DNA from: Promethearchaeota archaeon
GTDB taxonomy: Archaea; Asgardarchaeota; Lokiarchaeia; Sigyniarchaeales; Promethearchaeaceae
Assembly (NCBI GenBank): GCA_016933055.1
Contig: JAFGBS010000027.1
Span: forward strand, 111,072-143,071
DNA: 32,000 bases
Direction: 5' to 3'
Under the pieces are notes generated by a model, which saw nothing but the letters and a program-made list of their open reading frames with translations, ran no database searches and was not told the origin of the DNA. A program made the position numbers and the translations under genes. Below are positions 1 to 32,000 of the stretch, piece by piece (the first letter of the stretch is position 1; each line of letters starts with the position of its first letter).

Positions 1-1161
1 GCAGAACAATGCTTTCTATATTCCTCAAAAGCCTTAGTTCATGAAACCAGATACTACGATGCGTTTGAATCACTACGTTCTGCTGCCCAAGCATGCATTC
101 AGCTTGAGGATTATCAAAAAGCAGTGGAATATTATGACGTCGCTGCAAAAAATGTGTTACGCTCCTCCCGAAAAGATGTGGAATCAAAATCGATTCTAGC
201 GGCATGTTTCGGTTTTCTTTGTCAATTTATTACGGGTCAGCATGAAAAAGGGTTGGGGTTCATCAAACGAATTAAAATGTATGTGGATATTAAAGAATTC
301 ACGGAACACAAACTTATTCGTTTGGTTAAGGGTATAACTCTTGCCATTGTAAATAAAGACTCAAAGGCACTAAATTTACTCAAAAAAGAATTTCAGCGTA
401 GTAAGTACGATCCGGCAGAGACTAAATTGATAAAAGATGCTTTTATCGTCGCAACCACTTATCTATTACTTGAAGCAACTATTAACTTGGAAAGAACAGA
501 AATCATTAATGAGGAAATGCTGAATTTCACTTTGGATATTAATTTAAAACCTCTTCACAATATGAGAACGGATTCTGTATTAAATTATGATTTTCAGAAA
601 GTGACAATTGAGGAGATGACTGTTCATTTAAGTGATAATCTCGCGTTAACGAAAAAACCCAATTTTCCGATTGAAATTTCAAAGGAAAATTACAATCTTC
701 ATTTTTCCGCACGATCGAATTTTCCAGGGGAGGGATCGGTAGGACCATTAAATTTTAAGTTGGATTTGGATGACAAATTTGAGTTAAATTTAAAAACAGA
801 CATGCAAAAAATGTTAGTGAAATCTCCACCGGCACAATTAGGTATCAATTTAACACCTTTAGTGAATCCAATTATTAATCAGACCTTTCCATTGGAAGTG
901 AGAGTATCTAATCCTAGCGAAGCGGATATAGTAAATATAACCGTAGAATTCGAATTTCCAATAAATTTACGACTTATGCGTGGAACTAGCTCAAAAAAAA
1001 TCTATCAACTCATCCGAAATGAAGATTTTAAATATCAAATTGCTCTTAAACCGCTAGAACCCGGAATACATAATATCAAAGCGATTGTATCATTTCAAGA
1101 CGCAGATGGAAATGAGATTGGACCAAACGAAAAGTTACTTCCATTGGAAATTAACCTATAG
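1..1161 (+). CDS. 5'-truncated protein: TPR/alpha-solenoid-like helical region followed by two Ig-like beta-sandwich domains
   Basis: Frame 1 is open from base 1 (AEQCFLYSSKALVHETRYYDAFESLRSAAQACIQLEDYQKAVEYY...), so the gene starts upstream of the window, not at 124. The N-terminal part has TPR-like Ala/Tyr periodicity. The C-terminal part has Ig/CARDB-like strands (PLEVRVSNPSEADIVNITVEFEFP...LKPLEPGIHNIKAIVSFQD). Confidence 0.65.
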   Translation, partial: AEQCFLYSSKALVHETRYYDAFESLRSAAQACIQLEDYQKAVEYYDVAAKNVLRSSRKDVESKSILAACFGFLCQFITGQHEKGLGFIKRIKMYVDIKEFTEHKLIRLVKGITLAIVNKDSKALNLLKKEFQRSKYDPAETKLIKDAFIVATTYLLLEATINLERTEIINEEMLNFTLDINLKPLHNMRTDSVLNYDFQKVTIEEMTVHLSDNLALTKKPNFPIEISKENYNLHFSARSNFPGEGSVGPLNFKLDLDDKFELNLKTDMQKMLVKSPPAQLGINLTPLVNPIINQTFPLEVRVSNPSEADIVNITVEFEFPINLRLMRGTSSKKIYQLIRNEDFKYQIALKPLEPGIHNIKAIVSFQDADGNEIGPNEKLLPLEINL

Positions 1162-1165
1162 TTTT

Positions 1166-1215
1166 CTATTCTAGATATATATTTAGATTCTTCTTTCTCA
1201 TTTTACCTAGAATAG
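1166..1215. repeat. Perfect 9-bp inverted repeat bracketing the spacer upstream of AMP phosphorylase
   Basis: CTATTCTAG (1166-1174) and CTAGAATAG (1207-1215), with a 32-nt AT-rich spacer; the right arm ends 2 nt before the ATG at 1218. Confidence 0.5.
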
Positions 1216-1217
1216 TT

Positions 1218-2753
1218 ATGATCTTTTCATGTAAAAGACTTGGACTCAGCAGTGATGCTCGTGTTATCATTATTGATGATGATGATGCATTTATCATTAA
1301 TGCGAAACCAGGTGATAGGGTAAAATTACTCCATATCAAACCAAATGGGGAGGAGGGTAAAGAAACCGTCGCAATAATAAATACAGCGACAGGTACAGGT
1401 GTCATTAAACCAGGGGAAGTTGGATTATATGATGAAATCTGGGAAACCTTACATTTATCTCCAAAGGATAGAAAAGTCGACATCCAATTACTCTCAAAAC
1501 CCAGGTCGTTCGAAGCAATCAAACGAAAAGTTAAGGGAAAGGAATTGACTACGGAGGAGATTCATGATATTATAAGCGATGCAACAGATGGAGCCCTCTT
1601 ACCTATTGAACTGGCAGCATTTGTGATAGGACTGGAAATCCAAGGTGCAAGTGATCGTGAAGTTGTGGACTTTGCAAATGCCATGGCCAGATCTGGAGAA
1701 ATTTTAGATCTGGGCGAAGATGTATTCGATAAACATTCAACAGGTGGTGTACCTGGAAATAAAGTTTCACTCATTATTGTACCGATAATTGCCGCAGCTG
1801 GTTTACTCATACCTAAAACTTCCACTCGAGCAATTACCTCTCCTTCAGGTACTGCAGATTCTATGGAAGTTCTAGCAAACGTCGCTTTTGGTAAAGATGA
1901 AGTTCTTAAAATCTTGAAAGAAAACAATGCGGGGATATTTTGGGGTAGTTCAGTAGGAACACTGGCTCCTGCGGATGACGCATTAATAAAAATAGAAAAA
2001 CCGCTCAATTCCGATCCATTTCCTCTGATGATCGCGTCCATTATTTCCAAAAAAATGTGTATGGGTGTTAAAAAAATGGTTTTAGACATCCCGTGTGGTA
2101 AAGGAACAAAATTTACTACGATTGATGATGGCCGCAAATTTGCGATACGTTTCAAAGATATCGCACAAAAAATTGGGATTGAAGCAATCTGTTTACTTAC
2201 ATCTGCCTCCCAACCGATAGGTCATGCGGTAGGTCCTGCAATAGAAGCACGAGAAGCCATGTATTTACTGCAAAATCCCGAAAAAGGCTCAACAAGCTTA
2301 AGAAACAAATCCACGGAACTTGCCGGATACTTATTAGAAATGGGAGGAAAAGCCCCCGAAGGAAAGGGTCAAGAACTCGCTATTGAAATTCTTAATTCTG
2401 GTAAAGCATTAAAGAAAATGCGGGGAATTATAAGTGCTCAAGGCGGGAATCCTGATGTTTCATGGGAAGAAATAAAAATAGGACCTCATGTTGCGGAAAT
2501 GAAAGCATCCAAATCTGGTTTTATTACAGAAATTGATAACTATCATATTAATCAAATCGCAAAAATTGCGGGATGTCCCGCAGCTAAGAAATCTGGGGTG
2601 GATGTGATTTTTAAAAGAGGTTCTCGTGTGAAAAAAGGTGATGTGATATTTAAAATCTACTCGGATAGTGAAGAACGCCTCAAGCAAGCAGTAAAATACT
2701 ACAATCAGCATCCTCCGCAACGGTTTAGCGGTATGACTATCGAGAAAATTTAA
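1218..2753 (+). CDS. deoA: AMP phosphorylase (archaeal thymidine phosphorylase family)
   Basis: DKHSTGGVPGNK and KTSTRAITSPSGTAD signature motifs, the N-terminal extension typical of archaeal AMP phosphorylases, and a length of 511 aa. Confidence 0.93.
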   Translation: MIFSCKRLGLSSDARVIIIDDDDAFIINAKPGDRVKLLHIKPNGEEGKETVAIINTATGTGVIKPGEVGLYDEIWETLHLSPKDRKVDIQLLSKPRSFEAIKRKVKGKELTTEEIHDIISDATDGALLPIELAAFVIGLEIQGASDREVVDFANAMARSGEILDLGEDVFDKHSTGGVPGNKVSLIIVPIIAAAGLLIPKTSTRAITSPSGTADSMEVLANVAFGKDEVLKILKENNAGIFWGSSVGTLAPADDALIKIEKPLNSDPFPLMIASIISKKMCMGVKKMVLDIPCGKGTKFTTIDDGRKFAIRFKDIAQKIGIEAICLLTSASQPIGHAVGPAIEAREAMYLLQNPEKGSTSLRNKSTELAGYLLEMGGKAPEGKGQELAIEILNSGKALKKMRGIISAQGGNPDVSWEEIKIGPHVAEMKASKSGFITEIDNYHINQIAKIAGCPAAKKSGVDVIFKRGSRVKKGDVIFKIYSDSEERLKQAVKYYNQHPPQRFSGMTIEKI

Positions 2754-4004
2754 TCAAAATTGTATTCTTTCTCTCATTTTTCTTAAAAACCATTCAACAC
2801 TATATCTATAATCAATTTTTCTCCAAAAATAGAGAATGACGTACCAAATGAAACTAGTTAAGAGTAGGAAGCCCGTCCATATAAAGAACTCCTCGGAAAT
2901 AGGTTTAAAATATAGGTTTTGTAGAATTCGAAATAAAATTATTGAGGCAAAAGACTCGAAAATATAGATTGTGAGTGATGTCGAGCTAAACATCTGAAAA
3001 AACCGTACAATTCCTGGATTTCTGTCTTGCCCCTTATTCTGGTAGTTTTTAAAGATCAAATAAAATATTGCAATAAATAGAATTTGTGAACCTAAATTAA
3101 GTAGATGGAGTGGTAATGGCACATAGGTACTCGTGTATCCGGCCATCATATCAAAACCGAGGAACAAAATAATTATATATGCAACTATACACGAAATCCC
3201 AACTAAAAATAAAATTAAAAATGCAGATCTTTCAAAACCGTCTTTATTAAGATTATACCCGATGAAAGCTCCACAAAAACCGAAGACAATAAGTGGAAAT
3301 AAGCTAAATCTATTATGAGTTAATTTCAACAGAAAAATTAGCAGAAAAAGTTGATTATTATCATATAAATTATTAAAAAATTGGTTGGGATTTTCAATCC
3401 AAATATCCAAAAAAACGGAAACTGCTATGGTAACTAGCAAAGCAATTCCAAAACACCCATAAAATCTACTTTTTTGTTTCTCTTTCCTCTGATATACAAA
3501 ATATCCAAGCAACGAAAGAAAAATAATAATTACCCCTATTGATTCTAACATTCCTGTTGTCGAATAATGCATTATGTTTAGAGATGAAAATTTCCACTGT
3601 TCTAACGTACCAGTCAATAAAGAATACGTTGCTTCTCCAGGATGTTCAGTACTCTTTGGTGATAAAAAACTTAACCAGATATAATGAATGATTATTAAGA
3701 GAAAACCCGATATTCCACGTTGTAAAAAATATCGACCAGCTCGAAAATCTTTCCTAGATAAATAGTCCTGTTGGGTTCGAAACACAAACACAATTCCCGA
3801 AAGAACGCAAAAAAAACTCCCCCACAGTGAGAAAAACACAAAAGGTGTGGCTATAATTCGTACTATTATCGGACTTGTGGTCATAATTTCTTCAAATAAG
3901 GGTTTGTATTGATTTACCACCCGATATAAAAATGCATGAAGAATTATCATATATAGGATTGCTAGACCGCGAGAAAAATCGATGAATACTAATCTTTTTC
4001 CCAT
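2754..4004 (-). CDS. Multi-pass membrane protein, DUF1624/DUF418 (HGSNAT/acyltransferase-like)
   Basis: N-terminal RLVFIDFSRGLAILYMIILH motif, about 10 hydrophobic segments and a C-terminal SLTIYIFE...YSVEWFLRK motif. ATG at 4004 is preferred over GTG at 4013. The stop codon abuts the deoA stop with no gap. Confidence 0.7.
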   Translation of the reverse strand: MGKRLVFIDFSRGLAILYMIILHAFLYRVVNQYKPLFEEIMTTSPIIVRIIATPFVFFSLWGSFFCVLSGIVFVFRTQQDYLSRKDFRAGRYFLQRGISGFLLIIIHYIWLSFLSPKSTEHPGEATYSLLTGTLEQWKFSSLNIMHYSTTGMLESIGVIIIFLSLLGYFVYQRKEKQKSRFYGCFGIALLVTIAVSVFLDIWIENPNQFFNNLYDNNQLFLLIFLLKLTHNRFSLFPLIVFGFCGAFIGYNLNKDGFERSAFLILFLVGISCIVAYIIILFLGFDMMAGYTSTYVPLPLHLLNLGSQILFIAIFYLIFKNYQNKGQDRNPGIVRFFQMFSSTSLTIYIFESFASIILFRILQNLYFKPISEEFFIWTGFLLLTSFIWYVILYFWRKIDYRYSVEWFLRKMRERIQF

Positions 4005-4016
4005 GATTTCCACGGT

Positions 4017-5843
4017 TTATATTGAATTTTCTGTACTCATTTGTAATTCATATAGATCCACTATTTCATCAACCTTTGAGCAATCATAAATGTCCTTTTC
4101 ATCTCGCACCCGTTGGAAAACGGGAAATCTAACAGAATAACCGGAGTCATGCACCTGTCCATTATAAAATTTTCCTACGTCCGCTTTTTGGCTAATGGTT
4201 AATTCATCTCCAGCAATCTCGATCACAATACTAGGTTTAAACCAAATATCGGGATTTTCTGTATTGCAAACCACATTTTCAGGGCGGGTCACTGTTTTAA
4301 TAAATTGGAATGCATTCCAAAAGTATTCAATATCCTCATCACTAAATCCTGTCGCAACTCGGGTGAGAAATTCAAATTTCTCATTTTCTTCATTAAATAC
4401 TGCAACCAAAAGCGTTCCAAATCGATTAGCACGCCTTCCCTTCCCCATAAGTGCACCAATCGGAACTACATCAATAGTATCTTTCATTTTTCCCGCTTCA
4501 AGGGATTTTAATTTTATCCACAAAAATCCCCGATTACCTGCTTTGTATACAGATTCAGATGGATCGATAGATTTATTCATAGTGCCTTCACAATTCTTTG
4601 CTCTAGCTTCTTTGAAGAAATCTACTAATTGTTCGGTGGTATTTATGGTGGTTTGAGATACTAAACGAATATTTTTAGTTTCTCTTGTAATTTTTTCTAA
4701 TAATGAACGACGTTCTAGCATAGATTTATCCATTACAACAATTCGTTTTCTATCATCTTCGAGATATAGGAGATCAAATAGAAATAGACAAACGGGAACT
4801 TTTTCGATGAACTGTTTAACGTCATATTTACGTCTTCGAGTGCTTAAAACTTGGAAGGGTAATAAATTTTCGTATAAAGGGTCCATAGCCACTGTCTCAC
4901 CTTCTAAAATGGCATTTTCCGCCTGAATATTTTCTAGAATTGCTTGCTGGATATCAGGATACTGTTCGGAAATGTTTTTTAATCTCCTAGAAAATAAAGC
5001 AACTGAACGCCCTTTTTTATGGATTTGTAAGCGTTCTCCATCTAATTTATATTCACTTACACATTTTCCTCCTAGCTTATCCAGAATTTGAGTATATTCT
5101 AATCGGGAAGCTAGCATCATTCGAATTGGTAATCCTACTTGAATATGAATAGATTCTAGACCTGATAAACCATTTTCCCGGATGATCTGTCCAATATATC
5201 CGAGATCGGGGTAAATATTATAAGTTTTTTCAATTATTTCTCGGTATTTCTTATCTTGGAGAAATGCAACAGCGAGAGCATCCATAATAGTAGCATCAGA
5301 AACTCCAACGCGCATAGATGAATTGAGAATACGTATAAGGTATTTTGCCATACTAGGGGAACATCTGGCGAGTAACCAGCGAATTTTGTCATATTTACGA
5401 CCTAACGACTTTGTCCCGCTAACTGCTGCTATTTCTGTTAATTTTTCGTAGATGTCTTTAATAGAAAGAGTTTCGTGTTGAATTCCCATGAATGCAGTAA
5501 TTTGCCCTTGCTTCGTTTTCCCTCCCGCAAGGCTAGCTGCAGTTTCTCCCAAATCACCGGTTTTTACCATTAATGATTTCACTAGAGATGCATCTGCGGC
5601 ATAATGGGAAGAAATTGCCTCTAATAATGTTTTTTCTGCTAACCCAAGTTTAGGTTGTTCAGATATTTCTGAATATAATGTTCCTTGTGTGAGATAAATT
5701 ATTTTTTCGAGATCACCTTTATCTAAAGTTTCGGGATTATCACGTATGGAGATAAACAGTTCTGAAAGAATATCCAAGATTTCCAATCGTTTGGATGTGG
5801 ATGAAATTCTCTCGTAATATTGCACAAGGGTTTGAAATTCCAT
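4017..5843 (-). CDS. lig: ATP-dependent DNA ligase (archaeal/eukaryotic ligase I type)
   Basis: Motif I EYKLDGERLQIH, III LEGETV, IIIa LFDLLY, IV EGTMNK, V WIKLK and VI RFPVFQRVRDEK. Confidence 0.97.
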   Translation of the reverse strand: MEFQTLVQYYERISSTSKRLEILDILSELFISIRDNPETLDKGDLEKIIYLTQGTLYSEISEQPKLGLAEKTLLEAISSHYAADASLVKSLMVKTGDLGETAASLAGGKTKQGQITAFMGIQHETLSIKDIYEKLTEIAAVSGTKSLGRKYDKIRWLLARCSPSMAKYLIRILNSSMRVGVSDATIMDALAVAFLQDKKYREIIEKTYNIYPDLGYIGQIIRENGLSGLESIHIQVGLPIRMMLASRLEYTQILDKLGGKCVSEYKLDGERLQIHKKGRSVALFSRRLKNISEQYPDIQQAILENIQAENAILEGETVAMDPLYENLLPFQVLSTRRRKYDVKQFIEKVPVCLFLFDLLYLEDDRKRIVVMDKSMLERRSLLEKITRETKNIRLVSQTTINTTEQLVDFFKEARAKNCEGTMNKSIDPSESVYKAGNRGFLWIKLKSLEAGKMKDTIDVVPIGALMGKGRRANRFGTLLVAVFNEENEKFEFLTRVATGFSDEDIEYFWNAFQFIKTVTRPENVVCNTENPDIWFKPSIVIEIAGDELTISQKADVGKFYNGQVHDSGYSVRFPVFQRVRDEKDIYDCSKVDEIVDLYELQMSTENSI

Positions 5844-5901
5844 AAAATATTCACAGATGGGGAAGTATAAAAAAGATAATTAATTAACTGGTATGAATTT
5901 C

Positions 5902-6852
5902 TTATTTTTTTAATGCATCTATAAGGGTATAGAATGTAGTTTGGATATTACTTTTTATTGTTGGATCGATATCATTGAAAGATCCCTCGTGAAATTTTAC
6001 TTTTCCCTCCTCAATATGGAATTTAGCTATCGGACCATCCATATATTCAATACTGACGGTTTTTTCATCAAGACGCGATACCCAAATATCTTTAAAGTGA
6101 GAAAGTATAGCCATAACCACGCATCCTTTTTGCACCGATTCCATCGGGTCCTTAATTATGAAAAGTGGTGCAGGTTCAGGAACTGCATCATCATCTGCAT
6201 ACTCTGAAGCAATTATTGGGGGTTCTTCTACCGTTAATTCTTGTTCTTCTTTAGTTTCAAGAGGATCAGTCTTAGGGATTGGTGTAGGATCTATGAAAGG
6301 AACACTGACAGGGGGTTCAGGGAAGGATTCAGGTTCTGATGTAACTTCGTGTGCTGATGCTCCTTGTGAGGAAGCAGAAATTTGTGTCGCAGTAGATTTC
6401 GGTTCAACAATAGGCACTTCAATAGGTTGTGCTTGTTCAAAATGTTCCTCTATCGGAAGAGGTTCACTGGGACCTCCGAATGTGATGACAAATCCTCCTG
6501 CATCAGTCACTGATCGGGACAGTAATTCCATAAATTTATTATTCAATTCATCGGTTTCAGAGTCTCTCCCAATTTTTCGCTCATCTATCTCATAAATAGT
6601 ATCTAATCCCCTGCCCACAATCGATTTGCCAATAGTATATCCATGCCCCTTTAAACTCTGAGCTTGACGAAGTGCAGTTCTTTTGCTCACTAATCCCCGC
6701 TTTGCTCCGAACCAGAGCCAAACTGCCATATTCTCCTCATCTAAAACCATTACAATATTTTCTGATTTCAGATTTCCTTTACTCCATTCGACGGGACTAC
6801 TAACGCCACCATCTTCCACTAAAAACATAAGTGCGAACGTTCTACTTGTCAT
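5902..6852 (-). CDS. Single gelsolin/villin-like domain protein with a Pro/Glu-rich linker and an unknown C-terminal domain
   Basis: LKSENIVMVLDEENMAVWLWFGAKRGLVSKRTALRQAQSL fits the gelsolin repeat core. Start moved to ATG 6852 (MTSRTF) because the ORF-track start at 6945 overlaps the upstream gene. Confidence 0.7.
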   Translation of the reverse strand: MTSRTFALMFLVEDGGVSSPVEWSKGNLKSENIVMVLDEENMAVWLWFGAKRGLVSKRTALRQAQSLKGHGYTIGKSIVGRGLDTIYEIDERKIGRDSETDELNNKFMELLSRSVTDAGGFVITFGGPSEPLPIEEHFEQAQPIEVPIVEPKSTATQISASSQGASAHEVTSEPESFPEPPVSVPFIDPTPIPKTDPLETKEEQELTVEEPPIIASEYADDDAVPEPAPLFIIKDPMESVQKGCVVMAILSHFKDIWVSRLDEKTVSIEYMDGPIAKFHIEEGKVKFHEGSFNDIDPTIKSNIQTTFYTLIDALKK

Positions 6853-6886
6853 TATAGGGAAAAAAAGATCGTGAAAACCTAAATTA

Positions 6887-7435
6887 TTACTGATCAAATG
6901 GCATGTACGCAATAAGAGAATAAATTTTGAAACTAAGAAACTCAAGAAATTCGCTAGGAATATCTAACTGTTTAATCAATTCTAAACACACATTCGCAAA
7001 ATCCACCACACTACCGCAAAAGCGGGAAAATCGGGTTCTAACAGATAAAGGTTCGAAATCTTCGAATTTAATCTGGATATCTAAGACATCATCATTCAGT
7101 TTAGAAAATATCCATATCGATTCCTTTTTAAAACCAATTTGATTAAATAAATCTAATCTTCTCATCGATTTTCCAATCTCTAAATTGTATAGATCTTGGA
7201 CAACATCAATTATCCGATCAATAAAGTCGATCACATCAACTTTTCGCACAATGTAGCTTTCCAGTGTTGATTTTCTTATCGTTTTGGATACGTCCTCAAA
7301 AAAAACAAACTCAATAATCAAATCACTAATAAAAAGTTGCTCTAGATCCTCGATTTCACTCGCTGAATGATACTTAGGAATCGAGTTAAAATTGAAGTTT
7401 ACACGGGTATAGTAATCCTGATAGCTTTTAGTCAT
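6887..7435 (-). CDS. Hypothetical protein (182 aa)
   Basis: Long ORF with globular-protein composition, 34 nt upstream of the gelsolin-like gene on the same strand. No motif recognised. Confidence 0.6.
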   Translation of the reverse strand: MTKSYQDYYTRVNFNFNSIPKYHSASEIEDLEQLFISDLIIEFVFFEDVSKTIRKSTLESYIVRKVDVIDFIDRIIDVVQDLYNLEIGKSMRRLDLFNQIGFKKESIWIFSKLNDDVLDIQIKFEDFEPLSVRTRFSRFCGSVVDFANVCLELIKQLDIPSEFLEFLSFKIYSLIAYMPFDQ

Positions 7436-7680
7436 AAGGGATCTGATCTCAGTGTTCTCTAAAGCAGTGGATAATTAAAATAAAGAATGTTGATCTCAAC
7501 CTAAACATGTTTGGTTGATGAATTGGATGATTGGGAGAATTCCAAAGTTTATTTATAACAGAAATTATATCATCTGGATATATTATCTGGATATACATTG
7601 TTAGAAAATTATGCGCATGCAATTCAATAGGGTCGTAAAAGATAGATCGATTTTTATGTTCCAATAATTGTATATGTTGT

Positions 7681-9066
7681 ATGGGTGATCTCATTCAAAA
7701 TAATATATTTATAGTCATTCCCTCATGGCAGAAACTCCTTGATTATCCGACTCTAGGATGTTATATTGACCATAATCAAATTGTCTCGAACATTTTATCC
7801 GACCCAATTATTTTTTTTGGAGGTCTAGAAGCCACTAAGAAGGTGGAAGATCAATTTCTACACTTTATCTTTGGAGTTGGTTATTATTATGTGAAATTCG
7901 AATTAGAAGATGGAGGTCGATACATATTAGACAATAGATTAATATCAGGATTAATTTTATCTGATTTTGTTTATGATAAATTAGTGACGGCTAAATCAAC
8001 GGCATTTCAAAATTCACATGATCTTATAGCTAATGAGTACATCTTCAAAGTTCCCATCAATTTGGCAGACAAAACAAATACACAACGAACCTTTATTGAT
8101 GGTACTTTAATGCGTCAAATATTCATCCCCTATAAAGAAGTAATTATGGAGATGATGAAAAAGGTGCAATCCGATGAAAAATTCCCTGTCCATTCTGTTT
8201 TATGTGCGACTTATGATAAGTTTGACCAAATCTTACTGGGAGTTCGCTTAAATCCTGTATCCATGAAAGACTATCTTAAACCAATTCCAGGGATTTTACA
8301 TATTGATTATGGGGCTGAACAACTACTTCACCAAGCGTTCACTAACGAAGATATTGGAATGATTCTGAAGATCGTGCAAAATCTCAAAAAAACCTATTCG
8401 ACTCTTGCATTCAATCCAATCCAATTAAATACGTTATTAGAAAATGCATCATTTGCCTTGGAATCGAATTTTCCCAACCCCCGTATACCCCCGGAAAGAC
8501 CAGCTCAGAGATTAAAAGCATCAATCTTGTTTACTGCATCAGAAAATGAAAGAATTACGGAATGGCCGAAAAACATTCCGTCATTGGAAAATTATAAACT
8601 GGGAATAGATATAAAAAGCGTTGAAAATATCGCTTCGAGGATATCAGAAAAACCATATGATGGTCCTCAATTTAAAGAAGTGGATACTAACGATTATCAA
8701 CTTGGGGGAATGAACTCTGAGGAAGAATTTAAGTTAAGAGAACTATCACATAAAAGAGTTCCATCCAAACCATTACCATCGATACCAACAAGTAATATTA
8801 TCGAAATTTTAGAAGTCTTCCGAACAATGATAGAGGAGGATTATAGTATTATCGATATTGGAAAATGCCTTGAAATTGCAAGGGACAATATCCGGAAAAT
8901 AACACTTCATACGGAATTTATGTTCGAAATGGGAAAATGGGCTAATATTTACTCTAAGCATGAGCCTAATATCGCATTCAACAAAAAGGAAAAATCTCGA
9001 TTCCTTGAAATCGTCAACGAATGGATAAAAATAGCTAAGATATCAAACTATCCAAAAATCGAGTGA
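7681..9066 (+). CDS. Hypothetical protein (461 aa) with a C-terminal helical module
   Basis: Long ORF with an N-terminal alpha/beta region, a Pro-rich linker (PNPRIPPERP, PSKPLPSIP) and a C-terminal amphipathic helical segment. No family recognised. Confidence 0.7.
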   Translation: MGDLIQNNIFIVIPSWQKLLDYPTLGCYIDHNQIVSNILSDPIIFFGGLEATKKVEDQFLHFIFGVGYYYVKFELEDGGRYILDNRLISGLILSDFVYDKLVTAKSTAFQNSHDLIANEYIFKVPINLADKTNTQRTFIDGTLMRQIFIPYKEVIMEMMKKVQSDEKFPVHSVLCATYDKFDQILLGVRLNPVSMKDYLKPIPGILHIDYGAEQLLHQAFTNEDIGMILKIVQNLKKTYSTLAFNPIQLNTLLENASFALESNFPNPRIPPERPAQRLKASILFTASENERITEWPKNIPSLENYKLGIDIKSVENIASRISEKPYDGPQFKEVDTNDYQLGGMNSEEEFKLRELSHKRVPSKPLPSIPTSNIIEILEVFRTMIEEDYSIIDIGKCLEIARDNIRKITLHTEFMFEMGKWANIYSKHEPNIAFNKKEKSRFLEIVNEWIKIAKISNYPKIE

Positions 9067-9161
9067 TTTTTGTTTATACTACTACTAAATTCTCCTTGTA
9101 AATCTATGTGGGGAACATTCATTAGGTAGTCTTCAGTGTTTAACATAGGGGATATCAGAAG

Positions 9162-11942
9162 ATGGCAATAGACTGGGATAAATATTCTTTAAAAATAAAT
9201 GGTGAACGAGTATTTTTAATTGGTGGAGAATTTCATTATTGGAGACTCCCAGATAAAGAACGGTGGGATTATATACTAAAATCATATAAAGGTGCAGGAC
9301 TAAATTGTGTGAGGATCTATTTTCATTGGGGTTTTCATAATCCGGCAGAGGATGTGTTCATCTTCCATGGAAATCGTGATATAAACTATTTATTGAAGTT
9401 ATGCGAGGAAATTGGATTATATGTGTTTGTTGCAGCGGGTCCTTATATTTGTGCGGAAACCAATGCGGGGGGATTTCCCACTTGGATGATTCAAAAGCAA
9501 AATGTCCGAGTTCGACATATGAAAAGCACGCTCCATCAAGAATACGATCCGAAATATATGGAATATTGTAAAAAATGGTATGAAAAATTTATCCCAGAAA
9601 TTAAAGCCCATCAATTAACAGAAAATAATCCAGACGGTTGTATTATTGGATTTCAAATAGAAAACGAATATCCAGAAAAAGCCTATGGTATTAAAAGCTT
9701 ACCTAGATACATGGAAGAGTTGAAACAATATGCTGAAGAATTTGGTATAGTAGTCCCAATTTATCACAATGATTTTATCGAATTAGGATCTTGGAATGGA
9801 TTGGTTGACTTATATGGTTACGATAAATATGTTATTTTTGCCGATAAGCATCCAAAATCCCTTCCATTAAAATCATGGTCACCTAAGAGTTTTATGAAAG
9901 CGGTTGATTCCTCTGAGAAAAAAATACGTGAGCTGGGACCCCCTGCTTCTAACGGTCCTCTTTTCATACCAGAACTACAAGGAGGTTGGTATAATCACTG
10001 GACGATTCTTTACGGGTATGATGAACTATATACTTATTTTGGACCCACTTATCAGAAAGTCTTATGTCAAAGTTTCTTAGCGCAAGGAGTTACTGCAATG
10101 AGTCTTTACATGTTCTACGGTGGAACAAATTATGGAAGTATCGGAAATCCGGAAGTCTATACTAGTTATGACTATTCTGCATGTATTCGGGAATATGGAT
10201 ATCAATCAGATCGAATGCGGCATTTTCGCCTATTTTCCCTATTCACTCGTAGTTTCAATGACTCCCTTACTGAAACTAATCCTATCGATAAAATCGATAT
10301 TTATTGTTCACAAAAGGATATTCTTTACAAGCAAAGAAGATCTTTGAATGGCACTGATTTCTATTTCTTCCGCAATTTTAATGAACATAAACAAGAATTT
10401 ACTATCGAATTAGATGATGGCACCGTGGTACCCAAATTGCAGAAACAACATCTAGAGTATAAAGACGGATTTATTGCAGTTGGAAATCACAAACTAAATG
10501 AGAACTTCACGATTAAATTTTGCTCACTTCCGATCATTCTCAAAAGTAAGTTTCGAGATGGAACTTTATTGGTTGTGTACCAGAACGGCGGGGAATTGAT
10601 ATTGGAAGGTACGGGGTTCCGTTCTAAATATATCAATCAAATCGAAGCCGAAAATTTCACTCGATTTTGGTTTGTGAACCGTGGGTATGATACAATCACC
10701 TCGGATACTGGTCATAAGCTGTATATTGTGTGTCTGGATGAAGATCACGCCTTGAGTTTTAATAGTAACTTATCAGATAGTAATTTTCGAGGAATGTGGG
10801 GGGCGTACTCATCGTTCTTCCAAAATAATGGAAGTGTAGAAATTGAAATCTTCAAGAATGAAGAAACTGTACTTTTATGCGAGAAAGATGAGGTACCTTT
10901 ATTCCAGTCTACATCATTATATAATATTCCAGGAGTTCATACTTCACGATTTGATGATAATCCACAAGTGAGTATAACCTCCTTAAAAGGATGGAAAAAA
11001 AAGAAAACACAATGGGAGTACATTGATGATTCTGAAATTTGGAGACCCATTATTATAGAAGCCCATGACCCTCTCAATTACGGATTTACATCGGGACACA
11101 TCCTATATAAATGTGAATTTACCCCAAAATCTTATAATAATCTGCAACTGAAATTAAATGCTAGACATAAAGCTGCAATTTGGTTGAATGGCTCCTTTGT
11201 TGGAGGTCTTGCGAATTACACAGCGAAAACCCAATCCGTATTCAAACCAGGTCCTATGAATGGTCCAGATTTAAAATTTTTAGGAGCAAAGACATTCGAC
11301 TTAACGCCCTACCTTACTCATGATAAGAATGTCCTATTCATTATCACGGAATCCTTGGGTCAATCAAAACATTTCTTTCCCACTAATGATTCAAAAAATC
11401 CACGTGGAATTCTTAATGCAAAATTTTCGAAGCAAGTTTTAAACAAACGATGGTATATCTCAGGGATTAATGTTACTAATTTGTCCGATCCCTTCGATAC
11501 TGCAGGATTACCTGGTGAGAAACGAAACTACCATATAAACTCGAATGGAAATGATTGGAAATCCGTAGGTACATGGAAGATTTTGCCCGAAGATCAGATT
11601 GTGTGGTATTCGACTACTTTTGGTTTAGATTTAATAAAAAATGAGCGAATTCCACTTCGTGTACATATTGAGGGGAAGCACAATTGTTCCATTTATCTAA
11701 ACGGTCATTGTATTGGACGTTATTGGGGTGGTGCTGGTCCTCAGAATGACTTCTATCTTATGGATTCACTTTTGCGAGTTAAGAATACTTTGACATTAGC
11801 TTGCTGGACTTCAATTCCTGATGAAATTAAGATAGTTATCGAACCCTATAACATTGATTCTAATAGTGGGAATATAAAGAAAAACGGAAAACCACGAGAT
11901 GTTGAGATATTTAAAACAAAGACTAAAGAAATTTTCTTCTAA
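9162..11942 (+). CDS. Glycoside hydrolase family 35 (beta-galactosidase-like), no signal peptide
   Basis: GGEFHYWRLP, GPYICAE, acid/base QIENEY, nucleophile FIPELQGGW, YMFYGGTNYG and YTSYDY motifs, plus C-terminal beta-sandwich domains. Confidence 0.9.
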   Translation: MAIDWDKYSLKINGERVFLIGGEFHYWRLPDKERWDYILKSYKGAGLNCVRIYFHWGFHNPAEDVFIFHGNRDINYLLKLCEEIGLYVFVAAGPYICAETNAGGFPTWMIQKQNVRVRHMKSTLHQEYDPKYMEYCKKWYEKFIPEIKAHQLTENNPDGCIIGFQIENEYPEKAYGIKSLPRYMEELKQYAEEFGIVVPIYHNDFIELGSWNGLVDLYGYDKYVIFADKHPKSLPLKSWSPKSFMKAVDSSEKKIRELGPPASNGPLFIPELQGGWYNHWTILYGYDELYTYFGPTYQKVLCQSFLAQGVTAMSLYMFYGGTNYGSIGNPEVYTSYDYSACIREYGYQSDRMRHFRLFSLFTRSFNDSLTETNPIDKIDIYCSQKDILYKQRRSLNGTDFYFFRNFNEHKQEFTIELDDGTVVPKLQKQHLEYKDGFIAVGNHKLNENFTIKFCSLPIILKSKFRDGTLLVVYQNGGELILEGTGFRSKYINQIEAENFTRFWFVNRGYDTITSDTGHKLYIVCLDEDHALSFNSNLSDSNFRGMWGAYSSFFQNNGSVEIEIFKNEETVLLCEKDEVPLFQSTSLYNIPGVHTSRFDDNPQVSITSLKGWKKKKTQWEYIDDSEIWRPIIIEAHDPLNYGFTSGHILYKCEFTPKSYNNLQLKLNARHKAAIWLNGSFVGGLANYTAKTQSVFKPGPMNGPDLKFLGAKTFDLTPYLTHDKNVLFIITESLGQSKHFFPTNDSKNPRGILNAKFSKQVLNKRWYISGINVTNLSDPFDTAGLPGEKRNYHINSNGNDWKSVGTWKILPEDQIVWYSTTFGLDLIKNERIPLRVHIEGKHNCSIYLNGHCIGRYWGGAGPQNDFYLMDSLLRVKNTLTLACWTSIPDEIKIVIEPYNIDSNSGNIKKNGKPRDVEIFKTKTKEIFF

Positions 11943-12080
11943 AATTTTACTTATCCCTTAATCTCGCAAAAGAAGGAAGATATCTGATAATATCTGGATT
12001 TTTCAATATTTTAATAACGTTCTGAACTTCGATCTAATGGAGAACTTTATTATTCTAAATATATTGAAAAATGAACAAAC

Positions 12081-12734
12081 ATGAGTCAACAACAACAAGC
12101 ACCGCAAAACGATGTTGAACATCATCTGTACAATTTGGGTCGATATTTACGGGATCTCGCGACTTGGACATGGCTATCCATCTTCTTTTTCTGGTTGATT
12201 TTCCCATTGGTATTTCTTATCAAGCGAAAAATTCAGTTTCTGATTGAAATGGATAAATTAAATCGGAAAATAAAAGATTATGACCTCGAACGGGCATTTC
12301 TTTTCCAGATTATTGGGTTAATCGTGACGGTTGTTGCATTTTTTGTAGGGTGGGTCTTTCTCATCATTTCTTATGATGCCTTAGAGAAATGGGGGAAACG
12401 GTATGCTAACGAACATCCCAGTAATAATATGGTACAGTTCGTTAGCGGGATGAGAACAACGAAAATGGGCTTAATTTTTTCCCCAATAGTGATAGGATTG
12501 TTTATCGTTCCAGTAGGCATGAAACGAGCTGGAAATGCTTTAATGGTGATATTTGGAGGACAAACATACTCAATTCAAAACGGAAAAGAAAATACTACAG
12601 CTTCTTCATCATCATCTGAAATCGAACTATTTCGCCAAGAGGTCACAGGATATCGTCCGAAATTCTGTCTATCTTGCGGGAACCCGGTAGAAGAAGATCT
12701 AAAATTCTGTAAAAATTGTGGCACACCCTTATAG
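12081..12734 (+). CDS. Membrane protein with C-terminal zinc ribbon
   Basis: Three hydrophobic segments; ends in KFCLSCGNPVEEDLKFCKNCGTPL (CxxC...CxxC). Confidence 0.75.
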   Translation: MSQQQQAPQNDVEHHLYNLGRYLRDLATWTWLSIFFFWLIFPLVFLIKRKIQFLIEMDKLNRKIKDYDLERAFLFQIIGLIVTVVAFFVGWVFLIISYDALEKWGKRYANEHPSNNMVQFVSGMRTTKMGLIFSPIVIGLFIVPVGMKRAGNALMVIFGGQTYSIQNGKENTTASSSSSEIELFRQEVTGYRPKFCLSCGNPVEEDLKFCKNCGTPL

Positions 12735-12896
12735 AAATCCAAGTCATATTTTTATTCAAGTTTACGAGAAAGTGTGCTATATGATGATTTTAGTTTATAG
12801 TTCGAAGAATCTATTACACACGTGTAAATAAAAAATTCATTCAGATTGATTTATCTTACCACACCAAATTACTCTTTCTATTTCTAGGCACATCTT

Positions 12897-12930
12897 GAGT
12901 TGGGCAATTTTTGCCCACTCGTTTTTTTTT
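12897..12930 (+). terminator. Hairpin plus T-tract, intrinsic-terminator-like
   Basis: GAGT(T)GGGCAA-TTT-TTGCCCACTC forms a 10-bp stem with one bulge, followed by G and nine T. It lies between convergent genes. Confidence 0.5.
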
Positions 12931-12948
12931 CTTTCTCATCATTATTTA

Positions 12949-13167
12949 TTAGTGAAAACTGGTGTTTTGATTACTTTGAACACTTTTTATTTTATAGAAA
13001 TTATCCACTTCTAAATCTTCGTTCAACTGCTTTTCGTTCTCAAGAAATTCCTTTAATGCTTCTCTAACAATCTCTGATCGACTATTAAATAATCCTAATT
13101 TAATTAAACTTTCAAACGCAGTAATGTATGCGTCTGGTATATTGATGGTCACAATTTGTTTTTTCAT
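12949..13167 (-). CDS. Ribbon-helix-helix (CopG/Arc/MetJ) transcriptional regulator
   Basis: IVTINIP strand followed by helices and the G-x-F-x-SRSEIVREALKEFL signature. Confidence 0.85.
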   Translation of the reverse strand: MKKQIVTINIPDAYITAFESLIKLGLFNSRSEIVREALKEFLENEKQLNEDLEVDNFYKIKSVQSNQNTSFH

Positions 13168-13176
13168 ATTTGCGGT

Positions 13177-13182
13177 TCACCT
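13177..13182 (-). promoter_or_regulatory. Shine-Dalgarno-like AGGTGA upstream of the RHH gene
   Basis: Minus strand reads AAAGGTGAACCGCAAATATG, with 9 nt spacing to the ATG. Confidence 0.5.
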
Positions 13183-13518
13183 TTGTTTGTATAAAATTGA
13201 ATTCTTAAGAGAACTTCTGCATGAATACGATTTATTACCCGCCCCTCACGGGCTAATTTAAACCCTATTTCTGTATTGAAGACTTCTTAAGGATAATTCA
13301 CTACACCATAATTTTTGTCGCAGAGTATTTAAAATTACTTGTGAATGTGTCTTAACCAGTTAATATTGGAGTAATATCTCTATAGAAGTCTATAGTTCTT
13401 TCGAGAATAATAAATGTTTTATAATTATAACTTGATTTTTCATTTATAAAGCCCCATCACTGCTGTTGTTTGGTATTCAAAAGATAAAATTATTGTTAAT
13501 TCTAAACTTAATATTGTT

Positions 13519-14133
13519 GTGAATCCGAAAAATAAAAGTCCTGAAACATCTCATTCGTCGGTACGGGAATATTTCCAAGGGGATACACTGAAATCCTATA
13601 CTCATTCGAAATCTATGATGCACATTCAAGAAAAAATGACCTTACGCATACTTCAGCTTTCTGGTGCGGAACCACCTGCCTTAATATTAGATTTAGGAAT
13701 GGGGGCGGGATTTTCTAGTGTCCCCTTGTACATGCGTGGATTCACAATAATTGGAATGGAATTACTTTGGAAAATGCTAATAGAATATCCTATTTCTGAA
13801 CTCAATCCAATAGCGGGAAATATGATGCATTTAGTTTTTCGAGAGAATTTATTTGATTACATATTCTCGGTATCCGCATTTCAATGGACCTATCGTCATA
13901 AAGGTAGTTTTGAACTGATACGGTTTGATGAATTTGCCAAATCACTTAATATGATTTTAAAAATAAAGGGTGTATTAGTTTTCCAACTCTATGAATCTTC
14001 AGAATCAATCTTAGATATGATTTATTCTGTATTTATTCGACATGGATTTTCAGGGAAATATATCCTTGATAATCCACAATCCAAAAAGAAAAGAAAAACC
14101 TATCTTTATCTTCGCAAAGTAAAATCTATATAA
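13519..14133 (+). CDS. Class I SAM-dependent methyltransferase, Bud23/WBSCR22-like (paralog A)
   Basis: GTG start. SPE...Y...HIQEKMTLR, LDLGMGAGFS, FRENLFD, SVSAFQW, FQLY and GFSGKYILDNPQSKKKRKTYLYL are collinear with remembered yeast Bud23 motifs (RPE, HIQAKMTLR, SISAIQW, QFY, GFSGGLVVDDPESKKNKKYYLVL). Confidence 0.8.
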   Translation: MNPKNKSPETSHSSVREYFQGDTLKSYTHSKSMMHIQEKMTLRILQLSGAEPPALILDLGMGAGFSSVPLYMRGFTIIGMELLWKMLIEYPISELNPIAGNMMHLVFRENLFDYIFSVSAFQWTYRHKGSFELIRFDEFAKSLNMILKIKGVLVFQLYESSESILDMIYSVFIRHGFSGKYILDNPQSKKKRKTYLYLRKVKSI

Positions 14134-14148
14134 ATAAGGTATTATACC

Positions 14149-14787
14149 ATGCCGAAAAAGGAATCACTGGATCGAGATTATTACTTCGGAGAAAGAGCGG
14201 AATTTTACGCAAAATCTAAATGGATGGCGCGGAACCAAATTAAATCTACCCGGAGGGCACTGGAACTACTGGAAAATGAAAAAATCGGTGGAATTATTGC
14301 CATGGAACCTCATAATATGTTAATATTAGACATAGGATGTGGTTCTGGTTTTAGTACACAAATGATAGAAATGAATGGTTTTCAAACAATAGGAATAGAT
14401 AACTCTTTTGATATGTTAGAACAAAATCGGAAGACATCTCTTCCTATAAGCAGAAATGTAGTATGTGGAATAATTGAAAAACTCCCCTTTCGAAACAACT
14501 TATTTGATGCAATGATAAGTATATCAGCATTTAATTTCATCTTGGAACATGTTTCATTACATAATAAAAAAGATCTCTTAAAACTGGTTGCCATTCAAAT
14601 CTCAAATTTGTCGAAAGATCACGGAAGGGTAGTTATCGAGTTTTATCCAAAAAAAGAAGAAATCCCACTTTATATGGAGGCATTTAAACAATTTTTTGAG
14701 GGTGGCTTGGTAATAGATAATCCAAATCAGCGGAAAGAACAGAAATTTCTTATATTAAAAATAAAAAAAAATAATGAAATATTTTGA
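14149..14787 (+). CDS. Class I SAM-dependent methyltransferase, Bud23/WBSCR22-like (paralog B)
   Basis: RRALELL, ILDIGCGSGFS, GIDNS, PFRNNLFDAMISISAF, EFYPK and FEGGLVIDNP are collinear with Bud23 (LRALELL, ILDIGCGSGLS, PFRAGSFDAAISISAI, QFYPK, FSGGLVVDDP). Confidence 0.8.
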   Translation: MPKKESLDRDYYFGERAEFYAKSKWMARNQIKSTRRALELLENEKIGGIIAMEPHNMLILDIGCGSGFSTQMIEMNGFQTIGIDNSFDMLEQNRKTSLPISRNVVCGIIEKLPFRNNLFDAMISISAFNFILEHVSLHNKKDLLKLVAIQISNLSKDHGRVVIEFYPKKEEIPLYMEAFKQFFEGGLVIDNPNQRKEQKFLILKIKKNNEIF

Positions 14788-14918
14788 ATTTCGAACTTAT
14801 TTTTATTGGAAGTTCTCGACAAAAACTCCTCCAATCAAAAATTTTTTAATTTATGCGTAATTAGGGGCATATCATACTATTAGTACTCCATGGCAAATAC
14901 TTGAGCTCCATGGTGTGA

Positions 14919-15251
14919 ATGTTAAGGAAGCGATTTAAAATAATTCAAAAAGCACGTGTAAGATTAATGAGCGCAAACTTGTCTGATCTTCAAAAAGTCT
15001 CAGATGAGATTGCCCAAGTTGTAGAAAAAACTCAAGACAAAATGTACGGTCCTATTCGCCTACCCACTAAAAGACTGCGCTTAACGACCCGAAAATCTCC
15101 TTGTGGTGAAGGAACGAACACTTGGGAGCATTATGAAATGCGTATACATAAAAGGATCATCGATGTCTTAGCACAAGATAGATCGATGCTTTTAATTATG
15201 AAAATAAAGATTCCCGAATCAGTTATAGTTGAAATTGAGCTGATGGAGTAA
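14919..15251 (+). CDS. rps10: 30S ribosomal protein uS10 (S10p)
   Basis: QKARVRL...GPIRLPTKRL...TRKSPCGEGTNTWEHYEMRIHKRIID. The exact start is uncertain (ATG 14919 or ATT 14943). Confidence 0.97.
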   Translation: MLRKRFKIIQKARVRLMSANLSDLQKVSDEIAQVVEKTQDKMYGPIRLPTKRLRLTTRKSPCGEGTNTWEHYEMRIHKRIIDVLAQDRSMLLIMKIKIPESVIVEIELME

Positions 15252-15269
15252 AACGGAGCGAAATAAAAA

Positions 15270-15617
15270 ATGAGTGATGAGTATAGTTCTGAAACAGACG
15301 TTGATAAAATTACTGTGACAACAAAAATCAAGAAATTAGATCGAAAATACGGAAAAGTTACTAATCTTGAAACTAAAGTCCGCGATCCGTTTATTCCTCC
15401 CAGTATTGAAACGAAAATCCGAGAAACGTATATAAAAAATCGTGGATTTACCCCTAATGATGTTGCTATTAAAAATGATATTCGAGTTTCGGCAGCGAAA
15501 AAACTTTTAGAAAAGATGGAAAAAGATGGTTCAATTGAACTCGTGACTTCCACCAGTCGACTAAAAGTTTATAGAGGGACGGCAGCTAAATCCTCGAAAG
15601 ATGCTGAAGAAGAATAA
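15270..15617 (+). CDS. rps25e: 30S ribosomal protein eS25 (S25e)
   Basis: Basic 115-aa winged-helix protein with TPNDVAIKNDIRVSAAKKLLEKMEKDGSIELV...LKVY matching the S25e pattern; 18 nt downstream of rps10. Confidence 0.82.
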   Translation: MSDEYSSETDVDKITVTTKIKKLDRKYGKVTNLETKVRDPFIPPSIETKIRETYIKNRGFTPNDVAIKNDIRVSAAKKLLEKMEKDGSIELVTSTSRLKVYRGTAAKSSKDAEEE

Positions 15618-15666
15618 CAACTTTTTTCTACAATCAAAAACCTTCTTACCTTATTCTAAAGAACAA

Positions 15667-15831
15667 CTACGCTAAAAGCCTTTTTTCCACTACGTCAAGC
15701 ACTTATTAGGTGGAAAAATGGTTTTTTATCGTAGGTGCACCTAAATCCTATAAGCATGGCGTTTTTGACGCTCGGTTGTGAATTACGTTGATTTAACGTT
15801 AACAACCTACCATTTGTAGCCTTAAGGAGTG
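15667..15831 (+). ncRNA. Candidate structured non-coding or cis-regulatory RNA element of unknown class
   Basis: A long imperfect hairpin at 15667-15734, a second hairpin at 15774-15807, and loop-to-downstream complementarity. GC is 69/180 (38%) over 15661-15840 versus 36/150 (24%) over 15841-15990. G-U pairs favour the plus strand. Confidence 0.3.
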
Positions 15832-15999
15832 GGATATATATTGATTACTAAAAATGCAACAGTTATAGATATTTTTTATAGTATTGAATACAATCAGAGA
15901 GATCTTTAAGATATTATTCGACTGTAGAAATAAGTAGCTATTGAAAACAAATACTAATATGTGAATAAATTCGTAGTATAACAACAGGATTGAGTATTG

Positions 16000-17187
16000 A
16001 TGTCTGAATTTTTTAACCAATTACTTGAGAAAGTGAACTTGGAAGAGGGAGTTGAGGGGATTCGCCAAATTTTATTACAAATCTACCGAAATGGTTCTAT
16101 TTCTGTGAAAAAATTATCACGATTGACTCTTATTCCCGTACCTCTTGTATCCAAAATCGTAAATGTCTTGAGTGAACAAAAACTCTTATCTCGTTCGAAA
16201 AACGGCATCCAATACTGGGAACACGGAATGAAATTCGTCGAAAAAGAATTTGGGTTTTTTGGATATGGTACTCAAAAATGTCCTACCTGTAAAAGTCGGC
16301 CAGTGTATGTATCCCCCATGTTTGATGAGATGTTTGAAATCTTAAATTCAATATTTGCAAAACGTCCTTCGGTAGACACAACTTTAGATCAATCCAAAAA
16401 TACTGTCGAAACTGCCATCCAGCGTGCATGTTATCTCTATGAAAAAGGTGCATTGGAGGGTAAACGCGTTCTCTTCATCGGAGATGATGATTTTACGTCA
16501 GTTTGTGTGGGAATGATGTCCAAGATCTTTTTCCCAAATGATCCTTTCATACTCATCCCTAAATCCATTACCGTGATAGATATCGATGCACGAATTGTAG
16601 AAAGTATTCAAACTATCTTTAGAAATAATAAACTGACTATTCAATGTATACAGTACGATCTCCGAGAACCAATACCTTCCGAGTTACTTCACTCATTTGA
16701 TACGATCATCACAGATCCTCCCTACTCTCCAGATGGATTAGGATTATTTCTCTCACGAGCTTTGTCATGTATGGATTCGGGTGTAAATAAGGATATTTTT
16801 TTATCTTTTGCACATCGATCTCCTGATCAAACCATGAAAATACAATCAATTATGACACAAATGGGATTATCGATAGTAGAAATCATACCACGATTTAATA
16901 AATACGAAGGATCAGAGACTTTGGGAAATGAAACACAAATGTTTCACCTAAAGACTACCAGTTTTAGTCAAGAATTGGTTCTGGCTTCTGCTAAGGCAGA
17001 TTTGAAAATCTATACTGGGGAAACTCATCCCTATATCCGTCAATTCCAGTGTATGTCATGTAATGCAATTATTGAAGTCGGACCAGATAAAGAGTATCAA
17101 ACAATTGAAGAATTAAAAGGAGCAACATGTCCGAATTGTAGTAGTAAGAAGTTTAAACTTATCGGACGGAATTTAATCTTACATTAA
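16000..17187 (+). CDS. BpsA-like branched-chain polyamine synthase (COG1568/DUF43 type) with N-terminal HTH and Cys-pair extensions
   Basis: LDQSKNTVET...R, IGDDDFTS, DIDARI, YDLREP and TDPPYSPDGLGLFLSRA motifs. Also an N-terminal HTH-like segment, CPTC and C-terminal CMSC...CPNC. ATG at 16000 follows TTG at 15997. Confidence 0.75.
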   Translation: MSEFFNQLLEKVNLEEGVEGIRQILLQIYRNGSISVKKLSRLTLIPVPLVSKIVNVLSEQKLLSRSKNGIQYWEHGMKFVEKEFGFFGYGTQKCPTCKSRPVYVSPMFDEMFEILNSIFAKRPSVDTTLDQSKNTVETAIQRACYLYEKGALEGKRVLFIGDDDFTSVCVGMMSKIFFPNDPFILIPKSITVIDIDARIVESIQTIFRNNKLTIQCIQYDLREPIPSELLHSFDTIITDPPYSPDGLGLFLSRALSCMDSGVNKDIFLSFAHRSPDQTMKIQSIMTQMGLSIVEIIPRFNKYEGSETLGNETQMFHLKTTSFSQELVLASAKADLKIYTGETHPYIRQFQCMSCNAIIEVGPDKEYQTIEELKGATCPNCSSKKFKLIGRNLILH

Positions 17188-17374
17188 GAATGAGCATATG
17201 ATTTTTATGACTGATAAAACACCCTGACGAGGATTTATCAAGTTATAAGGTTCCAAATGAGGTATAAGATCTAGCATATAAATATAACACGCAAGTTTTT
17301 ATTTTTTATTTATATTTCCTACTAAATCCAATCTTGTTGAGAAATACCAAGATAGATTATGGTGAATTGTAGAA

Positions 17375-18127
17375 ATGACTATTACAACCCAAGATTACGA
17401 ATTTTTAACTAAGAAGTTTGACCAATTAAAAAATTATGTAGAATTACAAGATTTTCGTACCTTCCTTTTATTCAATTTAATTGATGAATCTGAAACCATG
17501 ATTCAGAAATTAATGGAGGGAGGAAGCTCAATGCGCACCTTGCTCTATGATCAGAAGGGAGCATATATCTATGAATATGCACTGACGAAAGGACGCCTAG
17601 TTTTTTATGTAAAGTCTTCAGCGGTAGCAGATGATATCACAGTATTGGATCGAGATAAAAATAAGGATTTTTTCAGTCAATATCTAAGTAAATTTGAACA
17701 AGATAGACTTTTTACTAAACAAGAAAACAAAATTGGAATTGTCCGATTATCGAGTAAAATGGTGGAGGTAGATGAGAAAAATGATATCTTTCCCAAATTT
17801 GAGGTTACTCGGATATATGATGACTTTCTCTCTTTTCTGTTTGATATAGGTAAATCAAAGTATGTTTTTGTTCTTCATGGCGGAAAAAAAGAACCTAATG
17901 TGATTTTTGCAATATCCATTTTGTTGTCCAACGCTTTAAATCAAGAATTTGTAGCTGTCCAAGCTTATATCGATAGAGATAAGGAATGCACGGGGCAATT
18001 CCTCAAGGTAAATAGTCAGGAGTTTACCTATGAGCACGCTGATGAAATTAAAGAATCTACCCATTCAGATATGTATCACAATCAATACCTCTTGATGGTT
18101 CATATTAAGTCGCTTAAGCCTTATTAA
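17375..18127 (+). CDS. Hypothetical protein (250 aa)
   Basis: Long ORF with normal protein composition. No motif recognised. Confidence 0.65.
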   Translation: MTITTQDYEFLTKKFDQLKNYVELQDFRTFLLFNLIDESETMIQKLMEGGSSMRTLLYDQKGAYIYEYALTKGRLVFYVKSSAVADDITVLDRDKNKDFFSQYLSKFEQDRLFTKQENKIGIVRLSSKMVEVDEKNDIFPKFEVTRIYDDFLSFLFDIGKSKYVFVLHGGKKEPNVIFAISILLSNALNQEFVAVQAYIDRDKECTGQFLKVNSQEFTYEHADEIKESTHSDMYHNQYLLMVHIKSLKPY

Positions 18128-18203
18128 GTCTGAGCAAAGTTATTTACCTTATTTTTCTTATTTTGTTTGTATAAATAAACCGGTTCTCGATGGATGGGAG
18201 AAA

Positions 18204-19415
18204 ATGTCATTCAAGCAAGAAGATGAGTATCGAAAATGTCCCTATTGTGGATATATCATGAGCAAACCATTTCCAGATATTTGCCCTAACCCCGTTTGCT
18301 TACGGAAAATTGACAGTATATCCAAGGATACTTTCAGTGAAAATATTCAAGCACAAAATATTCAAACCAAAATAAAACGGATGTTCGAACCTACAGATAT
18401 AGGGATAGAAACAGAAAAACCTATGGACATTCAGCAAATAAAAGTTAGCACAGCGAGCGCAGATAAGATAACAGGCGTATCCAAAAAAAAAAAGAACACA
18501 CTAGCCAATCTAAATGAGGATGTTATTATTATTCCGACTTTGGGTCAATATTTTAAAAATATAGGAATCGTAAAAGAGGATCGCGAACCCATTTATAACA
18601 GAAATCCCGAGTTCTCCTATCTGCAAGAACTATCCATAAATTTGGATTATATAGCTAGCAGTATCATTGGTGGGGAGATTGATAGGTTACTACTTCGTTC
18701 GGATTTAAGCCAAGCATTAGAAAAAGTACTATACATAAAGAAAAACGGTTTGATTTACTTTCTTTATGGGCAATTTCCCGATAAGCAAGGTACTTGGATT
18801 TTGAATGAAATGAGAACAGAATTATTTAGTAGCTTAATGGGGCGCAACCTTAATCAGCTAACTCCAGTTGATTGGCATAATATTAAATTAAGATTTCCTG
18901 CAAAAATTGCGTTTATATTGGAGCGATATGCGAAAACTGCTTCGGAAGTGATGACAGATCGTCAGATCCCTAGTGTTGTGGACACAATACGGTTTGATTA
19001 CTTTGGTATGAGCTACCAATCGATAGGAACAATTTCAAAATTATTGGGTGATGAATTCATAAAAATAGAAATTGGGGAGGACGCACAAGCATCGATAGAT
19101 CTAAAAGAATCAGAAATAACTGCGAAAATTGAAGCTATTGCAGCAAATACAATTGCAAATACAAAAGCAACCCCTCAATATCTTACCGTTAAATTGGGGT
19201 ATCAAAAGTATCGATATCTTCTATTTGAAAAACTAGAAAACGAATATTTCATTTATATGCTTGCAGAGGGTAATTTAGAGAAATATAAATCAGTTTTACC
19301 AACTATCATAGAAATAATTGAACCATATACGCATAAACCATTTCGGGGTGATCTCAGACCCTTTATAGAATTAAAGAAACAAATCACAGATTTTTTCCAG
19401 ATTCGCACTTTCTAG
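18204..19415 (+). CDS. N-terminal zinc ribbon plus putative tandem longin/roadblock-like domains
   Basis: CPYC-x11-CPNPVC at the N-terminus, a charged linker, then two alpha/beta modules, the second ending YIYMLAEG...YTHKPFRGDLRPFIELKKQI-like (FxGDxxxF pattern of Asgard longin-like domains). The fold call is pattern-based. Confidence 0.5.
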   Translation: MSFKQEDEYRKCPYCGYIMSKPFPDICPNPVCLRKIDSISKDTFSENIQAQNIQTKIKRMFEPTDIGIETEKPMDIQQIKVSTASADKITGVSKKKKNTLANLNEDVIIIPTLGQYFKNIGIVKEDREPIYNRNPEFSYLQELSINLDYIASSIIGGEIDRLLLRSDLSQALEKVLYIKKNGLIYFLYGQFPDKQGTWILNEMRTELFSSLMGRNLNQLTPVDWHNIKLRFPAKIAFILERYAKTASEVMTDRQIPSVVDTIRFDYFGMSYQSIGTISKLLGDEFIKIEIGEDAQASIDLKESEITAKIEAIAANTIANTKATPQYLTVKLGYQKYRYLLFEKLENEYFIYMLAEGNLEKYKSVLPTIIEIIEPYTHKPFRGDLRPFIELKKQITDFFQIRTF

Positions 19416-19438
19416 ATATTAATTTTTTTCCACAGTAA

Positions 19439-20113
19439 TTATTTTTCGTGATTAGTACTATTTCTCTCATATTGAAAAGAAAATATGAACAATGTAATCG
19501 CCAAAAATAATGCGTATTTACACATAATACTTTCCAATGCCTCAACGGCAGAGAAATTTATGATTATCGTAATGGCCATTGGTAACAGAAAGGAGAAATA
19601 GCCGATCAAGACATAAATTGCTTTTCGGTTTAATTGCTTTGGATTCTCTTTTGTGTCCCGCACCCAAGCGATGATGATTAAAATAAATGCCCAAAAAATA
19701 TACCCGAAATAAAAAAACCCATATAGATTTCCAAGGGGATAATTATAAATTGCATAAAAGGGATTGCATGTCTGGAGTGAGAAAGCATCCGGTACTATAC
19801 TATAATAAATAGATAGTGCAATTCCTGCCACAATTCCTGACCAGTTAATCCAATGCCGCAATTTACAAACAGAGGATATTAATAGAATACCAAGGGGAGG
19901 AAGAAATGTAATTACAATAAGACCAAATCTTCCGATAATGTTAGGATCAATTCCAATACACATTAAAAACTCCATAAGCTGATACATTTGGAGGAACAGC
20001 ATTAAAAGAACAATCCACCAAAATTGGGGATGCTTTTTGTTTTTTATAAAGATCGCAATCAAGAAAGTAAACTCGATGATAAATAAAATTAAAGAAAAAA
20101 GGCCGGGTAGCAT
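19439..20113 (-). CDS. Stand-alone 7TM membrane protein resembling the HisKA_7TM sensor domain
   Basis: About seven hydrophobic segments with LQMYQLMEFL...C and FLPP motifs, and no kinase domain. Confidence 0.55.
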   Translation of the reverse strand: MLPGLFSLILFIIEFTFLIAIFIKNKKHPQFWWIVLLMLFLQMYQLMEFLMCIGIDPNIIGRFGLIVITFLPPLGILLISSVCKLRHWINWSGIVAGIALSIYYSIVPDAFSLQTCNPFYAIYNYPLGNLYGFFYFGYIFWAFILIIIAWVRDTKENPKQLNRKAIYVLIGYFSFLLPMAITIIINFSAVEALESIMCKYALFLAITLFIFSFQYERNSTNHEK

Positions 20114-20141
20114 AATGAATTTCTATCCTCGCCAATAAGCA

Positions 20142-20477
20142 TTATTCGAAATTGGATTCATCTTCATCTTGGTCTTGTCGCTTATCACTCATATTTTTTT
20201 GCCATTGTTTTTTGGCATTTTCCTTTTCATCATCCTGAGGTTCAGACCAAGCTGTAACCACCCAATTATAGGTCTCTTTTTCTTCATCTTCTTCCTTTTT
20301 CACATATATACCAAGTGCTTTAATCTCATCTTTTTTCTCCCGCCACAAATCCCAAAATTGAGGAGTAGGACTCCCATTTCTTACTTTCATATAATCTTCT
20401 TTGGATTTTACAAACACAATGCGTCCATCTCCAGTCCATTTTACATGTTTTTCTACATCTTCTCTTCTCAATGCCAT
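20142..20477 (-). CDS. Small charged, Trp-rich hypothetical protein (111 aa)
   Basis: Core SPTPQFWDLWREKKDEIKALGIYVKK...NWVVTAW and an acidic tail. It fits without overlap between two minus-strand genes. Confidence 0.65.
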   Translation of the reverse strand: MALRREDVEKHVKWTGDGRIVFVKSKEDYMKVRNGSPTPQFWDLWREKKDEIKALGIYVKKEEDEEKETYNWVVTAWSEPQDDEKENAKKQWQKNMSDKRQDQDEDESNFE

Positions 20478-20552
20478 ATGGAAAAATCATCTCATGTCTA
20501 ATAAAAAACTTATGAGAAATCTAAACTGAAAGTTTTCAGACTTAACAGTTAT

Positions 20553-21686
20553 TTAAATTATCGCTAGTAAAGCAGTTATTATAATCACCAATCCCGAGAT
20601 TAATCGTAAATATGGTCGCGCTTTCACTCGAAACGTACTTATTTTTTCATTCGATATCCCAATTCTTAATATTCCGAAAATTGTGATAATGGGAACTAGA
20701 ACACCGATGGAAAATAATAATAATGCAGTCATTACCCTACCAGGTACATACAATCCCACTTGATTAATGGAAAATAACAAACTGAGTAAAATCCCCCCTA
20801 TACAAGGGCTTTTTAGGATTGTAAAAGCAGATCCTAATAAAAATGAAGAGAACATAGAATTTTCCTCACTTAAATTTTTGAAAAATTTCTTTAATTTCTC
20901 TGGTGTGCGAAATAATCGAGAATTTTCATTCCATGCATCTATACATTGCCATAAACCTAATAAAATCAAAGGGATACCCAATACTAGTTTAAGAGTCAAT
21001 CCTGAGAGTAACATAGATGCAACGTCCATAAAATAGGTAAACAGAAAACCGATAATAAAATACATAATTAGTACACCCAAGGAGAAACCAACTAAACTAA
21101 AAAGAAAATACTTTTTTGATTGGTTCGCAAGAAGGGAGGTGCCAAATACACCTGTTATTAAGATAACGCATGGAGATAACCCAGATAATAAACCTGTTAT
21201 TAATGGAATCCAAATATTATATTCCCTATAATACATCCATTCCTCACAAGATAGTGGATTATCAATCAAATATGAATATATATTTTCGAGATTCTTAGAC
21301 GTGATGAATTGTCCATTAATATAATATTTACACGGGGTTATCTCAATTACGACACTTGGCCAAGATAGATACTCAGTATTCAGATAGGATTCTGCAGCTT
21401 CCTTTTGAGTAGAATTTGAAATATCGTATTCGATATATTGAATTTCAGGGTGAGTGTTTAAAAAATCCAATACCTCTTGGTGAGCATCGATACAAATGCC
21501 ACATAAAGGATGAAAAAAGTAATGAAGCGATATGTTTTCCTGTAAATATGTAGAACTATGAATTGATGAGTGAACAAAATTTCTTTTTAATCCTGAAGTT
21601 GAATAGACACTACATATCGTAAGGCATGATGAAAAAACAATTAATGCGCCAAACAGGAGTAATTTCCACTCATTTCGGATTCTCAT
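20553..21686 (-). CDS. ccdA: Thioredoxin-like domain fused to a CcdA/DsbD transmembrane electron-transfer domain
   Basis: N-terminal membrane/signal segment, HPLCGIC (CxxC), then about six TM helices carrying the two conserved Cys (GLSPCV and LKSPCIG). Confidence 0.8.
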   Translation of the reverse strand: MRIRNEWKLLLFGALIVFSSCLTICSVYSTSGLKRNFVHSSIHSSTYLQENISLHYFFHPLCGICIDAHQEVLDFLNTHPEIQYIEYDISNSTQKEAAESYLNTEYLSWPSVVIEITPCKYYINGQFITSKNLENIYSYLIDNPLSCEEWMYYREYNIWIPLITGLLSGLSPCVILITGVFGTSLLANQSKKYFLFSLVGFSLGVLIMYFIIGFLFTYFMDVASMLLSGLTLKLVLGIPLILLGLWQCIDAWNENSRLFRTPEKLKKFFKNLSEENSMFSSFLLGSAFTILKSPCIGGILLSLLFSINQVGLYVPGRVMTALLLFSIGVLVPIITIFGILRIGISNEKISTFRVKARPYLRLISGLVIIITALLAII

Positions 21687-21795
21687 TTTGATCTCTTGTT
21701 ATTATTCATAGATGTTCTATAAAGATATATTGACATCGGAAGATTCAAATTTATCTAGAGTAACTTTTATACACATCCGATAGACGTGATGAATT

Positions 21796-22773
21796 ATGGG
21801 AAAATATAAAATACTAGTTGCCGATAGTTTAGCAAAAGAGGGTATCGAAGAATTACAGATGCATCCGGAATTCGAAGTTACTGTAAACACTAAACATACA
21901 ACTGAAGAATTGATCAAACTAATTCCCCCTTTTCATGCTGTTATTGTTAGAAGCGCCACGAAATTAACTTCAGAGGTTTTACAAGCTGCTGAAAACTTAA
22001 AAGTGGTAGCTCGAGCGGGAACAGGATTTGATAATATCGACGTGGATACATGTTCCAAATTAGGTATAATTGTCATGATTACTCCTATGGGAAACTCACT
22101 AGCAGTGGCAGAACTCACTTTCGGATTTATGCTAGATTTTGCTCGGAGTATCTCTCTTGCTCGACAATCGATGATTGAAGGTCGATGGGACAAGAGTAAA
22201 TTTAAAGGAACCGAATTAGCAGGAAAAACTTTGGGAATTTTGGGTTTGGGAAGAATTGGAGCCTTAGTTGCAAAACGTGCTATAGCTTTTGATATGAATG
22301 TAATTGCTTTTGATAAATATATCACGAAGGTGAGAGCGGAACAATTTGGTGCTACTTTGCTTGAAGATTTTGATACATTTCTAAGCACAGCAGATTATAT
22401 CAGCATTCATGTACCCCTCACTTCCGAAACTGAAAATATGATCGATACACCACAATTCGAGATCATGAAACCCACAAGTTGTATTATAAATATCTCACGT
22501 GGAGGGATTGTTAATGAACAATCCCTTGTCACTGCCTTGAAAGAAAGAAAAATCGGTGGTGCTTGTATTGATGTATTCTCCAAGGAACCTGCAATACCTG
22601 AGGAATTTCCGTTCATACGATTACCAAATTGTATTACGACACCTCATTTAGGGGCCTCTACAGAAGAAGCCCAGATAAAAGTCGGCACAATTGCTGCAGA
22701 TCATATTGCTCAAGCTCTTCTCGAGAAAAAATTTCCCGATGCAGTGAATCTAAAACAAGTTCGCATCACATAG
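21796..22773 (+). CDS. serA: D-3-phosphoglycerate dehydrogenase, short form without an ACT domain
   Basis: VRSATK, ARAGTGFDNID, GILGLGRIG, INISRGGIV, DVFSKEP and TPHLGASTEEAQ motifs; 325 aa. Confidence 0.85.
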   Translation: MGKYKILVADSLAKEGIEELQMHPEFEVTVNTKHTTEELIKLIPPFHAVIVRSATKLTSEVLQAAENLKVVARAGTGFDNIDVDTCSKLGIIVMITPMGNSLAVAELTFGFMLDFARSISLARQSMIEGRWDKSKFKGTELAGKTLGILGLGRIGALVAKRAIAFDMNVIAFDKYITKVRAEQFGATLLEDFDTFLSTADYISIHVPLTSETENMIDTPQFEIMKPTSCIINISRGGIVNEQSLVTALKERKIGGACIDVFSKEPAIPEEFPFIRLPNCITTPHLGASTEEAQIKVGTIAADHIAQALLEKKFPDAVNLKQVRIT

Positions 22774-22833
22774 TAACAAACAAAAATATTAACCACTAAT
22801 TCTCCTATTTTTTTCCAACGATTTTATGAAATC

Positions 22834-23454
22834 TTGGTGAGACAGGTGCTATTAATCAATCAATTTAAAAGTCAAATTTTGATTTTTGAGGTGTACAAAA
22901 AATTTTCTGCGGGTTATGAGGATCTTTATCTGTGGACTCGGGCCAGTGCTTCTAAATCTAGATTCACAATAGATGTATTGAAAGCAAAGGAACTTGCCCG
23001 TAAGGATGGTATCTTTTATCACATCGAGCATCAAGACCGAAAACTATGTTTCTTTTTGTTTGAAAAAATGTTATATTTAGTGGGTTCTGAAAACGATGTG
23101 CAATTTCAATTGTTGGAAGCGATAATTGAGGAAACCTCGCAGGAATTCTTTGCTTTTTACAAAAATAAATTGGAGCATTATGAAGGCGGATTTATCTCTG
23201 ATTATAAAGACTTTGATAACCGATTTCTTTATATTATTGGAGACTTAAAACACATTGTGACGGTTGTGATTGCACCATGCGCAGTCTGTGGTAAATCAAT
23301 CGGAATTATTGCTAAAAATTCCCTCATTAATCGTTTCCCCGAACAGCGGATTCCGGTTCCCTTGGTATTCACTCATCAAGGACATTCCTTACTTATTTAT
23401 TTAGATAAACAGTTTAACGTACGAGGATCTGAGATTGTAGATATCTCATCATAG
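22834..23454 (+). CDS. Putative longin-like domain fused to a C-terminal Cys2/His2 module
   Basis: TTG or GTG start. N-terminal longin-like strand/helix order ending EFFAFYKNKLEHYEGGFISDYKDF. C-terminal CAVC...VFTHQGHSLLIYLDKQFNVRG. Confidence 0.5.
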   Translation: MVRQVLLINQFKSQILIFEVYKKFSAGYEDLYLWTRASASKSRFTIDVLKAKELARKDGIFYHIEHQDRKLCFFLFEKMLYLVGSENDVQFQLLEAIIEETSQEFFAFYKNKLEHYEGGFISDYKDFDNRFLYIIGDLKHIVTVVIAPCAVCGKSIGIIAKNSLINRFPEQRIPVPLVFTHQGHSLLIYLDKQFNVRGSEIVDISS

Positions 23455-23494
23455 TGGATAAACCTTTTTTTCTCACCCTCTTATATCTGTACCT

Positions 23495-24610
23495 ATGACA
23501 TATGACAATTTTGATCCCGATGGGCAAAAAATTAAGTTATTCACTCCGGGTCCTGTGCAGGTTCCTGATTGGATATTAACCGAGTTAGCCAAACCTAATG
23601 ATACTCATCGGAGTAATCCCTATCGTGAATTACACGCGCTGGTACGAGCTAAGATGCAAAAATTATTGCATACCCATAATGATGTTTTCTTTTGGACTAA
23701 TTCCGGAACAGGAGTGATGGAAGCATGCATTTGGAACCTGATCGGTCCTGATGATAAAGCAATATTCTTTCCTTGCGGAGCTTTTGGAGAACGATGGGCA
23801 AAAACTGCGGAACAATGCGGCAAAGGAGATAATTCAGTAATAGTGAATGTAGAATGGGGTAAGGGGGTTTCTGCAGAGTTAGTGAAGAAAGAACTAAGTC
23901 AAGATAAGTATGATGTCGTTTTTATGACAATGAACGAAACTTCCACCGGAGTAATGAATCCTATTTGGAAAATTGGACCGATAGTTAAAGAGTATGGAGC
24001 TTTATTATGTGTTGATAGTGTATCATGTATGGCTGGTGTGGATATTAATGTGGATGCATGGGGAATTGATGTAGCATTAGCTTCGACACAAAAATGTTTT
24101 GCGTTACCCCCTGGTTTAGCCATATCTTCAGTTTCTGCAGCTGCACTTGAGAAAGCAAAAACAGTCCCTAATAGAGGTAATTATTTTGATTTCTTAGACA
24201 TGCTGAAAAAATCTCAATCTAATGAAACCCCTTCGACACCTGCAATTCCGTTATTACGTGCTTTAAATACCATGCTGGACTACATCTTGGATGAAGAGGG
24301 TCCGGAAAATCGTTATAAACGACATGCAAGCATGGCAAAATATATAAGAGAGTGGGCCGTTCAGCAAGGATTTGAAATTTTTAGTGAAGAGGGTTATCAT
24401 TCCAATACCGTCGTTACCATAAAAAATAACTTGAACTTAAATACAGCCAAATGGGTAAAAAAAGCAATTGAGCATGGTTACCGATTTGTAGATGGTTATG
24501 GAGATCTCAAGGGGAAGACTTTTCGCATTGCAGCAATGGGTGAGATTTCCATGAATGATGTGAAAGAATTCCTAACACTACTAATGAAACTCTTTGATGA
24601 AGTAAAGTGA
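23495..24610 (+). CDS. Class V PLP-dependent aminotransferase (archaeal phosphoserine or serine-glyoxylate aminotransferase type)
   Basis: LFTPGP, NETSTG, VDSVS and PLP-lysine motif ASTQKCFALPPGL. Proximity to serA suggests a SerC role. Confidence 0.88.
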   Translation: MTYDNFDPDGQKIKLFTPGPVQVPDWILTELAKPNDTHRSNPYRELHALVRAKMQKLLHTHNDVFFWTNSGTGVMEACIWNLIGPDDKAIFFPCGAFGERWAKTAEQCGKGDNSVIVNVEWGKGVSAELVKKELSQDKYDVVFMTMNETSTGVMNPIWKIGPIVKEYGALLCVDSVSCMAGVDINVDAWGIDVALASTQKCFALPPGLAISSVSAAALEKAKTVPNRGNYFDFLDMLKKSQSNETPSTPAIPLLRALNTMLDYILDEEGPENRYKRHASMAKYIREWAVQQGFEIFSEEGYHSNTVVTIKNNLNLNTAKWVKKAIEHGYRFVDGYGDLKGKTFRIAAMGEISMNDVKEFLTLLMKLFDEVK

Positions 24611-24690
24611 AATTGTCTTATTCCATCCATTTTATTTTTTAAGAGTCATCACTTATTTTACTCGGACTTTATTCTTTTTATATGAATTTT

Positions 24691-24695
24691 GGTGA
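24691..24695 (+). promoter_or_regulatory. Shine-Dalgarno-like GGTGA upstream of the EF-2 paralog
   Basis: GGTGA-TAAGC-ATG supports a start at 24701. Confidence 0.45.
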
Positions 24696-24700
24696 TAAGC

Positions 24701-26956
24701 ATGGGAACTCGACGACATAGTATGGAAGATATACTGGAACTAATGAAAGATCCCGAATCATTGAGATGCGTGGGTTTAGTAGGTCACATTGACCATGGAA
24801 AAACCACTCTTTCAGATTCTCTTCTCGCGGAAGCAGGTTTACTAAACGAATCTCTCGTAGGAGAAGCTCGTGCATTGGATTATCTTGAAGAAGAACAAAG
24901 ACGCGGTATCACCATGAAATCCGCAAATGTGTCTCTGTATTACGAAAAAGGTATTCGAGAAAAACCATTTTTAATTAATCTGGTGGATACACCAGGTCAT
25001 CTAGATTTTAGTGGAAAAGTTACTCGAGCATTGCGTTTGATAGACGGAGTTGTTGTCATAGTTGACGCAGTAGAAGAGATTAATTCCCAATCCGAAATCG
25101 TTGTAAAGCAAGCGTTGGAAGAAGCAGTCAAACCAATATTGTTTATTAATAAGATCGATCGGCTTTATCGAGAATTAAAATTAACCAATGAAGAAATAAA
25201 AAATAAACTTAATCATATAATTACTACTTTCAATAGTCTTATTGATAGATTTTCAGACGAAAAATATAAAATTGGATGGAAAGTAAATCCAGAGAACGGC
25301 TCTGTCATTTTTGGTTCTGCATTGCATAAATGGGGTTTTACGATATCTAAAATATTAGCTTATAACTGGACTTTCAAAAATATCTCTGAAAAATACCAGA
25401 ATGATGATTACGAAGATCTTGCTTCCATTTTTCCTGTGTGGGAATCAATTTTATCCGCAATTATTACACACCTCCCAAATCCAAAAGAATCGCAGAAATA
25501 TCGCATAAAAGCAATATGGGATGGAAAATCTGAAAGCGATTTGGGAAAAAGTATGCTGAATTGCGATCCTAATGGTCCGTTAGTTATGTGCATGAGCAAT
25601 ATTAAGTACGACGTTCATGGATTAATCTCTACAGGGCGAGTGTTTTCAGGTACTTTACGAAAAGGAGACAAGGTTTACTTGTTAGATCATGATTCTGAAG
25701 AACGAATCATGAAAGTTGCAATATATATGGGGGCACGCATGGATAACGCGACCGAAATCCCCGCTGGTAATATTGCTGCGGTTGGTGGACTAAAAAAAGT
25801 CAGAAGTGGGGAAACTATTGTTAGTAGCGAGAGTAAAGATGTAATGACCTCTTTCGAAAATGTAAAATATGTTAGTCAACCGGTTGTGACTGTTGCAATT
25901 GAACCTGAAATGCTGAAAAATTTGAATTCACTTCAAGAAAATTTGGATCACCTATTGATTGAAGATCCCAATTTGTTTTACGAAATAAGTAGCGATACAG
26001 GAGAAGTCCTTCTATCTGGATTGGGTCCATTACATTTGGAAGTAGCGGTGAAAGAGTTAGAAGAAAAAGGGATGAATATAACCGTATCGAAACCAATGAG
26101 TGTTTTTAGAGAATCAATCATGAACGAATCTAGTGAAGTAACTGTGAGTTCTTCGGATAATACAATGATTCTAAGCCTTAAAGTAGAGCGAAATGATCTA
26201 AAAACCATCAATTTTCTTAAAAAAATCAAACTCACAGCATATCCTAGTTATACCCAAATAATTACGGCTTTAAAAAAGAATACGAGCCTTAAAAAAAAGG
26301 AAACTAATGGTTATATATTTTCGGACGTTTATGGTAATTTAGTACTAAATGGGACTAACAATATACGATTTGAAGTTTATTCCGGGAGAAAAAAACAAAA
26401 ACAACAATTGGCACAGAATTCTAAACATATAAATCAGCACATGATCCATGTAAAAGATACTTTGATAGGGGAAATGAACACATCCTTTCGAAACATGTTC
26501 TTATCGGGACCATTATGCAGAGAACGTTTAGCAGAATTGAAAATCACTTTAACTAATCTTGAATTGAAAAAACTAGCAGATGAGCATTTCATTGCAGACA
26601 TTACGATTTTGCTCCGTGAAGCGGTTTTTAAAGCTTTGAAACAAACTGGATCGGTTCTATTGGAACCAGTTTATGAATTGATTATACAAGCCCCCCCAGA
26701 TCAAGTGGGGGCGATCACCCCTCTACTAGCACAACATCAAAGCCGAATTACAGAAATAAGCCAAAATGAATATTCAGCGCAGTTACAGTGTTATATGTCT
26801 GTTAGAGAATATATTGATTTTAGTACAGAATTACGATCTAGAACATCAGGGAGAGCATTTTGGCAAACTCATTTTTATTCTTTCGAAGAGGTACCTGAAA
26901 ATATACGAGATACTATTATTACTGAAATAAAATTTAGAAAAGGGATGTTTTATTAA
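24701..26956 (+). CDS. Elongation factor 2 paralog (aEF-2p-like) lacking the diphthamide motif
   Basis: G1 GHIDHGKTT, G2 RGIT, G3 DTPG, G4 NKID and G5 GSA are intact, and domains II-V are recognisable. The canonical HRG and SPNKHN domain IV motifs are replaced by EHFIAD and SSSDNT. Confidence 0.85.
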   Translation: MGTRRHSMEDILELMKDPESLRCVGLVGHIDHGKTTLSDSLLAEAGLLNESLVGEARALDYLEEEQRRGITMKSANVSLYYEKGIREKPFLINLVDTPGHLDFSGKVTRALRLIDGVVVIVDAVEEINSQSEIVVKQALEEAVKPILFINKIDRLYRELKLTNEEIKNKLNHIITTFNSLIDRFSDEKYKIGWKVNPENGSVIFGSALHKWGFTISKILAYNWTFKNISEKYQNDDYEDLASIFPVWESILSAIITHLPNPKESQKYRIKAIWDGKSESDLGKSMLNCDPNGPLVMCMSNIKYDVHGLISTGRVFSGTLRKGDKVYLLDHDSEERIMKVAIYMGARMDNATEIPAGNIAAVGGLKKVRSGETIVSSESKDVMTSFENVKYVSQPVVTVAIEPEMLKNLNSLQENLDHLLIEDPNLFYEISSDTGEVLLSGLGPLHLEVAVKELEEKGMNITVSKPMSVFRESIMNESSEVTVSSSDNTMILSLKVERNDLKTINFLKKIKLTAYPSYTQIITALKKNTSLKKKETNGYIFSDVYGNLVLNGTNNIRFEVYSGRKKQKQQLAQNSKHINQHMIHVKDTLIGEMNTSFRNMFLSGPLCRERLAELKITLTNLELKKLADEHFIADITILLREAVFKALKQTGSVLLEPVYELIIQAPPDQVGAITPLLAQHQSRITEISQNEYSAQLQCYMSVREYIDFSTELRSRTSGRAFWQTHFYSFEEVPENIRDTIITEIKFRKGMFY

Positions 26957-28101
26957 TCCCGCACAATAAAATCTTCCAGTTTATCTTTCGCTTTTTCCCT
27001 TTCTTTTTGGTGGTGGATCAGAAATTTCGTAACTTTTTCAATCAATATCGCTTTTAATTCCCCAGTCAATAAATCTCCATTTCGATAAGCAAGTTCAATT
27101 TCATCTAATTTTTTATCTATCGGTTCAAATAAAATTTTCAACCACTGAAAGGAGACATCTATATCGGGATTCCCTCCCAATTTTCGATGCGTTTCGATAT
27201 CGGGCTGACCCCCACTGAATGCATGTTTGTTAATTTTATTTTTTACTTGTTTAGGAGTGTCTGTTACATAAATCGTAGAATTGGGATTAGAAGCGCTCAT
27301 CTTACCGGCAGGTCCTAAAAGACTAGGTATAAACTTATTCTGTATAGAAGCTGGTTTATAATACCCCAATTTTGGCAATACATCTCTGCATACTCGGAAG
27401 TGAGGATCTTGATCCACCCCATGAGGAATTAAACAAGGGATGTTCTTTCCTTGTTGGACTGATTTCAAAATAGCGGGGGCTGCTTGAATAGAAGTATAAA
27501 AGATTTGACCAATATTAGCGGAATTTTCAAATCCAAAGGATGCCTTAACGGTTGAAAATGTGATCTTTTTCGCAATCGGTAATGCAATATTATAAAGGGT
27601 TTTAGCGTTTTCGGTATCGATAATTATCTGAGTTTTTTTCGGATCAAAACCTAAAGCAATTACATCTAAAGCATTATCATACGCGAGTTCTTTAGTTTCC
27701 TCCATGGATAAATCTTCTTTAAACAAAAATTTTTCATCATCCGTCATTTGAAAAATAAATTCCGCTCCGAATTTGTCTTGTAACCATTTAGTAAAAATCC
27801 ATGGTACAAGATGTCCGATGTGCGTCTTTTCAGAAGGTCCTCTGCCAGTATACAGATAAAACGGATTTCCTTTTTCATATTCATCTAATAACCAGTTTAA
27901 GTCACGATGAGTAAAGAAAAGATCTCTGCGTAACATGAAATGCAGCCTTCCTGTATGCTTTTGAATACGTTTTAACAACTCGGGTGTAATAGGTTCAGTC
28001 CCAAATCTCTCTATGAGCTTGTCATAGTCTACAACTCCTTCTACATCCCAAGGAGTAACAATAAAATCTTCATCCGCCACAATCGTGCACCTGTTTGTCA
28101 T
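26953..28101 (-). CDS. trpS: Tryptophanyl-tRNA synthetase (archaeal/eukaryotic type)
   Basis: YLYTGRGPS, HIGH, FQMTDDEK, DQDPHFR and KMSAS motifs. Its stop overlaps the EF-2 paralog stop within a shared TTAA (26953-26956). Confidence 0.96.
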   Translation of the reverse strand: MTNRCTIVADEDFIVTPWDVEGVVDYDKLIERFGTEPITPELLKRIQKHTGRLHFMLRRDLFFTHRDLNWLLDEYEKGNPFYLYTGRGPSEKTHIGHLVPWIFTKWLQDKFGAEFIFQMTDDEKFLFKEDLSMEETKELAYDNALDVIALGFDPKKTQIIIDTENAKTLYNIALPIAKKITFSTVKASFGFENSANIGQIFYTSIQAAPAILKSVQQGKNIPCLIPHGVDQDPHFRVCRDVLPKLGYYKPASIQNKFIPSLLGPAGKMSASNPNSTIYVTDTPKQVKNKINKHAFSGGQPDIETHRKLGGNPDIDVSFQWLKILFEPIDKKLDEIELAYRNGDLLTGELKAILIEKVTKFLIHHQKEREKAKDKLEDFIVRD

Positions 28102-28351
28102 GAATTTTACAATGGAAAAGCTTCAATAGAATCCAATTAAAATCTATAAATCAAAGTTAAAAAAATTAGGGAAAAGTCTCTCTGACGAATGATTTTTTTA
28201 TATAACTTCCTTCAAACTACGTGAATTCCGTACACAATGGGCTATAAGTGACACTGTGGATTTTATAATTGAAATCACGTGCAGCTTTTGCACGAAGTCT
28301 TAGAAAAACACAAGTTATTACAATTGAACCATTTTCAAGATAGAAAATCAA

Positions 28352-29089
28352 TTATGTAAATACTTTTTGAATCATTTCGTTTGCTTTTTCTATCTGTGGA
28401 GGGCCGTCATACATTTTAATTCCACGAATCATGACCAAACGATTGCAAACAGGTATCAGCATTTCCAAATTGTGCTGAATGACAATAAGAGTGATTTCAT
28501 ATTTCTCATTCAGCGTTTTAAGAAGCGAGAGAAGGTCTCTTACCATAGTAAAATCCAAAGCAGAGGTAGGTTCATCTAAGAGCAATATATCAGGATTCCG
28601 AACTAACGCCTGGGCGATAAGTACTTTTTGTTGTTCTCCCCCCGAAAGATGTCCAATGGGTCTATTTTTAAATCGTTCCATTTTGACTTTGTGTAATGCA
28701 AGGATGACTGGATCACCAACTATTAAGCTTCCATTTCCTACATTAACATTATTCGCACCGTATCGATACAAACCCATCTCAACAACGTCATACACTGTAG
28801 CAGGGAATTCACGTTGAACGGGGTGCATCTGGGGGACATAACCGATCTCTTTATAAGTTTTAGAAGTCACTGGTTTCCCGTTTACCAAAATAGTCCCTGA
28901 TTTTGCTTTATAAATTCCAAGGATGGTTTTTAGTAAAGTTGTTTTTCCGGATCCATTTTTTCCAATCAGTCCTAAATAGTCCCCATTATTTACAATTAAA
29001 TCAATATCTTTCAGAACAACATTATGTCCTAGCATTACGGTTACTTTTTCCATTTCAATTACTGGGTTGGGGAAGAATTCTTTATTCAT
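28352..29089 (-). CDS. znuC: Zn/Mn ABC transporter ATP-binding subunit (ZnuC-like)
   Basis: Walker A GKNGSGKTT, GYVPQ, LSGGEQQ, LLLDEPT and QH switch. Start moved to ATG 29089 (MNKEFF), which has GGAGGT 7 nt upstream; the ORF-track start lies inside the permease gene. Confidence 0.88.
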   Translation of the reverse strand: MNKEFFPNPVIEMEKVTVMLGHNVVLKDIDLIVNNGDYLGLIGKNGSGKTTLLKTILGIYKAKSGTILVNGKPVTSKTYKEIGYVPQMHPVQREFPATVYDVVEMGLYRYGANNVNVGNGSLIVGDPVILALHKVKMERFKNRPIGHLSGGEQQKVLIAQALVRNPDILLLDEPTSALDFTMVRDLLSLLKTLNEKYEITLIVIQHNLEMLIPVCNRLVMIRGIKMYDGPPQIEKANEMIQKVFT

Positions 29090-30119
29090 GATGGTGACCT
29101 CCATGTTGGGAGTGATCGTGAACATGATGATGTTCATCAACATGCTCATGATCTTGGGTGGCTGTTTCTGGCGATTCTTCTGTATCTTCCATTTCACAAT
29201 ACATACAATATGAATCCCCAATAGCTTCCTCACACACATTGCATAAATGTGAATCAATTTCGGGAATTGAATGTTTTCTTCTTTTGGGGGAAAAAGCCAT
29301 CGAAAAGATAAACACAATTGTAAGCAACACAACGATGGTAGCTGAAGCGGAAATTTCTAACACATAGGAAATTGGAAAAGCTGCAATTGCACAGAAAAAC
29401 GAAATAATAACAGAATAAACCACCATTTTCTTGATGTCATAAGTATATTGATATGCAGCTGCTGCAGGAGTTACGACAAATGCCATGATAAGAATGATTC
29501 CAACCACTCGAATTCCCATAATCACTGTTAATGCTACAATAACTAGGAAAATGTAGGAGATTAAACGAGTAGGGATCCCGTTTGCTTGAGCTAATTCTTC
29601 ATCAAAAGTGCTAAAGTATAACCATTTACCCATGATCACCATTGTTATCACAATTACGATTGCAAATCCAAGAGTTAATAGCAATTCCTCAAGATTTACT
29701 GATGATAGACTTCCAAACAACAGAGAACTAACGCTAACATTATAATTATTATATAAACTGATGAATATGATACCCAAAGCCATCGTTAAAGCAAATAATA
29801 TACCGATAGAAGTTTCATTGGATAGTTTCGTTTTTTCTCGGATGTATCCTATACCTAAAGCGGTTATGAGGGCAAATATAGAAACGGGATATAAGATATT
29901 GATGCCTAATAAGAGACCGAGTGCTCCTCCAGCAAATGCAGAATGTGCAATTCCGTTTCCAAAAAAAATTAAACCACGTAATACCATAAATACTCCGACA
30001 ATACTGCAAACTACACCAATAATAATTGCTGCAAATATCGGACGAACTAAAATATTATTACTAAATGGACGGCGAAATAGAGCAGTAAAGAAGTTAAGTA
30101 ATTTATCCCATAGGCTCAT
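29082..30119 (-). CDS. znuB: Zn/Mn ABC transporter permease (ZnuB-like) with Cys4/His-rich C-terminal tail
   Basis: GNGIAHSAFAG, SLLFGS, FDEELAQANG and VVGIILI...TPAAAA motifs of the ABC-3 family. Confidence 0.9.
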   Translation of the reverse strand: MSLWDKLLNFFTALFRRPFSNNILVRPIFAAIIIGVVCSIVGVFMVLRGLIFFGNGIAHSAFAGGALGLLLGINILYPVSIFALITALGIGYIREKTKLSNETSIGILFALTMALGIIFISLYNNYNVSVSSLLFGSLSSVNLEELLLTLGFAIVIVITMVIMGKWLYFSTFDEELAQANGIPTRLISYIFLVIVALTVIMGIRVVGIILIMAFVVTPAAAAYQYTYDIKKMVVYSVIISFFCAIAAFPISYVLEISASATIVVLLTIVFIFSMAFSPKRRKHSIPEIDSHLCNVCEEAIGDSYCMYCEMEDTEESPETATQDHEHVDEHHHVHDHSQHGGHHHE

Positions 30120-30619
30120 TATTTGATTCCTCCTTCTTCGTCTTCACGATGCTCATGACATTCTGGATACATGATAACCAAACCCGAACAGTGATTACGA
30201 TGATATTTTTCGCAAATTAACTTTGCAAGTTTACAGGACATATTTGGGGCAAGTCGGAGAGCTTCGTCATATGATTCTTTTTTTGTCAAATCCAATGTAT
30301 TTAGAAGAAAATCTTGGACTAAATGAATATGATTTTGGAGGTGTATGATTGAATTGTTTTGTTCCATTTTCAACTGCACCGTTTTATACTTTTTCCACAT
30401 AATTTGATTCTTTTCTACCATTCGAGCTAATGCACTATTTATAGTTTGGGGAGGAATTGCTAATCGTTCAGCAAAATCACTTGGACGAATCCTTACGTTA
30501 CTAATAATTTGTCTAAATTCCTCATCAGTTGAAGGATTATGACTAACAATTTCCTTTAAAAATTCCATCAAAATTTTAAACTCTACCGTGTGAGTTTCTT
30601 GAAGGTTTGGATCAAACAT
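30119..30619 (-). CDS. DtxR/MntR-family-like winged-helix regulator with degenerate metal sites
   Basis: HTH RPSDFAERLAIPPQTINSALARM, wing KYKTVQL, and dimerisation region DFLLNTLDL...DEALRLAPNMS aligning to DtxR [11 protein letters not shown]. First gene of the ABC operon. Confidence 0.72.
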   Translation of the reverse strand: MFDPNLQETHTVEFKILMEFLKEIVSHNPSTDEEFRQIISNVRIRPSDFAERLAIPPQTINSALARMVEKNQIMWKKYKTVQLKMEQNNSIIHLQNHIHLVQDFLLNTLDLTKKESYDEALRLAPNMSCKLAKLICEKYHRNHCSGLVIMYPECHEHREDEEGGIK

Positions 30620-30768
30620 AGGTTAAGTCATAATCATATGATTCTAATTAAAGTTTTGCGGTTATGTATTATCGTAAAGCTTTATAAAATCTAATAAAAG
30701 GTTTCTTACGAACTAACGATTAATCGTAAAGAACAAGCTTTATATTTAGATATAAAATAGGTAAAACT
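30620..30768. promoter_or_regulatory. Divergent promoter region with several palindromes (candidate operators)
   Basis: AATCATATGATT (30632-30643), TAAAGCTTTA (30675-30684), ACGATTAATCGT (30716-30727) and TTACGA-N12-TCGTAA (30706-30729). Confidence 0.45.
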
Positions 30769-31821
30769 ATGAAATCACGAAAAATGTATGTTGGACTCTT
30801 TTTATTTTTGATTTTTTTCTTATCATTAGGATTTTCCGTTAATGCAGATTTTCCTTCTAGTTCCCAGTCTTCTCTCAACATTATGACTACTATTGCCATT
30901 CCCTATGATATTGTCAAAAGTATCTCGGGATCAGGAGCAACTATTGAAAGTATAGTCGATTCTACAACTGATATTCATAGTTTTGATGGTCCTACACCAA
31001 ATCAATTGGATAAAATGGTTAATGTAGCAGATGTGATATTCACTCTGGGAATCCGAGATGCCGAACCCTGGTTGCAACCAATAATCGACGATAATCCAAG
31101 CTTAACGAGTAAAATTGTAAATCTCACAAATATCTTTGTTGATGGAATTGCTGATCCTCTACTCGAAAATGAAATTAATGAGCATATTTGGATGGATCCG
31201 AATATCGTGAAAAAGATGGCAACCATTACGACTGCAACTTTAGTTTCGTTGGATCCTGCTAATAGCGATACATTTGAATCCGCAAATGCTACGTATCAAG
31301 CGAAATTAGATGCACTTCTCATGCATATAGAGGGAAATAAAACTGCCTATTTTAACGGAATGAAAGTTGTTGTGAATCATCCTTCCTTTCTCTATCTATT
31401 CGAATTACTAGGAATACAGCGTTTAGGCGTCATTGAAACCCATGAGCATGGTTCGGAACCTGATCCACAACATATCGATGAACTGGTTCAAATGATAAAT
31501 AATGAAAGTGGAAATGTTACAATCGTAACTAATCCCCAACACTCCAGTGAGAACGCAATTGAAATTGCCCAAGCAACTGACTCAAAAATCTCAATTATGT
31601 CCCCCATTCCGGGTATCTTCAAAAATCAAGGTGGTAAATTAGAATTTGATTTTGAAGTATTGGATTATATTTCTATGATTGAATATTGCATGTATGCCTT
31701 GCGAAACCCCGTGGACTCTCCTAAAACCATTCCTGGTTATAGATTAATTGCACTTGGAATGTCAATAGTAATCGGTACTGGAGTTAGTCTCATATTAGTT
31801 GGGAAAAGAGTACAAAAGTAA
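30769..31821 (+). CDS. znuA: Zn/Mn ABC transporter substrate-binding protein (ZnuA/TroA family) with Loki-CTERM-like anchor
   Basis: N-terminal signal/TM segment; ligand motifs DIHSF, NEHIWMDP and VVNHPSF (third ligand His, Zn-type); C-terminal IPGY, TM helix and basic tail. Confidence 0.88.
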   Translation: MKSRKMYVGLFLFLIFFLSLGFSVNADFPSSSQSSLNIMTTIAIPYDIVKSISGSGATIESIVDSTTDIHSFDGPTPNQLDKMVNVADVIFTLGIRDAEPWLQPIIDDNPSLTSKIVNLTNIFVDGIADPLLENEINEHIWMDPNIVKKMATITTATLVSLDPANSDTFESANATYQAKLDALLMHIEGNKTAYFNGMKVVVNHPSFLYLFELLGIQRLGVIETHEHGSEPDPQHIDELVQMINNESGNVTIVTNPQHSSENAIEIAQATDSKISIMSPIPGIFKNQGGKLEFDFEVLDYISMIEYCMYALRNPVDSPKTIPGYRLIALGMSIVIGTGVSLILVGKRVQK

Positions 31822-32000
31822 TACTTGCTATTTTTTTCTTCTAATTGAATCATTGCAAGTTATATACATAAAAAGAAAAAAAGTAATTAATCTTTTTTTA
31901 TCGAAGCTAATCAGTAAAAATTTCCCCTTTTTTCCCGTAGTACTGTGCGGTCTTCTCCCTTCTCCCCTAGAATCCATCCATAATACGATTTTCCCATGCA

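Follow-up and report, generated by a model that had tools for sequence, protein, structure and literature searches.

Does a Loki archaeon encode Bud23, and with it a step of small-subunit maturation known from eukaryotes? Bud23 in yeast and BUD23/WBSCR22 in humans are the 18S rRNA methyltransferases that form m7G1575 and m7G1639, respectively, together with Trm112/TRMT112 (PDB 4QTT, 4QTU, 6G4W, 7WTN). The question is raised by a 32,000-nt stretch of DNA from a Promethearchaeota archaeon (contig JAFGBS010000027.1), here called the window, in which two methyltransferase genes stand upstream of the genes for two proteins of the small-subunit head. MT-A (13519–14133, plus strand, GTG start) encodes 204 amino acids and MT-B (14149–14787, plus strand) encodes 212. 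A gap of 15 nt separates the two genes, and uS10 of the S20e type (14919–15251, plus strand) and a divergent eS25 (15270–15617, plus strand) follow downstream. The list of open reading frames thus has exactly the gene order described in an earlier note on this DNA. The uS10 assignment is clear (PF00338, 88.8 bits; TIGR01046, 125 bits). The eS25 of the window scores 28.0 bits against PF03297, just below the Pfam cut-off of 28.8, and is supported by orthologues in related genomes that clear it (35.2 and 29.3 bits). In the spacer between MT-B and uS10 (14788–14918, plus strand), directly past the MT-B stop codon, a T-run is flanked by the arms of a short hairpin (GAACTT/AAGTTC); this feature could mark the end of a transcript, with a separate start for uS10–eS25. 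A scan of the window for Rfam families and tRNAs found none.

Membership of the Bud23 family

MT-A and MT-B are true members of the Bud23 family, not generic proteins of the SAM-dependent fold. Among PDB sequences, yeast Bud23 (4qtt_B) is the best match of both, at E 1e-20 over residues 18–198 of MT-A and E 7e-17 over residues 11–203 of MT-B, and human BUD23 is also among the best. The alignments take in the C-terminal GF.GG..DxP..K..K block, which bears out the earlier claim of a full-length likeness that includes this segment. The next unrelated solved methyltransferases follow at E 2.5e-3 for MT-A and 8e-9 for MT-B, and the Bud23 match of both proteins is far beyond chance. The class I SAM-dependent core is present in each (D53, G55, G57 and G59 of the GxGxG motif I), and Pfam places both in generic models only (Methyltransf_11, PF08241). 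For MT-B, the AlphaFold model (pLDDT 89.5) finds Bud23/WBSCR22 structures in all of its top eight PDB fold matches, with TM 0.85–0.90 by target.

Phylogeny places both proteins inside the Bud23 clade. The tree sets the family, MT-A and MT-B included, apart from generic methyltransferases at 100/99, with an outgroup of only three archaeal methyltransferases. Conservation in eukaryotic Bud23 reaches at least 85% at 63 positions; 42 of these are retained in the LokiA clade and 38 in the LokiB clade, against 19 in the generic outgroup. When 5.8 billion proteins were queried with MT-B, the Asgard proteins in the ranking were followed immediately by eukaryotic Bud23 bearing PF12589, the C-terminal WBS_methylT extension. 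This extension is absent from MT-A and MT-B, both of which end directly after the catalytic domain. All archaeal members lack it, so it looks more like something added in eukaryotes than like a defining trait of the catalytic family.

Could the pair instead be UbiE- or BioC-like small-molecule methyltransferases whose likeness to Bud23 is merely generic? Their weak NCBIfam matches are indeed to BioC and UbiE, and JGI names some homologues UbiE-type. These NCBIfam scores (37–47 bits) are far too low for cut-offs of 155–185, other homologues are named 18S rRNA (guanine1575-N7)-methyltransferase by JGI, and the similarity to Bud23 is both specific and full-length, within a clade split from the generic enzymes. 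We therefore strongly disfavour the small-molecule reading and treat the pair as Bud23-family proteins.

Two subfamilies and their spread

MT-A and MT-B are two deep, old archaeal subfamilies. They share 33% identity, and the tree groups LokiA with Micrarchaeota-type proteins, not with LokiB (82/87). MT-A is thereby a member of group I, the canonical archaeal subfamily. The subfamily of MT-B is a derived one, shared with Heimdall/Hod archaea: LokiB and the Heimdall/Hod copies form one clade (100/99), which sits in a group with the Odin, Aenigmarchaeota and Woesearchaeota types. An AU test, for which the A+B group was chosen with the tree already in view, rejects the two as a single clade (p 0.0066). 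The genes lie apart from each other in most of the host order, and each subfamily follows the family structure of that order, so both are old there. A recent tandem duplication is rejected on the AU test and the unlinked genes, and to call the locus a duplicated form, as had been done, was misleading.

The family is spread widely but patchily among archaea. It occurs in the host order, in Odin-type genomes, in a few Heimdall/Hod genomes and in 15 of 201 Micrarchaeota-phylum genomes; among DPANN archaea, it is present in Micrarchaeota, Aenigmarchaeota and Woesearchaeota. The genome collection was scanned with two peptide patterns, which is no census, and the true occurrences are at least the matches listed. 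Most of the Asgard families sampled gave no match, so archaea as a whole cannot depend on the protein for 30S assembly. Nor is the family specific to Asgard archaea. DPANN and Odin-type members share with the Loki proteins a minimal form (about 190–215 aa) and often lie near ribosomal protein genes. Those genomes carry one copy; in the Loki order both subfamilies are present, and the ribosomal-protein gene beside each is different and conserved.

Eukaryotic Bud23 may descend from an Asgard precursor, as the earlier note proposed; the tree picks no archaeal group as nearest to eukaryotes. The eukaryotic sequences form one clade (98/89), and AU tests fit its placement both with group I (p 0.49) and with group II (p 0.43). 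An alternative that we consider unlikely is that the archaeal genes are not the ancestors of eukaryotic Bud23 but were spread horizontally: archaea would have acquired them from a stem eukaryote, or DPANN and Asgard lineages living in the same habitats would have exchanged them. Transfer would fit the patchy distribution, with many Asgard families lacking matches, the union of LokiA with Micrarchaeota-type proteins and the 40% identity of one Micrarchaeota protein to yeast Bud23. It sits poorly with a eukaryotic clade that holds no archaeal sequence, with the lack of the eukaryotic tail in every archaeal form and with the way in which A and B both track the family structure of the host order.

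The predicted Trm112 partner and the state of MT-A

MT-A is predicted to bind the Trm112 of its own genome. The search for Trm112 that the earlier note had proposed returned a single PF03966 match, a protein of 230 aa encoded away from the window, and a comparably long form (207–236 aa) is found in 31 of 31 relatives. Unlike eukaryotic Trm112, the Loki protein is about 100 aa longer. Complex prediction gave an ipSAE of 0.91 for MT-A with Trm112, against 0.00 for the best control; 58 of 80 solved complexes attain the same ipSAE mark, as do 2 of 110 mismatched pairs. Between runs, at least 82% of the contacts agree, and the partner pLDDT is at least 84. The predicted contacts join MT-A residues 96–101 to Trm112 residues 196–203 and match the strand pairing, or beta-zipper, by which Bud23 binds Trm112 (PMC5372719). 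Since that like complex is already solved, the score shows likeness, not binding.

Trm112 partnerships of this kind have precedent in archaea. In Haloferax volcanii, Trm112 forms holoenzymes with Trm9, Mtq2, Hvo_0019 and others (PDB 6F5Z; PMC6144793), and there too several class I methyltransferases that serve translation share a small zinc-knuckle activator. Hvo_0019 is a distant fold match of MT-B (TM about 0.6).

Residues that never vary in eukaryotic Bud23 distinguish the two subfamilies. Both share the class I fold and 27–35% full-length identity with Bud23/WBSCR22. The A clade keeps the blocks RPE, Y22, Q32, SISAxQW, QFYP and the C-terminal GF.GG..D.P..K.KK.YL that are seen in the eukaryotic enzymes, together with IDNP..KKRK. 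Of these features the B clade retains the C-terminal block, Y22, Q32, SxS and FYP; in every member, Heimdall/Hod copies included, QW is exchanged for NF and Q157 for E (EFYP), both at invariant positions of eukaryotic Bud23. The MT-B of the window has, in addition, I at the D99 position. Q121, W122 and Q157 presumably belong to the substrate pocket, a placement taken from the usual class I methyltransferase motifs rather than from coordinates. With pocket residues unlike those of Bud23, B may have a different target.

Within the A clade, the MT-A of the window has diverged furthest, with SPE for RPE, QLYE for QFYP (P160E), D77E and D99N. The branch to the copies of the window and of a second genome of the genus (G001) is 0.54 long for A versus 0.20 for B; window and G001 copies are about 60% identical in protein sequence, and the G001 orthologue of MT-A has an in-frame TAA. 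Constraint on MT-A may therefore be relaxed in this genus. Taken further, the long branch, the substitutions in SAM motifs and the TAA could mean that MT-A is decaying there, or is a non-catalytic scaffold, and that MT-B is the sole working enzyme. We regard this as improbable: the window MT-A is an unbroken open reading frame in which GxGxG, Y22, Q32, SxSAFQW and the C-terminal block are retained, the complex prediction pairs it with Trm112, and the TAA may stem from faulty assembly of a genome bin that is 76% complete.

Ribosomal neighbours and a proposed role

Linkage with genes for small-subunit head proteins is conserved across the order, and is stronger than was visible to the earlier note, with A tied to eS25 and B to uS10. 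MT-B lies upstream of uS10 on the same strand at eight of nine loci with enough flank in one family (f3), and in most of another (f1). All 11 f3 genomes have eS25 head-to-head with MT-A, as do a third family (f2), Hermodarchaeota and six of nine f1 genomes. The host genus differs, its eS25 being placed behind uS10. Both pairings persist in families that keep A and B apart from each other. Elsewhere the neighbours vary: uS7 stands head-to-head with the Odin-type copy, L7Ae precedes a Woesearchaeota copy and eS6 is two genes away from a Micrarchaeota copy. There is also a natural B–A fusion protein of 412 aa; 38 bp separate its gene from a RIO1-family kinase gene upstream. The gene linkage is circumstantial evidence for a role at the ribosome, and the adjoining head protein genes agree with the target site of Bud23.

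We favour, with a probability of roughly 0.6, the reading that A and B are old Bud23/WBSCR22 paralogues, of which A with Trm112 makes the m7G equivalent to G1338 and B also acts on the small-subunit head. Both would be minimal small-subunit rRNA guanine-N7 methyltransferases of about 205 aa that lack the eukaryotic C-terminal tail. MT-A would pair with the long Trm112 by the usual beta-zipper, and the complex would methylate N7 of a universally conserved G on the P/E-site ridge of the 30S head, in late pre-30S particles. The genome's own 16S rRNA contains the conserved GGAAUCCCUAGUAAUCG block, within which we take the target (equivalent to E. coli G1338 and yeast G1575) to be the second G. MT-B might work on this same G but recognize it differently, modify a second nucleotide of the head or serve mainly as an assembly factor.

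A different substrate is the less probable alternative. One or both proteins could be derived from Bud23 and act on another rRNA or tRNA nucleotide, or on a ribosomal protein, A on eS25 and B on uS10. The exchange of QW for NF and of Q157 for E in the B subfamily fits such a shift, as does the tie of each paralogue to one particular ribosomal protein gene. The archaeal 16S rRNAs analysed to date, a set that does not include Asgard or DPANN archaea, have no reported m7G at the G1338-equivalent (PMC5372719, PMC6144793). Against a new substrate, A-type proteins retain nearly all Bud23-specific blocks, and fold and full-length similarity indicate an rRNA enzyme. The Odin-type and DPANN copies adjoin other ribosomal protein genes, and these varied neighbours (uS7, L7Ae, eS6) fit a role at the level of the ribosome better than methylation of one protein.

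The favoured reading, in which both paralogues act on the small-subunit head, has a bolder extension that we hold to be doubtful. Here the pair would form a two-enzyme Loki module for head maturation: Bud23–Trm112 would supply the m7G, B would add a second mark or act as a non-catalytic checkpoint, and A and B would cooperate physically, as the natural B–A fusion beside a Rio kinase gene suggests. The eukaryotic Bud23 step, along with its need for the protein and not for catalysis, would then be of archaeal descent.

Set beside known systems, the Loki proteins come closest to Bud23/WBSCR22 and differ from it in several respects. They lack the PF12589 tail, they are two paralogues where eukaryotes have one, and the B type carries the remodelled pocket positions. 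RsmG (GidB), the bacterial m7G527 methyltransferase of 16S rRNA, performs the same chemistry on small-subunit rRNA, but it belongs to an unrelated subfamily, targets another site, has no Trm112 partner and is not among the matches of MT-A or MT-B.

Archaea have been described as lacking this enzyme. Reviews list them without Bud23 and without m7G at the G1338-equivalent (PMC5372719, PMC6144793), and the H. volcanii study reports no Bud23 orthologue in that organism or in archaea generally (PMC6144793). Large orthology screens retrieved generic methyltransferases only (PMC3919561; PMC8481954 supplement), and the literature we searched does not mention Bud23 jointly with Asgard archaea, Lokiarchaea or DPANN.

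If MT-A and MT-B are true orthologues of Bud23, one maturation step of the eukaryotic 40S subunit, with its dependence on Trm112, would already be present in archaea, and a P-site rRNA modification would be predicted for Asgard ribosomes. The A–B pair is present in both Loki strains in culture, Promethearchaeum syntrophicum and Lokiarchaeum ossiferum, which makes the predicted modification directly testable. The two subfamilies also offer a natural comparison between a canonical and a remodelled active site.

Two Bud23-like methyltransferases beside uS10 and eS25

The window encodes two methyltransferases directly upstream of two ribosomal protein genes. MT-A (13519-14133, + strand; an ORF of 204 aa) and MT-B (14149-14787, +; 212 aa) precede uS10 (14919-15251, +), which has a clear S10 domain in Pfam, and eS25 (15270-15617, +), whose S25 match lies slightly below the Pfam cut-off. 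The four genes are co-directional, with successive gaps of 15, 131 and 18 nt, so the arrangement described in an earlier note, two methyltransferase genes 15 nt apart followed by rps10 and rps25e on the same strand, stands with its coordinates. The genome measures 3.76 Mb and is 91% complete; its relatives include both cultured Loki-type Asgard archaea, Lokiarchaeum ossiferum and Promethearchaeum syntrophicum, as identical proteins bear those names. A 379-nt non-coding spacer (15618-15996), containing the palindrome TAGGTGCACCTA and without a match in an Rfam scan, separates eS25 from a gene for a BpsA_C-domain protein of the branched-chain polyamine synthase type (15997-17187, +), with a MarR-like winged helix at its N-terminus and a zinc ribbon at its C-terminus.

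MT-A and MT-B are Bud23-like proteins. Pfam gives them generic Methyltransf_11/25 domains only, and their NCBIfam hits, to BioC or UbiE models, score far under cut-off. Among all PDB sequences, yeast Bud23 is the best match of both (E 1e-20 for MT-A, 7e-17 for MT-B) and human BUD23 is also among the top matches; the first unrelated methyltransferases follow at E 2.5e-3 and 8e-9, respectively. When MT-B was searched against 5.8 billion proteins, Asgard matches were followed directly by eukaryotic Bud23 with its C-terminal PF12589 tail, and JGI already labels some archaeal homologues 18S rRNA (guanine1575-N7)-methyltransferase. The AlphaFold model of MT-B (pLDDT 89.5) has Bud23/WBSCR22 chains as its best eight PDB matches (TM 0.85-0.90 by target, rmsd 2.1-2.7 Å), with generic methyltransferases ranking after a clear score drop. 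At 63 positions conserved at 85% or more in eukaryotic Bud23, LokiA and LokiB, the clades of order-wide orthologues of MT-A and MT-B, keep 42 and 38, compared with 19 in a generic methyltransferase outgroup. The Bud23 alignments run end to end, C-terminal block included, as the earlier note had read them, and the PDB searches, the MT-B fold matches and the tree agree.

Two old subfamilies

Phylogeny places MT-A and MT-B in separate archaeal groups. At E 1e-30 or better, an exhaustive profile search returned 219 cluster representatives; many are ~190-215 aa long and lack the eukaryotic tail. In a careful tree of 84 rows (LG+C20 PMSF), the Bud23 family splits from generic methyltransferases with support of 100/99, and eukaryotes form a single clade (98/89). 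Group I (82/87) unites LokiA with Micrarchaeota-type proteins; group II (97/80) holds Odin-type, Aenigmarchaeota-type and Woesearchaeota-type proteins together with LokiB and Heimdall/Hod, the last two forming a clade of their own (100/99). Neither this tree nor AU tests tie eukaryotes firmly to either group. A single clade of A plus B is rejected (p-AU 0.0066, for a group named after the tree was seen). Tree and AU test rule out a tandem duplicate, and the duplicated form proposed earlier is thereby corrected. Both genes follow the order's division into families and were thus present in its ancestor. Within the wider family, one 382-aa protein (P0154) fuses a DPANN-type Bud23 module to an unrelated methyltransferase-like C-terminal half.

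The two subfamilies differ at conserved motifs. Eukaryotic blocks retained in the A clade are N-terminal RPE, SKSMMRIQEKIT.RALELL, SISALQW, QFYPK and IDNP..KKRKIFL. Throughout the B plus Heimdall/Hod clade, NF replaces QW after strand 4 and E replaces Q157 ahead of FYP; by the general class I methyltransferase layout, these positions would line the substrate pocket. The window's MT-A diverges more than any other member of its clade (SPE, D77E, D99N, QLYE), and its branch is long (0.54, versus 0.20 for B); the window's MT-B has I at the D99 position. In G001, a genome of the same genus, the MT-A orthologue (L024:3072-3695, -) is interrupted at codon 100 by an in-frame TAA in place of the window's GAA (Glu). 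The stop is a genuine nonsense allele or else results from misassembly of a bin that is 76% complete.

The family is present in 41/41 close relatives, mostly in two copies. Across 301 genomes sampled from the phylum, matches occur in 98/101 genomes of the window's order, 2/2 of one other family of the class, 3/4 of a family of 1.4-Mb genomes taken as Odin-type, and one Heimdall-named genome; the remaining sampled families gave none (e.g. 0/71, 0/27, 0/19 and 0/14). Strong matches also occur in 15/201 sampled Micrarchaeota genomes. A Micrarchaeota protein shares 40% identity with yeast Bud23. The distribution is therefore patchy rather than Asgard-specific, which amends the Asgard framing of the earlier reading.

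Linkage to ribosomal protein genes

Conserved linkage of A and B to ribosomal protein genes is the main new point. A and B are unlinked in family f3 of the order: 11/11 genomes have eS25 head-to-head with A, and 8/9 loci with enough flank have uS10 downstream of B on the same strand, counts that come from related genomes rather than independent samples. A Hermodarchaeota genome likewise has A head-to-head with eS25. Family f1, to which both cultured strains belong, has the order uS10, B, A on a single strand, and eS25 and the BpsA-like gene run divergently from A; in the window's genus and a genome of another f1 genus the order is A, B, uS10, eS25, BpsA-like. The A-eS25 and B-uS10 linkages thus survived rearrangements that split A from B, and the proposed tie to small-subunit head genes extends across the order. 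The pairing of eS25 with the BpsA-like gene is kept throughout f1.

Linkage to ribosomal protein genes recurs outside the order. An Odin-type Bud23-like gene and uS7 lie head-to-head (L050:5258-5944, -, with 6012-6599, +), L7Ae precedes a Woesearchaeota copy by 400 nt (L069:3198-3569, +, with 3971-4525, +), and one Micrarchaeota copy (L064) has eS6 two genes upstream. On a 5.6-kb JGI metagenome contig, a single 412-aa protein (P0136) comprises a B-type module followed, after a lysine-rich linker, by an A-type one; 38 bp upstream of its gene lies a gene for a RIO1-family kinase. The proteins uS7, uS10 and eS25 belong to the small-subunit head, the site of Bud23's target guanine, and Rio kinases function at late stages of small-subunit maturation.

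Other neighbors accompany the family. Usually between B and uS10 in f3, directly after MT-B, is a conserved radical SAM gene (PF04055; 356-378 aa, N-terminal CxxC..CxxC) (L035:6662-7732, +; L037:6713-7849; L049:6683-7819; L047:4866-6002, -; L039:4892-6028, -); none adjoins MT-B in the window. In two Micrarchaeota genomes, the last 4 nt of an M24 peptidase gene (with Creatinase_N) also belong to the Bud23-like gene (L064:2895-3935 and 3932-4588; L066:2994-4001 and 3998-4597).

Trm112 and the predicted product

The genome encodes a candidate partner. Its one PF03966 match, which answers the earlier call to look for Trm112, is a 230-aa protein on another contig (L001:1390-2082, -) with a ~150-residue insert between the zinc knuckle halves, N-terminal LACP and C-terminal C..C.RWYPI..TIP. 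Such long Trm112 proteins (207-236 aa) occur in 31/31 relatives and exceed the published archaeal classes of 60-80 aa, 130-140 aa or methyltransferase-fused forms (PMC5372719). A model of MT-A with Trm112 scored ipSAE 0.91 (best control 0.00), a mark met by 58/80 solved complexes and 2/110 mismatched pairs; the pass indicates likeness, not binding, because such a complex is already solved. At least 82% of contacts agree between runs, with partner pLDDT of at least 84. In the model, MT-A residues 96-101 contact Trm112 residues 196-203 in the beta-zipper mode known from Bud23-Trm112.

Reviews of the Trm112 field report no Bud23 homologue in archaea and no known m7G at the Bud23 site of archaeal 16S rRNA (PMC5372719, PMC6144793). 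Orthology screens place BUD23 at LUCA via generic methyltransferases, and at LECA once filtered by domain architecture (PMC3919561, PMC8481954). A literature search pairing Bud23 with Asgard, Lokiarchaea or DPANN found nothing, and a study of Asgard ribosomal-protein clusters has uS10 standing alone and mentions no methyltransferase neighbor. The genome's own 16S rRNA has the conserved Bud23 target block, which is universal and so does not discriminate between hypotheses.

The original reading finds support in family membership, the small-subunit head link and the presence of Trm112, and needs correction as to duplication and Asgard specificity. m7G at the Bud23 site is a strong prediction. 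We put at roughly 0.6 the probability of the overall mechanism, in which MT-A, paired with Trm112, would methylate N7 of the small-subunit rRNA guanine equivalent to E. coli G1338 and yeast G1575, with more confidence in the A clade than in B.
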